Positions 1 through 64,000 of a DNA stretch of 64,000 nt are shown here, piece after piece. The notes beneath the pieces are model-generated. The model was not told the DNA's origin. It was given only the letters and a program-made list of their open reading frames with translations, and did no database searches. The translations under genes and the position numbers were made by a program. Each line of letters begins with the position of its first letter. Position 1 is the first letter of the stretch. The DNA comes from Verrucomicrobiia bacterium (GTDB taxonomy: Bacteria > Verrucomicrobiota > Verrucomicrobiia > Limisphaerales > UBA1319), in the NCBI GenBank assembly GCA_963664225.1, contig OY760937.1, positions 4,640,001 to 4,704,000 of the forward strand, in the 5' to 3' direction.

Positions 1-2
1 CG

Positions 3-320
3 GGCCTGCCTTACTGGAACGTGCGCGAGTCATATCCGAAATGGGATGAATGGGACGGAAAGATAGCTGAGTTGCAGCAACAACTTGATGCGCTCGGAAG
101 TGCGTTACATTTCATCTGCACAAACCATCTGGATACCGCGCAACAAATGATGACGACGCCTGAAGCCATTCAGAGGATTCCAGGCGAAGGCGAAGGCGCA
201 AGCGCCTGGCGAGTCTCGTGGAAGCACAAAATACCTGTCGGCGCTGCTGCAATTAAAGGCGGCCAACTCCTCATTATCGTCCACGATTCTGGCAAAGTGG
301 AAAAAGGGTTCAGCGAATGA
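3..320 (+). CDS. Partial hypothetical protein (5' end outside window); first visible member of the leader-repeat gene array
   Basis: Frame is open from position 3 (GLPYWNVRESY...). Its TGA overlaps the next ATG (ATGA 317-320). The C-terminal W-x-V...KGG...I.V..SG.V segment loosely resembles NTF2-fold immunity proteins. Confidence 0.7.
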   Translation, partial: GLPYWNVRESYPKWDEWDGKIAELQQQLDALGSALHFICTNHLDTAQQMMTTPEAIQRIPGEGEGASAWRVSWKHKIPVGAAAIKGGQLLIIVHDSGKVEKGFSE

Positions 321-1417
321 AAACAAACTTCCTCTGTCTCGCGCTCGTTTTGAGCGGTGGTGTGTTCGACTGTTCCCGCATCGTTCGGGCGGACGAAGCT
401 GTTGCCAAAACGGTTTCATCCAATACAGACCTGAGTTTTGAATCGCTTTTGAACGCGGCATTTCCGGGCAGGCAATTGCATGAGCTTAATTTGTATGGGC
501 CGGATGCCCGCCAGTTGTCGAGCGAGCGATGGAATCAACTAGCCGTTGCCGCTGCACGCGAGTTGTCGCTCCAGACAACCAATGGCTTGGTGATAACCAA
601 GGAAACAGTGGCTGGATTGCCTAACGGCTCATTGGCGACCGACTCACCGGAACAAGCCGCGCTTCGCCGATTGTGTTGGAGCAACGAGGAACAGATGACA
701 TTCCTTCGTGATGCGTCGAACAACCGCCTGTTCAATGACGCAGGGGTCATCGGGCCTCTGATCGCCATGCTCGATTATCCCGGGGAGAAAACCATCATCA
801 GACAGGAGGCCGCACAGATTCTGTGCCAGTTGACCCTGCGCGGTCGGCCGGAACAGACGCAGATATACCTCTACGTGGATGGGGAAAACAATCCAAAGCG
901 CCCCCAATATGCTGCGTGGTGGCGAGAGTGGTGGGCAAAAAACAAAAGCAAACATCCCGTTTTCGATTCAACGGTTGAGGCGTTGGTCTCGAACCGCATC
1001 GCAGGCATTGAATTACAGTTGGACAAGGATGTAGCGAAGAATTACTCGGAGTTGAACTATTTGAAGCCCAAATACATTCGATTTGACGTCCATCCAGTGA
1101 ATGTGATTGATGTCAGAGTGGATTCTTCCATCCTCTCAGCAATTGGTTCTCGCACTGCGCCTGATGGAACGTGGCGAGAAGCCGGGGAAGAGGATCACAT
1201 CTATCTTCGCATCACGGCCGGCTTTATAACACCGCCGTTTAGTCCGGTTTCAGACGACACTCCAAAACGTTGGCAATCATTAAAGAAAGAGGTTTTCCGG
1301 GAAACCATCCCGGATACGGATATTGTCATCACGGTTCAGGCAGCCTCGAAGGACGCCGAGTTTGTCCGACAAGTGCGGGCGTGTTTGGCAAAGCTGTCAC
1401 CCATGAAAGAGAATTAA
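317..1417 (+). CDS. Secreted hypothetical protein starting with the array leader (MKTNFLCLALVLSGG)
   Basis: 366-aa ORF with signal-peptide-like N-terminus (cleavage after VRA). Central helical region ends in WWREWWAKNK, HEAT-like. Confidence 0.85.
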   Translation: MKTNFLCLALVLSGGVFDCSRIVRADEAVAKTVSSNTDLSFESLLNAAFPGRQLHELNLYGPDARQLSSERWNQLAVAAARELSLQTTNGLVITKETVAGLPNGSLATDSPEQAALRRLCWSNEEQMTFLRDASNNRLFNDAGVIGPLIAMLDYPGEKTIIRQEAAQILCQLTLRGRPEQTQIYLYVDGENNPKRPQYAAWWREWWAKNKSKHPVFDSTVEALVSNRIAGIELQLDKDVAKNYSELNYLKPKYIRFDVHPVNVIDVRVDSSILSAIGSRTAPDGTWREAGEEDHIYLRITAGFITPPFSPVSDDTPKRWQSLKKEVFRETIPDTDIVITVQAASKDAEFVRQVRACLAKLSPMKEN

Positions 1418-1418
1418 C

Positions 1419-1703
1419 ATGAAGCTGAACCTTGTCCTCTGCCTCGCTCGAGGTTTGCTTTACACATATTGTCTAATTCTCCCGTACGGCCTGTTTGTGG
1501 CTTGGACGGGAATTAGAATGTGGAAAGATCCTCAGGCATCCTGGTGTGAGATTGTTCTTGGCGCTCTTGGTATATCTTTTTACACCTTCGCCACATGGTG
1601 GTATTTCAGCCTGCCCTTGGTCGCCGCCATAGCGTGGTGGTTGTATCTGCGGAGACAGGCCAAGGACTCACTCAACAAGCAATCGCCCCACGCTAAACCA
1701 TGA
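1419..1703 (+). CDS. Small membrane protein with partial array leader (MKLNLVLCLA)
   Basis: 94 aa with 2-3 hydrophobic segments. Starts 1 nt after the upstream TAA; its stop overlaps the next ATG. Confidence 0.8.
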   Translation: MKLNLVLCLARGLLYTYCLILPYGLFVAWTGIRMWKDPQASWCEIVLGALGISFYTFATWWYFSLPLVAAIAWWLYLRRQAKDSLNKQSPHAKP

Positions 1704-1738
1704 AACCCAAACTCATCCTCTGCCTCGCGCTCGTATGA
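1700..1738 (+). other. 12-codon mini-ORF consisting only of the leader repeat (MKPKLILCLALV*)
   Basis: ATG at 1700 overlaps the upstream TGA; its TGA (1736-1738) overlaps the ATG at 1735. Confidence 0.75.
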
Positions 1739-2160
1739 AACCATATTTTACTTCCATTGCTTTAGGCGTGGCAGCGTCCGCGATAGGCAGTGCCATCCTC
1801 GCGTCTGGTTCTGCCATAACCGCCGGGGCGACAAAGCATGTTTTGGAGGCATGGCCGTGGCTATTTTCTGTTTCTGTCATTCCCTGCGCGATTCTTCCAG
1901 CAATTGTCCTCCGGCTTGGTTCTAAAGTTTCATTTCGTGGCGGGCATTTTCTCTGCGTCTTCCTGCTCGCCTTTGCTGCCGTGGCCTTGGCTGGTTCTGC
2001 CGGCATTGTTATTGTGGAATCCGCGAGACGCGGCATCGCCAACGTAAATGTTTCCGGATATTTGGTTTGGTGCTGGGTCTATGCAATTGCTCTGCTGCCA
2101 GTCTCTTATCCTTTGGCGGCACTGGTTCTTTACCTTTCCGAAAAGAGACGCGAGCCATGA
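1735..2160 (+). CDS. Hypothetical membrane protein (about 4 TM)
   Basis: 141 aa with four hydrophobic stretches; ATGA overlaps at both ends. Confidence 0.8.
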   Translation: MKPYFTSIALGVAASAIGSAILASGSAITAGATKHVLEAWPWLFSVSVIPCAILPAIVLRLGSKVSFRGGHFLCVFLLAFAAVALAGSAGIVIVESARRGIANVNVSGYLVWCWVYAIALLPVSYPLAALVLYLSEKRREP

Positions 2161-2546
2161 AACCGAAAATTACCCTCTGCCTCGCGCTTGTTTTGAGCGG
2201 CGTTTTGCTCGGCTGCTCAACCAGCAACCGACATTCTGCCACGGCTTCTGTGTTGAACCACGGGCAGTCGGCTGTAGAGATAGTTCTCGCCGGCCACCAT
2301 TTTGCGCCTCCCACTACCGTCCGAGGGACAGGCGACGTCGTGTGGACAATTGCGGCAAGGCCACGCTCAAATTCCGCCGTCGAAATAGCGCAGGTTGAGA
2401 CGCACCCGGATGGTCGAATCACGGTCGAGATTTACAGTTGCCAGTATGTCGCGAGCGAGTGGGCCAGGCTTGGTCCCAAGTTTGCCGATCCCGGCCTGAA
2501 ACAGGAGGCAATGACGATGCTAGACCAGATTCTCAGAATACCATGA
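2157..2546 (+). CDS. Hypothetical lipoprotein with full array leader
   Basis: MKPKITLCLALVLSGVLLG-C lipobox; ATG 2157 overlaps the upstream TGA; 129 aa. Confidence 0.85.
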   Translation: MKPKITLCLALVLSGVLLGCSTSNRHSATASVLNHGQSAVEIVLAGHHFAPPTTVRGTGDVVWTIAARPRSNSAVEIAQVETHPDGRITVEIYSCQYVASEWARLGPKFADPGLKQEAMTMLDQILRIP

Positions 2547-3043
2547 AACCCAAACTGTCGCCTTACCACTTTCAACGCCGTCGGCCTGGTGCATTGGATC
2601 ATCTGCAGATTGCGGAAGCAACGGCGCAGGCGGTTGCCGAAATTCGCGCTCTGACCGGCTGGCTCTTGAGGGAAGGTTGCCCCGCCGTGGCGCTGTGGGG
2701 CTTTTCGCTAGGCGGACGATTGGCGGGATTAACAGCATGCCGCGATTCGCGGCTGGCCGCTATCGTTCTGACCAAACCCGGCGTGCGCAGCAATCTCTCG
2801 TTCCCAGAACTGGTCCTCTGGCGTGGCATTCGGGAAACGTTGCAGGGGCAGCGCGCGGAGTGGGCGGCGTTGAACCTGACCTCGTGGACTCTGACCTCGG
2901 CCCAGCCAGCCATCCCCAAGGAGAACATTTTGTTGATCGAAGCGGTCCATGACTTGTTGACGCCGAGAGAACCCCTCGTAAAGGGGTTCGCCCATAGAAC
3001 GGTGCGGTTATGGGCGCACATGGACGATGAAAAGGGTGGGTGA
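2543..3043 (+). pseudogene. Truncated alpha/beta hydrolase fused to the first 14 nt of the array leader
   Basis: Nucleophile elbow WGFSLGG and later AVHDL are present. At 166 aa it lacks the N-terminal strands, and the 3' end runs into two hairpins. Confidence 0.7.
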
Positions 3044-3054
3044 ATGAGGTCTTG

Positions 3055-3082
3055 AATGGACAATGGATAATTGACAATTGAC
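3055..3082 (+). repeat. Heptamer tandem repeat x4
   Basis: AATGGAC AATGGAT AATTGAC AATTGAC. Confidence 0.7.
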
Positions 3083-3096
3083 CAAGGTGGATAAGA

Positions 3097-3165
3097 ATGC
3101 CGCTCCGCTGGAGCTTGGGTTTTGTCGTTGTTCGATTTCTATAAACATGCCACTCCTACGGAGTT
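3097..3165 (+). repeat. REP-like palindrome doublet, same family as 17128-17230 and 17744-17846
   Basis: ATGCCGCTCCGCTGGAGCTT ... CTATAAACATGCCACTCCTACGGAGTT. Confidence 0.75.
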
Positions 3166-3549
3166 TCTGATTGCGGTCCACCGGGCGGAGGCATCCGGAA
3201 CATCCGCAGACGAGGACGCCCCCCGGCCATGACCGTTTCAAGCGATCCTCCGCAAGGAGTGGATTCTTGCGTTCAACCGGTTGACCACGGGTTGACTGCA
3301 GTTTGAATGGCCAGGATGAACAGGATGGGGAGTGGATAAGGAGGAGGCATCCGCAGATGCCCGACCATCGCCGCGCGGATTGGCACGGAGCGATTTCTGA
3401 TTGTCTGAAATCACGACTTCCTGGTTGGTGGTGAGTGCGGGATGCTCTCCACCGGCGAGCCGATGCAGTTCGCCGCCGACCTGGGGTTGCGGGTATGAGC
3501 CATGGGGGAAGTGTTCGATGCGAGCGGGAGATTGTTTGAGCAGACCCGG

Positions 3550-4803
3550 CTATTTTTCGCCCAGAGAATTTCGCGCCAGCCTTTCCAGGTCTGCGTCTGT
3601 CGCGTTGGGAAGAAAGCGCTTTCGATACAGTTCATCATGCAATATCTGCAAAATAGCGACCAGGGGCGCCGCGACCAAAACACCCAGAACACCGAAGGCA
3701 GCCACACACAAAAGCATGGAAAAGATGACTGCCGTGGAATGCAGCTTCATGCTGCGCGCGATGATCAGTGTGGAGATCACATTATTTTCCAGGAGCTGTA
3801 CGGCGAGATACGCGAGGAGAACCCAGAGGGGAGTCCATCCTCCCTTGGTCAGAGCGAACATGAGGGCGGGCAGGGCGCTGAGGATGGGGCCGATATAGGG
3901 AATGGCTTCGAGGACACCCGCGATGAGTCCCAAGACCAAGGCATCGGTAAAACCCAGGAGGGGCCACATCAGCACAAAAACCAAAAGACCGACGGCCAGC
4001 ATCGACAGAGCAGTGGCCAATGCCCAGCCCGGCACAAATTTTGCTATGCGTTGCATGATGGTCAACGTCTGAGCGTGGTGGCGCTCGGGGACCAGAGAAA
4101 AGATGGCCCCGAAAATCGGGCGGGGGTTCATGAGCGTATAAGTCACGCCAAAGAAGACGGTCCCCAGAACGAACAGAATCTGGGCCACATTGAACGCCAC
4201 GGCCGTAAAGCGGCCGGCCACTCCCTGTAGCGTCTGGCTTAAACTGGAACGAATCGAGCCGGTCGCCGTTGTGGTTTTGTCCGGAGTCGGCTCGCTGGCG
4301 GGCGCGACTTCCGGCTTGTCCGATTTCGTCGGGGAACTTGAAATTTCGGAAGTGACTTCGGCCTGAATTTTGTCCTCGGAATGAGCCGCCTGGCGCTCCA
4401 ATTTGATCAAGGGCTTTTGAATCCGCGCCCAGTAAACCGGAAACTCATCCGATAGCTTTGAGAACGAGGTTTTCAATGGCGCGAAAAAGGCCAGTCCCGT
4501 CAGGGCGAAAAGCGCTATCATTGAGGCCGCAAGGATCGCTGTGGTGATTTTTCTCCCGCCCGTCAAAGCTCGCATCCTGGAAATGATTGGATTGACGGCA
4601 AGTGAAATCAGGAGAATGAGCAGAAACGACAGCAGAATGGGTGACAACAGCGAGAACGTCTGGATGAAAGCAAAGGACGCCGCTCCCAGCAGCACATAAA
4701 ACGAGGTCGAATGCGGATTCGCTTCTTTTCTCAAGTGGCCGGGCATTTCATCTTTTTCCCAAGTTATTTTGCCGTCCGACGGTGCGGCTTGCGGTGTTCT
4801 CAT
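3550..4803 (-). CDS. AI-2E (PerM/UPF0118) family transporter
   Basis: IPYIGP and QLLENNVI...M.LH motifs, multi-TM. Start could instead be 4746. Confidence 0.9.
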   Translation of the reverse strand: MRTPQAAPSDGKITWEKDEMPGHLRKEANPHSTSFYVLLGAASFAFIQTFSLLSPILLSFLLILLISLAVNPIISRMRALTGGRKITTAILAASMIALFALTGLAFFAPLKTSFSKLSDEFPVYWARIQKPLIKLERQAAHSEDKIQAEVTSEISSSPTKSDKPEVAPASEPTPDKTTTATGSIRSSLSQTLQGVAGRFTAVAFNVAQILFVLGTVFFGVTYTLMNPRPIFGAIFSLVPERHHAQTLTIMQRIAKFVPGWALATALSMLAVGLLVFVLMWPLLGFTDALVLGLIAGVLEAIPYIGPILSALPALMFALTKGGWTPLWVLLAYLAVQLLENNVISTLIIARSMKLHSTAVIFSMLLCVAAFGVLGVLVAAPLVAILQILHDELYRKRFLPNATDADLERLARNSLGEK

Positions 4804-5082
4804 AGTGGTTGGCCAGGACGAGAAGATGCTTCCCGTCCGGTTTGGTAAAATGGTCGCGAGGACGTTTTGCCATCTTTTCAGCCGTGATCCTACGAACAGG
4901 CGGGACGGCCCGAAGCGTCCTGGTCCTTAACACCTGCCGCTGTTTATCCACCTCCTGTCACCCTTTGAGCCGGTTCGATTTCCCGGTTGAGAAACATCGC
5001 AGGATGGAATTGGCTCCGGGCGGGGCCGCCTGGAAAATTTGTGTTTTCCAAACCCACTTGAAGGGCGGATGGAGGATGAAAT

Positions 5083-5269
5083 TCATTTACGAAACATTTT
5101 TGCCACGAAGAAGATGACGATGGCCCCCAAAAGTCCTCCGCCTCCCAGGAGATATGGCGGCTTTGGCCATTTTTGGCAATGCCTGGACGATTCGGCGCTC
5201 AGCGTCATACATGTCCGCGAGTTCGTCCAAGAACAAATCTTTAAGAACTTTTTTGTTCGTTGTGTTCAT
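5083..5269 (-). pseudogene. DUF892/YciF ferritin-like N-terminal fragment joined out of frame to the tail of a small membrane protein
   Basis: LKDLFLDELADMYDAERRIVQALPKMAKAA stops matching after about 38 aa; another frame then reads YLLGGGGLLGAIVIFFVAKMFRK*. Confidence 0.8.
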
Positions 5270-5339
5270 AGGTCTATAAAGGGTGGGGCAAGCCCCCTGT
5301 GGCCGAGTCCTCCCGACCGCAAGGGGCGCCCCGGCCGTT

Positions 5340-5924
5340 TTAGTGGAAGACCGAGTGAGTTACCTCGGATTTAGTACCCGGGCGATCGGCGGCCCGGACT
5401 TCCTTGGATGTGGACGCTTCACCGGAGGTGCAGATGTCCTGCGCTCCCGCTTTGGTGAATATGTCCCTGGCCCGTGTAATCTCCTCCGAACTTTCGGTGT
5501 GGACCGACAGGAGAAGGTTGCCGGCCTTGACCTTGCCTTCGTAGCGTTTGGCTTCGAACTCCGGAATGCCCAGACCGATCAACCCTCCGGCGATACCACC
5601 GACGGTGGCTCCAATGGCCACACCGCTTAACGCGGCGATAATGGGGCCGGCCGCGATGAACGGCCCGACGCCCGGAATCGCCAATGCCCCAATCCCTGCA
5701 ATCCAGCCCAAGGCACCACCGATGACACCACCGGTGCCCGCACCGGCGACAGCGCCTTCGGGGGCTTTGGTGTTCTTCTCATGTGCGAAATCGCGAGTCG
5801 TTCCCTTGTCCGGGAACAGGACGGAAATGTCGTTATTGGAGAAGCTGGCGTTTTTGAGCTGATCGACAATGCGGTCAGCCTGGTCGCGGGAGGTGGCCAA
5901 ACAGAATACGGATGTTTTAGACAT
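5340..5924 (-). CDS. General stress membrane protein (YflT/DUF3341-like, glycine zipper)
   Basis: GALAIPGVGPFIAAGP and GLIGLGIPEFEAKRYE motifs. Confidence 0.85.
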   Translation of the reverse strand: MSKTSVFCLATSRDQADRIVDQLKNASFSNNDISVLFPDKGTTRDFAHEKNTKAPEGAVAGAGTGGVIGGALGWIAGIGALAIPGVGPFIAAGPIIAALSGVAIGATVGGIAGGLIGLGIPEFEAKRYEGKVKAGNLLLSVHTESSEEITRARDIFTKAGAQDICTSGEASTSKEVRAADRPGTKSEVTHSVFH

Positions 5925-5972
5925 ATGCTTAAGTGCTTTCTTTTGTTTGTTAGAAATTGAAGACGGAACTAA

Positions 5973-7490
5973 TCAAGGCTCCTCGGGAAGTTTGACGTCC
6001 AATTGGTTGTCAACATTCCCGGCGTGCGCGATTCGATCCGCGATTTCACCGATGAGACGTTTTTCCTCTGCGGTATTGACGGGTCCACGTAATGTAACTT
6101 TGCCTCCATTACTGATGATTTTTATGTTTTTGGCATTCACAGACATTCCTTTGTCGGCGATGATTTCTTTGCGGATCTGGGCCGTGGTAGCGATGTCGGC
6201 CACGCTATTGCCCTGGTCAAGCGGGGTTAGTGTCTTCGTTCCGCGATCACGAACGTTGCGACGGGTGTTGTCCGCGTCAGTCGAAGTTTCGTTGCGAATC
6301 TGAGCGTTGGTATTGATGTCGGTCGTGCCATTGCCCTGTTCAAGGGGCGTTAGTGTCTTGTCGTCGCGATCAGGAACATTGCGATCAGCGTTGTCCACGT
6401 CAGTCGAGGTGTCGTCGCGCATCTGAGCGTTGGTATTGATGTCGGTCGCGCCATTGCCCTGTTCAAGTGGCGTTAGTGTCTTGTCGTCGCGATCACGAAC
6501 ATTGCGATGGGCGCTGTCCACGTCGGTCGAGGTTTCGTTGCCGAAGTAGGGCTCGACTTTGTAGGCGCGGTAAACACCACCGGCATAGGCAGGCTGGCCA
6601 AGATCGGGCCATTCGTTGGCCTTGAAATGCGGCGAAGCGGACAGCATTTCTTTTGAGGTGTTGAGCTCAAGGCTGTCATGGCTCGCATTGTATTGAAAGG
6701 CCGTAGGCGGAACCGCGCTTAATTCGTCGCCCAAACCGATGAATCCACCCGATGAGATAATGACGGCAACGATGCGGCCTGCCGACAGATCCAGGACGAT
6801 GTTTTCCACCTTGCCGAGCTTGTCACCCTGAGGATTTTTCACCTGCGTGCCCATAAGCTTGCTTGCTTTTTGAACGTAACCCAGGCTTGCCCGCTCAGGT
6901 CTGGCTTGTTTGTCACGCGCATTGAGTTGCCCGGGTGATGTTGCATCGGCTCCGATTGTCCCATCCTTGTTCGTTGTCCAATCCCCATCATGAGCGGCCA
7001 TGAAGTAAGGATTTTCGCCATAATAGCCATAGACTTCGGCCAATCGATTGGATTGCGTCAACTCCTCCCACTTGGTGGTGTCAAACTTGGGCGCCGCGCC
7101 CAGTTTTTCCCTGGTGATGTCCAAATGAAGGACTTTGTTTGCGGAATCATAATGCAACGAGCGCGGAGGTACTGCGTTGAGCGTGCTGCCCATGCCGAGG
7201 AATCCGCCGGAGGAAAGAATCACCTGAACGATTCGCCCGGACTCCATATCCACGCCCAAGTCCTCCACCTTGCCGAGTTTTTCGTTCTGATTGTTTTGAA
7301 CCACCATACCGATGACGTCGCTGGATTTGATCGCAGCGATTAACCGTTCCGGGCGTTGGTTCTGGAGCATGCGCCTGCCAGGGCGGTCCGATTGGTCGGC
7401 CATGGAATCAGGCGCTTCTTGTGCCAGTGCTGCAATCGTCAAGACGGATGCCGCCGAGGCACTCACAATTAATCTAATATTTCGTTTCAT
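5973..7490 (-). CDS. Secreted protein with two PRC-barrel domains and a C-terminal BON domain
   Basis: Two KLGKVE...GGF.G.G units and C-terminal VTLRGPV...EK..I...A....NVDNQL. Signal peptide present; alternative starts 7496/7505. Confidence 0.9.
   Translation of the reverse strand: MKRNIRLIVSASAASVLTIAALAQEAPDSMADQSDRPGRRMLQNQRPERLIAAIKSSDVIGMVVQNNQNEKLGKVEDLGVDMESGRIVQVILSSGGFLGMGSTLNAVPPRSLHYDSANKVLHLDITREKLGAAPKFDTTKWEELTQSNRLAEVYGYYGENPYFMAAHDGDWTTNKDGTIGADATSPGQLNARDKQARPERASLGYVQKASKLMGTQVKNPQGDKLGKVENIVLDLSAGRIVAVIISSGGFIGLGDELSAVPPTAFQYNASHDSLELNTSKEMLSASPHFKANEWPDLGQPAYAGGVYRAYKVEPYFGNETSTDVDSAHRNVRDRDDKTLTPLEQGNGATDINTNAQMRDDTSTDVDNADRNVPDRDDKTLTPLEQGNGTTDINTNAQIRNETSTDADNTRRNVRDRGTKTLTPLDQGNSVADIATTAQIRKEIIADKGMSVNAKNIKIISNGGKVTLRGPVNTAEEKRLIGEIADRIAHAGNVDNQLDVKLPEEP
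6172..6541 (-). repeat. Intragenic 123-bp (41-aa) tandem repeat x3
   Basis: GTTAGTGTCTT recurs at 6226, 6349 and 6472; peptide unit TSTDxDN..RNVRDRDDKTLTPLEQGN...DI.T.AQIR. Confidence 0.9.
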
Positions 7491-7724
7491 TTTCATTTTA
7501 CTCATTTGTTTCGAGGTGAGCCCCCTCATTCTCACTGCTGGCAAACTAGGTGCGGAGCAAGGCTGGCACCATGGGGTGTTATCCTACTGGAGTCCCGACG
7601 GAGGGAATGGATACTGGACAATGAAGTTTCGGGATGAAGGATGGACAGGATGGGAGAAGGGCGGAAGCGATAATGGAGGAGGAAGTGGGGTTCGGATTGG
7701 ACTAATCAGGACGGAATCACCCAC

Positions 7725-7757
7725 AAAAAAGCGCCCTCCGAATGTGGAGGGCGCTTT
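7725..7757 (-). terminator. Rho-independent terminator
   Basis: AAAGCGCCCTCC/GGAGGGCGCTTT hairpin with a T-run on the minus strand, downstream of the HEAT gene. Confidence 0.85.
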
Positions 7758-7779
7758 GCAGAATTAATTGAATCGGGGC

Positions 7780-9756
7780 TTATTTGCCTTCGGATTTCAG
7801 GGCCAGGGCCTTGGCGCGCTGGGCCAGGCCGGTGTTGGCGGTGACTTCAGCCGCTTTCTGGAGCGGGGCGGTCAGCTTGGAGGCCACATCCTTGTCCTTG
7901 TTGTCTTTGAGGATTTTCTCCGCAATGGAGACGGTGGCTGCGCTGGCTTCCTCTTTGACGGCGTCATCCCCCAGATAGGGAGCGATGGCGGTGACCGCAT
8001 CCGGGCTGGTGATGCCGCCCAGTGTGCCGAGCAGGAGTTTCTTCTCATCGGGCTGTTGCACGAGAGGAGCGATGTCCTGGCACATGGCCAGGCGTTTTGC
8101 GGCGGGCAATTCGTTATCGCCGGCCCAGGAGAGATAACCGCGCAGGCAGACCATTTTATCGGTGGGATTGGCGGCCGATTTCGCGAGGCCGAGCAGTTCG
8201 GGCAAGGCGTCGGTCGTTTTCCAGGAACTCAACTCCCGCAAGGCGGCGATGTGAATGTCCGCATTGGAATCATCGACGGCGGCGCGAACGGCTTTGAGGG
8301 CCTTTTGTCCGCCAATGCTGCCGAGCGTGCGCAGCAGGACGAGCTTCTGGGCGGTTTCAGCGGAACCCAGCGCGTCCACCAGTTTGGCGGCGCTTTCGTC
8401 TGTGTTTTGTTCGCGTCCGCAGATCGCGACGAGGGCCTGCTGTGCGGCCTCGGTATCCTGGGAATCTTTTCCGTTGTTCAGGAATCCGATCAATGCGGGC
8501 AATTCCTTCGTTCCGCCCAATTCTCCGATCCTCTTGACGGCGGCAACACGCACCTTGACATCGCTGTTGGTTCCAGCATTCAGGAGTTCGGGCAGGGCTT
8601 CCACCATGCGACGCCGACCGATGAGTTCGATGCCGTTGAGTTTGTTGGCGGCGTCGTTGCCGGCCAGCATCATCATGACCATTTCGTTGGCTTCCTTCAC
8701 CTTCATCGAGGCCAGGGCCTCCTGTGCGGCCTGGGCGACTTCAGGATTGCTGTCGCTCATCAGCCCGGTGAAATGGGGAACGCTGGAGGCATCTCCAATC
8801 TCCGCCAGGGCGCGGATGGCCGCCAGACGAATGGCGGGCTTTGGGTGGTTTGACCATCTCTTCAGATTATCGAGCGCAACGGCCGACTCGCCCCGTTTGC
8901 CAAGGGCTTGTATCACGAGCAACTTCTGGTCCTCCGAGTAATTACCGAAATCCGTCGCCAGCGCCGCGGTCACATCCATTCCCGGCATTTCCATGGCGGT
9001 CCGGATGGCGGCATCGACCAGAATGAAGTCGTTTCCATGGAGGGATTGCTTGAGCAGAATCATTGCCTCATTGGAAGGACGGTTCAGGATGGCGCCGCGC
9101 AATGCTCCCGCCCGCACCTGATGGGGCACTTTGGCGTTCTGCAATGTGTCGTAGATGGCCAGGGCTTCCTTGCGGAGGCCCTTGTTTGAGAGGCCTTCAG
9201 CGCAGCGCAGCATGCCTTCGGCGAAGACCAGATGACCGGGCGCCGGGGTGTTGGCCCAGGCGGCCTGGAGGGCTTTGGCCGCAGGCGCCGTGCCGATGCT
9301 TCCCAATGAGTTTGCCGCCGCCGGACCCACTCCGGGTTCGGTCGAAAACATCAAGGCGGTGAGTTGCGAAATGGCTTGGGAATTGTGCCGGACGCCCACG
9401 CTGGTGATGACACCGATGAGCGGTCTGCCATGCAATTGATTCAACGCCGACAGGAATGCGTTATCGACTTCCGCTCCCGGGATGGGCTCCAGGGCGTACC
9501 GGGCCATGTGGGCCATTTTTTCGTCACCCAACAGGGACGCCAGAACTGGAATGGCGTCCTTGTCGCCAATGATCCCCAACTGGCGGCAGGCATCCGCTTT
9601 GTCCTTTTGCGAGGCGTCGGATTTGAGAGTGGCGATCAGTTTATCCATCTTCTCCTTGTTCGAGGCGGATGCTTCCTGGCCAAAGGCAAAGGTTGGAGCC
9701 GCGCAGGCGAAGGTCAGTGCGAGGGCGAGGGCGGAAAATAATTTGGATTTTTTCAT
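7780..9756 (-). CDS. Exported HEAT/PBS-lyase repeat protein
   Basis: Signal peptide MKKSKLFSALALAL...; many VR.AA..ALG repeats. Confidence 0.9.
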   Translation of the reverse strand: MKKSKLFSALALALTFACAAPTFAFGQEASASNKEKMDKLIATLKSDASQKDKADACRQLGIIGDKDAIPVLASLLGDEKMAHMARYALEPIPGAEVDNAFLSALNQLHGRPLIGVITSVGVRHNSQAISQLTALMFSTEPGVGPAAANSLGSIGTAPAAKALQAAWANTPAPGHLVFAEGMLRCAEGLSNKGLRKEALAIYDTLQNAKVPHQVRAGALRGAILNRPSNEAMILLKQSLHGNDFILVDAAIRTAMEMPGMDVTAALATDFGNYSEDQKLLVIQALGKRGESAVALDNLKRWSNHPKPAIRLAAIRALAEIGDASSVPHFTGLMSDSNPEVAQAAQEALASMKVKEANEMVMMMLAGNDAANKLNGIELIGRRRMVEALPELLNAGTNSDVKVRVAAVKRIGELGGTKELPALIGFLNNGKDSQDTEAAQQALVAICGREQNTDESAAKLVDALGSAETAQKLVLLRTLGSIGGQKALKAVRAAVDDSNADIHIAALRELSSWKTTDALPELLGLAKSAANPTDKMVCLRGYLSWAGDNELPAAKRLAMCQDIAPLVQQPDEKKLLLGTLGGITSPDAVTAIAPYLGDDAVKEEASAATVSIAEKILKDNKDKDVASKLTAPLQKAAEVTANTGLAQRAKALALKSEGK

Positions 9757-9791
9757 GTTCAATTTTCTTTCAGGTAAATGTGTGTCCTCAA

Positions 9792-11117
9792 TTAAACGGT
9801 CCAGGGTTCGCGCATCGCACGGGAACGCAGACGATTGGCCTCCGCGTCGTTGATGAACGATTCGTTTTGGTAGTCGAAGTGCATGTCCCGTTTCAGCCAC
9901 ATACAGATGTTGGCTGCGTGAACGGTGGTCATCGAGCAGTGCATGACCAGCGGGTTGGCCACCGTGAGCCGGCGGGTTTTGATGCAGTTCAAGTAGTCGC
10001 GCATATGGCTCATGGGGCGCTGGGTGCGGGCGATGTAGTCGCCGACGATTTTTCGGAAATCGCCCAGCAGCGCCGGGGAGGAAACGTCCGGCTTGGTGTA
10101 GCCGTCCGCGACCGCCACCCAGCCTTCCGGCCCTTCAAATTTCATGCCGCAGGAGCCGGTCCACACGCCTTCGCGGTGCAGGACCATTTTGACGCCGTTG
10201 GGGAATTCGGTGACCATGCCGTCGCCGGTGGGGTTGTTCACGTAATGATACTCTGTGGCGGGCTTGTCAAGGGAATCGATGCCGGCCATCGCCTGGGCAA
10301 AGGTATGGGCGCCCCATTCGCCGATGCAACTGGTGTGGAAATCGTAATGGCCGCGCCATCCGCCGCTGGTGTAGGCGGAATTATAGGGACGCCATGGGCA
10401 GGCTCCCAGCCATTCATCCCAGTCCACCACATCCTTAGAGGGCAGGGGTTCCTCGGGGAGCCAGTCATGATTCATTTCTGCGGCGTCCCAGGGGGCAATG
10501 TGGGCGCGGGCGGTGTGGATTTTTCCGAGACGGCCGCTCTTGGCCAGTTCAATGGCAAATACGAAATTCGCTTCGCTGAGACGTTGCGTGCCGGTTTGAT
10601 AGACGCGGCCATAGCGTTTGGCCGTTTCAACCACCGCCTGACCCTCGGCAATGGTCATGCTTGAGGGTTTTTCGCAATAGACATCCTTGCCCGCGCGCAT
10701 CGCCATCGTGGCGGCCAGGGCGTGCCAGCGGTCGCCGGTGGCGATCAGCAGCGCGTCGATGTCGGTCCGCTCGGCCAGAAATTCACGCATGTTGCCGTAG
10801 AGTGCGCAGTCGGTATTTCCATAGCGGGCGTCCACGATTTTTTTCACCGCTTCCCGGCGGCTCTTTTGGGCATCGCACACCGCCACGAACTGCACATCGG
10901 CTTCGGGCAGCATCCAACCCAGGTCGCTGGTGCCGCGCGGGCCGATTCCCAGGCCGCCCATGACGATGCGTTCACTGGGCGGAACCGCGCCATTGCGTCC
11001 CAGCACGGAGGCGGGGATGAAGAGCGGTGCGGTCAGGGCTCCCGCCACCAGCGCGGTGTGTTTGAGGAAGTGTCGTCGTGTCAGGGCTTTCGAGTCGGAA
11101 GAGACGGCAGGCGACAT
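9792..11117 (-). CDS. Tat-exported Gfo/Idh/MocA family oxidoreductase
   Basis: TRRHFLK Tat motif, G.GIG.RG, AGKDVYCEKP, WGAH. Confidence 0.92.
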   Translation of the reverse strand: MSPAVSSDSKALTRRHFLKHTALVAGALTAPLFIPASVLGRNGAVPPSERIVMGGLGIGPRGTSDLGWMLPEADVQFVAVCDAQKSRREAVKKIVDARYGNTDCALYGNMREFLAERTDIDALLIATGDRWHALAATMAMRAGKDVYCEKPSSMTIAEGQAVVETAKRYGRVYQTGTQRLSEANFVFAIELAKSGRLGKIHTARAHIAPWDAAEMNHDWLPEEPLPSKDVVDWDEWLGACPWRPYNSAYTSGGWRGHYDFHTSCIGEWGAHTFAQAMAGIDSLDKPATEYHYVNNPTGDGMVTEFPNGVKMVLHREGVWTGSCGMKFEGPEGWVAVADGYTKPDVSSPALLGDFRKIVGDYIARTQRPMSHMRDYLNCIKTRRLTVANPLVMHCSMTTVHAANICMWLKRDMHFDYQNESFINDAEANRLRSRAMREPWTV

Positions 11118-11343
11118 GGTTAGAGGCTTGGATACAAGACTCCCAATGGGTGATTTTTTGAGTGCCATGGGTTCAGAGTAGCAGCACGATTTTTCGATGG
11201 GAAGTCCTACTTTTTGAATTTTTGGCCAGTGGCCGAAGTCCAATTCTCCGGCCGCCTCTGAATAGGACACGATTCCTTTTGACCTGAGGGGAGGTTGTCG
11301 CTACACCATTCAGCCATAATGTTATTGAGCTAAAGGGATTCAA

Positions 11344-12081
11344 ATGACAGTCCCCAATATTATTTTCATGGCGGTCGATTTGCCGCAGTCCGAGCTTTAC
11401 TTCGTCTGGAAGCAAGCCACGCCGGAGGCCAAGGTTATAATCATGGTCCTGGCCATTTTTTCCATTTTTGCATGGACCGTGATGGCCTCGAAGGCGATGC
11501 AAATGCGGCGCGCCAAGAAGCTGAACCAGTATTTCAGCCTCGAATTCCGGGCGCAAAAAAGCGTTTTGGAAATTCACGACCGGCAGGTCCAGGTGGATGG
11601 CTGTCCGCTCTTTGCGGTTTACCAGGAGGGTTGCACGGAACTGGCCGGACGGCGCAAAAGCGCCGCCCTCAAGCAGGAGAATCCCAAAATCAGCTTAAAC
11701 TCGATGGAGCATGTCAAACGCGCCCTGGAGCGCGCTGTGGCGGACGAATCTCTGAAGCTCGAGTCGGGTCTGATTCTGCTGGCCATTGCGGTCAGCGGGG
11801 CTCCGTTCCTGGGATTGCTGGGCACCGTCTGGGGGGTGATGAGCACGTTCAGTTATGTGGCCATGAAGGGGCAGGCGGATTTGGCCACCATGGCTCCGGG
11901 TGTGGCAGCGGCGCTGATCACGACGGTGGCCGGGTTGCTGGTCGCCATTCCCTCCATGTTCGGCTACAATTATCTGGTGCACAATTTGCGGGTTTTGACC
12001 GTGGCCCTGGATAATTTTGCCGCGGAAATGATTTCGAAGGCTGAAATTGAATTTCTCCAAGACGATGAGCCCGGTCGATGA
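11344..12081 (+). CDS. tolQ: TolQ (MotA/TolQ/ExbB proton channel)
   Basis: APFLGLLGTVWG and ALITTVAGLLVAIP motifs; tol-pal context. Confidence 0.9.
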   Translation: MTVPNIIFMAVDLPQSELYFVWKQATPEAKVIIMVLAIFSIFAWTVMASKAMQMRRAKKLNQYFSLEFRAQKSVLEIHDRQVQVDGCPLFAVYQEGCTELAGRRKSAALKQENPKISLNSMEHVKRALERAVADESLKLESGLILLAIAVSGAPFLGLLGTVWGVMSTFSYVAMKGQADLATMAPGVAAALITTVAGLLVAIPSMFGYNYLVHNLRVLTVALDNFAAEMISKAEIEFLQDDEPGR

Positions 12082-12082
12082 G

Positions 12083-12400
12083 ATGGTGATCCAGAGGCCG
12101 GCGAAGCGCGAAGTTGGGGTTGAATGCGCCAAATGCGGTCGAGAAAACCGGCGGGGGATCAAAACCTGCAAGGTTTGCGGCGCGCATTTATATGTGAAAT
12201 GCCTGTCTTGCGGGCATCGCAATCAGCGCGTATTGACCCAATGCGACAAGTGCGGCGAGGCCATGCACCGATCCGCATGGAAGCGGTGGATGAAGAGATT
12301 GACGCCCAAAAAAGCCATGGTCAAGCCGGTGCATTTCCTGATGCTGATTGTAACGGTCTATCTGGCCTACCGGATCGTGGTTCGTCTGGCCAATTTCTGA
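12083..12400 (+). CDS. Double zinc-ribbon protein with C-terminal TM helix
   Basis: Four CxxCG motifs and a hydrophobic C-terminus; alternative start 12065. Confidence 0.8.
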   Translation: MVIQRPAKREVGVECAKCGRENRRGIKTCKVCGAHLYVKCLSCGHRNQRVLTQCDKCGEAMHRSAWKRWMKRLTPKKAMVKPVHFLMLIVTVYLAYRIVVRLANF

Positions 12401-12452
12401 CGATGGCAGTTTTTGCGCGGATTTAACGTCTAATGGTTTGCAGGTTTGTAAT

Positions 12453-12872
12453 ATGCGACGGTTCTCACAACGAAATTCACTGGTCACGCTGAGTGATATC
12501 AATATCACTCCGCTGCTGGACCTCGCATTCGTGCTGCTCATCATTTTCATCATCACCACGCCCCTCCTGACCCAAAGCATGGATGTCAAGCTGCCCGGCG
12601 GGGGTCGGGTCGATAAGATGCAGATCGAACCCAAGGACGTGAGAACCATCGAAGTGGGCCTGGACGGTCAGTACCGTTATGACCGCCGACCGATGGTTCT
12701 GGCCCAAATTGAGGCTGAATTGGTCCGGGCCTTTCAGGCGAATCCAAATCTCGTCGTTTATATTCGGGCGGACGAAAACGGGGCTTATCGGAATGTGGCC
12801 GCGGTGTTGGATTGTTGCCAGCGGCACGACATCACCCGTGTTTCGTTGCGGACAGAGCAGAAAAAGCGTTGA
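12453..12872 (+). CDS. tolR: TolR/ExbD
   Basis: INITPLLDLAFVLLIIF and IRAD motifs. Confidence 0.9.
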   Translation: MRRFSQRNSLVTLSDINITPLLDLAFVLLIIFIITTPLLTQSMDVKLPGGGRVDKMQIEPKDVRTIEVGLDGQYRYDRRPMVLAQIEAELVRAFQANPNLVVYIRADENGAYRNVAAVLDCCQRHDITRVSLRTEQKKR

Positions 12873-13828
12873 TGAACCGGTCCCAGAAAAAGTGTTTGAT
12901 CGTGTCACTTGCGACCCATGGGTTTCTGTTGCTCATGCTGGTCGTGGGGCCTGCCTTTTTGCCTGCAAAACCACAGGTCGTGGACCTTCCGTTGTTGGAT
13001 GTGATTCCATCCAGACTGGTCGATGACCTTATCTCCAGCGGCGGCACGCCTGCGCCGGTGACTCCAGCCCCAACGATTGCCAAACCGGCTCCGCAGGTCG
13101 CTGTGCCCGCCGTTCAGCCTGAGCCTGTAAAACCGGAACCAGTGAAGCCGGAGGTCAAGACGGCCAAACCGCCCAAGAACGAGCCTGAGCCAGAGGATGT
13201 GCCTGAGCCGGAACCGGTAAAAACCGTGACGAAAAAGATACCGGACCCCGATGCCATACCCATCGATCCGCCGAAGACAACCAAGAAACATGTTGTGGTG
13301 GATCTCAAAAAGCCGGTCACACGCAAAGTCGGCGGCAAATCCCACGGGGAGGACGAGAAAGCGCGTCAAGAGGCTGAAGAAAAGGCTGCGGCAAAGGCTT
13401 ACGCGACGGCCCAAGCCAACCGGCGTGCTGCTCTATCCGGGGCGATCAGCGATATTAAGGGCGGTTTGACCGGTTCGGTGAAGATCGAGGGGATTGGCGA
13501 CGGCGCAGGCGGTGGAATGGGTGGCGGCCCGGCGGCTGCCAATTACGCCCAGGCGATCCGCAGCATCTATGACAAGGCCTGGTACGACCCGCCCGAAGAG
13601 GTCACAGACACTTCTCTTAATGTCGAGGTGAAGATCAATATCGCCCGGACGGGTCGCATCGTGTCGGCGCGTGTGACGGGGCCGTCCGGCAACAGCACTT
13701 TGGATCGCTCGGTGCGTCGGGCGCTGGACCGCGTGAAGTCCGTCCCGCCATTCCCGGAGGGAGCCACAGATTTGGATCGCACCTACACGATCTTATTTAA
13801 CCTTAAATCCAAGAGGCCATTAGGTTGA
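12872..13828 (+). CDS. tolA: TolA/TonB family energy transducer
   Basis: N-terminal TM with S...H, Pro-rich linker, C-terminal SG...LD.S...A domain; lies between tolR and tolB. Confidence 0.85.
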   Translation: MNRSQKKCLIVSLATHGFLLLMLVVGPAFLPAKPQVVDLPLLDVIPSRLVDDLISSGGTPAPVTPAPTIAKPAPQVAVPAVQPEPVKPEPVKPEVKTAKPPKNEPEPEDVPEPEPVKTVTKKIPDPDAIPIDPPKTTKKHVVVDLKKPVTRKVGGKSHGEDEKARQEAEEKAAAKAYATAQANRRAALSGAISDIKGGLTGSVKIEGIGDGAGGGMGGGPAAANYAQAIRSIYDKAWYDPPEEVTDTSLNVEVKINIARTGRIVSARVTGPSGNSTLDRSVRRALDRVKSVPPFPEGATDLDRTYTILFNLKSKRPLG

Positions 13829-13878
13829 TTTGGTTGATTCGATTGATGACCAGAACAACTTCAGGCCGATCATTACTC

Positions 13879-15066
13879 ATGAGCATTGTTAATACATTGT
13901 CCCGCAAATATTTACCCGCTGTTTTGCTGGCGGGAATCCTACTCGGCGGAGCGAGAGCCTCCGGCCAGAACGACCAACCGATGGTCATTTCGCGCACCGC
14001 CGATCAGTCGGAGGTCATTCCCATCAACCTGAGCGGTTTCTCCGGGGAAGTTCTTTCCACGCTGAAATTCGATCTCGAGGCGGTCGGATTCCAGGTCAAA
14101 AGTGCAGAGGTCTCGAAATATCAGGTCATCGGAGCCAACGATTCACATGTCGAAGGTCGTTTGACGGTGAGCGCCTCCAAGGCGGAGTTGCTGGCCAAGG
14201 CGTATCAGGGGGGATCCATGCGCACCCAGGCCCACGCGCTGGCGGATGACATCATCGCCGCCATCCGTCATTGCAAGGGGATTGCCCAGACGCGGATTGC
14301 CTACAAGGGGGCGACGGGGGACACGAGTGAGATTTACATCGCCGATTACGACGGGAACAAACCGGTGGCGGTGACTTCCGATCGCACGATTGTGGCCGCG
14401 CCCGCCTGGGCTCCGGGAGGCCGAATGCTGTATTACACCTCTTACAAGCTGGGAAACCCGGATGTCTATTCGCATGATTTGAGCACTGGAGCGCGCAAGA
14501 TTGTGGCCCGCTACACGGGGTTGAACACCAGTGCCGCGATTTCACCCGATGGACAGCATGTCGCCATGATACTGAGCAAGGCGGGCAGCCCTGATTTGTA
14601 TGTGGGCAATGCCGATGGAACCGGCCTGAAGCAAATGACCACCACCAAGGAGGACGAATCCTCGCCCTGCTGGTCGCCGGATGGCAAAACGATCTGCTTT
14701 ACCTCCAGGATGAACGGGCGTCCGCAACTGTTCACGATTCCCGCCGGGGGTGGCGCGATGAAGCGCCTGCAAACAGCGGGGGTCCTTAATACGACGGAGC
14801 CGGATTGGTCACCGGACGGGCAATTCATCGCCTTCACAGCCAACATGGGCAGTTTTCAGATTTGCGCGCTGGAATTGAAGACCGGAACGGTCAAAACCCT
14901 CACTGCGGGCGAGGATCCGAGCTGGGGTCCCAATTCGCGCACGCTCATATTCAACCGGCGCGTGGGCGGGAAAAATATCGTCTCTTTGCTTGACGTGCCG
15001 ACTAAACAAGTGAAAGATATTGCGCAGATTTCGGCTAACTGTTCTCAGGCTTGTTGGGCCAGGTAG
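13879..15066 (+). CDS. tolB: TolB beta-propeller protein
   Basis: AH..AD.I, TRIAY and repeated P.WSPDG (PD40) motifs. Confidence 0.9.
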   Translation: MSIVNTLSRKYLPAVLLAGILLGGARASGQNDQPMVISRTADQSEVIPINLSGFSGEVLSTLKFDLEAVGFQVKSAEVSKYQVIGANDSHVEGRLTVSASKAELLAKAYQGGSMRTQAHALADDIIAAIRHCKGIAQTRIAYKGATGDTSEIYIADYDGNKPVAVTSDRTIVAAPAWAPGGRMLYYTSYKLGNPDVYSHDLSTGARKIVARYTGLNTSAAISPDGQHVAMILSKAGSPDLYVGNADGTGLKQMTTTKEDESSPCWSPDGKTICFTSRMNGRPQLFTIPAGGGAMKRLQTAGVLNTTEPDWSPDGQFIAFTANMGSFQICALELKTGTVKTLTAGEDPSWGPNSRTLIFNRRVGGKNIVSLLDVPTKQVKDIAQISANCSQACWAR

Positions 15067-15098
15067 GGCTTCAGGCAAAGAAAACAAAGAGACAAAAA

Positions 15099-15734
15099 AT
15101 GAAACGTTCTATTTTAGTGAATTTATTGGTTCTGGGGCTGGTGGTCGCCATTGGCGGTTTTGGCTGCAAAACCAAGCCCAAAGGGCTGACCCCAATCACC
15201 GGGCAAAAAACCGCAGTGGCGGGTCCTGGCACAGGTCCGTTTGTGGGCACGGGCGCAGTGGCCCCGGGATTGGATACGACGACAACCGCCAACACCAAGC
15301 CTATCGATTTGGCACCCAAGGGACCTGAGGGAACGAGTCCTCTGTCCGGTTTGGAGAACTTCGAGAATTTCGATGCGAACCGCGAGGTCTTCAAGGCCTA
15401 CACGGTTTATTTCGAATTCGACCGGTCGTCCGTCAAGGAAGGGGAACGTTCCAAGGTTGAGGCCGTGGCTGCGTATTTGAAAACCGCGCCGAACGATAAC
15501 GCCCTTTTGATCGAGGGACATTGCGACGAACGCGGTACCGAGGAATACAACCGGGCCTTGGGTGAGCGCCGCGCTCTGGCTCTGCGTGATTATCTGATCA
15601 ACCTGGGCATTGGCGCCGAACGCATCCGCACCATCAGCTACGGCAAGGACAAGCCGCTGGATCAGGGTCATGACGACACCGCATGGGCGAAGAACCGCCG
15701 CGGCGAATTCCTGCTGCTGACCCCCAAGAAGTAA
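15099..15734 (+). CDS. pal: Peptidoglycan-associated lipoprotein Pal
   Basis: Lipobox GFGC; IEGHCDERGTEEYNRALGERRA; SYGK; KNRR. Confidence 0.95.
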   Translation: MKRSILVNLLVLGLVVAIGGFGCKTKPKGLTPITGQKTAVAGPGTGPFVGTGAVAPGLDTTTTANTKPIDLAPKGPEGTSPLSGLENFENFDANREVFKAYTVYFEFDRSSVKEGERSKVEAVAAYLKTAPNDNALLIEGHCDERGTEEYNRALGERRALALRDYLINLGIGAERIRTISYGKDKPLDQGHDDTAWAKNRRGEFLLLTPKK

Positions 15735-15777
15735 GAGGTTTGGGTTTGGCACGCACGGTTCAAACCGTGATTTAAGC

Positions 15778-15809
15778 AAAAGGGCGGAACTTGGAGTTCC
15801 GCCCTTTTT
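15778..15809. terminator. Bidirectional terminator
   Basis: AAAAGGGCGGAACT TGG AGTTCCGCCCTTTTT between convergent genes. Confidence 0.85.
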
Positions 15810-15881
15810 CGTTTTCCAACTCAACAGACCGGGAGTTGGTTTTACGTTGAGAGTCTGGCTTTCGCCTGCAACGGGATTGGC

Positions 15882-16271
15882 TTATTTGGCCTTTTCGACG
15901 GGCTGATTTTCCGCCACCCAACCCTGGATGCCCTTGCTGTAGTGCTTCACGTTTGTATAGCCCAGTTCCTTGGCGGCCTTGGCCCCGGCTTGATAGGCCT
16001 GGCACTTCTCGTTGCCGCAATAAGCGACAACCAGCGCGTTTTTGTCCGCGGGAAGTTTCTCCGCGAGTTTGGTTTCCACGGCATCGAAATTGAGCGCGCC
16101 CGGGATATGCCCGTTGCGCCAGCTTTGGGTGCCGTTGACGTCAAGCAGGACGACCTTTTTTTCGCTGATCGCCTTGTTCAGGTCCGCAGTGGAGATGGAG
16201 GGGAACGAATCGGCTGCCGCCGCCGCGAAAGTTCCCAGAGCCACCATTAATGCATAAATAACATTTCTCAT
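15882..16271 (-). CDS. Exported rhodanese-like protein
   Basis: LLDV, GHIPGA, VAYC, G..GW motifs; signal peptide. Confidence 0.9.
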   Translation of the reverse strand: MRNVIYALMVALGTFAAAAADSFPSISTADLNKAISEKKVVLLDVNGTQSWRNGHIPGALNFDAVETKLAEKLPADKNALVVAYCGNEKCQAYQAGAKAAKELGYTNVKHYSKGIQGWVAENQPVEKAK

Positions 16272-16370
16272 ATTGAATATTAGGATAGCTAAGAATCGTG
16301 TCCTGTCAAATGAGTCGGAGGAATGCCGGGACAGGGTTGCGGATCCACGCCAATAAATAATAATTCGAAC

Positions 16371-16399
16371 TTGACACCAGAACCAGCATTCTCTATTCT
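16371..16399 (+). promoter_or_regulatory. Sigma70-type promoter
   Basis: TTGACA-N17-TATTCT preceded by an AT-rich UP-like tract. Confidence 0.7.
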
Positions 16400-16799
16400 G
16401 ATTGATGTTGATGAGAAAGGGGCGCATGCACAATCTGAAGAACAAGTTCGTTTCATGAAACCGTCACGATCGCCAATATATTAAATCCAATTCATTGGGT
16501 CATCCAGACCGGATGACTGTCCCGTTGGTCAGAGAATCCTCCAATTACATTGTGGCTGTGACACTTATCGGAGGATTGGCTGATGTTGCTGCAACGAACC
16601 CTTAAATAGCCATGAACCTTGATGCAAGGCCTGAAAATATGCTGGAGCCATCCGGTGCTGGCGCATTCAGTTCCGCCCTCGAGGTCGGTGTCGTACGAGG
16701 GTGGTGAGTCACCTTTTACCGTCAGGCAATTGGGCCATTGGGCCATTGGGAATTGCCACGTCAGAAAAACACAACCAACAAAATAAAGAGGACATGACA

Positions 16800-17063
16800 A
16801 TGAAAACCGCAGCGGAAAAACTGAAAGACTCCAAAGTATTCCTGAAGAACGCGAAACAGGCGACGAAGCAGCTCGAAAAATTCACCGAACTGCTCGAAAA
16901 AGACCCAAAATTCCAACAGCTTTGGGAAAAAGATTCAGCAGCAGCACTTCGTCAGGTGGGCATCAACCCTGATGCGCGAATGGAAATGGGAAAGCCCCCC
17001 TACAGCAAAGGTCCCGAATGCACTTGGTGCTACACGCCTTTGGGGAATCTTTGTCACTGCTAG
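16800..17063 (+). CDS. NHLP/Nif11-like leader peptide with Cys-rich C-terminus (putative RiPP precursor or metal-binding peptide)
   Basis: RBS GAGGA at 16788; LEKDPKFQQLWEKDSAAALRQVGI leader-like segment; ends CTWCYTPLGNLCHC. Confidence 0.7.
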   Translation: MKTAAEKLKDSKVFLKNAKQATKQLEKFTELLEKDPKFQQLWEKDSAAALRQVGINPDARMEMGKPPYSKGPECTWCYTPLGNLCHC

Positions 17064-17127
17064 AAAACGAACCATCCGGAATGGTCCGTGGCAGCGGCAT
17101 GATAACGACAGTCACAACCCGGCGTGA

Positions 17128-17230
17128 CGGTTGATTGACGCGCGCGTTGGGAATGTGCCGCCCCGCTGGGGCTTGGAAATTGGTGTGGGCTGGCGTGCTA
17201 TAAACATGCCGCGCCTCTGGCGCTTCGGAT
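17128..17230 (+). repeat. 103-bp direct repeat copy 1 (REP doublet)
   Basis: 8 mismatches versus 17744-17846 by manual alignment; contains two small palindromes. Confidence 0.9.
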
Positions 17231-17305
17231 GTGGGACTTGGGAGATGAACGCGCGCGGGACTTGGAGATGAACGCACGCAAAATAACTCCGTAGGAGAAG
17301 CCAAC

Positions 17306-17377
17306 AGCCTCGCCCTACCATTGGGCGCTCGGGGGGTGAGCAAGATAGGATAGCTCGGCGAGCCTCGCCCTACCGGG
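17306..17377 (-). repeat. Two degenerate copies of the RAYT-associated GTAG REP
   Basis: AGCCTCGCCCTACC at 17306 and GCTCGGCGAGCCTCGCCCTACCGGG at 17353 match the 36-37 kb array unit. Confidence 0.8.
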
Positions 17378-17449
17378 ACGCCCCCCGTTCGGCAGGGTTC
17401 CTAATTATCGGTTGAGACCAGTCGTCATGCGGCCTATTGTAAATATGGT

Positions 17450-17743
17450 ATGACTGTTCCGATGATGCTTAAAAAGCCGAGCGCGTTTCTCCCCCTGGCC
17501 TTGTCGTTTGCCGCACTGGCCATCGTGCTTGGGCACGTCGTTCTCTTCGGGGCTGCTCGTGAAGCCGATGAGGGGACTGCAGCCCATCTCTGGCAGCTAC
17601 TCATGGCTGCACAGTTACCGGTTATGCTGTTTTTTGCCGTCAGATGGCTGCCGCGCAGTCCAAAGCAGGCCCTGCCGATAATGGCGTTGCAAGCCTGTTC
17701 CGCTGTCGCTGCACTTGCGCCCGTTTACTTTCTCAACCTTTAG
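17450..17743 (+). CDS. Small 3-TM hypothetical membrane protein
   Basis: 97 aa, hydrophobic, with a DEGTAAHLWQLL segment. Confidence 0.8.
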   Translation: MTVPMMLKKPSAFLPLALSFAALAIVLGHVVLFGAAREADEGTAAHLWQLLMAAQLPVMLFFAVRWLPRSPKQALPIMALQACSAVAALAPVYFLNL

Positions 17744-17846
17744 CGGTTGATTGACGCGCGGGTTGGGAACGGGCCGCTCCGCTGGGGCTTGGAAATTGGT
17801 GTGGGATTGGGTGCTATAAACATGCCGCGCCTCCGGCGCTTCGGAT
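17744..17846 (+). repeat. 103-bp direct repeat copy 2
   Basis: Begins immediately after the TAG of the small membrane gene. Confidence 0.9.
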
Positions 17847-17959
17847 TTTGCCAAATGAATGCGATTTAAAGCGTTCTCCTGAGCCTGGGCATGGATTGGA
17901 ATGCGCCATCGGCGTTTTGCAAATTGTCATGGGGGAATGGTTTGCTGTATAAACGGGGC

Positions 17960-18886
17960 GTGCCGGAAATCGGACATCCAATAATATCAGCGACAACGCG
18001 CTATTGCGCGGTGCTTGGGCATCCGGTCAGGCATTCCGCCTCGCCCGCGATGCACAATGCGGCGCTGGAAACCATGGGGCTGGATTGGCGTTACCTGGCG
18101 TTCGATGTGGAGGCGGAGCATCTGGAGACCGCGCTGGCCGGGGCGCTGCGGATGGGATTCATCGGGCTGAACTTGACGGTGCCGCACAAATTGGCGGCGC
18201 ATCGCTGGGTGACGGAACTGGATGAGGCAGCGCGGTTTTGGGGGGCGGTCAATACCATCCGCTTTGAAACCAAAAACAAGGCGGGCGAGTGGTGTTCCGT
18301 GGGGACGCTGGCGCCGGAGCAAATTGGGACGGTGCGGGCGAAGGGATTTAACACGGACGCGGATGCGATCGTTCGCGCGATACAGGAGGATCTGGCTTTG
18401 GACCTGCGCGGTCTGCGCGTGTTGCTTCTTGGGGCTGGAGGGGCCGGACGGGTGGCGGCAATCAAACTGGCGTCCGCCGGGGTCGGCCATTTGCACCTGA
18501 TCAATCGGACACAGGAAAAGGCGGCCGTGGTGGCCAGGGAGATCCAACGACATTTTCCGCAGGTTGGTGTTTCCCTTGAATACCCGGGCGAGCCTGTCGA
18601 TCTTGTCGTCAATGCGACTTCGCTGGGGCTTCTGCCAACCGATGAATTGCCGTTGGACGAATGGCTATGCCCGTTGAGCAAGGTGGGGGCCGTGTTTGAC
18701 ATGATTTACCGGCCGGCGGTAACGCCGTTGTTGAAACAGGCGCGCGCGCGGGGTTGCCGTGTGGCCAATGGGTTGGGCATGTTGCTGTATCAGGGGGCGG
18801 CGGCGCTGGAATTGTGGACTGGGAGGCCCGCGCCTTTGGGGGTGATGCGTGCGGCATTGAATGGGAATATTTATGGCGATGTTTGA
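17960..18886 (+). CDS. aroE: Shikimate dehydrogenase
   Basis: HS.SP.MHN, NLTVPHK, GAVNT, NTD, GAGGA, NRT, GLGMLLYQG; GTG start inferred. Confidence 0.95.
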   Translation: MPEIGHPIISATTRYCAVLGHPVRHSASPAMHNAALETMGLDWRYLAFDVEAEHLETALAGALRMGFIGLNLTVPHKLAAHRWVTELDEAARFWGAVNTIRFETKNKAGEWCSVGTLAPEQIGTVRAKGFNTDADAIVRAIQEDLALDLRGLRVLLLGAGGAGRVAAIKLASAGVGHLHLINRTQEKAAVVAREIQRHFPQVGVSLEYPGEPVDLVVNATSLGLLPTDELPLDEWLCPLSKVGAVFDMIYRPAVTPLLKQARARGCRVANGLGMLLYQGAAALELWTGRPAPLGVMRAALNGNIYGDV

Positions 18887-19973
18887 TGCTAAAGCGTGGG
18901 CCGCTGTGCCTTTTCATTTTTGGACGGTCGTGTTTTTTGCCTTTGGGAGCATCGTGGGGAGCTTTCTGAATGTGTGCATTTACCGGATGCCGCGCGGGGA
19001 GAGCATCGTGTCGCCGCCGTCGCATTGCCCGCATTGCAACTACAGCATTCCGTGGTATCTGAATATTCCCCTGGTTACGTGGCTGTTTCTGCGGGGCAAA
19101 TGCGCGCATTGCGGGGCACCCATTTCACCGCGCTATTTCGTGGTGGAACTACTCACGGCGCTGCTTTTTTCGGGCTGCTGGCTCATGCATGGTCACACGG
19201 CGGCGCTGCTGGCGCTGGCTTATTGCATGCTTCTGGGCGGGCTGGTGGTGGCGGCATTCATTGACCTGGAGCACTTCATCATTCCCGACGAGATCACGAT
19301 TGGAGGAACGGTGGCCGGTTTTTTATGGGCCTTTGTCGTTCCGGTAATGCATCAGAGCAAGAGTCGCACGGAGTCGCTCGAACGGAGTTTAGTGGGGATC
19401 GTGGTGGGGGCGGGGATTGTCTATGCGATATTACGGCTGGCGAAAGTATTTTTTGGCCGCCAGCGCTTCGAGCTTCCACCGGAGACGCTGGTGGTGTTCG
19501 GCGAAACGGGCCTGAAATTGCCGGATCGGGAGATTCCATATGAGGAAATATTTTACCGGAAATCGGATGCCATTACATTAAAGGCGAAAACGGTTCAGAT
19601 GGGCGAACGGAAGTTTGAGGATGCAACAGTGCGGTTGAAGCCCGATGAATTAAAAATAAACGAGGAAACCTTCAAGCCGGAAGAAGTGAAAAATCTCGAG
19701 GTCGTGACGGATCTGATTACGGTGCCCCGCGAGGCGATGGGGCTGGGGGACGTGAAATTCATGGCGGCCATCGGGGCGTTTCTGGGATGGCAGGGGGCGA
19801 TCTTCTCGTTGATGATCAGTTCTGTGATCGGCGCGCTGGTGGGCGTGGGATTGATCCTGCTCCGGCGCAAGGAATGGTCGAGCCGCATTCCTTACGGACC
19901 CTATATCGCGCTGGCGGCGGCCTTGTGGGTGTTTGGCGGGCGAAGCTGGGTGGTGTGGTGGTTTTCCATGTAG
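18879..19973 (+). CDS. pilD: Prepilin peptidase/N-methyltransferase (A24)
   Basis: GSFLNVCIYR, two CxxC, IDL, MGLGDVK, PYGPY. Confidence 0.93.
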   Translation: MFDAKAWAAVPFHFWTVVFFAFGSIVGSFLNVCIYRMPRGESIVSPPSHCPHCNYSIPWYLNIPLVTWLFLRGKCAHCGAPISPRYFVVELLTALLFSGCWLMHGHTAALLALAYCMLLGGLVVAAFIDLEHFIIPDEITIGGTVAGFLWAFVVPVMHQSKSRTESLERSLVGIVVGAGIVYAILRLAKVFFGRQRFELPPETLVVFGETGLKLPDREIPYEEIFYRKSDAITLKAKTVQMGERKFEDATVRLKPDELKINEETFKPEEVKNLEVVTDLITVPREAMGLGDVKFMAAIGAFLGWQGAIFSLMISSVIGALVGVGLILLRRKEWSSRIPYGPYIALAAALWVFGGRSWVVWWFSM

Positions 19974-20370
19974 AGCGCAATCTGGTGGATGCATGACAAA
20001 ATTCTTCGGCAAGCGAAAAAGTCCTTAAAAAGGGCATGCGAGTATATACGAAACAAACATAGCAAGAGTTTCGGGAATGGCCGGGCGCCGATTGAGGGTC
20101 CGGCAAAGGTCAGAGGTGGAAGGACGACCGCCCTCAACCCGGCCTTCCCCCAGGAGAAGGAGGAGTATTGCGAGCCCTGGGTTTATTGCACGGTTTGGAG
20201 GATACCGCCGCGTCGGATTACATGCCCCACATCGCAGACTGGAGTCCTGGCTGGGTTCGTACGGTTTAGGCTTCTACCAGCTTCCTGAATTTTGTCCTGC
20301 ACCCCATTCTGCTTTGAGTGGTCAGCCAAGCTTGCCATGTGTGCCGCTCATTCCCTATAAAGGCGCCCAT

Positions 20371-21003
20371 ATGTTCAAGGGTCTTATTGCGTGGTATATG
20401 GCCACACTGAAAACAGGCGGATATCCATTGATCGCCTTGTTGATGGCCATCGAGAGTTCCGTACTTCCGCTTCCCAGCGAGTTTGTCATTCCCCCGGCGG
20501 CGCATCTGGCGCACACGCAGGGGACGTTCAGCCTTGTCGGCATCGTCCTGGCGGGAATGTTCGGCTCGTGGGTGGGGGCTTCCGCGATGTATTGGATGGC
20601 GCGCTGGGCGGGGCGTCCGCTGGCATTGCGCTATGGACGGTATTTCATGATTTCAGAGGAGAAAATAAGGGGCGCGGAACGATGGGCGGCGCGGTTCGGA
20701 TCGATTGGCATATTCATCTCGCGATTGCTTCCCGTGGTGCGGCATTTGATCGGGATTCCAGCGGGAATCGTCCGGATGGATTACCGGCATTTTTCAATTT
20801 ACACGATGGTGGGTTCCGGGGTGTGGTGCGCGGTGCTTTGCTGGATTGGCATCGTGGCGGGACAGGATGAAAAACTGATGGCGGGCCAGATGCATAGAGT
20901 GACATTGTGGCTGGCGGCTGCGGTTTTGGTGATTGGAGTGATGTATTATTTTTTAGTGCACCGTTACATGAAAGAAACTCCATCAGGGGGCGACAAAGCG
21001 TAG
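20371..21003 (+). CDS. DedA family membrane protein
   Basis: ESS..PLPSE and RLLPVVRHLI.IPAG motifs. Confidence 0.92.
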   Translation: MFKGLIAWYMATLKTGGYPLIALLMAIESSVLPLPSEFVIPPAAHLAHTQGTFSLVGIVLAGMFGSWVGASAMYWMARWAGRPLALRYGRYFMISEEKIRGAERWAARFGSIGIFISRLLPVVRHLIGIPAGIVRMDYRHFSIYTMVGSGVWCAVLCWIGIVAGQDEKLMAGQMHRVTLWLAAAVLVIGVMYYFLVHRYMKETPSGGDKA

Positions 21004-21024
21004 CCAAAGATGGCAGGTGGTTGC

Positions 21025-22251
21025 ATGAACATTCTGGTTCTAAACGCGGGTTCCACGAGCTTGAAATTTGCCTTGTTTGGGGCGGGGGGCGATGAGGCGT
21101 TGTTAGCCGGTGGAATCGACTGGCCTGATGGCAATCGATCTCAAGCCTGCATGACGATCCACCGCGCGGGGGTCGCGACGGAACTGGCGCGGGTGAACGT
21201 GCCGAATGGGTCCGCGGCAGCGCGCTGTGCGATAGAGGCGGTGTCGCGGGAGTTTCGCATCGGCGCGGCGGGGCATCGGGTGGTGCATGGGGGGGCGGCG
21301 TTTCGGGAAAGCCGGCTGGTGGATGGAGGGGTTAAATCCGCCATGGCTGGTCTGGCGCAGCTGGCGCCGCTGCATAATCCTCCCGCCCTGGAGGCGATTG
21401 AAGGGGTGGAGAAGGCGCTGCCGGGCGCGCCCCAAGTGGCGGTGTTCGACACCGCATTTTTCAGCGGGCTGCCGGAGCGGACTTATCTTTTCGGCCTGCC
21501 CTACGGTTGGAATGAACGCTACGGGGCGAGACGTTATGGTTTTCACGGCATCAGCATCGCCTACTGCGCGGCGCGCGCGGCGGAGTTGCTGGGAAAGCCG
21601 GATTTGCGGCTCGTCATCTGTCATCTGGGCGGCGGTTGCTCGGCGACCGCGGTCAAGGCTGGATTCCCGGTGCGCACTACGATGGGGTTTTCGACGTTGG
21701 ACGGACTGATGATGGGAACGCGATGTGGGGCGGTGGATCCCGGTTTGCTGTTGTATTTGCAGCGTGAATGCGGCGTCAAACTTGACGAGTTGGACCGCGC
21801 GCTGACTTGCGAATCGGGGCTGTTCGGGATTTCAGGCCTTTCTGCGGACATGGCGCAAATTGAAGTTGCAGCGGGGCAGGGGAACGAACGGGCCCGGCTT
21901 GCCTTTGGCATGTTCGCGGACCAGGTGCGCACGGCGATTGGAGGACTGGCGGTGAGCATGGGAGGATTGGACGCGTTGGTGTTCACGGATCGCATTGGAG
22001 AAAATTCACCGGCGTTACGCGCGGCGGCCTGTCAGGGACTGGAATGCCTGGGGGTGCATCTGGATGTGTCGCGGAACGATTCTTGTGCGGCCGATGCCGA
22101 TGTGGCCACTGCTCAATCCCCGGCGCGGGTGCTTGTACTGCGAACGCGCGAGGAGTTGATGATCGCGCGAGAAACCCGGAGCGTGGTGGCCGGGGCATGG
22201 GAGGAGTCAGTGGGTGTAAAAAAACACGGTATCGGTTCTTGCGCAAGATGA
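21025..22251 (+). CDS. ackA: Acetate/propionate kinase
   Basis: VLNAGS.SLK, GHRVVHGG, APLHNP, RRYGFHG, HLG.G.S, EE. Confidence 0.92.
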   Translation: MNILVLNAGSTSLKFALFGAGGDEALLAGGIDWPDGNRSQACMTIHRAGVATELARVNVPNGSAAARCAIEAVSREFRIGAAGHRVVHGGAAFRESRLVDGGVKSAMAGLAQLAPLHNPPALEAIEGVEKALPGAPQVAVFDTAFFSGLPERTYLFGLPYGWNERYGARRYGFHGISIAYCAARAAELLGKPDLRLVICHLGGGCSATAVKAGFPVRTTMGFSTLDGLMMGTRCGAVDPGLLLYLQRECGVKLDELDRALTCESGLFGISGLSADMAQIEVAAGQGNERARLAFGMFADQVRTAIGGLAVSMGGLDALVFTDRIGENSPALRAAACQGLECLGVHLDVSRNDSCAADADVATAQSPARVLVLRTREELMIARETRSVVAGAWEESVGVKKHGIGSCAR

Positions 22252-23426
22252 ATTCTTCCAGGAATTCAATGCTCGACATGATTCGCGGTCTGGCCGCGTT
22301 GGAGGTCGCATTGAGCCATTTGCGGGGGTTCCTCTTCGATGATTATTTCCACCTCGTGAATCCGAGTTTATTGGTCAAAGTATTTTACTTTCTGACCGGA
22401 TTCGGACATCAGTCCGTGACCGTTTTTTTTGTGCTTTCCGGTTATTTGGTGGGTGGATCGGTGCTGGCGGCCCGGAGCGAGGGCTTTTTCGTCCGTTATT
22501 CGGTTCAGCGGTTGTCCCGGCTTTGGATTGTCCTTCTGCCGTGTCTGGCGGCCACCGCCCTATGGAATCTGCTGGGCTATCATGTCGGAGGGGCCGATTT
22601 CCTGAACGGGAAACTCGATGCGCGTACGTTTGTCGTTCTGCCTGTTCGCACCGATATTTTTGCATTTCTGGGGAACTTGTTTTTTCTACAGACCATTGTC
22701 ACACCGGTGTATGGGGACAATGTCCCGCTCTGGAGTCTTGCGAATGAATTCTGGTATTACGTACTCTTTCCACTGCTTTATTTTGGATTCAAGAAAGAGA
22801 CCCGTAATAAGATTCTCCTGCGCGGCATCTGTGTCGCATCCGGGATCGCAATCCTGATGGCCCTTCCCTGGGGAATTTGCCTTGGCTTTATTGTGTGGCT
22901 CTCCGGGATGGCGATTGCGGCGTTCGAGAAACACGGCATCGATAAAATATTCAGCAGCAAGTGGTATGGAGTTCCGGTGATCTTAACGTGTGCCGGGGTG
23001 TTTGCCTGTTCGCGCTTCCACTTTATTCACGATATCGTGCTCGGGCTGAGCTTTGCCGCGGCATTGCCGGTTTTTATGCGGCTGCCAAGTCTTCCCAAAT
23101 TGGTGGCATTGCCATCGGCGTGGCTGGCCGATTTTTCCTATACGCTTTACCTGGCGCATTTCTCGCTGGCTGCGTTCATTTGGTACGGAATCTTCGATTC
23201 GCAGCGACTCCAACCCTCCTGGGCCGCAGGGGGCCGTTATGGGTTTTCGGCTCTTGTGGTCATTGCCTACTCATTCGGTTTGTCGCTCCTGTTCGAGCGG
23301 AACACGGACAAATTGCGTCGTTTCGTGATGCGTCATTTGCCGGGCCAGGAATCGAGTCGGGCGCTGGCTCAGCCCGTATCCGTTGCGGCGGCGACTAATG
23401 AGGACAAGAACCGGCGTGAGTCTTGA
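22248..23426 (+). CDS. Acyltransferase family 3 (OafA-like)
   Basis: LD..RG.AA...H, FFVLSGY, WSL..E..YY, SYTLYL.H. Confidence 0.9.
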   Translation: MNSSRNSMLDMIRGLAALEVALSHLRGFLFDDYFHLVNPSLLVKVFYFLTGFGHQSVTVFFVLSGYLVGGSVLAARSEGFFVRYSVQRLSRLWIVLLPCLAATALWNLLGYHVGGADFLNGKLDARTFVVLPVRTDIFAFLGNLFFLQTIVTPVYGDNVPLWSLANEFWYYVLFPLLYFGFKKETRNKILLRGICVASGIAILMALPWGICLGFIVWLSGMAIAAFEKHGIDKIFSSKWYGVPVILTCAGVFACSRFHFIHDIVLGLSFAAALPVFMRLPSLPKLVALPSAWLADFSYTLYLAHFSLAAFIWYGIFDSQRLQPSWAAGGRYGFSALVVIAYSFGLSLLFERNTDKLRRFVMRHLPGQESSRALAQPVSVAAATNEDKNRRES

Positions 23427-23479
23427 GCGTTTTCTGAAACTTCGAAGAGCAGTTGCTGGTGGGCTATCATAAGTCAGCG

Positions 23480-23870
23480 CTCCTGCGGGGGAGGTGTTTC
23501 CTGGCATGCACCAGATGGCTGGATGATGACGGGGGTCAAAACGCTTTTTGGAGGACCTTGGTTGAACCCCTGATACGGTTTCCACAGGTAATCATCCGTT
23601 GGCGAGGAGAGCCCCGGGAAGCTCCCCGCAGCTAACGGTGAATAACTGTGCCGCCGCCAAAAAATCGAGCGGTGAAAAACTTTTGTCGCCGGAGTATAAT
23701 GCTTCTGGCGGCATCGCCCCGGATGGATCACGGTCATACACCCCTTGTCTTAAGAAGACTGAGGAGAGTTTACCGGCCCGTCCGACGGCGCCTGTCAAAA
23801 AGTCTGAGAGAACTATTGCCCGCGAGGCTTCCTGTATCAGGTTGACTGACGACAGCGCTCCGATGCCCCG
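23480..23870 (+). ncRNA. Putative bridge RNA of the IS110 element
   Basis: Nested stems CTGCGGGG/CCCCGCAG, TTCCTGG/CCGGGAA and GGATGATGAC/GTAATCATCC enclose an internal loop; second domain closed by GGCATCG/CGATGCC. Confidence 0.6.
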
Positions 23871-23883
23871 TAACGGAGGATCT

Positions 23884-25134
23884 ATGAAATCATGGTTGGA
23901 GATATCCTGTTTTGCCGGATTGGATTGGGCCCGGGATCATCACGATGTGGTCATCGTCGATCGAGAGGGCAAGATCGTGGAACAGTTCCGCTTCGAGCAT
24001 TCCCAGGAAGGCTGGGAGCAATGGCGGAAAAAGACGGCGCCCTTCGCCCCTTTGGCGGTGGCCATTGAGACGAGCTTCGGCACGGCTGTGGACCAGCTCC
24101 TGAGGGGGGAGGCAACGGTCTATCCGGTCAATCCCAAGAGCGCCCAGCGGTATCGGGATCGCAAGGTGCCCAGCGGCAGCAAGACCGATTTTCTGGATGC
24201 CTGGTCTCTGGCCGATGCCTTGCGGATCGACGGGCACGGTTGGAAAGCGCTGGTCCCAACGGACGCGCTGACCAGCCAGTTGCAGATGCTCTGCCGGGAT
24301 GAGGTTCATCTCATCGGTCAGCGCACGCTGTTCGTAAATCAATTGCAACAAGCTCTCTTGGAATACTATCCGGCGGCCCTGGAGGCCTTTGAGGATTGGA
24401 CCATGGCCTCGGCGTGGGATTTCATCATTGAGTTTCCAACGCCTCGTGCGCTGGTCAAAGCCGGCAAGCGACGGTGGGAAAAGTTCCTGCACGTTCATAA
24501 GCTCTGGCGGCCGGAAACCGCTGAAAAACGGATGGGCATTTTTGCACGGGCCGATCAGTTTTGCGGCTCGGCGGCCCTGACGGCGGCCAAGGGCACCCTG
24601 GCGGTGAGCCTGGCCAAAATGTTACGCACGTTGCAGCAGCAACTGGATGTTTATCACGCGCAAATCCAGGCCTTGTTTGCACAGCACCCCGACCATGACT
24701 TGTTCGGTTCGCTGCCCGGAGCGGGCTCGTTTTTGGCTCCACGGCTGCTGGGAGAAATCGGCGGCGGGTCGGGCCGGTTTGAAAGCGCACAGCATCTGCA
24801 GGGCATTGCGGGCACGGCTCCTGTGAGTTATCAATCGGGACAAATCGACAAGGTCCGCATCCGCCACCACTGCGACAAGTTCCTCCGCCATGCCGTGCAT
24901 CTGTGGAGCGATTGCAGTCGCAAGAAATGTCTTTGGGCACAGGTTTACTACCAGAAAAAACGGGAAGAGGGCAAAAGCCACGCTTGCGCTTTGCGGTGTC
25001 TGGGCCAGCGGTGGCTCAAAATCATCTGGAAAATGCTCCAAACCCACGCGCCCTACGATCCGGAAATACATGCCAAAAACCAGCAGCTGCATGGTTCGTG
25101 GGTGCTGAGTCTGCAGACCAAAACCGCCAGGTAA
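23884..25134 (+). CDS. IS110 family transposase/recombinase
   Basis: GLDW, AIE, K.D..DA (DEDD), SLPG.G, G.AP...QSG; RBS GGAGG. Confidence 0.95.
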   Translation: MKSWLEISCFAGLDWARDHHDVVIVDREGKIVEQFRFEHSQEGWEQWRKKTAPFAPLAVAIETSFGTAVDQLLRGEATVYPVNPKSAQRYRDRKVPSGSKTDFLDAWSLADALRIDGHGWKALVPTDALTSQLQMLCRDEVHLIGQRTLFVNQLQQALLEYYPAALEAFEDWTMASAWDFIIEFPTPRALVKAGKRRWEKFLHVHKLWRPETAEKRMGIFARADQFCGSAALTAAKGTLAVSLAKMLRTLQQQLDVYHAQIQALFAQHPDHDLFGSLPGAGSFLAPRLLGEIGGGSGRFESAQHLQGIAGTAPVSYQSGQIDKVRIRHHCDKFLRHAVHLWSDCSRKKCLWAQVYYQKKREEGKSHACALRCLGQRWLKIIWKMLQTHAPYDPEIHAKNQQLHGSWVLSLQTKTAR

Positions 25135-25555
25135 TTTTGGTGAATAACTTTTATGAAAAACCATTTTACAACACAGAGAACAACTCTCTTGTGTTCTCTC
25201 CCCGCTCGTGCCTCGCGGGGCGAGAGGGTCAAATGGCATGTTTCGCGAAATGTTTAGTTTTGGAGGCATGGGAGCAGAAGAGATCGCGGGCGGCGTGCAG
25301 CGGACTGCCAGTCCAATATACTTCCATGTCGTTTTAAAGCCTTTTTCGGCTTTCTGAAGAGTTTTATCCTACGCCCGCAGGATGAACCGGGAGTAAACTG
25401 CCGTTGCAGACTTCGAGAAAAGGTGGTTTAATCCGCCGCGTTGAAGCGATGAGAATTGCTTTGTATCTGACGCGGGTGTCGGGTTTCCAAATGATTTAAC
25501 CTGGCACAAAGGCCGGTTTCCTCGAACACTCGCAAGCGGTTGGCGGTGAACGGTT

Positions 25556-25639
25556 GCGCGGGTGGTGGAATGGCAGACACGCCAGACTTAGGATCTGGTC
25601 CCGTAAGGGGTAGGGGTTCAAGTCCCCTCTCGCGCACCA
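25556..25639 (+). tRNA. tRNA-Leu (anticodon TAG)
   Basis: Acceptor GCGCGGG/CTCGCGC, anticodon arm CCAGA-CTTAGGA-TCTGG, long variable arm, GGTTCAA, CCA end. Confidence 0.97.
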
Positions 25640-25677
25640 CTTTTCGAGTCAATCTACAAGCGGTTTAATAACTTAAT

Positions 25678-26415
25678 ATGCGTATTTTGGGGATTATTCC
25701 TGCGCGGTTTGCCTCGACACGGTTTCCGGGCAAGCCGCTGGTGTTGATTGCGGGCAAGCCGCTCCTGCAACATGTGGTGGAGCGCTGCCAAAAGGCCGCC
25801 AGGCTCTCGGAAGTGGTGGTGGCCACGGACGACGCCCGTATTGAGGAGGCCGCCCGGAAGTTCTGCCGGGTGGAGATGACTTCGGAAAACCACCCCAGCG
25901 GGACGGACCGCGTGGCCGAGGTGGCGCGACGTTGCGCATGCGATGCGGTGGTGAATATCCAGGGCGACGAGCCGTTGATCGATCCGGCGGTGGTGGATGC
26001 CGTGGCCGGGGCTTTGGAGGGCGCGGAGATGTCCACGGCGGCGGCTCCAATCAAGGATTTTTCCGAATACGATAACGCGAATGTCGTAAAAGTCGTTGTC
26101 AACGCAGCCGGGCGGGCCTTATATTTTTCGCGGCGCACGATACCGTATGTGCGGGATTGGGCGCAGCGGCCGGTGGCCGAGCAGTTGGCGGCCTTTCCCT
26201 TTCTAAAACATCTGGGCATCTACGGGTATCGGCGTGAGACACTTTTGCGGCTTGTGCAGATGCCGGTATCAGCATTGGAACAGGCGGAGAAACTGGAGCA
26301 ATTGCGGGCTTTGGAAAATGGCCTGGACATTGCCGTGGTGAGGGTCAATTACGACAGCGTAGGGGTGGACGTTCCCGGAGACGTTCAGCGCGTCGAAGAA
26401 CGGATGCAAACTTGA
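25678..26415 (+). CDS. kdsB: CMP-KDO synthetase
   Basis: [37 protein letters not shown]. Confidence 0.97.
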
Positions 26416-28031
26416 GCACCAAATTTATTTTTGTAACGGGCGGCGTGGTGAGTTCACTGGGCAAGGGCCTTACGGCCGCATCCCTGGGAACGCTGCTGGA
26501 GCATCGCGGCCTGAAGGTCACGCTTCAGAAGTTCGATCCTTATCTCAATGTCGATCCGGGCACCATGAGCCCCTTTCAACACGGAGAGGTTTATGTGTTG
26601 AATGACGGCGCGGAGACCGATCTGGATCTCGGTCATTACGAACGCTTCACGCACACCAACCTGACCCGCTTTAACAATCTGACCAGCGGCCAGGTTTATA
26701 AGACGGTGTTGGATCGGGAGCGGGCGGGCGGTTATCTGGGCAAAACGGTGCAGGTCATTCCGCATGTCACCGACGAAATCAAGACACGCATCCACGAAAT
26801 TGCGGTTCAGAGCAATGCAGACGTGGTGATCACAGAGATCGGCGGGACCACGGGAGACATCGAGGGATTGCCGTTTTTGGAGGCCATTCGGGAATTCGCG
26901 CTTGAGGTGGGATTTCACAATGTGCTGTTTTTGCATGTGACCCTCGTGCCTTTCATCAAGGCGGCCGGTGAGCTGAAAACGAAGCCGACGCAGCAATCGG
27001 TGGCGAAATTACGGGAAATTGGTATTACGCCCCACATTGTCGTGTGTCGTTGCGAGCAGCCATTGAACAAGGATCTGCGGCAGAAAATCTCGCTTTTCTG
27101 CAATGTTCCCTACGAGGCGGTGATCGAGGAAAAGGACGTGGATCATTCGATCTACGAAGTGCCGATGATGCTGCAGCGGGAGCGTTTGGACGATCTGGTT
27201 TGCGAGCATCTCCGGCTGGATGTGCCTCCGGCGAACATGTCCGAATGGCAGGACATCCTGCGCAAATTGATTGCGCCCCAAAACCGGGTTCGCATCGGCG
27301 TGGTGGGCAAGTATATCGGACTGAACGATGCCTACAAATCGGTGTATGAAGCGGTGGTGCATGGGGGCATCGCCAACGATTGCGCGGTGGCGATTGAGAA
27401 GATCGAATCCGAGGAGATCGAGAAGAACGGCGCTGCAAAAATGCTGGATGGTCTATCGGGCATTCTCGTTCCAGGCGGGTTTGGCGAACGGGGCATACTG
27501 GGGAAGGTCATGGCCGTGCAATATGCGCGGGAAAACAAGATACCGTATTTGGGCCTGTGCCTTGGCATGCAGGTGGCGTCGATTGAGTTTGCGCGCCATG
27601 TGCTCAAGCTAACCAAAGCCCATTCGACGGAATTCGAACCTTCCACTCCGCACCCGGTGATCGTGTTGCTGGATGAACAAAGGAAAGTGACCAAAAAAGG
27701 GGGAACGATGCGTTTGGGCGCTCAACCCTGCCAATTGGCGCTGGGTTCGCTCGCGGCCAGATTGTATGGCGCGTTCGTGGTCAACGAGCGTCACCGTCAT
27801 CGCTACGAATTTAACAACAGCTATCGTGAAGCTTTTGCCAAGGAGGGATTTGTGTTCAGCGGCACTTCACCTGATGGGAAGCTGGTCGAAGTCATTGAAT
27901 TGACCGATCATCCTTTTTTCATCGCCTGCCAGTTCCATCCGGAATTCCAGAGCAAGCCCAATCAATCGCATCCATTGTTCAGGGGATTCATCAATGCCTG
28001 CATGGTGCTGCAACAGTCGCGGCAAAAATAG
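26412..28031 (+). CDS. pyrG: CTP synthase
   Basis: [31 protein letters not shown] start overlapping kdsB stop. Confidence 0.98.
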
Positions 28032-28200
28032 GGGCACTTGATCCAAAGCAAGAGACTTTGTCGATTTATTGGAATTCACCACAGAACATAGGCCCCAACC
28101 TTTAGGGCGAAGCCGGGGGATTGAAGGAATCGATCCTCCAACCTGCGCCTTCAACGGTTTGTTCCTTTAATGCAATCGTGAGCCGGTTCCATCATTTGCA

Positions 28201-29553
28201 ATGACCTATTCCGAGTCCATCGATTTTCTGTATAAGCTGCGTTTCTTTGGCGCCAAGTTTGGCCTGGAAAACACCCTGAAACTGGCCGGTCAGGCGGGGT
28301 CTCCCCAGCGCCGGCTGCGATTCATCCATGTCGCCGGCACCAATGGCAAAGGCTCGACCTGCGCGATGCTGGATAGTATTTATCGAAAGGCGGGCCTGCG
28401 CGTCGGGCTGTTCACTTCGCCGCATCTGGTTGCCTTTGGCGAGCGCATACAGGTCAATCGTCAACCCGTCTCGGAGGCGCAGATCATCCGTCTGGTTGGG
28501 GAAATGCGGGCCATGCTCGATGATCCCATCTGGCACGCGCCGGAATCGACGCCGGGTCAGGGCGTGGAGTCGAAGGAACCTTACTGGGGGCATCCGACTT
28601 TTTTTGAGGTCGTGACCGTAATGGCGCTCCGATATTTTGAGGAACAGCATTGCGATCTGGTTATATGGGAAACGGGACTGGGAGGCCGTCTGGACGCCAC
28701 GAATATTGTGACGCCCCTGGCCAGCGTGATCACCAATGTTCAATACGACCACCAGCAGTGGCTGGGAGACACACTTGAGAAAATCGCCAGCGAGAAGGCG
28801 GGCATCATCAAGCCCGGGATTCCAGTCTTGACGGCGGCCCAGGCCCCGGAAGCGCTCGAAGTGATCCGGCAAACCGCCGAACGCGAGCATGCGCCTTTGT
28901 CCATTGTGACGCCCGGGGAATCCGACGAGCAGGGCTTGCAGGGCGTGAAGCTGGCGTTGCGCGGAGATCACCAAAGGCTCAATGCGGCGCTGGCCGTTCG
29001 CACGGTGCGCCAATTGCAAACGCTTTTGCCCGTGAGTGAATCGGATGTCATCAGCGGGTTGGAGGATGTGGATTGGCCGGGGCGTTTCCAACTGGAGCGC
29101 ACGGCGGAAGGGCGGATGTTTTTGCTGGATGGGGCGCATAATTGCGCGGGGGTTGAAACCCTGCGGGCGGCGCTCCTGAAATACTTTCCACAAACAAGGC
29201 CAGCCCTGATCCTCGGCATCCTCAAGGACAAGGATTGGCGGTCCATGTGTCGTATTCTGGCTCCGCTGGCCAGTCGTGTCATACTGGTGCCGGTACACAG
29301 CGAGCGCAGCGCGTCGCCGGAAGACATGCGCGCCGTGTGCGAAGAAGCGAATCCGCAGGCGCAGGTACAGCTTTGCCCGGATTTGCGCAGCGCGTTGGAA
29401 CGGACAGCCAATGAACCGTTTGTGGGAATATGCGGCTCCCTTTACCTGATTGGGGAGGCCATGGAATTGTTGGAATTGCCGGGATTAGGGGGAGTACGGG
29501 CACTCGGAGAACGGGGGCTGAACGAATGGAGCGCCGGGGCGGCGCCGCGTTGA
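28201..29553 (+). CDS. folC: Folylpolyglutamate/dihydrofolate synthase
   Basis: HVAGTNGKGST, ETGLGGRLDATN, WPGR, LDGAHN. Confidence 0.97.
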   Translation: MTYSESIDFLYKLRFFGAKFGLENTLKLAGQAGSPQRRLRFIHVAGTNGKGSTCAMLDSIYRKAGLRVGLFTSPHLVAFGERIQVNRQPVSEAQIIRLVGEMRAMLDDPIWHAPESTPGQGVESKEPYWGHPTFFEVVTVMALRYFEEQHCDLVIWETGLGGRLDATNIVTPLASVITNVQYDHQQWLGDTLEKIASEKAGIIKPGIPVLTAAQAPEALEVIRQTAEREHAPLSIVTPGESDEQGLQGVKLALRGDHQRLNAALAVRTVRQLQTLLPVSESDVISGLEDVDWPGRFQLERTAEGRMFLLDGAHNCAGVETLRAALLKYFPQTRPALILGILKDKDWRSMCRILAPLASRVILVPVHSERSASPEDMRAVCEEANPQAQVQLCPDLRSALERTANEPFVGICGSLYLIGEAMELLELPGLGGVRALGERGLNEWSAGAAPR

Positions 29554-29824
29554 AAAAGCACGCGCGTCTTAAAAATAAGATTAAGTCATTATTATAAACT
29601 TATAGTAATAATTAATAAGTTATAATAATACCGATCCATTGGGATTGACGAGCGCGTTCGAAACCAGATAGATTGCCGCCGCTGGGTCGCAAGAAAACGA
29701 CCGGTCCCTTTGTAAAGCACGCTGGAACAATTTCCGGGGGTTTGAAAAGGTGGCGCGAGAGCAACCCGTCAGCGTGAATGGCTGCCGGGGCAAGGCATGT
29801 GGCCTGAAAGCGTTTGTTATACAA

Positions 29825-30502
29825 ATGAATATTATTAAATGTATTTTTGCCTCCTCGATTGGCAAGAAATATGTCATGGCGGTGACCGGGTTGATGCTTT
29901 TCGGTTTCGTCTGCATTCATCTAGTGGGCAACCTCCAAATCTTCCTGGGGCCTGATCATATCAACGCCTATGCGGCGATGCTGCAAGGCAACAAGCTGGT
30001 GCTTTGGTCTTTCCGGGCTGTCATGCTGGGACTGGTGATGACGCACATCACGATGGCCACAAGCCTGACCTTTGAGAATCTTGCCGCGCGTCCGGTGGCT
30101 TACGCCGGAGGGAAAGTGCCCTATTCGAGTTTTGCCTCGCGGACGATGGTGTATGGCGGCATCGCGTTGTTCGCATTCATTCTTTTTCACATTCTTCACT
30201 TTACCGTCGGCGTGGTGACGCCGGATATCATGCATCACATCGACGTCAAAGGGCGGCATGATGTGTATCGAATGATGATCGAGGGATTCTCCTACAAATG
30301 GGTTTCAGTGGCTTACATCGTCGCCATGGTCGCCCTTTACCTGCACCTGAGCCACGGGGTGGAGAGCTTCTTTCAGACGCTCGGGCTCAAGAATCGGGTT
30401 TACGGGTGCGCGATCACGGCATTTTCAAAACTTGCGGCGGCGGTTATCCTGTTCGGAAACTGCGCGATCGTTCTGGCCGTGATGACCGGGATCATTCATT
30501 AA
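29825..30502 (+). CDS. sdhC: Succinate dehydrogenase cytochrome b subunit
   Basis: SSIGKK..MA.TG, heme-ligand His residues, HLSHG..S.FQTLG. Confidence 0.92.
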   Translation: MNIIKCIFASSIGKKYVMAVTGLMLFGFVCIHLVGNLQIFLGPDHINAYAAMLQGNKLVLWSFRAVMLGLVMTHITMATSLTFENLAARPVAYAGGKVPYSSFASRTMVYGGIALFAFILFHILHFTVGVVTPDIMHHIDVKGRHDVYRMMIEGFSYKWVSVAYIVAMVALYLHLSHGVESFFQTLGLKNRVYGCAITAFSKLAAAVILFGNCAIVLAVMTGIIH

Positions 30503-30523
30503 CCAATTTACTATTTCTGTCGC

Positions 30524-32437
30524 ATGAAACTGGACGCTAAAATTCCCTCAGGGCCCCTGGATAAAAAGTGGGACCGTTACAGCATCGAAATGAAGTTGGT
30601 CAATCCGGCCAACAAACGCAAATTCGAGATCATCGTGGTTGGTTCGGGTCTGGCGGGCGCCTCGGCGGCTGCGTCGCTCGGCGAACTGGGATACAAGGTG
30701 AAATGCTTCTGTTACCAGGACAGTCCGCGCCGCGCCCACAGCATCGCCGCGCAGGGGGGCATCAACGCCGCGAAGAATTATCCCAACGATGGGGACAGTG
30801 TTTATCGTCTCTTCTATGACACGGTCAAGGGGGGTGACTTCAGGGCGCGCGAAGCGAACGTGCATCGACTGGCCGAGGTGAGCGTCAATATCATCGACCA
30901 GTGTGTGGCACAGGGGGTGCCGTTTGCCCGAGAATACGCGGGTGTTCTGTCCAATCGATCCTTTGGCGGCGCGCAGGTTTCCCGGACATTTTATGCGCGC
31001 GGACAAACCGGCCAGCAATTGCTGCTGGGCGCCTACCAGGCGTTGAGCCGTCAGATTCAGGCGCGCACGGTGACGATGTTCCCGCGCATGGAAATGCTGG
31101 ATCTCGTGTTGGTGGATGGCGTGGCCAAGGGTATCGTCGTTCGCAACATGGTCACGGGCGAAGTGAGCTCGCATTCCGCGGATGCGGTGGTTCTGGCCAC
31201 CGGCGGTTACGGAAACGCCTTTTTCCTTTCCACCAACGCCCGGGGTTGCAACGTCACGGCCATTCATCGCGCCTTCAAGCGCGGCGCGGCGTTTGCCAAT
31301 CCGTGTTACACGCAGATTCACCCGACCTGCATTCCGGTCAGCGGCGAGCATCAGAGCAAGCTCACCCTGATGTCCGAATCCCTTCGTAACGATGGGCGGG
31401 TGTGGGTTCCCAAGAAGAAGGGCGACAAACGCGCGCCTGCGGCGATTCCGGAAGCGGAGCGCGACTATTATCTGGAGCGCAAGTATCCCAGCTACGGCAA
31501 CCTGGCCCCGCGCGATATTTCGAGCCGGGCGGCCAAGGAAGCCTGCGATGCGGGTCTGGGCGTGGGTCCAAGCGGGCTGGGTGTGTATCTGGATTTTGCC
31601 GAATCGATCAACCGTTTGGGTCTTGGAAAAATCAAGGAACGCTACGGCAATCTGTTCGACATGTATGAATGCATCACCGGAGAAAACGCCTACGGCCAGC
31701 CGATGCGTATTTTCCCTGCGGTTCATTACACCATGGGCGGTCTGTGGGTGGATTACAATTTGATGAGCAACATTCCCGGCCTGTTTGTGCTGGGTGAGGC
31801 CAACTTCTCGGATCACGGGGCCAACCGCCTCGGGGCAAGCGCGTTGATGCAGGGTCTGGCGGATGGCTACTTCGTTTCGCCACTGACCATCAGCAACTAC
31901 CTCGCCAGCGCCAAGCCGACCCGGGTGCCGACATCCCATGCGGAATTCAAGCGCGCGGAAACCGACACCAACGAGCGGACCAAGCGGTTGCTTGGGATCA
32001 AGGGCAAGCGGACCGTGCTTTCGTTCCACCGGGAACTGGGCAAGCTGCTTTGGGAAAAATGCGGCATGGCCCGCGATGAAAAGGGACTCAAGGAAGCCCT
32101 CAAGCGCATCCCCGAGTTGCGCGCGGAATTCTGGAAAAACGTGACGGTTCCCGGCGAAAGCGCGGATTTGAACCAATCCCTGGAATACGCGGGACGGGTG
32201 GCGGATTTTCTGGAATTTGGCGAACTGCTTTGCCAGGACGCACTCGAACGGCGCGAATCGTGCGGCGGACATTTCCGCACGGAATTTCAAACGGAGGACG
32301 GCGAAGCCCTCCGTGACGATCAAAATTTTGCCCATGTGGCGGCCTGGGAATATCAGGGTGAAAACAAGGCCCCGATCCGGCATGTGGAGCCACTGGTTTA
32401 CGAAGAATTGAAAATGATGCAAAGGAGCTACAAGTGA
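30524..32437 (+). CDS. sdhA: Succinate dehydrogenase/fumarate reductase flavoprotein
   Basis: [26 protein letters not shown]. Confidence 0.97.
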
Positions 32438-33198
32438 TGAATCTGACCCTGCGTGTCTGGCGCCAGAAAAATGCAAGCGCCTCCGGCGGTTTCGTGGATT
32501 ACCCGGCGCCGAATGTCAGCGAGGACATGTCCTTTTTGGAGATGCTCGACGTGATCAACGAGGAGCTTACTGGCAAGGGCCAGGAGCCCATCGCCTTCGA
32601 CTCCGATTGCCGCGAAGGCATTTGCGGCACCTGCTCGCTGGTCATCAACGGCATTCCCCACGGCCACCGGCCCGGAACGACGTGTTGCCAGCTTCACATG
32701 CGTCATTTCAAGGATGGCGATGTGATCACCATTGAGCCCTGGCGCGCGAAGCCGTTCCCGGTCATCAAGGACCTGATAGTCGATCGCAGCGCTTTCGATC
32801 GCATCATCCAGTCGGGCGGATATATCTCCGTTTCCACCGGCCAGGCCTGCGAGGCGAATTCGATTCCCATACCCAAGGACGTCCTTGATGAGTCGATGGA
32901 CGCGGCGGCCTGCATCGGTTGCGGCGCCTGTGTCGCGGCCTGCAAGAACGCATCAGCCATGTTGTTTGTGGCGGCCAAAGTGTCGCACCTTGGCCTTTTG
33001 CCTCAGGGAAAACTCGAGCAGGACCGCCGGGTTTTCAACATGATCAAGACGATGGACGCCGAAGGCTTTGGAAATTGCACCAACATCGGTTCCTGCGAAG
33101 CGGTTTGCCCCAAAGGCGTGAGCTTGAGCTTCATCGCCCGGATGAACCGTCACTATGCGCTGGCGATCATCAAGGGCCAGGCCTCCAAGGAGAGCTGA
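32437..33198 (+). CDS. sdhB: Succinate dehydrogenase/fumarate reductase Fe-S subunit
   Basis: CREGICG.C, CIGCGAC...C, C.....C...CP. Confidence 0.96.
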
Positions 33199-33227
33199 TC
33201 GAACGGACGATAGCTGGAAAGAATTCG

Positions 33228-33266
33228 AAAACGGTCTTTTCCTGAAAAGGGGAAGGCCGTTTTTTT
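33228..33266 (+). terminator. Rho-independent terminator after sdhB
   Basis: AAAACGGTCTTTTCC/GGGGAAGGCCGTTTTTTT. Confidence 0.8.
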
Positions 33267-33291
33267 GTCGATGGTATCGATGAATCTGCCG

Positions 33292-33477
33292 TCAACTTTC
33301 AGTTTGCTGCATCTTGACCAAGTCCTTTTCGGCCAAAACCCAATCCTCGAGAGTCAGGGAATGATTCGGCAGTTTGTCGCGAAACATTTCAAAGGCATGC
33401 TGACGCACCATGCCCTTGGTGATGCCCGGAGTGACCGGTTTGGGCTGAGGGATCGATTTTTCCAAATGAGTTTTCAT
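33292..33477 (-). CDS. Small protein, DUF2934-like
   Basis: VRQHAFEM...DWVLAEKDL pattern; 61 aa. Confidence 0.65.
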   Translation of the reverse strand: MKTHLEKSIPQPKPVTPGITKGMVRQHAFEMFRDKLPNHSLTLEDWVLAEKDLVKMQQTES

Positions 33478-33660
33478 ATGTATTCCGTTTCTTAAGAGGA
33501 ACATAGGAGCGGACTGGAGAATTGCAACCGGTGTTTATTTAACTAATTGCAAGGCAGTTGGTTGCGCGGAAACATAAAACGGAACCGAAGCGGTTTTCCA
33601 CCTGGAAGAAGGCGCCCGGCAAACGTCAGGCCTTAAGCTGCGACTGCGGAACTGGCTGCG

Positions 33661-34134
33661 CTATTGGGGTTTGTTGGGACAAGAACCGGAACGTTTCAGT
33701 TGTTCGCAGCGGGCGGTGATGCGCAGTTGCTTGGAGTGGATGGTAAATCCCATGTCACGCGCCACCTGTTTCTCCAGTTTCTCGATCCGGCCATTCTCGA
33801 ATTCAAAAATTTTGCCGCAATCCACGCAGATGATGTGGTTGTGGTCAGGGTGCGTTGTGTAATTGGGATCGTAAATCTGGTGGTCTTTGCCGAAATCCAA
33901 CACCCGCAAGAGGCCGATTTCCACGAGCAAGGGCAGCGAGCGATACACGGTGGCGCGTGAAACGGAGGGATCGCGCTCGCGCGCCCATGTCAGCAGTTGC
34001 TCGGCGGTGAAATGGGATGTGGTGCTGAAGACCGAATCCATGATCGCCTCGCGCTGGGAGGTGAGGCGCAAGTGCTTTTCGGCCAGATGATCGAGAAACC
34101 GCTGGCGCGCCTGCTCTTTTGTGGGTTGCGGCAT
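33661..34134 (-). CDS. Fur family transcriptional regulator
   Basis: R.T.QR, H.TAE, SRATVYR.L, H.H.IC..CG. Confidence 0.95.
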   Translation of the reverse strand: MPQPTKEQARQRFLDHLAEKHLRLTSQREAIMDSVFSTTSHFTAEQLLTWARERDPSVSRATVYRSLPLLVEIGLLRVLDFGKDHQIYDPNYTTHPDHNHIICVDCGKIFEFENGRIEKLEKQVARDMGFTIHSKQLRITARCEQLKRSGSCPNKPQ

Positions 34135-34148
34135 GAGGGACGCGGCGG

Positions 34149-35585
34149 TTAGGCGCTGAGTAATTTCCGGCACGCCACGCGCAATTTCTCAAGCTGGGCG
34201 GGGGATTTGGCTTCAAGATAGCAACGGATCAACGGTTCGGTGCCGCTGGCCCGGAAGGCCACCCATTCCTGATTGGGCAGCAAGTATTTGAAACCGTCCG
34301 TGGTGATGAACTTTTCAACCTTGAACGGGCCAATATTGTCCAATCCGGATCCCAATTTTTTAAGCAAGGCTGCCTTCTGCTCGGCCTGAATGGAAATGTT
34401 GATGCGGTCCGTGCAGAAAACACCGACCTGTTTTTCGATGATCTTGAGGATTTGCCCCAGTGTTTTCTTCTCTGTGGCCACGAGTTCCGCCATGAGGAGA
34501 CAGGCGAGAATGCCGTCTTTTTCGGGAACATGGCCTTTGACGCTCAAGCCGCCGGATTCTTCGCCGCCCACAATGATCGGCTCACTTTCCATTAATGCGC
34601 CAATGTATTTGAAGCCGACGGGGGTTTCGTGGACCTTGACGCCAAACAGACCGGCGACGGCATCGACCAGGTGGCTGGTGGGCACCGTGCGCACCACGGC
34701 GCCGGTCCAACCACGGTTTTTCTTCAAATGATACAGGGTCAGCGCGAGAACCTGGTTGGGACTCAGCCATGTGCCGTCCTTATCCACAATGCCGAAACGG
34801 TCCGCGTCTCCGTCCAACCCCAAGCCCAATTGCGCGCCGCCTTTCAGAATGAACTCGCGCACCTCGCTCATGCCTTCGGCGCTCGGTTCGGGATGATGCC
34901 CCCCAAAGAGCGGGTTGACTTCGTTGTGGAAAACCGTCACGTCCGCTCCGGCGGATTCGAGGAGAATGTCCAGGTAACCGCGGCCGGTGCCATACATACA
35001 CTCGACGGCCACTTTGAGTTTGGCGCGGGTGATGATGTCGAAATCGACCAGCTTGGAGATTTGTTTGAAGTAAGCCGGGTTGGGGTCAAAGGTTTTGCAG
35101 GTGTACACGCCAGCCGGAGCGGCCTTCATCGACCAATTGGCCTTTTGGAGCCGGGCGACACCGGCCTCGATTTGCTTTGTGACTTCAGGATGGGCGGGAG
35201 CGCCGTTGCTGGTGGAGAATTTCAGGCCCTGATAAGCGGCGGGATTGTGACTTGCAGTCAGGTTTAAACCGCCAATGGCTTTGCGTTGACGGATGGAATA
35301 GGAAATGACCGGTGTGGGGGCATCCCTTTCGCAAAGCAGGGGAGAGAGGCCGTTTTTCTCGAGGACTTCGGCCGCGGCCAGGGTAAATTCCTGTCCTAGG
35401 AACCGCGTGTCATGGCCGAGGATTACCACCGGCTTGCGTCCGTGAATGGCGGATCCGGGTTTCTTCAATTCGCCGACCAGATAGTCTGCGACCGATTGGG
35501 TCACCAAGCGGAGATTGTCGAAGGTAAAATCGCGCGCGATGAGTCCGCGCCAACCGGATGTGCCAAAAATGATGGGGTCTTGCAT
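34149..35585 (-). CDS. Phosphoglucomutase/phosphomannomutase
   Basis: FGTSGWRG, TASHNP, DGDADR, GEESG, R.SGTEP. Confidence 0.95.
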   Translation of the reverse strand: MQDPIIFGTSGWRGLIARDFTFDNLRLVTQSVADYLVGELKKPGSAIHGRKPVVILGHDTRFLGQEFTLAAAEVLEKNGLSPLLCERDAPTPVISYSIRQRKAIGGLNLTASHNPAAYQGLKFSTSNGAPAHPEVTKQIEAGVARLQKANWSMKAAPAGVYTCKTFDPNPAYFKQISKLVDFDIITRAKLKVAVECMYGTGRGYLDILLESAGADVTVFHNEVNPLFGGHHPEPSAEGMSEVREFILKGGAQLGLGLDGDADRFGIVDKDGTWLSPNQVLALTLYHLKKNRGWTGAVVRTVPTSHLVDAVAGLFGVKVHETPVGFKYIGALMESEPIIVGGEESGGLSVKGHVPEKDGILACLLMAELVATEKKTLGQILKIIEKQVGVFCTDRINISIQAEQKAALLKKLGSGLDNIGPFKVEKFITTDGFKYLLPNQEWVAFRASGTEPLIRCYLEAKSPAQLEKLRVACRKLLSA

Positions 35586-35608
35586 GGTCAGATAAGAATC
35601 TCGAAACT

Positions 35609-36010
35609 TTATTTTCCCGCCTTATAGCGGCTCCACTGGAACGCGCCTTTTTTCAAGGCATACAGGTAGCCTACGAACAGGACAGCAACAAAGGAGAGCA
35701 TGGCGCCGAGGATCACATTGGGCTGGGTTCCGAGCATTTCCTTGTAAACGACGGCCCATGGATAAAGAAAGACGACCTCGATGTCGAAGAGGATGAAAAG
35801 CATCGCAACGACGAAAAATTTGACTGAAAAACGGGTGCTCCCCGAACCGATGGGCAGCATGCCACACTCATAGGCCGTGTCTTTGATGGGAGGGCGGCTG
35901 CCGCGTTTTCCAAGCAACGTGGAGAATCCCAGCATGAATGCGATAAGCCCCACTGCAACAACACCCAGTATCAAGACCGGCAGGTATTGAACGATTTGTT
36001 CCGATTGCAC
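35609..36010 (-). CDS. nuoA: NADH-quinone oxidoreductase subunit A
   Basis: YECG, FILFDIEVVFLYPWA, KKGA..W. Confidence 0.95.
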   Translation of the reverse strand: MQSEQIVQYLPVLILGVVAVGLIAFMLGFSTLLGKRGSRPPIKDTAYECGMLPIGSGSTRFSVKFFVVAMLFILFDIEVVFLYPWAVVYKEMLGTQPNVILGAMLSFVAVLFVGYLYALKKGAFQWSRYKAGK

Positions 36011-36159
36011 GCGGGCAAAATATCCCGGAACCGCCTTAATGGCAAGTTTAAAGGCCCGATTTGCGCCGCTTCAGGCATGAGATGAGAAGATTCGTCCTTG
36101 AGGAGAATTCTTTAAAAAATGCCAAGTTTGCGGATGTGGCTGGAGCGTCGGTCTCATGA

Positions 36160-36400
36160 CCGGGGGATGCGGCTCGGCGGGAGCCTCGCCCTACCGGGGG
36201 ATGCGGCTCGGCGGGAGCCTCGCCCTACCGGGGATGCGGCTCGGCGGGAGCCTCGCCCTACCGGGGGATGCGGCTCGGCGGGAGCCTCGCCCTACCGGGG
36301 GATGCGGCTCGGCGGGAGCCTCGCCCTACCGGGATGCGGCTCGGCGGGAGCCTCGCCCTACCGGGGGATGCGGCTCGGCGGGAGCCTCGCCCTACCGGGG
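36160..36400 (-). repeat. Tandem array of 7 GTAG-type REP units
   Basis: Core GGCTCGGCGGGAGCCTCGCCCTACC (reverse complement GGTAGGGCGAGGCTCCCGCCGAGCC) with G(3-5)ATGC linkers. Confidence 0.95.
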
Positions 36401-36429
36401 AAAAGGAGCGTCCTCGCGAGCTTTTCATT

Positions 36430-36915
36430 TCACCAGCGAAATCCATGGATTGCTCCTTGATAGGGCCATTGCCCGATTTCCTTCGCCAATCCCGCCCGCA
36501 CCGGATTCTCCTGAACGTAAAGCCACTTCTGCGAATAGTTCTCATCCCGCCGCAGCCGATGATGAAACGCGCTCGCCTGCCAGTCCCAGTCCGCGTGCTG
36601 ATGGGACTTGCTGAACTGGCTTTTCCAAAACGTGATCCAACGTTCGATGGTGAAATGCAAATCGCGCGGCGCGGCAAAGAAATGCAAATGATCCGGCATC
36701 AGTACGTAATTCCCGACCAGCCACGCATCCGCCCGGCGCCAGACTTCCGCGAGCAACCGGTGCGCCTCGTCGCACGCCAGCCAACGCGTGCGATTCTTCG
36801 TGCAAGCTGTCACGAAAACAATCGGCGGTTGATTGAAGTCGATATGGACTCCCTGCGTTGGTCTGCGGCGATCTGGCTTTTCGTCTGAGATGTTTGAGCG
36901 CATATGCTTATCCAC
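36430..36915 (-). CDS. REP-associated tyrosine transposase (RAYT, Y1 HUH)
   Basis: FVT.C, MPDHLH (HUH), WQ...HH..R, Y...NPVRAGL, WPY; flanked by REPs. Confidence 0.92.
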   Translation of the reverse strand: MDKHMRSNISDEKPDRRRPTQGVHIDFNQPPIVFVTACTKNRTRWLACDEAHRLLAEVWRRADAWLVGNYVLMPDHLHFFAAPRDLHFTIERWITFWKSQFSKSHQHADWDWQASAFHHRLRRDENYSQKWLYVQENPVRAGLAKEIGQWPYQGAIHGFRW

Positions 36916-37103
36916 CTGACGGAAGTTAATGGTGTGTGTATGTTTTTAAAATGTCAAGACAAACATATATGAAATGCTGACGTAAATTCTGGCGAAATTC
37001 GAAATGCACTTGGGCAGCGCCTCCAAATAAGACCCCGTTTCATTGCGAGTTTTTTCTCAACCTGCATCAAATGGATAAGCATGTGGATTTAGATTGTCAG
37101 GGT

Positions 37104-37750
37104 GGCTCGGCGAGAGCCTCGCCATACCGGGAGGTGGCTCGGCGGGAGCCTCGCCCTACCGGGAGGTGGCTCGGCGGGAGCCTCGCCCTACCGGGGGATG
37201 CGGCTCGGCGGGAGCCTCGCCCTATCGGGGGATGCGGCTCGGCGGGAGCCTCGCCCTATCGGGGGATGCGGCTCGGCGGGAGCCTCGCCCTACCGGGGGA
37301 TGCGGCTCGGCGGGAGCCTCGCCCTACCGGGAGGTGGCTCGGCGGGAGCCTCGCCCTACCGGGAGGTGGCTCGGCGGGAGCCTCACCCTACCGGGAGGTG
37401 GCTCGGCGGGAGCCTCGCCCTACCGGGGGATGCGGCTCGGCGGGAGCCTCGCCCTACCGGGGGATGCGGCTCGGCGGGAGCCTCGCCCTACCGGGGGATG
37501 CGGCTCGGCGGGAGCCTCGCCCTGCCGGGAGGTGGCTCGGCGGGAGCCTCGCCCTACCGGGAGGTGGCTCGGCGGGAGCCTCGCCCTGCCGGGAGGTGGC
37601 TCGGCGGGAGCCTCGCCCTACCGGGAGGTGGCTCGGCGGGAGCCTCGCCCTGCCGGGAGGTGGCTCGGCGGGAGCCTCGCCCTACCGGGATGCGGCTCGG
37701 CGGGAGCCTCGCCCTACCGGGAGGCGGCTCGGCGGGAGCCTCGCCCTACC
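37104..37750 (-). repeat. Tandem array of 20 GTAG-type REP units
   Basis: Same 25-bp core; linkers mostly GGGGGATGC or GGGAGGT; period 32-34 bp. Confidence 0.95.
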
Positions 37751-37765
37751 GGAAGGCGCATGTTC

Positions 37766-39091
37766 TCAAACCGGCTGGTTAATGAAATCCCTGGGTTGTC
37801 CAGTGCAGGCCAGGACACCGCGCCAGAGTTCGCTCTTGGGCGAGACCCGTTTCTTTTCTTCGACGGCCAGCGGAATCGGGACATGGGTGAAGACGTTATG
37901 CCAGTAACCGACAAGGACATCGGTCTTGCCCGCCATGCCCGCGTGGACGGCGTGCCGGGCCATCTGATCACAGAGAAGGCTGTCGTCGCAATTGGCCGGG
38001 ACGCTGCGGATGAAGTAGCTGGGATCGAAATATTTCATGCTCACGGGCGCGCCGGCCTTTTTAAAATACTCGATGATCCGATCCTTCAAATACAGGCCGA
38101 TATCGGCGAATTTAACATTGCCCGAAGCGTCGCGTTCGCGGGACGAAGTCTGGAGGAGGTTTTGGCCGGCGCCTTCCGCGACGACGATGAGCGCGTGCTG
38201 GCGTGTTTGAACGCGTTTCAGGAGGGCGGGCAGAAAACCGCGTTCTCCCTCCATGTCAAAGGGCACTTCGGGTATGAGGATGAAATTAACCTCCTGGCTG
38301 GCCATGGCTGCGCCTGCGGCGATGAATCCCGCTTCCCGGCCCATGAGCTTAACCAGTCCGACGCCATTGAGGGCGCCACGCGCTTCGTTGTGGGCGCCAT
38401 CGAGGATTTCCCTGGATTTCTCAATGGCAGTCGAGACGCCGAAGGTGCGCCAGACGTATTTAATGTCGTTATCGATGGTCTTGGGAATTCCAACCACGGA
38501 GATGGGCAGGTTACGCCGCGCAATTTCGGTGTGAATATCGTGCGTGCCGCGCTGGGTGCCATCGCCGCCGACGCAAATCAACAAGTTTATTTTTTCCTTC
38601 ACGAGATAATCGACGATGGGAACCTCGGGCTGTGGACCTCGTGAGGAACCGAGTATCGAGCCGCCATCCAAGTGAATGTTTTCGACCATGTCCGGCGTGA
38701 TTTGGATGGGCGGCAGGCCGACGGATGGATTCAAGCCCGCATAGCCATAGCGAACGCCCAGAACCTCCTTCACCCTGTAATTAAAATGCAGCTCGTTGAA
38801 GGCGGAGCGAATGACGTTATTCAGGCCCGGACAGAGGCCGCCGCAGGTGACGATGGCGGCACGGGTCTCTTCAGGCTGGAAAAAGATTTTCTGACGCGGA
38901 CCGGCTTTCTCAAAGAAGATATCGTCATGGGTGTCGAATCCCGTGTTGATTTCCACCTGGTAGCGGACGCGCGCCGCATCCGGTATGAAATTTCCCATGT
39001 CATCGAGCAGATCGGTGGTCAGGGGCAAGGGCGACAGAACTTTCCTGGGACCCAGGGTGGCAATTTTGACATTTTCCGCAGTAATGCTCAT
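37766..39091 (-). CDS. pfkA: 6-phosphofructokinase (group X type, probably ATP-dependent)
   Basis: TCGGLCPGLN, GGDGT, PKTIDND, MGR. Confidence 0.93.
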   Translation of the reverse strand: MSITAENVKIATLGPRKVLSPLPLTTDLLDDMGNFIPDAARVRYQVEINTGFDTHDDIFFEKAGPRQKIFFQPEETRAAIVTCGGLCPGLNNVIRSAFNELHFNYRVKEVLGVRYGYAGLNPSVGLPPIQITPDMVENIHLDGGSILGSSRGPQPEVPIVDYLVKEKINLLICVGGDGTQRGTHDIHTEIARRNLPISVVGIPKTIDNDIKYVWRTFGVSTAIEKSREILDGAHNEARGALNGVGLVKLMGREAGFIAAGAAMASQEVNFILIPEVPFDMEGERGFLPALLKRVQTRQHALIVVAEGAGQNLLQTSSRERDASGNVKFADIGLYLKDRIIEYFKKAGAPVSMKYFDPSYFIRSVPANCDDSLLCDQMARHAVHAGMAGKTDVLVGYWHNVFTHVPIPLAVEEKKRVSPKSELWRGVLACTGQPRDFINQPV

Positions 39092-39301
39092 ATCGGGCGC
39101 GGATTGTGCCTCATGAGGGAGTGGTCGGCAATGCTGATCCGAACGGGGATTGTCCTGCGGGCGTGCTTTCAAATTTTCCGACGCGCTTGTGTGTGCTGCA
39201 ACGGATTGCGATCCCGAGAAACGTGCCCTGGTTTCGGAGCAGGGAGACAGGTTGAGGGGTGACATTCCGTCGGGGGCCTGATATGGCTTGTGGCCGAGAT
39301 T

Positions 39302-39922
39302 ATGTTTACTGGCATTGTTGAGGAAACCGGGATCATCGAGCGCATTGAACCGACTGAAAAGTCGATCCGGCTGACGGTGCGCTCAAAAATCTGTGGGCAG
39401 GGGCTCAAGGTGGGGGACAGCCTCGCCATCAATGGATGCTGCCTGACGGTGGTGCGCATCACCACGAAAGGCGCGTTCAAATGGGTTCAGTTCGATCTTC
39501 TCAAAGAGACCTGGACGCGGACGAATTTGCAGTTTGCCGACAAAGGCTCGTTGGTGAATCTGGAGCGTCCCTTGCGCGCCAATGGCGAAATGGGCGGGCA
39601 TTTTGTCACCGGCCACATCGATGGAGTGGGGAAAGTGGCGCGTTGGGAACGGGCGGGTCAGGATTGGGTGCTGGACATCGAGGCGCCGAAGGACGTGATG
39701 AAATACATCGTGTTCAAGGGTTCGGTGGCCGTGGACGGGGTCAGCCTGACCGTGGCCTCCGTCACGAAGAAGGGATTTCGCATCTGGATCATTCCCCATA
39801 CGTATGAGGTGACGGCACTCAAAGAGCGGGCGGTGGGCGGGGCGGTGAATCTTGAGGGGGATATCATCGGCAAGTACGTGGAAAAGTTTGTGACGCAACG
39901 GGATTCCCGAAAAAAGGCCTGA
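39302..39922 (+). CDS. ribE: Riboflavin synthase alpha chain
   Basis: MFTGIVE, NG.CLT, VNLER, GGHFVTGHID. Confidence 0.96.
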   Translation: MFTGIVEETGIIERIEPTEKSIRLTVRSKICGQGLKVGDSLAINGCCLTVVRITTKGAFKWVQFDLLKETWTRTNLQFADKGSLVNLERPLRANGEMGGHFVTGHIDGVGKVARWERAGQDWVLDIEAPKDVMKYIVFKGSVAVDGVSLTVASVTKKGFRIWIIPHTYEVTALKERAVGGAVNLEGDIIGKYVEKFVTQRDSRKKA

Positions 39923-40110
39923 ACGCCGATTTTGCGGACAAATCGAGGGTGTGATTTTTATGATTTGTTTTGCATATCGATTTAAGGCAACGGATAATGC
40001 AGGGCAAAGGGCAGGCGCTGGGACCGGGCGGAAGCGGCCGCGGACAGCGTCGGGATCGATAGACGATGCGCTCACTGGAAGAGGTGTGAAGGAAAAAAAG
40101 TATTTCACGC

Positions 40111-40139
40111 TTGATTCCGGCGCGTAGTGCTCGTATATT
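40111..40139 (+). promoter_or_regulatory. Sigma70-type promoter of rpmI
   Basis: TTGATT-N17-TATATT, A-rich UP tract and GC-rich discriminator. Confidence 0.65.
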
Positions 40140-40168
40140 GCGCGCTCTTTATTAAGAGAATTTGATTT

Positions 40169-40378
40169 ATGCGACGACCGAAACCAATCAAAACGCGGAA
40201 AGCGGTAGCCAAGCGGTTTAAGATTACCGCGACGGGCAAAGTGATGCGCCCCCGCGCCGGAAAACGCCATTTACTGAAGACCAAGAACGCCAAGCGTCGG
40301 CGTTCGCTCGGGACCGAGAAGCAGGTGGATTCCACCGATACTTACCGGATCACGCAGAATCTTCCATTCAGCCATTAA
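40169..40378 (+). CDS. rpmI: 50S ribosomal protein L35
   Basis: KTRKAVAKRFKITATGK, HLL..K. Confidence 0.97.
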   Translation: MRRPKPIKTRKAVAKRFKITATGKVMRPRAGKRHLLKTKNAKRRRSLGTEKQVDSTDTYRITQNLPFSH

Positions 40379-40398
40379 TTGTTAATTTTTGATCTGTT

Positions 40399-40770
40399 AT
40401 GCGAGTAACTAATGCTCCCGCTTCAAGGAAGCGTCGCTCCAAGGTAATCCGGGCCGCCAAAGGCTACCGGATGCGTCGCTCGAAATTGTATCGTTATGCG
40501 ACGAATGCCGTCGATCACGGTCAGGTGTATGCCTACCGGGATCGCAAGGCCAAGAAACGCACTTTCCGGGGTCTCTGGCAGGTTCGTATCAATGCCGCCA
40601 GCCGCGCGGCCGGGATGACGTTCAGCCGGTTCATCGAAGGTTTGAAGGCCGCCAAAGTGGGCTTGGACCGCAAGGTGTTGGCCGATATCGCCGCGACAGA
40701 TGCCGCAGCGTTCCTGGAATTGGTTAAAATGGCTCAAGACGCGCTCAAGGCCAAGGGCGTGAAGGCATAG
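40399..40770 (+). CDS. rplT: 50S ribosomal protein L20
   Basis: AKGY, YAYRDR..KKR.FR.LW..RINAA, DRKVLA. Confidence 0.98.
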   Translation: MRVTNAPASRKRRSKVIRAAKGYRMRRSKLYRYATNAVDHGQVYAYRDRKAKKRTFRGLWQVRINAASRAAGMTFSRFIEGLKAAKVGLDRKVLADIAATDAAAFLELVKMAQDALKAKGVKA

Positions 40771-40810
40771 ACCTTCCGACGCGCGTTTTTATAAACAAGC
40801 GAATCTTTTG

Positions 40811-40846
40811 ACGGGCGGACCTTGGCGGTGCGCCCGTTTTTCTTTT
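40811..40846 (+). terminator. Terminator-like hairpin between rplT and pheS
   Basis: ACGGGCG.ACC/GGT.CGCCCGT followed by TTTTCTTTT. Confidence 0.6.
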
Positions 40847-40848
40847 AT

Positions 40849-41856
40849 ATGTCCACCTTCATTGAGCAAGCAGAACAGGTTAAGAACGCCGCGTTACAGG
40901 TGATTGAAGCCGCACCCGATCTGGCGGCGCTGGAACAGGCACGCATTCAGTTTTTGGGTGTCAACGGCCAGTTTACCGCGCTGATGAAGCAGATCGGGAC
41001 TCTCTCCAAAGAGGAGAAACCGCTGGCTGGCAAGGCGATCAACCAGTGCAAGGTTGCGTTGGAAGCTGGATTTGCGGCGCGAAAGGGCGATCTGGAACTC
41101 AAGGCGAGTCTGCCCAAGGAGCCTGCGGATTTCACCATGCCGGGTCGCAGGCGGACTTTGGGCCGGTTGCATCCGCTGACGCAGGTGACCGAGGACATCG
41201 TTCGGATTTTTCGCAAGCTGGGTTTTGTGGTGGCGGACGGCCCGGAGGTGGAGGACGATTACCATTGTTTTGACGCCCTGAACACGCCTGCGGACCATCC
41301 GGCGCGGGACATGCAGGACACGTTTTTCGTAAACCATCCCACCAAGAGTCTGCTGCGAACGCACACCTCGTCCGTGCAGATTCGCGTCATGGAGAAGCAG
41401 AAACCGCCCATCCGGATCATCGTGCCGGGGCGGGTGTATCGCCGCGACAACGCGGACGCCACGCATAATCCGACGTTTCAGCAGATTGAGGGGTTGTATG
41501 TGGATCGGGGTGTGACGGTGGGGGATTTGAAGGGGACGGTCGAGTTTGTGTTTCGGGAGTTGCTGGGCGAAGAGGTCAAGCTGCGCTTCCGGCCGCATTA
41601 TTTTTCCTACACGGAGCCTAGTTTCGAGATCGATTTTTCGAACGCGCTTGTGCGCAAGCTGGGCAAGGAATGGCTGGAAATTGCCGGTTGCGGCATGGTG
41701 CATCCCAAGGTGTTCGAGAATGTGGGGTATGACCCGGAGGTGTGGAGCGGGTGGGCGTTTGGTTTTGGCATCGAGCGGATCGCGATGATTCGTTATGCGA
41801 TCCAGGACATCCGGCTGTTCTACGAGAATGACGCGCAGTTTTTGCGGCAATTTTAA
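40849..41856 (+). CDS. pheS: Phenylalanine-tRNA ligase alpha
   Basis: HPARDMQDTF, LRTHTS, F.Q.EG, AFGFG.ER. Confidence 0.98.
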   Translation: MSTFIEQAEQVKNAALQVIEAAPDLAALEQARIQFLGVNGQFTALMKQIGTLSKEEKPLAGKAINQCKVALEAGFAARKGDLELKASLPKEPADFTMPGRRRTLGRLHPLTQVTEDIVRIFRKLGFVVADGPEVEDDYHCFDALNTPADHPARDMQDTFFVNHPTKSLLRTHTSSVQIRVMEKQKPPIRIIVPGRVYRRDNADATHNPTFQQIEGLYVDRGVTVGDLKGTVEFVFRELLGEEVKLRFRPHYFSYTEPSFEIDFSNALVRKLGKEWLEIAGCGMVHPKVFENVGYDPEVWSGWAFGFGIERIAMIRYAIQDIRLFYENDAQFLRQF

Positions 41857-41871
41857 CAGGGACAAGATTTC

Positions 41872-44319
41872 ATGAAAGTCACTCTAAATTGGCTGAAACG
41901 CCACGTTGATTTCGACTGGACTCCGGAGGAATTGAAGGAACGGCTGACGATGCTGGGCATCGAGGTCGAAGGGGTTCAAAAACTGGGCGGCGAATTTGAA
42001 AATGTGGTCGTGGCCCAGGTCATGACCTGCGACAAGCATCCCAATGCCGACAAGCTCTCGGTGTGCAAGGTGGATGATGGCCGGACGCAGCGACAAATCG
42101 TTTGCGGCGCCAAGAATTTCAAGGTGGGCGACAAGGTGCCGCTGGCATTGCCCGGTTGCGTGATACCGACTCCGGCCGGCTCGCCGCCCTTTGTGATCAA
42201 GGTGGGCAAGCTGCGCGGCGTGGAATCACAAGGCATGATGTGTTCGGGCGAGGAATTGGGCCTGTCCGCGGACGCTTCGGGTCTGATGATTTTGCCTGCG
42301 GATGCAAAAGTGGGCCAGGCGTTTGCCGAGTTTTTGGGGAAGACGAGCGGGGACGTGGTCTATGATCTGGAAATCACACCCAACCGGCCCGACCTGAACA
42401 GCGTGATCGGCATTGCGCGCGAGATTGCGGCATTGACGGGTAATCCGCTGAAATGGCCGGAATTAAAGCCACTGGTCGAAGCCGCGCCCAATACCAATGG
42501 GCAGGACGTCAACAGCCAAATCCGCGTGCGCATTGAAGACGCGGAGCTTTGTCCGCGTTACACCGCCCGCGTGGTGCGCGGCGTGAAGGTGGGACCCAGC
42601 CCGGCGTGGTTGAAAGAGATGCTTGAAAAGGTGGGTATTCGGAGCATCAGCAACGTGGTCGATGTGACGAACTTCGTGATGCTCGAAAGCGGACAGCCCT
42701 TGCACGCCTTCGATTTTCATTTGATCGCCCGCAAGTCGCCCGAGGAATTGCCCACGATCGTGGTGCGGCGCGCCGGGGAAGGGGAAAAATTCACGACACT
42801 CGATGGCCAGCAACGGACATTGACCAGCCAGATGCTGGTGATTGCCGATGAAGTGCATGCGGTGGCCCTGGCAGGTGTCATGGGCGGGTTGAACAGCGAG
42901 ATCAAGGACAGCACGGCCGATGTGCTGATCGAGAGCGCCTGTTTTCAGCCGCAATCGATCCGGGCGACCTCCAAGAAACTGGATTTGCGTTCGGATGCCT
43001 CGTATCGCTACGAACGGGGCAGCGATGTGTGCATCTGTGACTGGGCGAGCCGTCGCGCAGAGGATTTGATTTTGGAGACCGCAGGTGGCCAGGCCGTTGC
43101 CGGTGTGGTGGATGCATTTCCCAAGGCGCACACGGCCAAGGAAATCACCTTAAGGTTCGAGAAAACCAATGCCTTGCTCGGTGTGGACATTGCGGTGGAT
43201 CAGCAGGTCGCCTTTTTGAAGAATCTGGGGCTTGAACTGGTGCGTGTCGAGGGAACCGTCAGCGCGGTGTTCCGCATTCCATCGTTCCGCGTGGATTTGA
43301 AACGCGAGGCGGATTTGATCGAAGAGGTCGCGCGCATTTACGGGGTGGAAAAGATACCTTCCCGCGCTCCCGCCTGCGTGGCGGGCAGCCATCCATACGA
43401 TCACACGCATAATGAACTGGCTGAGGCGCGGCGTTTGCTCACGGGACTGGGTCTGGACGAAACACAGGGACAGACGCTCCTTGCGGAGGCATCCGCGAAG
43501 CTGGTTTGCGCGGAGCCGGTTTATTTGCAGAACGCGCTGAGCGCGGATATGACCGTGCTGCGTCCCAGTTTGCTGCCGGGTTTATTGGAAGCGCTGCAAC
43601 GGAATCTGAATCGCAAAAATGGGGATCTGGCCTTTTTCGAGATCGGACGGGTGTTTGGTTTGCAAAACGGGCAGTTGGCGGAAGAACGGCGGGTTGCCGT
43701 GGCCCTGACCGGACTTCGTGCCCCGGCTTTCTGGAGCGGTGCGGAGCGTAACGCGCTGATGGATCTTTCGGACTTGAAGGGTTTGTTGGAAACCTTCCTG
43801 GAGCAGTTTGGACTCCGTGGAGTCACCTATGTCCGACGCCCGGAGCCGACACCGCTTTATATCGAATCCGCCACGATTCATTTGGGCAAGATGGTCCTGG
43901 GTGAGTTGGGTCAACTGCAGCCTTTATTGGCGAAACGGTATGACCTGCGCAATGGGGCGTTTTTCGCCGAACTGAACATGGACCTGCTGCTGGCACGGCG
44001 GAATACGGCTCGTCAATTCAAGCCGTTGCCGCAATTCCCAAGCGTGCGCCGCGATGTGGCAATGGTGGTGCCGGAATCGGTGACCCATGACGCCGTGTTG
44101 AACGCGGTCAAACAGGCCAAGGTTCAGAATCTCGAGGCGGTGGAGTTGTTCGATGTGTTTCGCGGACAGAATGTTCCCGAGGGCCACAAAAGCCTGGCTT
44201 ACGCCTTTACATATCGCAATGCTGAGCGCACTTTGACGGATGCCGAAGTCAACAGCGCTCATCTCAAACTGGTGGAACAGTTTAAATCCGGATTGCAGGC
44301 GGTGGTGCGCGAAGGTTGA
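41872..44319 (+). CDS. pheT: Phenylalanine-tRNA ligase beta
   Basis: HPNADKL, VCGA.N, TPNRPD, DLIEEVAR, RTLTD.EV. Confidence 0.98.
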   Translation: MKVTLNWLKRHVDFDWTPEELKERLTMLGIEVEGVQKLGGEFENVVVAQVMTCDKHPNADKLSVCKVDDGRTQRQIVCGAKNFKVGDKVPLALPGCVIPTPAGSPPFVIKVGKLRGVESQGMMCSGEELGLSADASGLMILPADAKVGQAFAEFLGKTSGDVVYDLEITPNRPDLNSVIGIAREIAALTGNPLKWPELKPLVEAAPNTNGQDVNSQIRVRIEDAELCPRYTARVVRGVKVGPSPAWLKEMLEKVGIRSISNVVDVTNFVMLESGQPLHAFDFHLIARKSPEELPTIVVRRAGEGEKFTTLDGQQRTLTSQMLVIADEVHAVALAGVMGGLNSEIKDSTADVLIESACFQPQSIRATSKKLDLRSDASYRYERGSDVCICDWASRRAEDLILETAGGQAVAGVVDAFPKAHTAKEITLRFEKTNALLGVDIAVDQQVAFLKNLGLELVRVEGTVSAVFRIPSFRVDLKREADLIEEVARIYGVEKIPSRAPACVAGSHPYDHTHNELAEARRLLTGLGLDETQGQTLLAEASAKLVCAEPVYLQNALSADMTVLRPSLLPGLLEALQRNLNRKNGDLAFFEIGRVFGLQNGQLAEERRVAVALTGLRAPAFWSGAERNALMDLSDLKGLLETFLEQFGLRGVTYVRRPEPTPLYIESATIHLGKMVLGELGQLQPLLAKRYDLRNGAFFAELNMDLLLARRNTARQFKPLPQFPSVRRDVAMVVPESVTHDAVLNAVKQAKVQNLEAVELFDVFRGQNVPEGHKSLAYAFTYRNAERTLTDAEVNSAHLKLVEQFKSGLQAVVREG

Positions 44320-44359
44320 AGCGCGGCGCAGCGGGCGTTCATCCGCCATTGACAATATT

Positions 44360-44392
44360 GCGGGCCGGGCGTTTACCCGGCCCGTTTTTTTT
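44360..44392 (+). terminator. Rho-independent terminator after pheT
   Basis: CGGGCCGGG/CCCGGCCCG followed by a T-run. Confidence 0.8.
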
Positions 44393-44427
44393 GAGGGTCA
44401 TCAAGTCAGTTTTGCCTGTTGTCTCGC

Positions 44428-45336
44428 ATGAATGAGGCGGAACAAGCGCCCGAAAATGGGGCTGTGATTTTGACGGAATCCGAGCAACAAGCTCAGGATT
44501 GGAGCCTGGTATTGACCAGCCAGGGGATGGAATCGTTGCTGCTTGCGCCCTCCGAGGAGACGCCGTCATGGCGGTTGGTCATTGAGGCTGCGGACCTGCC
44601 GCGCGCCCAGGAGGCGATCGGCAAATTCTGCGCGGAAAACCGGGGATGGAAACTACGCCAAAGGCTGCCCTGGTCGGGGCTGGTCTTTCATTGGGGCGCG
44701 TTGTTCTGGGCTCTGAGCATCATGTTGTTTCATGCAGGCGCGCAATGGATTGGACCTGCGTGGACCACGTCTGGAATGGTGAACAGCGAGGCGGTGCGCG
44801 CCGGGGAGTGGTGGCGGTTGTTTACCGCAGTCACACTGCATGCGGACATAGGTCACTTGATGGCCAATGCCACGATTGGATTTATTCTACTCGGGCTGGC
44901 CATGGCGCGGTTTGGGGCGGGGTGGGCGTTATTGGTTTCATTTCTAGCGGGTGGCGCGGGTAATTTGCTGGCTTATTTTCTGGATCCAATGACGCATCGC
45001 AGCCTTGGAGCGTCGGGAATGGTGATGGGCGCGCTGGGCCTTGTGGCCATCCAGTCCTTCGGATATTGGCGGGGTCAAGGGAACACAAAGCGACTGTTTG
45101 CGTCAGGCGTATTCGCTGGTGTGCTGCTGTTTATCCTCTTGGGCATGGACCCGCGCAGCGACGTTCTGGCACATGCGGGCGGATTCATGGGCGGCACTGT
45201 TCTCGGCCTGGGGTTGCTACTGGTTCCGGAACGATGGCAGCAAAGCCTGAAGGCCAACGCGGTGGCGATTGCCATCACCTGCACATTAGTGTTGTGGACC
45301 TGGCACCTGGCACTGAGCGCTTCCGTCCTCAAGTAA
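44428..45336 (+). CDS. Rhomboid family intramembrane serine protease
   Basis: WWRL, H....H...N, GASG, AH.GG. Confidence 0.93.
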   Translation: MNEAEQAPENGAVILTESEQQAQDWSLVLTSQGMESLLLAPSEETPSWRLVIEAADLPRAQEAIGKFCAENRGWKLRQRLPWSGLVFHWGALFWALSIMLFHAGAQWIGPAWTTSGMVNSEAVRAGEWWRLFTAVTLHADIGHLMANATIGFILLGLAMARFGAGWALLVSFLAGGAGNLLAYFLDPMTHRSLGASGMVMGALGLVAIQSFGYWRGQGNTKRLFASGVFAGVLLFILLGMDPRSDVLAHAGGFMGGTVLGLGLLLVPERWQQSLKANAVAIAITCTLVLWTWHLALSASVLK

Positions 45337-45342
45337 TCGCCA

Positions 45343-46608
45343 TTAACGGATTGGACTGGAACAGAATTTTTCAAACGCTCCACCCAGGAGGTCTGAGACG
45401 TCGCGTTGAATATCGTCAGGTTGTGGGTTCCATCCGGTGCGGGCCAGGTCGATGTATTTTTCGGTCAGCACTTTCGAGATGACCTGACGCGAATGGCTCC
45501 ATTTATAAACGATCTGATCCAGAACCCGTGCGTCCGAGTGTTGCGCGGTGAAGCTGGGACCGAGGAGTTCGAGGCGCATGCGGGTGATTTCCTCGATCTG
45601 GCCCGGGATATTGGTAAACCACCAGCAACCGAAGGGATGGAGATTGCGGAATTTGCGGGCAATGACGCAAAGCGTGTGCTGGTTCTCGCGCGATAATGCC
45701 GTGGCCAGGAATTTATTCTCTGGAAAACCGGCGCAAAGATTTTCGAGCGCGGACATTTTACTCAGGCCCACACCATCGCCTGCGAGGCGAAGCTGGGGAT
45801 TGACCCCGCGCTTGACCCCGAGCATCACGGCCAAGGGTAGTCCGTGATCGCGCGCATGGGGCAGGACGGCCTCTGTCAGGAGGCGGTCGCAATCGTCTTT
45901 AGCGGGATGATCGAAATCCGGAGGCAGAGAGACCATGAGATAACGTGCGTCGATTTTTCGGGACCAATCTGCGAGAAAACGGCGGACTGCACTGATGGTT
46001 TTTGGAGTCAGGTTTTTAGCGGTTTTGTATCCCCAGGAGGCGAGCTTTTGCGCCGTGTCCGGCCAGGAAAGGAGGAGGGGATCGATGCGCAATGCGGCGG
46101 TGAATCGGGGGTCGCGGTGGAAACCTTTTTCCCAAAGCGGACGCTCCTCATCGTCGAACGGGGAGTTGGTCATGCAAATGGAGCGCACGCCGGCTGCTTC
46201 CATGCAACGCGTCGTATAGTCTTCCTTTGTCCATGAAGAAAACCATTTTCTCAATGCGGGCAAGTCTCGTTTTTTTGGACTGATTCCGAGTTGGTTGAGC
46301 GTTGTGAGAACGCCGCGGCAAGACTCGGAAATGGGGGAATGGTCGATGAACAGGGCGTTCCAAATCGCATCCGCCTGCTCTATTTTGCTCAAGGTCCAGA
46401 ACCGAGAGTAGCTCATGGGCATCTGGCGAAACGATTCGGCCACCAGGTAATGATAGGTGAGAAGGTCGTCGATGCCGCACAGCAACAGCGATCCGAAGGC
46501 GGGATCGTAGAGATGGGTGTGAATGTCATAGACCGGGGTGGCGTAAACGATCTTTTCGACCAGAGCGGCTAGGGCCTTTTCGCGTTGTGGAGACAGAGAT
46601 GTTTTCAT
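45343..46608 (-). CDS. uxaC: Glucuronate (uronate) isomerase
   Basis: DIHTH, MTN.PFD, GCWWF, QHSDARVL. Confidence 0.85.
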   Translation of the reverse strand: MKTSLSPQREKALAALVEKIVYATPVYDIHTHLYDPAFGSLLLCGIDDLLTYHYLVAESFRQMPMSYSRFWTLSKIEQADAIWNALFIDHSPISESCRGVLTTLNQLGISPKKRDLPALRKWFSSWTKEDYTTRCMEAAGVRSICMTNSPFDDEERPLWEKGFHRDPRFTAALRIDPLLLSWPDTAQKLASWGYKTAKNLTPKTISAVRRFLADWSRKIDARYLMVSLPPDFDHPAKDDCDRLLTEAVLPHARDHGLPLAVMLGVKRGVNPQLRLAGDGVGLSKMSALENLCAGFPENKFLATALSRENQHTLCVIARKFRNLHPFGCWWFTNIPGQIEEITRMRLELLGPSFTAQHSDARVLDQIVYKWSHSRQVISKVLTEKYIDLARTGWNPQPDDIQRDVSDLLGGAFEKFCSSPIR

Positions 46609-46808
46609 GGCAAAATAGTGTGATAGCAAAGACAAGATGGAATTCGTTTATGGCCTGCGATAAAATTCTTCTGCAAACCTGGACGCGGAATGCAAAAAGC
46701 GCCCGGTGAGGGCACCGGGCCTACAGGTCCCTGAGACCCCCGCATCTACTGCATTTTGTTTTGCGTCCATTCGTTCAAGAATCCACAGCACTCTTTTTTT
46801 TTAATGGG

Positions 46809-48128
46809 TTATTCAGCGGGCAATAAATCACCGACAATGAGAATGGCGCCCACGTACCAGGCAGTGCCATCAAAGCGTTTGGGGTCGTCCATTTTTTCGT
46901 TTCGCTCGGCCAGGATTTTGACCTTGTCGGGCTGCTCCGATTGGATGGTCAGCTTTACGGTGTGAATCGTGTTTGGCAGGCGGTCTGCGACGAGCCATTT
47001 GCTGAGCCGGTGATAGGTGCAATAGGCATCGAAGCGGGGCTGAATGTGAGCGGGTTGGTCATCGATCTGGGCGCTGACCTGGCCGCAGTCCGGTCCAACC
47101 AGATCGTAAAAGGCAAGGGAGGAGCCTCGGAATTTCAGCGTGATCGTTTCGCCGGTCTTGGAGGCCGACCACAAGGGAGAAAGGCGCTGCCCAAAGTCGC
47201 GTGCCAGACGGTTGGTGGCGGGATCGAGTCTGACCCAGCCCGCGCTCAATCGGGCTTGGTCCAGGGGAAGCATTTGGGCGGCTTGGAGATGGTCCTCGAC
47301 CAGTGGAGCGTCCAGAACGTGGGGGGCCGGTTTGCCGATCTTTTCAATTTTGGACATCGAACGTATGATCGCCTCCAGATAGAGCGCGTGGCCGGTGTCG
47401 GTATAGGGGTGGACCGAGTCCGGTGAGAAGAGAATCTTGCCTTCCAGCGCGGCTTTTTCAGCATCAGTCTGTGGTTTGGCTCCCGTGAAGACGAGTTTAC
47501 CTTCTTTCTCCATGCGCGCGACTTCGACGCCCATGTGAATGGAAGGAATGGCGTAGTGGTCGGCCACTTTTTCCATGGCACTGGCGGCGCGCGGGAAATG
47601 GCCCTGGCCTTCCTGGAGCGGCTTCAAGTAATCTTTGACCAGGGTATAAACAAAGCAAATGTCGATGGCGGGATCGAATTTCCAGGTCTGGCGAACGATG
47701 CCCTCCATCTGACGATAAATATCCTTTGGATCGGCCCCGCCGTCATTGACAGCGAATTCGACGAACAGGAGGTCGGGATGATGTTCCAATACGTCATGAC
47801 GCAGGCGGAAGACGCCCAAATCCGAACCGGTGCCGCCAATCGCGGCGTTGATCTCGGTGATGCGGGCTTTGGGAAACTGCCCTTGGAACCACGCAAGGGA
47901 TTTGGGCCGCCAGCCGTCCTGGGCTGTGATGCTGCCGCCCAGATAGGCGATTCGGACGTCACCGCCCTGATGGAGTTTGCCATAGAAGTTTGGCAGGCCG
48001 TTTCGGGGACGGCACTCGACGGCCGCAGCTTGCGGATTGGCCAGGTCGTTTGTGGACGGCTTATCCTGGGCCATGGCGGCCAGCGCGGTCGCCATGCAGA
48101 CTGCGATGTAAAAAAGCTTGTTGAGCAT
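46809..48128 (-). CDS. Secreted SGNH/GDSL hydrolase
   Basis: GGSIT, GGTGS, EFAVND, DSVHP; signal peptide. Confidence 0.9.
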   Translation of the reverse strand: MLNKLFYIAVCMATALAAMAQDKPSTNDLANPQAAAVECRPRNGLPNFYGKLHQGGDVRIAYLGGSITAQDGWRPKSLAWFQGQFPKARITEINAAIGGTGSDLGVFRLRHDVLEHHPDLLFVEFAVNDGGADPKDIYRQMEGIVRQTWKFDPAIDICFVYTLVKDYLKPLQEGQGHFPRAASAMEKVADHYAIPSIHMGVEVARMEKEGKLVFTGAKPQTDAEKAALEGKILFSPDSVHPYTDTGHALYLEAIIRSMSKIEKIGKPAPHVLDAPLVEDHLQAAQMLPLDQARLSAGWVRLDPATNRLARDFGQRLSPLWSASKTGETITLKFRGSSLAFYDLVGPDCGQVSAQIDDQPAHIQPRFDAYCTYHRLSKWLVADRLPNTIHTVKLTIQSEQPDKVKILAERNEKMDDPKRFDGTAWYVGAILIVGDLLPAE

Positions 48129-48199
48129 ACGCATGAGTTGAGGTCGAGCATGCCCAAGCACGAAGCTTTTTAAAGGTTTATTATTGCGGCGTGCGGATC

Positions 48200-48237
48200 A
48201 AAAAAAAGGCATGCCTTCCAATAAAGAGGGCATGCCC
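48200..48237 (-). terminator. Rho-independent terminator after the RCC1 gene
   Basis: GGCATGCC inverted pair followed by T8 on the minus strand. Confidence 0.8.
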
Positions 48238-48261
48238 TGTGAGATCTGTAGGACTCCCGGT

Positions 48262-51200
48262 TTAACGGTTTTTGGCCCGGTAAAAACGCATCTGCAGGCC
48301 GCCCGTCTGGTCATCCACGAAGTCGAATGAGCCAGCAGGTCCGGCTGTTGCCGTGCCAATCTTTGCCCATGACGACAGGTCCGGGGAGGCTTCGATGTCG
48401 TAGGCAATTCCCGGGACCCCAATGAAGTGAATGGTCGGCTTGCCGCTGGTTACGTTCAGGCCCTTGAGGTTCGCGACTTGCCCGGCATCATCGAATAACG
48501 CCAGGGAGTGATCCCCACCGGCCGCAATGGCTGTGACGCCACTCATCCAACTTGAGATTGTGGATTGGCCGGAGGCATTATTGCCCCATGCCACCACGGT
48601 GCCGCCGCTCTTCAAGGCGAGACTGTGATATTGACCCGCCGCGATGGATATAACTCCGGTTAAGCCGCTCGGAATGGTGCATTGGCCAGAGGTATTTGCC
48701 CCCCATGCGACGACCGTGCCGTCCTGTTTTAAGGCCAGACAATGATAGTCACCGGCTGCAATGGCGGTGACACCACTCAGCCCTTCGGGAACCGTGTGCT
48801 GGCCATACGTGTTGGCCCCCCAGGCAATGACCGTGCCGTCGCTCTTCAGAGCCAGACTGTGACCGTAACCCGCCGCGATGGCCACGACACTGGTCAAGCC
48901 ATTGGGCACCGTGCATTGACCGAAGGTGTTGCCGCCCCAGGCGACGACCGTGCCGTCATTTTTCAATGCAAGACTGTGACTGTAACCTGCTGCGACGGCC
49001 ACGACGCCGGTCAACCCGTCAGGCACCGTGGATTGGCCATAGATGTTCCAACCCCACGCGACGACTGCTCCATTATTTTTCAAGGCGAGGCTGTGACCAA
49101 AGCCTGCCGCGATGTTTGTGACACTGGTCAAGCCATTGGGCACCGTGCATTGACCGTAGGTGTTGGCTCCCCAGGCAAGGACAGTGCCATCAGCCTTTAG
49201 TCCGAGACCGTGTTGCGCACCCGCAGCCAATTTCACGAAATGATTCGTTTTTTCATTGGGTACGAAATCCGCCTCGGATCCCCAGTCCGATATGGCACCA
49301 GAGGCTGCCATGAAGCCGGCCACCAGCGTCCGGTTGGTTGACGCAACAAAACTGTAAATGGGATTGGCACTGACCGGCATGCCACCTTCAGTCCAATTGA
49401 TGAACCGGAATCCGACATCAGGCGTTGCGCTCAGAGTGACAGAGGAGCCGATTGCAAAAGACCCGCCCGATGTGACAACCCCTCCGTCGTTTGGAGAGGC
49501 GGTTGCGCTGATAGTGCAACCCGGCAGAAAATTAGCCACCAGCACGCGATTGGATGCACCCACAAAGCTGAAGTTGGGAGAACTGCTCACGGGAGTTCCA
49601 GCCTCGGTCCAATTGATGAACAAATACCCATCATTGGGCGCCGCATTGAGCGTGATATTCGCTCCGAGATCGAAGGCCCCGGCGCCAGTCACCGTGCCGC
49701 CAGTAGCCGGTGAAGCGCTGGCTTGAATGTTGCAACCGTGGACAAAGTTGGCCACGAGCGTGCGGTTGGTTGAGGCAACAAAGCGATAGGTTGGGGAGGT
49801 GCTTACGGGGATCCCGGCCTCAGTCCAATTCGAAAACCAATAGCCGCTGTTCACTGTGGCGACGAGTGTGACATTGATTCCGCTGAAATACGTTCCTGCA
49901 CCAGTAATACTACCACCCGCCTCTGGTGAAGATGTGGCCGTGATGAGTGCAGACGAGGAGGCATCTCCATACAGGGCCAGGCTCTGAGTACCACAAGCGG
50001 CAATGGCTGAGACCCGGCTTAAAACCTTAGGTGCTGTACTTTGCCCATAATTATTCCGTCCCCATCCTACGACCGTCCCGTCCTTCTTTAAAGCAAGGCT
50101 ATGAAATTCAGTTGCTGCAATGGCTACTACGTCGGTCAAACCGCCGGGCACATTGCACTCGCCATAGGAATTGTCTCCCCATGCGACGACCGTGCCGTCG
50201 TTCTTAAGGGCCAGGCTGTGATAACCACCTGCCACGACAGCTTTGACGCCGTTCAGACCAGCGGGGACTGAACATTGTCCAGAGCCGTTGCCTCCCCACG
50301 CGACAATCGTACCATCATCCTTTAAGGCCAGACTGTGTTTAAAACCACCCGAAATGGCCGTTACTCCTGTCAGCCCGCCTGGCACCGTGGCCTGACCATA
50401 ATTGACAGTTCCACCCACTGCACCCCATGCCACGACTGTGCCATCGTTTTTCAGGGCCATGCTATGAAACCGACCGGCTGAAATGGCCACCACCCCGCTC
50501 AATGCAGCAGGCACCTGGCTTACACCATAATCGGTCCCTCCCCATGTGACAATCGTGCCATCCCGTTTCAACGCCAGACTGTGGCCAAAACCCGTTGCGA
50601 TGGCCACTGCATCCGTCAACCCACTGGGCACATTGCATTCGCCAAATCCATTTTGGCCCCAGGCGACGACTGTGCCGTCGTTTTTCAAGGCAACACCAAA
50701 GCCGTTACCTGCGGCGATGGCTGTGGCTCCACTCAGGCCATTGGGTCCACTCTGCTGGTCCATCGAATTGTCACCCCACGCGATGAGCGTTCCATCGTTC
50801 TTTATGGCCAGGCTGTGGCTTGTACCTCCCGCGATGGAGGTCACACCTGTCAAGCCACCGGGAACCGTGCATTGGCCATGGTCGTCCAGTCCCCAAGCCA
50901 CGACTGTTCCATCGCTTTTCAGCGCCATGCCATGAAACCGACCGGCTGCAATGGCCACCACATTGCTCAAGCCACTGGGCACCGTGGTTTGGCCGTTGCC
51001 ATTGAATCCCCATGCGGCAACCGTGCCATCGTTCTTCAAGGCCAGGCTGTGGTAATAACCGGTCGCAATGGCCACCACACCGGTCAATCCGGCAGGCACG
51101 TTGCCATTAGAGTCATTCCAACCCCAGGTAACGACTGTTCCATCATTCTTGAGGGCAAGGGTGTGATCACGAGCGGCGGCGATGGCCGTTACACCGCTCA

Positions 51201-51675
51201 ATCCGGCGGGTATGTTAAGTGCTCCGTTGCCATTGTATGCCCATGCCACGACCGTTCCATCGAACTTCAAGGCCACGCTGTGGGAATCACCCGCAGCGAT
51301 GGCTTTCACTCCGGTCAAACTGGCGGGCACATTGCACTGGGATAGACTATTGTCCCCCCACGCAACGACTGTGCCGTCGTTTTTCAAGGCCAGGCCGTGG
51401 CCAGAGCCTGTGGCGATTTCTGTGATTCCTTTCAGTCCTTCAGGCACATAACATTGACCCAAGGAGTTGTCCCCCCACGCAGCGACCGTTCCGTCGCTCA
51501 TTAAAGAAAGGCTGAAATTTCCTGCGGATGCAATTTTTACGCAGGTGACCCCGTTGGAAACGATCGGGAAGCTGACCTGTGAACCCCAACCGGTGACATT
51601 GCCTGCAGAGACATGAGGAAGCAGGCACATGGATAGAAGGAGAATGACCAGACTTCGAATGAAACGAATTTTCAT
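48262..51675 (-). CDS. Large secreted RCC1/BLIP-II repeat protein with three InlB-B-like Ig repeats and a short C-terminal domain
   Basis: About 20 repeats of IAAG..HSLALK.DGTVVAWG.N..GQ..VP; 3x A....GY.F.NWTE.G......Y.F.....R.LVANF. Confidence 0.92.
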   Translation of the reverse strand: MKIRFIRSLVILLLSMCLLPHVSAGNVTGWGSQVSFPIVSNGVTCVKIASAGNFSLSLMSDGTVAAWGDNSLGQCYVPEGLKGITEIATGSGHGLALKNDGTVVAWGDNSLSQCNVPASLTGVKAIAAGDSHSVALKFDGTVVAWAYNGNGALNIPAGLSGVTAIAAARDHTLALKNDGTVVTWGWNDSNGNVPAGLTGVVAIATGYYHSLALKNDGTVAAWGFNGNGQTTVPSGLSNVVAIAAGRFHGMALKSDGTVVAWGLDDHGQCTVPGGLTGVTSIAGGTSHSLAIKNDGTLIAWGDNSMDQQSGPNGLSGATAIAAGNGFGVALKNDGTVVAWGQNGFGECNVPSGLTDAVAIATGFGHSLALKRDGTIVTWGGTDYGVSQVPAALSGVVAISAGRFHSMALKNDGTVVAWGAVGGTVNYGQATVPGGLTGVTAISGGFKHSLALKDDGTIVAWGGNGSGQCSVPAGLNGVKAVVAGGYHSLALKNDGTVVAWGDNSYGECNVPGGLTDVVAIAATEFHSLALKKDGTVVGWGRNNYGQSTAPKVLSRVSAIAACGTQSLALYGDASSSALITATSSPEAGGSITGAGTYFSGINVTLVATVNSGYWFSNWTEAGIPVSTSPTYRFVASTNRTLVANFVHGCNIQASASPATGGTVTGAGAFDLGANITLNAAPNDGYLFINWTEAGTPVSSSPNFSFVGASNRVLVANFLPGCTISATASPNDGGVVTSGGSFAIGSSVTLSATPDVGFRFINWTEGGMPVSANPIYSFVASTNRTLVAGFMAASGAISDWGSEADFVPNEKTNHFVKLAAGAQHGLGLKADGTVLAWGANTYGQCTVPNGLTSVTNIAAGFGHSLALKNNGAVVAWGWNIYGQSTVPDGLTGVVAVAAGYSHSLALKNDGTVVAWGGNTFGQCTVPNGLTSVVAIAAGYGHSLALKSDGTVIAWGANTYGQHTVPEGLSGVTAIAAGDYHCLALKQDGTVVAWGANTSGQCTIPSGLTGVISIAAGQYHSLALKSGGTVVAWGNNASGQSTISSWMSGVTAIAAGGDHSLALFDDAGQVANLKGLNVTSGKPTIHFIGVPGIAYDIEASPDLSSWAKIGTATAGPAGSFDFVDDQTGGLQMRFYRAKNR

Positions 51676-52064
51676 GTGGATCCTATAGGATAAAAAATTA
51701 ACCCAATTGATACTTTTGGCGTGCTGCCACGACTTGTGACCCGTCCCGATGAATTACTTTAACGTTTTATAGCATATCATTTCACAATGCAATCAAAAAA
51801 TGGAAATAAAGTGGACGAAACCGATATTCCGTTTATTGGTGAAGGTTTGATTTGGATGCTGAATTCCAATGCGAACTCCATCGTAAAAACGTCAGAATAA
51901 ATTGTGTATGAATAATATGCATTTGGCAAATCCCAGAGCGATGCTCGCGGCAGTCCCTCGAACAGTTGTCTGGCACGGTTGGAGCGCCTGATTTAAAGGC
52001 TGTCGTAGGTTTTGACAAGCGACCCGGAACACGCGCACGATAAGGCATGTTTACATCGGGGGAC

Positions 52065-52913
52065 ATGAAGGCCTGGCTGCGAATCGTCCTGTTACTGGGG
52101 CGGTTATCGAGTCTGCCGACGATTTGGTCGAATTGTCTGGCCGGCTGGGTGTTAAGCGGCGGGGGGCTGATCGAGAATTTTCTTGTTTTGGGGATGGGAA
52201 CATCCTGCCTCTACCTGGGGGGCATGTGCCTGAATCACGCCTGCGATGCGTCCGTGGATGCCATACACCGGCCTGAACGGCCGATTCCCTCGGGGATGGT
52301 CGCGGCGCAAACGGTGATATTGATGGCGGTGGTATGGTTCGCGGTGGGGGCGTTATTTCTGGTCACGCTGGGAAAAGTGTCCGCCATCCTTACGGTCTTA
52401 TTGCTGTGCATCATCATATTATATTATTTCACGCATAACACGCTTTCGTTCGCGCCGGTATTCATGGGGGTCTACCGGTTTCTGATTTACTTGCTTGCGG
52501 GTTCCGCAGCGGCTTCGGGAATCAGCGGTCTGACCATCTGGAGCGGATTTGCGATGGCGGCGTATGTGGGTGGGGTGAGCTATCTGGGTCGCAAAGACTT
52601 CGCACCGATGCGTCTCTCGTATTGGCCGTTTGTGTTTTTCGGTGTTCCGATTCTTCTGGCCTGGGTTGTGAATGGATCCGGCTACCGCTGGCAGGCGCTT
52701 TTTATGACGGTGCTATTGTGCGGTTGGACGGGCTGGTGCCTGCGTTACGCCTTGTGGGCGGCCCGGCGCAATGTCCGGCATGCGGTGGCGGGATTGCTGG
52801 CGGGAATCGTTCTTGTGGATTTTATGGCGATGGGATTTTCGGCCTATGGGTGGGTTTTTGCAATCTGGTTTGTGGCGGTGCTGATTTTGCAGCGTGTGGA
52901 CCCGGCCCGTTGA
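52065..52913 (+). CDS. UbiA prenyltransferase family protein (EboC-like) with degenerate acidic motifs
   Basis: R.S.LPT.WSN, GM.LN...D...D...RPERPIP, multi-TM. Confidence 0.85.
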   Translation: MKAWLRIVLLLGRLSSLPTIWSNCLAGWVLSGGGLIENFLVLGMGTSCLYLGGMCLNHACDASVDAIHRPERPIPSGMVAAQTVILMAVVWFAVGALFLVTLGKVSAILTVLLLCIIILYYFTHNTLSFAPVFMGVYRFLIYLLAGSAAASGISGLTIWSGFAMAAYVGGVSYLGRKDFAPMRLSYWPFVFFGVPILLAWVVNGSGYRWQALFMTVLLCGWTGWCLRYALWAARRNVRHAVAGLLAGIVLVDFMAMGFSAYGWVFAIWFVAVLILQRVDPAR

Positions 52914-53078
52914 TGGGGCGGATATTCCCGCTGGATGCAAGCTGGATGTCGGCTGGATTCAACTGGTTGTCCGCTGGGGGCTGCTTGTCCCAGGGGAACG
53001 GGAATAATTGAGGCTCCTCCAGTGCAAAAAAACGGACGACGGATTTCTCCGCCGTCCGCATGCAAGTCCTGAGAAGGT

Positions 53079-54428
53079 TTATTCCTTTGCGCCTTTGGGG
53101 CCGCTGCTGTCGTCGCCGGCCTGGCCCATCTTATCCATCAAGACCACCAGGGGCATGAACAGGGCGATGACGATGCTGCCGACGATGACGGCGAGACAGA
53201 CGATCATGACCGGCTCGAGCAGGGAGGTCATGGCGGCGACGGCGTTATCGACTTCCTCGTCGAAATTATCCGCGATTTTCATCAACATTTCAGGGAGAGC
53301 GCCGGTTTGCTCGCCGACGTCCACCATGCTGATGACCATGGGGGGAAAGATATTGGCGGCTTCAAGTGGGGCGGTGATGGTTTCACCTTCCTTGACGCTT
53401 TCATGAATGGCGGTGACGGCATTGCCGATGATGACGTTGCCGGAAGTTTCCTTGACGATGGTCAACGCCTGGAGAATGGGGACGCCGCTGCTGACCAGGG
53501 TGCCGAGGGTGCGCGTGAAGCGCGAGATGGCGACTTTGCTCACCACAGGTCCGATGCCGGGCACGACGAGTTTGAATTTATCGAACAAACGCCGCCCCAC
53601 CTTGGTTTTGGTGGTGAGCTTCAAGGCGATGAAGAAGGCCACAATGCACAGCAAGGTCTCGATGAAGTGGCTCTTGACCGTGCGGCTGATTCCCAAAACG
53701 AGGTTGGTAAAGGCGGGCAGAGCGGCGCCCTCGAGCATGTCTTTAAAGATTTCCTCGAACTTGGGCACGACGTAAACCATGAGCACGCCCATGATGACGG
53801 TGGCCACGACGAGCACCGCCACGGGGTAAAACATGGCGGCGACCACTTTGCCTTTGATCTTTTCGGCTTTTTCCATGAATTCGGACAAGCGGTTGAGCAC
53901 GACTTCAAGCACACCGCCCATTTCGCCCGCTTTCACCATGCTGACAAAGAGACGGTTAAAGATCTTGGGATGCTGCCCCAGGGCTTCAGAGAAAGTGCTG
54001 CCGCCTTCGACCGAGATGGCCAATTTGCCAATGACATCCTTGAGCACGGGATTGCGTTCCTGTTTTTCAAGAACCCGCAAACCGCGCAACAAGGGCAGAC
54101 CGGCATCCACCAGTGTGGCCAACTGGCGGGTGAATGTGGTCAGGACCTTTGTTTTGACGCGTCCGCCGATGAATGGGATCTTAATATTAAGATTGATCCC
54201 TTTTTTGGCGCCTTTGGCTCCCTTGGCGCCGGATTTGTCCCCTCCCTTGGGCGCTTTCTTATCGGCTGCCTTATCCTTGCCGCCGCCTTTGTCCGCCTCC
54301 GTCACTTTGGTCGGAAAATATCCCATCTCCTTGAGACGGGTGATCGCCTCGTTCTGATTGGAGACTTCCAAAGTTCCCTTGGTCTCCTTGCCGCGGGAAT
54401 CCATGGCCACATAACTGAACTTTGGCAT
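53079..54428 (-). CDS. pilC: Type IV pilus/T2SS platform protein
   Basis: FTRQLATL..AG, AGE.GG.L, GE.TG.L, LEP. Confidence 0.93.
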   Translation of the reverse strand: MPKFSYVAMDSRGKETKGTLEVSNQNEAITRLKEMGYFPTKVTEADKGGGKDKAADKKAPKGGDKSGAKGAKGAKKGINLNIKIPFIGGRVKTKVLTTFTRQLATLVDAGLPLLRGLRVLEKQERNPVLKDVIGKLAISVEGGSTFSEALGQHPKIFNRLFVSMVKAGEMGGVLEVVLNRLSEFMEKAEKIKGKVVAAMFYPVAVLVVATVIMGVLMVYVVPKFEEIFKDMLEGAALPAFTNLVLGISRTVKSHFIETLLCIVAFFIALKLTTKTKVGRRLFDKFKLVVPGIGPVVSKVAISRFTRTLGTLVSSGVPILQALTIVKETSGNVIIGNAVTAIHESVKEGETITAPLEAANIFPPMVISMVDVGEQTGALPEMLMKIADNFDEEVDNAVAAMTSLLEPVMIVCLAVIVGSIVIALFMPLVVLMDKMGQAGDDSSGPKGAKE

Positions 54429-54441
54429 AAAATTCTTTCTC

Positions 54442-56157
54442 TTAAGTGTATTTCAAGATCTCTTCGATGGTGGTGTCTCCATCGAAAATACTGCGCAAAC
54501 CGTCCTCCCGCAAGGTGATCATCCCCAGCTCGACGGCTTTTTGCCGCAACACGATTGTGGGGGCGCGCTCATTGATCATGTTGCGAATGACATCGGAGAC
54601 GATCAACAGTTCAAAAATTCCCTTGCGTCCTTTATAGCCCGTGTCGTTACAGAACGAACACCCGCGTCCGTAGAAGAACGATTTTTCCCCGATATCATGG
54701 GGGGAAAGATTGAGCAGCGACAATTGATGCTCCGTGGGTTCAAACGGGGTGCGGCATTTTTTGCAGGTTGTTCTAACCAGACGTTGTGCCAGCACGCCCA
54801 TCAAAGTGGAGGAAACCAGGAAGGGTTCCACGCCCATATCGATCAAACGGGTGACCGCGCCGGAGGCGTCGTTGGTGTGGAGGGTGCTTAACACCAAATG
54901 CCCTGTCAGCGAGGCCTGAATGGCGATCTGAGAGGTCTCCAAATCGCGCATTTCTCCGACCATGATGATGTCGGGGTCCTGGCGCAGGAAGGAGCGCAGG
55001 GCCTTGCCGAAGGTCATGCCGACGGATTCGTGAACGGCGACCTGCATGATGCCTTCGATGTCATATTCCACGGGGTCTTCCACTGTGAGAAGTTTGGCGT
55101 CGATGCTGTTGATTTTGCGCAGGCAGGCGTAAAGGGTTGTGGTTTTTCCGCAACCGGTCGGGCCGGTGACGATCAGAATGCCATTGGGCTGTTGGATGGC
55201 CTCAACGACGTAGTCATTGACGGTTTTCGGCAAACCGAGCGTTTCAAGATCGAGGTTGACCGAGTTGCGGTCGAGGACGCGGAGCACGACAGACTCGCCG
55301 AATTGGGTGGGCAGAGTGGATACGCGCAGGTCCACCTGGCGGCCGGAGAGGTTCATGGAAATGCGTCCGTCCTGAGGCAGGCGTCTTTCAGCAATGTCCA
55401 GGTTGGCCATGACCTTGATACGGGAGGTTACAGGCAGGGCCAGGTGTTTGGGGGGCGGGGCCATTTCATAAAGCGCACCGTCCACGCGGTAACGGATTTT
55501 GAATTCATCCTCGAAGGGTTCGAAGTGAATGTCACTGGCGCGGTCCTGGATGGCCTGGTAGAGGACCAGGTTTACAAATTTGACGACTGGCGTGTCGTTG
55601 GCCATGTCCTCAATGGCGATGTTGAGGCGGCCTTTCGAAGAGGCGGAGACCTCTTCGCCATCTTTTGAGGCATCGAAGTCCCCCCCCATGGCCTTGAGGA
55701 TGTCCGTGACGCTCTCGCCGCCTTCGGCGTAATATTTATTGACCGCCTGATCGATCTGGCTTGGATCGGCGATGACGACCTGAATTTCCTTGCCCAGGGT
55801 ATAGCCCAGTTCGTTGACCTGCTCGGGATTGAGCGGATCGGCCATGGCCAATTGGAGGGTGGAGTCGTGCAGGGCGACCGGCAGGCAGCGGTTCATGCGC
55901 GCGGTGGCGGCGGGCACGACTTTGAGGACGTCGGCCGGGATTTCGCGGTTGCGCAAATCGACGACTTCCGTTCCCAGATAGTCGGCCATGACCTGGAGGG
56001 TGCTTTCGGTATCGAGGATGCCGAGGTCCTTGAGCAATTCGATGATCGCTTTGCCGCCGCGGCCGTGCTCCTGGACGACTTCTTCGAGCTGCATGTCGTC
56101 CGCGAGACCGCGATCCCGAATCAGCGCCAGCAAAGGGAATGATGTGACATCTGCCAT
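54442..56157 (-). CDS. pilB: PilB/GspE assembly ATPase
   Basis: [31 protein letters not shown], Zn-binding Cys pairs. Confidence 0.92.
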
Positions 56158-56169
56158 ATAGTATCCAAC

Positions 56170-57255
56170 TTACGCCGCCCGGCCCGCTTCCATCTCCTGT
56201 AATTTCGCGATGGCGGAGGTGGGGTCCTGGGCTTTGGTGATGACTTCGTCCTGGGAAATAAGGCCCAATTGATATTTTTCGATCAGGAAACTGTCCAGAG
56301 TGACCATGCCGTATTTCGCGCCGGTCTGAATGTCCGAATTGATGCGGAAGGTTTTGTTGTCGCGAATGAGCGCGCCAACCGAGGGCGTGTTGATCATGAT
56401 TTCAAACACCGCGACACGGCCGGGTTTGTCGCAACGCGGGATGAGCAATTGCGAAATAACGGCCTGGAGGACGGTGGAGAGCTGGATGCGGATTTGCTCC
56501 TGCTGTGTAACCGGGAAGGCGTTCACAAGACGGTCGATGGTCTTGGCGGCGCCGGTGGTGTGCAGGGTGCCGAAGACCAAGTGGCCAGTTTCGGCGGCGG
56601 CGATGGCCGCTTCCATGGTTTCCAGGTCGCGCAACTCGCCGACGAGAATCACGTCGGGATCCTGACGGAGGGCGCGGCGCAGGGCCTCGGCGAAAGTGGG
56701 CACGTCCACATTGATTTCGCGCTGGGTGATCAGGGCCTTTTTGTGGTTGTGGTAATATTCGATGGGGTCTTCGATGGTGATGATGTGGGCGTCATCGCGT
56801 TCCTCGTTGATGATGTTAATCATCGAAGCCAGCGTGGTGGTCTTGCCCGAACCGGTCGGACCGGTGACCAGGACCAGACCCCTGGGTTTGTAGAGCAATT
56901 CCTTGACGTTGGGGGGCAGGCCGATCTGCTCCATGGTGAGCATTTTGGCCGGAATCTGGCGGGCGACCAGGGCAAAATGGCCCTTTTCCTTGAAGACGCT
57001 GACACGAAAGCGGGCGAGTTCGCCGAAGGCGAAGCCCAAGTCGGCGCCGCCCTTTTCACGGACTTGCTGGATGTGGTCTTCGGAGGTGACGCTGCGCATC
57101 AGTTCCTCGGTGTCCTCGGGCCGCAGGGAAGGGCCTTCGACACGGTGCAGCACGCCGTGAACGCGGATGACCGGGGGAACCCCCACCCGGAGGTGAAGAT
57201 CCGAAGCGCCTTCCTGAACGACCAACTGCAACAAATCAGACATTGAATATGACAT
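56170..57255 (-). CDS. pilT: Pilus retraction ATPase
   Basis: [38 protein letters not shown]. Confidence 0.95.
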
Positions 57256-57343
57256 GGTAAAATCAATCTCCTGTAATAATTATACTGGTGGAATAATGGG
57301 TCTGACGATTTTCAATATTATCATTCGCATGCACGGAGGCGCC

Positions 57344-59056
57344 TCATTCCACTTCCCCAACTGTGGAGCGTATGACCTCTTCCGCGCTGGTGAGTCCGGC
57401 GATCACTTTGCGTGTGCCGTCCTCGCGCAGGGTGCGCATTCCCATTTCCCGGGCGCGGGCGCGCAGGACGTTGGATGTGACCTTGTCGTAAATGAGCTTG
57501 CGGGCCTCGTCGTCGATGACGAAAATTTCAAAGATACCGAAGCGCCCGCGATAGCCCGTGCTTTTGCAATTGCCGCAGCCCTTGCCGTGCTTGAAGGTGG
57601 CATTGGCGATATTGTTGGGATCGATGTTGAGCGCGCGCATTTCCGATTCGGTGGGCAAATGAGGGGCGCCACATTGTTTGCAAATTTTGCGCACCAACCG
57701 TTGGGCGATCAGGGCGCGGGTGGAGGAGGCGACCAAGAACGGTTTGACGCCGATGTCGATCAGACGGGTCACGGCGCTGGGGGCGTCGTTAGTGTGCAGG
57801 GTGGAAAACACCAAGTGACCGGTCAACGAGGCGTTGATGGCGATGGAGGCGGTTTCCAAGTCGCGAATTTCACCGACCATGATCACGTTCGGGGCCTGGC
57901 GCAGAATGGAACGCAGGGCGGCGGCGAATGTCAGGCCGACCGTTTCATTGACATGGACCTGGTTGATGCCGGACATGACATACTCAACCGGGTCTTCGAC
58001 GGTGATGATCTTGCGGTCGGGGCGGTTGATGTAGTTGAGCACGGCATAAAGGGTGGTCGTCTTGCCGGAACCGGTGGGGCCGGTGACTAGGAGGATGCCG
58101 TCGGGCAGGGCGATGAGCCGTTCGAAGGTTTGCTGATCGTCGGTAAAGAATCCCAATTCGGGCAAGCCCAGTTTGAGACCTTCCTTATCCAAAATACGCA
58201 TGACGATGCTTTCGCCATGGTTGGTGGGGAGGCAGGAAACGCGCAAGTCGATCGATTTGCCCGCCACCGTCATCTGAATACGTCCGTCCTGGGGAATCCG
58301 CCTTTCGGCAATGGACATGTTGGACTGGATCTTGAGACGGCTGATAATGGAGGCCTGCAGGCGCTTCGGCGGGCTTTTGATTTCGTGCAGCACGCCGTCA
58401 ATGCGGTAGCGAACACGGAACCGCTTTTCCAAGGGTTCGAGATGAATATCGGAGGCCCGTGCTTTGAAAGCTTCAACAATGATGGTGTTGACCAGTTTGA
58501 TGATCGGCGCGTCGGCATCGACTGTGGATCCGTCGTCTTCGCCGCCGGCGCTCCCAATTTCACCGATCTCGACTTCGCCTTCGGTGATGTCCTGGATCAT
58601 TTTGCCAACCGAGTCGTCCTTGGCGCCGCCGTAGTAGCGCTCGATGGCCGCATCGATCTCCTCCTCGGGCGCCACCTTGACTTCGATTTCCTGGTTGAGC
58701 AGGTGGTGAAGGCTGTCGATGGTGTCCAGATCCGCCGGGTCGCTCAATGCCACCGTGACGCTGCCGTTGTTCCGGTAGATGGGGATGACTTTATAGCGCT
58801 TGGCGATATGGCGGGGGATTGCGGAGATGACTTCGTCCGTGAGCCGGATTTCGTTTAAATCGACCACTTCCGCTCCAAATTGGGCGGCTTTGGCGCGGGT
58901 TACGTCGGCCGGTTTGATCAGGCTGCGGGCGAGCAATAAATCGACCACCCCCTGACCTGTCGAATCCGCTTCGGTTCGCATGGTGGCCACGTCCGTATTC
59001 GAGACGAGCCCCATATCGACCAGAAAATCTAACAAATAATCGTCTTTTGCTGCCAC
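57344..59056 (-). CDS. pilB: Second PilB/GspE assembly ATPase
   Basis: MshEN-like N-terminus, Walker A, LRQAP, Zn-binding Cys pairs; GTG start inferred. Confidence 0.9.
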   Translation of the reverse strand: MAAKDDYLLDFLVDMGLVSNTDVATMRTEADSTGQGVVDLLLARSLIKPADVTRAKAAQFGAEVVDLNEIRLTDEVISAIPRHIAKRYKVIPIYRNNGSVTVALSDPADLDTIDSLHHLLNQEIEVKVAPEEEIDAAIERYYGGAKDDSVGKMIQDITEGEVEIGEIGSAGGEDDGSTVDADAPIIKLVNTIIVEAFKARASDIHLEPLEKRFRVRYRIDGVLHEIKSPPKRLQASIISRLKIQSNMSIAERRIPQDGRIQMTVAGKSIDLRVSCLPTNHGESIVMRILDKEGLKLGLPELGFFTDDQQTFERLIALPDGILLVTGPTGSGKTTTLYAVLNYINRPDRKIITVEDPVEYVMSGINQVHVNETVGLTFAAALRSILRQAPNVIMVGEIRDLETASIAINASLTGHLVFSTLHTNDAPSAVTRLIDIGVKPFLVASSTRALIAQRLVRKICKQCGAPHLPTESEMRALNIDPNNIANATFKHGKGCGNCKSTGYRGRFGIFEIFVIDDEARKLIYDKVTSNVLRARAREMGMRTLREDGTRKVIAGLTSAEEVIRSTVGEVE

Positions 59057-59562
59057 AATTTTATCGTTCCCAATCCGGGAATCCGTCTTTGGGAGTGCGC
59101 CGAATCTTATCGGCCACTCTTTCAATGTCAACGCAACTGATTCACCAAAACTACAGCAGGAATGCGGCCAGATGTCAGGAGAATTGCAGTTATTGTGCAA
59201 ACTTCGCACAGCGGGGCTATTACGAATAAGGAAACCGTTGTTCCCAGTGTTGGATTAACCCGGGTCTTCATGGAAAAAACAGCGGACATCGCTCAGGTAA
59301 GGAAAGCAGAAGGGACGGTCCAAGACTCATGAATGGCAATCTTTTATATAATGTAAGTTTCTAATGCATAACGATATGCAGAGCTGTTAATATAAGATTC
59401 AGGCTCCGGTATCGATTTAACCCGAATGGATTGAGGGCAGTGTGTTTGAAAGAAAAAAGCATTTATGGTCGCATTCCTTGAAAATTCTGTTGCCAGTAAA
59501 CGCCTAAAGCTTTAGTGCTTAGGGCCACACGATACTCAAAAACAATTAAACCAAACACATTT

Positions 59563-60594
59563 ATGGCTCAAAGTATTTTTCATGCCAGTGTGGAGGGCGC
59601 GCAACACGGTGCCAAGAGTCTGGCTGATTTTCTGGCGTATGCCAAGAAATCCGGTGCAGCGGGCGCGCAACCTTCGAACTTCATGTTGCAGACCGATAAA
59701 GGCCTGATGACCGCCAAACAGGTCAAACAGGCTTTTGAAAAAGCAGGGATGAAGTTGGATGGAATCAGTTGTCATTGCCCCTTCTGGGTGCATACGACGG
59801 CCTGGACGCAGAGTCCGACGATCCGTCCGTTTATTCCGGCGGATGTGGCCAAGAAATCCCCGGCTGAGATTGAAAAATGGGCTGAGGAATATTTGCTGGG
59901 TCTTTTCGATCTTTCGGCGGAGCTGGGGGTGAAGATTCTGCCCATGTTCTGGGGCGTGGCGTTCGGCTGGGAGCTGGCGACCGGATATCCCTGGGGATTC
60001 TGGAAGGGCGGCGACTTCGATTTCATCAAGGAAGGCCAGGAACGGTTTGTCAAAAAGACCGCAAAACTGCGCAAACGGGCCAATGAATTGGGCATTTACC
60101 TTTGCCATGAGATTCATCCGGGCACGGCGGCCATGTGCGCTGACGATTTCAACATGCTCGTCAAGATTTGCAACGGCGACAAGTGCGTGGCGGTCAATGC
60201 GGATCCCTCCCATTGCTGGGAAGGGGAGAACTGGGAAACCCGTTTCCTGAAGGTGGGTTCGAGAATCAACGCCTGCCATATTAAAAACTACGTCATCCGC
60301 CCCGGAGTTCCATTGCGCATGATGGAGCCCAACTGGCAGAAGCGCGGGATGCAGTTTGTGGACATCCCGACGGGTGATTTGAACATGACCCGGTACGTGG
60401 AGTTGCTGATGCATGTGGGCTATACGCAGCGTTATTGCGAGATCATGGGCACCAAGACGGCGCCATTGATCGTCGAGGCGGAGAGCGCCTACCGCGAGTT
60501 GGACGCCACCAGCGCCAACGGGATCCAATTCGTTCGGGACAATCTCTGCTTCCCTCCGGCGGCAGGCTCCTTTGAAGACGGCATGGGCGCATAG
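59563..60594 (+). CDS. Sugar phosphate isomerase/epimerase (xylose-isomerase-like TIM barrel)
   Basis: HEIHP, N.DPSH, H.K, VEAE metal ligands. Confidence 0.85.
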   Translation: MAQSIFHASVEGAQHGAKSLADFLAYAKKSGAAGAQPSNFMLQTDKGLMTAKQVKQAFEKAGMKLDGISCHCPFWVHTTAWTQSPTIRPFIPADVAKKSPAEIEKWAEEYLLGLFDLSAELGVKILPMFWGVAFGWELATGYPWGFWKGGDFDFIKEGQERFVKKTAKLRKRANELGIYLCHEIHPGTAAMCADDFNMLVKICNGDKCVAVNADPSHCWEGENWETRFLKVGSRINACHIKNYVIRPGVPLRMMEPNWQKRGMQFVDIPTGDLNMTRYVELLMHVGYTQRYCEIMGTKTAPLIVEAESAYRELDATSANGIQFVRDNLCFPPAAGSFEDGMGA

Positions 60595-60626
60595 CCGATC
60601 CGATCTTCAATGCGGAGACTTTAATG

Positions 60627-60653
60627 GGATGCGCTTCGGCGCATCCTTTTTTT
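60627..60653 (+). terminator. Rho-independent terminator
   Basis: GGATGCGC TTCG GCGCATCC TTTTTTT. Confidence 0.9.
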
Positions 60654-60754
60654 ATATAATAAATTGCGCGAGCGGGGCGCATGGATTTTATTGTCGTGTT
60701 TATCGAAACCAGATGAACGTTGAAGTTCGCTCAGGCAATTGTCGGTTTTACTGA

Positions 60755-61633
60755 ATGAAAATGACCAAGGCACAGATTGAGCGCAAGTTGTCCGAATTGG
60801 CGGCATTGCGGAAGATAGTCATCGCCATAAACAGTCAAATTGGTGATTTGGATGCGGTTGTTCGCCTGATTTTGACCAGCGTGTGTGAACTTATTGGCGC
60901 CCGGCACGGGTCGCTGATGTTGATTCATAGCGGTAGCAACAGCCTGCATATTGCGGCGGTGGTGGGCGACGATTGGACGATGCAGAAGAAGTCGTGTGTT
61001 TTGGCGCTTGGGGAGGGGATTACCGGCCGGGTGGCGGCGACAGGGCAGGCCTATTTGTGCTCTGATGTCAGCAAAGACAGTCATTATTTTCCGTTATTCG
61101 ATTATATTGTATCGGAAATGGCGGTTCCCGTGGTTTCCCAGGGTCGTGCTCTGGGTGTGATCAACGTGGATAGCGAGAGGATGGAGGCGTTCACCCCGGC
61201 GGATATGGATTTGGTGGCGATGCTGGCGGACCACGCAGCGATAGCCATTGAGAATGCGCGGCAATTTCAACTGGCGCGGGCGGATCGTGAGCGCTGGCTG
61301 CAATTATTTAACATGTTGCCGGACGGCGTGCTGCTCTGCGATGCCTCGGGTAATGTGGAGCGCGCAAACGCCCATTTTTCGAGGCTCTTCAATCTGGCGC
61401 CGGACCAGATTTTAGGTTATGCGGTGGATGTGGTTTTAAGGCCGTTTCTGAGTTCGGGGCTCGAGTCTGGTTGGGAGAGTCTTCTTAGGGACGGACAGGC
61501 ATTGAACGCGGTATTTATGGCCAATCAACGCCGGATCCGCATCGTTTACGCGCAGCCATTTCTCATGGGAGACAAGACGGCCATCCTTTTGTGCATGCGG
61601 GAAATGGAGCCTGTCGCTGCCGCGAAGGCATAG
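60755..61633 (+). CDS. GAF + PAS sensor protein without output domain
   Basis: GEGITG.VA..G, SE.AVP, AF...D, AIENAR, then PDGV...D..G....AN. Confidence 0.88.
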   Translation: MKMTKAQIERKLSELAALRKIVIAINSQIGDLDAVVRLILTSVCELIGARHGSLMLIHSGSNSLHIAAVVGDDWTMQKKSCVLALGEGITGRVAATGQAYLCSDVSKDSHYFPLFDYIVSEMAVPVVSQGRALGVINVDSERMEAFTPADMDLVAMLADHAAIAIENARQFQLARADRERWLQLFNMLPDGVLLCDASGNVERANAHFSRLFNLAPDQILGYAVDVVLRPFLSSGLESGWESLLRDGQALNAVFMANQRRIRIVYAQPFLMGDKTAILLCMREMEPVAAAKA

Positions 61634-61637
61634 GGGA

Positions 61638-63272
61638 TCAAAGAGGATAATCGGGGTATTTTTGGGCGATTTCCATGCCGACCTTTTCCGCACGGTCCGC
61701 GTGGTCCGATTTTTTAAGGGTTTCGCGCCACTGAAGCAGCAAGCGAAGCGTCTGCATGGGTGAGGGCGATTGTTTCAAGGCATCTTCGTAGTTGGCGGCG
61801 GCGGCGTTGTATTCCTTTCGTTCCAGATTCAAGTCACCCAACTTTTCAAGAAGAACGGCGCTGCGTTTTGTTAAGGGCAGTTCCTCCAGGTATTTGATGA
61901 GTTCCATTGTGGGAGTTCCTGTGGCCTGGTTCAGGTTGACCGCGCGCAAGTGAGACCATTCGATTAGTGGACTTTCACGGCGTTTCAGGTTCTCGTGGAG
62001 CGCGCCAGGCGCGATCCCAAAGGGGCGATAAAGGGGATCTCCAACCACGGTGGTTTGCCAGGAAAGCATGATTTGCGAGGCATAGGCGGCCTCACCAAAA
62101 GAATAACGACTCAAAATGCGTGAAAAAAACACACTCAAATTGGGTGTGCCCAGGAGGTAAGGTTCCTGCACGCTTCCCATGGTGGCGGTGGCGCCCTTGG
62201 CCAGAAGGGGTCCGACCCAGTTCTGGGTGCTGCTGCGGATGGCGACTCCGCCAAAGGAGTGGAGGTGATAGGCAATGGCGCCGGGCATGAATTCGACTTT
62301 AGGTTGGGTGAAGGGGCCGTTGACTTGCTCAGTCCACCACCCGGCATAAAAAGCCACCTGACTGAGTGGAAACCAAGCGGGCAAAAGTTCGGGTTTGTCG
62401 TCCAGAAAAGTCTCGAAACCCATCCGCCTGGTTGTGGCGGCGGCACTTCGGATCCAGTCGTCCCCCGTTTTATAGTTGGTATTGGTGAAACCGCGGGCAT
62501 CGAAATAGGCGCGTCCCCAGAGTCCATTGGTTTCGGCATCCATTGCCTTGTCCACCAATGCCTTGGCGATTACCGACGACGGGCCATCCAATCGCGCGGT
62601 GATGAGGACTCCGTTGGTTGGATGGATCAGGGCGGTATTGGTGTTGCCATAAACCGGATTTGGAAAAGGGCCGAACAGGCGGTAGCCATTTTTTGAAATG
62701 GGCAGAAGCGCCATTTCGCTATCGACAGCCGCTTCGTTGCCACGCAGTTCGGATTTTACATCGTCCTCTCCCGGTTCTTTCAAATTGGCATCCTTGATGA
62801 TTCGAAAGGGAACGCCATAGCAAAAGACCAGATAACGGATTTTAGATTGAATCAGGCGATAGTTAATCTGTCCGGGTTTGCTGGCGGTGGCCGGGACAAT
62901 GTCGCTTTGGAATTGGAACAGTTTGCGATCCTCCAGGGTCTGCAGAACGGGGAGCTGGAGTCGGTCTCGGAAATCGGCGCGGGTGAAATTGTCAGTGGTG
63001 GGCAGTGCCAATCCCAGGATCTGGCCCGGAGGGATATGTCGCAACGCCGCGTAATGATCGGCCACCTCTTTTGATTCGGGCGATGCGCTATTATAGACCA
63101 CAAAGACTTCATCGCCTGGATTCGGTTGAGCGTGCGTTGCGAGCGGCAGCCCGAGAATGGCCAGCAGGGAGAGCAAACATCCCAGATTAAAGAGGCCGCG
63201 GTGAGACGCAACCTGCGCGCACGATACCGCTTCGATTCTGATTCTGGAGGTATGTTTGGTGCGGGTGTTCAT
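61638..63272 (-). CDS. TIGR03790-like exported protein with C-terminal TPR
   Basis: VVYN....S..VA..Y...R.IP, RLDG, GAIAYHLHS, G.V.EPYL, LSW....VGDPLYRPF; start uncertain. Confidence 0.8.
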   Translation of the reverse strand: MNTRTKHTSRIRIEAVSCAQVASHRGLFNLGCLLSLLAILGLPLATHAQPNPGDEVFVVYNSASPESKEVADHYAALRHIPPGQILGLALPTTDNFTRADFRDRLQLPVLQTLEDRKLFQFQSDIVPATASKPGQINYRLIQSKIRYLVFCYGVPFRIIKDANLKEPGEDDVKSELRGNEAAVDSEMALLPISKNGYRLFGPFPNPVYGNTNTALIHPTNGVLITARLDGPSSVIAKALVDKAMDAETNGLWGRAYFDARGFTNTNYKTGDDWIRSAAATTRRMGFETFLDDKPELLPAWFPLSQVAFYAGWWTEQVNGPFTQPKVEFMPGAIAYHLHSFGGVAIRSSTQNWVGPLLAKGATATMGSVQEPYLLGTPNLSVFFSRILSRYSFGEAAYASQIMLSWQTTVVGDPLYRPFGIAPGALHENLKRRESPLIEWSHLRAVNLNQATGTPTMELIKYLEELPLTKRSAVLLEKLGDLNLERKEYNAAAANYEDALKQSPSPMQTLRLLLQWRETLKKSDHADRAEKVGMEIAQKYPDYPL

Positions 63273-63309
63273 GTCTGCTCTGATATCATAGACGCAAAAA
63301 CGGGGCATT

Positions 63310-63999
63310 TTATTCTACGACGACCTTTAATCCGTCGTAAGCCAGCCAGACGCCGGGTGGGAGTTCGGCTTGATCCTTGTCGTGGTCGTATTCGTGGGTT
63401 AAATGGGTAAAAAAGGTGCGTTTCGCGCCAATGCGCCGGGCTGCGGTCAGAGCCTCATCCAGGCACATGTGGGTCCAATGCGGTGTATGGCGCAGGGCGT
63501 CGAGAACGACCACGGACACCCCGCGAATCAGTTCCAGGGCGGGCTCGGGAACCTCCTTGCAATCGGTCAAATAGGCCAGCAATTTCGCGCCATTGCGTGA
63601 GAAAAGGTAGCCGGTGGTGGTGGTTTTGCCATGGGGCAGGTCCATCGGGGTTACCTCCAAATCCCCCAATTGAAACGGCCCTTCCACCAGGTGGGGTTCG
63701 GGTATGAAATAGCCTTTGGGGTGGGGTCCATCATGGAAGGCATAGGCGAACACCCGTTTAAGATTGTTCATGGATTCGAGACTGGCGTAGATGGGCAGGG
63801 GCTTGTCGTGGCGCAGGTCGCAAAAACGGCGGCAATCGTCCATTCCCATGATGTGATCGGCGTGGGCGTGCGTGACCAGCACCGCATCGATATGCTTTAT
63901 TTTTTCCCGCAAAATCTGAATGCGAAATTCCGGCGGGGTATCGATGACAAACTGAACTTTCTGCGTGGCCACGTAGATGGCGGGACGCAGGCGGTGGTT
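63310..63999 (-). CDS. MBL-fold metallo-hydrolase (PhnP-like), 5' end outside window
   Basis: [22 protein letters not shown]; frame open to the window edge. Confidence 0.92.
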
Positions 64000-64000
64000 T

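Follow-up and report, generated by a model that had tools for sequence, protein, structure and literature searches.

The left end of the window, by which we mean the whole stretch of 64,000 nucleotides that was analysed, probably carries a small and in part decayed gene array that belongs to a family in which the cassettes share a leader. The same leader, spelled with the same codons, was found on 101 or more protein families, closely packed in arrays of ~35 Verrucomicrobiota MAGs and 79 metagenome contigs from soil and peat. Sequence comparison of these arrays shows that whole genes have apparently been gained, lost, and reshuffled by recombination inside the leader. We lean toward a reading in which the leader serves general recombination as a homology handle and also gives each gene a start codon, translational coupling, and an export signal.

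The cassette array in the window

The window contains five of the seven co-directional leader copies of the locus (MKPKLILCLALVLSG…), each 14–60 nt long, and the other two are located left of the window, the array extending 1.33 kb past its left edge. This is the single locus of leader arrays in the 5.78-Mb genome (G000). The five leader junctions described in the initial annotation were confirmed: the ATGs at 317, 1700, 2157, and 2543 share an ATGA with the preceding TGA, and the ATG at 1419 is placed 1 nt after a TAA. The 15-nt core of the repeat (CCTCTGCCTCGCGCT), with two mismatches or fewer, occurs four times in the window versus 0.20 expected (four or more in 0 of 100 shuffles). With one mismatch or fewer, it has seven matches in the whole genome, five on the plus strand (G000 4638688–4642174) and two unrelated, and the peptide pattern MK.{2,6}LCLA has six, five of which are at the array locus.

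The individual leaders were scored against the commonest 60-mer. Left of the window, the copy at L001 12671 (43/45) opens a 35-aa stub and the copy at L001 13103 (35/45) opens a 405-aa gene (L001 13103–14320), whose leader is 897 nt left of the window and whose 3′ part is the ORF at 3–320 (plus strand); homologues of the 405-aa protein likewise have leader-like N-termini. The following 366-aa cassette gene (317–1417, plus strand) overlaps the preceding TGA with its ATG, and its leader (317–373) matches at 19/45 positions when ungapped, the match being restored by 3 nt of gaps (1 + 2). Most of the 15 homologues of the 366-aa protein carry the leader, and its AF2 model (pLDDT, 78) consists of a helical domain and a β domain, without a PDB match at E ≤ 0.001 and with only weak armadillo-like rows. 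No BLASTP similarity was detected between the 405- and 366-aa proteins. A small hydrophobic, probable membrane protein of 94 aa (1419–1703, plus strand) begins with ~30 nt of degenerate leader (30/45) and has one hydrophobic segment (residues 3–21) in a simple hydropathy scan; at another locus (L040), an N-terminus that resembles this protein by eye, unaligned, has its own start behind a leader stub. The stub at 1700–1738 (plus strand) is identical to the canonical leader over nt 1–35 and stops after 12 codons, and its stop codon is overlapped by the ATG of a 141-aa protein with four predicted hydrophobic segments (1735–2160, plus strand). The next gene (2157–2546, plus strand) encodes a 129-aa predicted lipoprotein with the lipobox LLGC, and its leader (2157–2216) is identical at 40/45 and 51/60 positions. 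A terminal leader remnant of 14 nt (2543–2556), identical to nt 1–14 of the commonest 60-mer, is fused in frame to a 5′-truncated α/β-hydrolase gene (2543–3043, plus strand), the full-length homologue of which in G031 has ~128 extra N-terminal residues.

Except for weak Abhydrolase matches on this last fragment, the gene bodies of the array have no Pfam family at the gathering level, and neither Pfam nor NCBIfam indicated a function for the window cassettes. The island is bracketed by direct copies of a dispersed ~120-nt repeat at L001 11854–11974 and at 3203–3325 of the window (plus strand, local alignment), with many further copies elsewhere in G000. The GC content of the array (0.49–0.57) was set aside as a sign of transfer, being only slightly lower than that of the flanks (0.56–0.60). 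A rhamnosidase-like protein, an arginine decarboxylase, UbiA, and a radical-SAM enzyme are encoded in the 12.6 kb left of the array. In G001 of the same genus, which has no array, synteny stops just after the radical-SAM gene, and a comparison with an empty site was abandoned because none was definable.

Conservation of the leader at the DNA level

The 5′ 45–60 nt of the cassettes are near-invariant DNA that codes for a signal peptide's n- and h-regions (MKPKLILCLALVLSG); a lipobox (GLFGC) frequently comes next. As read off the sequences, the peptide is composed of a basic n-region (MKPK), a hydrophobic h-region (LILCLALVL), and the lipobox segment (SGGLFGC). The repeat, as first proposed, supplies the ATG, the ATGA overlap, and a predicted Sec/lipoprotein signal. 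In a codon-agnostic census, a peptide-pattern scan of metagenome contigs gave 598 stretches, of which 335 were confirmed and 79 loci were kept, comprising 170 distinct leader instances for the codon statistics. Canonical codons account for 92–99% of these instances at codons 5–14 (CTC at Leu5/7/9/11, 92–98%; GCG at Ala10, 98%; GTT at Val12, 99%; TTG at Leu13, 94%; AGC at Ser14, 96%). Their share goes down to 71–89% at codons 15–20, and the conserved Ser21 and Thr22 just past the repeat have mixed codons (top codon, 38% and 35%). The same codons represent only 15–33% of their amino acid in the cassette bodies. Within families, identical codons at identical residues amount to 450/539 in the leader versus 3305/5537 in the body, and the housekeeping genes of the carriers are only about 70–77% identical. 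The repeat always begins at the ATG and in frame, and has a sharp 5′ edge at about −5. The leader is not fixed in every case: within the families of the two large window genes, some homologues have a leader peptide that diverges along with the body. The choice of the canonical set itself also partly favoured low divergence.

The canonical leader folds slightly better than its shuffles (z, −2.8), but RNAalifold gave 0 pairs on 98 leaders, the covariation equals that of shuffles, and so does the best single-sequence hairpin count (239/500); an attC-like or riboregulatory hairpin was therefore dropped.

Distribution, cargo, and anatomy of the arrays

A strict codon-free DNA pattern had four matches in three of 401 genomes of the order and missed G000 because its copies deviate, and this pattern is too strict for a census. 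Among 1.84 billion cluster representatives, 371 matched a leader profile at E ≤ 0.001, and no match to the leader was found in plasmid and phage collections or viral contigs. The genomes have 2–11 copies in one to three arrays, all clustered and co-directional with none scattered, and the 274 leaders across the 79 metagenome loci are co-directional in all loci but one. The leader is thus conserved as DNA and arrayed, rather than as a peptide on scattered genes. Single, non-arrayed cassettes also retain it. The distance from the stop codon to the next ATG is −4 in 78 and 0–10 nt in 48 of 177 cases.

The initial annotation had regarded the gene bodies as unrelated, and this holds across the arrays in terms of both Pfam and BLASTP families. 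The 330 leader proteins fall into 101 families (37 singletons; largest, 19 members) by single-linkage BLASTP, which may over-merge. Among 82 cassette proteins, 67 are without a family and 15 have a Pfam match, including serpin, α-L-fucosidase, GH16, M14 peptidase, pectate lyase, GxGYxYP, LRR, TPR, HEAT, β-propeller, and F5/8C; no toxin or immunity families are found among these 15 in Pfam.

Twelve of 30 arrays with a resolved 3′ end terminate in a leader ORF of 60 aa or shorter, versus 20 of 177 internal leaders. A set of 49 stubs, which stop after 7–37 codons and occur before genes having their own start, retain 35–45 of the 45 canonical bases. Terminal stubs are often fused to copies of the tails of flanking genes, and in the window to the truncated hydrolase. 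The array-end stubs look untranslated.

Gain, loss, and shuffling of cassettes

Two loci, L110 and L111, are 99.17% identical over 4326 nt and differ by one 356-nt cassette, and the leader of L110 is a chimera of the two L111 leaders that changes from one to the other somewhere between about nt 17 and 42. A 249-aa cassette occurs in two arrays of a single MAG, and its copies match at 99–100% identity between nt ~32 of the leader and nt ~29 of the following one, one more difference falling at leader nt 60. In five further pairs, homology is confined to the span from leader to next leader. The identity tracts of duplicated and exchanged cassettes thus begin and end inside the repeat, in agreement with its first description as a recombination junction. 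Array order is almost random across loci and differs between relatives; among 192 junction pairs with the same upstream family, the downstream family is common to only 10. Within the leader, the 5′ third tracks the upstream cassette (0.865 versus 0.835) and the 3′ third tracks the downstream body (0.728 versus 0.546), with the core equally conserved throughout (0.91–0.94). In arrays downstream of uvrB, the cassettes differ though uvrB is 93–96% identical between genomes. A mosaic uvrB adjoins one array, and this and the patchy distribution (3/401 genomes) are hints of gene flow.

The stretch, in full or in part, is present in nine listed sequencing runs, none of which is RNA, and in five of them with at least half of the sampled words. 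The array is unchanged on an 8336-nt contig in runs X1 and X3, and runs X4 and X5 have fragments only, some of which end 4 nt before a leader ATG (L001 13099) and are followed by unlike sequence. No recombination joints were found in the contigs of four runs, contigs being assemblies from which rare forms drop out.

Possible mechanism and alternatives

Because each cassette starts with the leader and is only a few bases away from the next, cassettes are flanked by direct repeats. The shortest efficient substrate of RecA-type recombination is about as long as the leader repeats. If leaders recombined with one another, cassettes would be deleted, duplicated, excised, and re-inserted, both inside an array and from one array to another, and also once DNA has passed between genomes. 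Such exchanges would at all times leave the reading frame, start codon, stop/start coupling, and export signal intact, and the codons would stay constant as copies with the canonical sequence keep being copied and converted. We infer here a dependence on general homologous recombination, circular intermediates, intergenome transfer, and a drive-like maintenance of the leader. Against this mechanism, 45–60 nt is a short recombination substrate, and homogeneity across the families of an order needs a gene flow that we infer.

The leader may instead be the target of a site-specific recombinase encoded elsewhere, the cassettes moving as circles with the att site inside the coding region, which we consider unlikely. 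The promoterless co-directional cassettes, the variable content at fixed loci, the terminal partial sites, and the sharp 5′ edge of the repeat would suit such a system. Tyrosine recombinases adjoin the array at two of 46 other loci, one next to the terminal stub (L041:2821–3951) and one upstream of the first cassette (L092:1144–2109). However, the domain pair of the L092 protein is that of housekeeping XerC/D, the other 182 of 184 neighbouring ORFs at these loci are not recombinases (2/184; 1/112 and 1/72), and none was found among the ORFs scanned around the window array, over 12.6 kb on its left and about 7 kb on its right. The dedicated recombinase or promoter that, according to the initial annotation, may lie upstream is not supported by the gene content of the 12.6 kb. 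All mapped crossover windows include leader nt ~30, which would favour a defined site, but no fixed crossover point was found: the mapped positions vary, the duplication in one MAG has a left tract that starts only past nt 31 and a right tract that is over before nt 30, and in the window the stubs are broken off at nt 14 and nt 35. The lack of a conserved hairpin in the 98 leaders, with covariation equal to shuffles, also speaks against an att-type site. Site-specific capture of the integron kind is thus unsupported, given the gene content upstream, the scarcity of neighbouring recombinases, the varying crossovers, and the lack of a conserved attC-like structure; homologous recombination fits better. 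There is a slim chance that the leader is the true recombination site of an integrase-remote gene-capture system dedicated to the secretome, in which an unlinked recombinase or a specialised branch of recombination would cut within the signal-peptide core, so that single cassettes leave as circles and return in frame.

It is similarly doubtful that the leader nucleotides are kept as a functional RNA or DNA signal, with recombination as a by-product. Such a signal could act in translation (re-)initiation on SD-less genes or leaderless mRNAs, be recognised by a regulator or small RNA, or pace export through its codons. In line with it, the repeat always starts in frame at the ATG, the ATGA overlaps and the A/C-richness of the first 15 nt are compatible with coupled initiation, the canonical leader folds somewhat better than shuffles, and single cassettes retain the leader. 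In several first cassettes, GTTACAAT also stands 5–6 nt ahead of the ATG and may be a −10 box, from which a leaderless mRNA would result. However, stubs of 7–37 codons still keep 35–45 of the 45 canonical bases, neither covariation nor a consensus structure was detected, and no antisense copy was found on either strand of six genomes beyond the arrays themselves. The one-cassette indels and the mosaic linkage of the leader thirds are also left unexplained by a signal.

It is very improbable that a small, non-autonomous, MITE-like element landing before genes has the leader as its end; stubs do precede genes with their own start and the distribution among genomes is patchy, but the copies are clustered and co-directional (2–11 per genome in one to three arrays) with none scattered, none is found on plasmids, phages, or viral contigs, and no terminal inverted repeats are evident by eye in the 98-leader alignment (−12 to +72). 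An ordinary paralogous family of tandem duplicates, with bodies diverged past recognition and the signal peptide under selection, is hardly credible and already contradicted by bodies of unrelated folds with their own Pfam families. The conservation of codons (not residues alone; see the leader and body shares above) also counts against it, even though some body families recur (up to 19 members) and some homologues show a leader peptide that changes together with the body.

Comparison with known systems

In the Borrelia erp genes, with their ‘upstream homology box’, and in the Mycoplasma vsp/vlp/vsa genes, the 5′ end with the lipoprotein signal peptide is the best conserved at the DNA level and serves recombination among the members of a family. 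These families have paralogous bodies, function in antigenic or phase variation, and are host-associated, and Mycoplasma uses a site-specific recombinase. The leader arrays resemble them in the DNA-level conservation of the signal-peptide region, but their bodies are unrelated and their hosts are free-living soil and peat bacteria. In the orphan toxin/immunity cassettes of CDI/Rhs systems, a short conserved coding segment is the homology handle by which modules are swapped through general recombination, connecting a variable C-terminal tip with one large expressed gene. In contrast, a cassette of the leader arrays is a complete gene, the handle is the signal peptide, and no toxin or immunity families are found among the Pfam-annotated cassettes.

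It is somewhat probable that the array works like an integron but outside that family. As in integrons and CALINs, co-directional, tightly packed, mostly promoterless, and unrelated cassettes are each bounded by a repeat, and their content varies at a fixed chromosomal site. Unlike integrons, the leader arrays have neither an adjacent intI-type tyrosine recombinase with attI nor the imperfect inverted repeat or hairpin that attC forms at the 3′ end of a cassette. Their repeat instead belongs to the coding region, at its 5′ end, and is translated, with varying crossover positions. The rAID-1 clusters of Bacteroidales have up to 31 co-directional genes with repetitive junctions, are “reminiscent of integrons” according to the authors, and contain a conserved XerD-family recombinase, intergenic repeats, and immunity genes (bioRxiv 10.1101/471110). 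The leader arrays are similar in being co-directional with repetitive junction sequences, and differ in having no conserved XerD-family recombinase at the array head and an intragenic repeat. Their cargo, as far as it is annotated, consists of enzymes, repeat proteins, small lipoproteins, and membrane proteins. A full-text literature search returned no paper on a DNA-conserved leader common to unrelated genes in Verrucomicrobia.

Implications

With a short repeat, small arrays, and at least one complete carrier genome, the one analysed here, that recurs in several sequencing runs, the question can be tested directly. If the leader is a homology handle, the coding sequence of a signal peptide would double as a gene-cassette junction, and cells would swap complete, export-ready genes without an integrase, the frame, start, and targeting being always kept. 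This would explain the codon-for-codon conservation of the leader across genomes with housekeeping genes of about 70–77% identity. If integrase-remote capture were true, a captured gene would at once be expressed, translationally coupled, and exported. The swappable genes would comprise glycosidases, peptidases, a serpin, repeat proteins, and many unknown small lipoproteins, and recombination at the leader would provide the abundant and poorly known Verrucomicrobiota of soil and peat with a simple and general way of keeping their surface proteome and secretome flexible.

Organization of the window array

The window array is a run of plus-strand genes with no or nearly no spacer between them, as the initial annotation had claimed and as reading of the sequence and its ORFs bore out, and every gene is opened by a variant of ATGAAACCCAAACTCATCCTCTGCCTCGCGCTCGTTTTGAGCGG. 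The start codon overlaps the preceding stop as ATGA at window starts 317, 1700, 2157, and 2543, and follows TAA after a 1-base gap at 1419, in agreement with that annotation. The 15-nt core of the leader, the near-invariant DNA at the 5′ end of each cassette gene, was observed four times in the window (0.20 expected; 0 of 100 shuffles reached four). A genome-wide search of G000, the genome holding the window (one contig, 5.78 Mb; window at G000:C1:4640001-4704000), confined the repeat and its peptide to this single locus, where seven copies span 4638671–4642556, so that two lie left of the window.

In the coordinates of L001 (the window locus with its left flank; window + 14000), the array begins with a 35-aa stub (a short leader ORF) and a 98-aa protein with three hydrophobic segments (12671), followed by a 405-aa protein (13103), a 366-aa protein (14317), a 94-aa small hydrophobic, probably membrane, protein with a degenerate leader (15419), a 12-aa stub (15700), a 141-aa protein with four hydrophobic segments and its own start (15735), a 129-aa predicted lipoprotein with LLGC (16157), and a 14-nt leader remnant joined to an alpha/beta-hydrolase fragment (16543). 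The fragment lacks ~128 N-terminal codons that the homologue in a relative (G031) has. Pfam and NCBIfam gave no family for the window cassette bodies, and the 405-aa and 366-aa proteins have no mutual similarity. The island has many small genes whose predicted products are hydrophobic or membrane proteins of no known family (L001 12028–12303 and 12794–13090; window 1419–1703 and 1735–2160).

No recombinase was present among the ORFs scanned over 12.6 kb left and about 7 kb right of the array. Two direct copies (~120 nt, about 80% alike) of a dispersed repeat whose core, CAACCGGTTG, is palindromic flank the island on its two sides (window 3060–3325 and L001 11854–11974); G000 has numerous related pieces, among them a tandem series at about 2566421–2568412. 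The island is located at a synteny break between G000 and the same-genus genome G001, in which the leader array was not found. A 706-aa secreted HEAT-repeat protein is encoded 5 kb from the array (window 7780–9900, minus strand), and C-terminal HEAT domains are often fused to homologues of the 366-aa and 405-aa proteins. The window array is a small, partly decayed example, and close relatives of its genome are without it.

Distribution and anatomy of leader arrays

Among 41 relatives, one genome from another family, G013, gave DNA-level leader matches (three, up to 88% over 65 nt); on reading, the locus has four co-directional genes with leader-like starts and other bodies. Scanning by DNA pattern, with each species represented by a single genome, yielded 48 loci, nearly all in MAGs labelled Verrucomicrobia, Verrucomicrobiia, or Limisphaerales and a few on contigs binned under other labels, with 117 distinct leader ORFs and 2–11 copies per genome spread over one to three arrays. 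A Pseudomonas match was without ATG context and looks like chance. From a library of 1.84 billion, a leader profile search picked out 371 cluster representatives (E ≤ 0.001); no leader was found in plasmid, phage, and viral-contig collections.

To remove DNA ascertainment, metagenome contigs were scanned with a peptide pattern (598 stretches, 335 confirmed, 79 loci kept). These 79 loci hold 274 leaders, and a single locus is not co-directional. Stop and next ATG overlap by 4 nt at 78 of 177 junctions, and 48 have gaps of 0–10 nt. Leader ORFs of ≤60 aa close 12 of the 30 arrays with a resolved 3′ end, as against 20 of 177 internal positions, and 49 stubs retain 35–45 of 45 canonical bases. The pairing of a stub with a small membrane-protein gene seen in the window recurs in metagenome arrays, several internal stubs having such a gene with its own start within 50–100 nt. 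In addition, a junction element is kept before first cassettes (L046:4483-4730, L042:4930-5179, L054:6266-6370, and L032:4490-4650), in the order of a stub ending in LSGEMNELV and a stop, ~25 nt with GTTACAAT, and the next ATG 5–6 nt on; it may be an array promoter yielding leaderless mRNA. A metagenome protein, P0017, is a single ORF with two in-frame leaders (MKPKLILCLALVLSG-KPKLILCLALVLSGGLFGC...), which makes it a leader-to-leader junction within one gene.

Pfam matches were obtained for 15 of 82 cassette proteins, and 67 had no family. The folds matched are diverse, with serpin, alpha-L-fucosidase, GH16, M14 carboxypeptidase, pectate lyase, GxGYxYP, BspA-type LRR, TPR, HEAT, beta-propeller, and F5/8 type C all represented. 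When all 330 collected leader proteins with a length of 80 aa or more were grouped by BLASTP, they formed 101 families, including 37 singletons. Judged from these comparisons, the cassette bodies really are unrelated.

Conservation of the leader as DNA

In the first leader set, codons not covered by the DNA search pattern are almost invariant: Val12 is GTT in 91% of leaders (31% of the valines in cassette bodies), Leu13 is TTG in 92% (30% of body leucines), and Ser14 is AGC in 89% (22% of body serines). Among 170 distinct instances from the peptide-pattern scan, the canonical codon share is 92–99% at codons 5–14 and 71–89% at codons 15–20, and the conserved Ser21 and Thr22 have mixed codons (the most frequent one reaching 38% and 35%, respectively). 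Conservation as DNA therefore ends near nt 60, and protein conservation extends past it. The commonest 60-mer leader has 19 exact copies in the stored loci, and within body families identical residues use the same codon at 450 of 539 leader positions versus 3305 of 5537 body positions. All this indicates that the leader is conserved as DNA. In some proteins homologous to the 405-aa and 366-aa window proteins, the leader peptide drifts along with the body; the leader is thus not frozen everywhere, and selection by canonical peptide enriches young or recently converted copies.

Recombination within the leader and variable array content at recurrent places

A single cassette of 356 nt distinguishes two metagenome arrays, L110 and L111, whose identity over 4326 nt is 99.17%. 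Up to about nt 41 the single L110 leader agrees with the left L111 leader, and from about nt 17 onward it agrees with the right one. One MAG has a 249-aa cassette in two of its arrays, with unrelated flanks; identity between the copies is 99–100% in the stretch that starts at leader nt ~32 and ends at nt ~29 of the next leader, with one further difference at leader nt 60. In five more pairs of orthologous cassettes, homology is limited to the leader-to-next-leader stretch. Over 147 junctions the leader is a mosaic, its 5′ third tracking the upstream cassette and its 3′ third the downstream body, with the core equally conserved whichever comparison is made. Of 192 pairs that share an upstream family, only 10 have a common downstream family.

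Arrays recur beside the same housekeeping genes (uvrB/valS, GFO/IDH/MocA oxidoreductase, histidine kinase, and aldose epimerase). Three genomes with 93–96% identical uvrB have differing cassettes at that site, and a fourth has a mosaic uvrB (L054:1759-3387) adjoining a five-cassette array, in which the last ~800 nt are 95% and the remainder 74–83% identical to those three. Copies of ~100–200 nt from the 3′ ends of flanking uvrB and purA occur adjacent to cassettes or in fusion with terminal stubs (L032:2768-2865 versus 3468–3565; L042:2712-2815, 3335–3448, and 6455–6557; L111:6896-7109 versus 9778–10066); we infer that these tails are traces of single-crossover insertions.

Mechanism and relation to known systems

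General homologous recombination with gene conversion between leader repeats is the best-supported mechanism; recombination intermediates were not seen in public contigs. A trans-acting site-specific recombinase may act on the leader, but only 2 of 184 neighbouring ORFs are tyrosine recombinases (L041:2821-3951 and L092:1144-2109), and breaks fall at various positions (at nt 14 and 35 for the window copies, after nt 31 and before nt 30 for the 249-aa duplication, and within nt 17–42 for L110/L111), which counts against a dedicated enzyme. The leader may also be kept as a nucleotide-level expression signal; the canonical leader is able to fold (z, −2.8), but a structured leader is disfavoured by the lack of a consensus structure in an alignment of 98 leaders and by covariation in pairs of the best hairpin no higher than in shuffles.

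The conserved-leader principle is known in lipoprotein families of Borrelia and Mycoplasma; the leader arrays share it, whereas the bodies here are unrelated. Integrons resemble the leader arrays in their way of working, but arrays of the window type are without the adjacent recombinase and attC that define them. The rAID-1 clusters (bioRxiv 10.1101/471110) also work similarly, and the leader arrays are without their defining adjacent recombinase and intergenic repeats. A literature search found no description of such a leader-cassette system. Under homologous recombination and conversion between leaders, whole genes would be shuffled, deleted, and duplicated, and probably imported, with the start codon, coupling, and export signal retained through each exchange.
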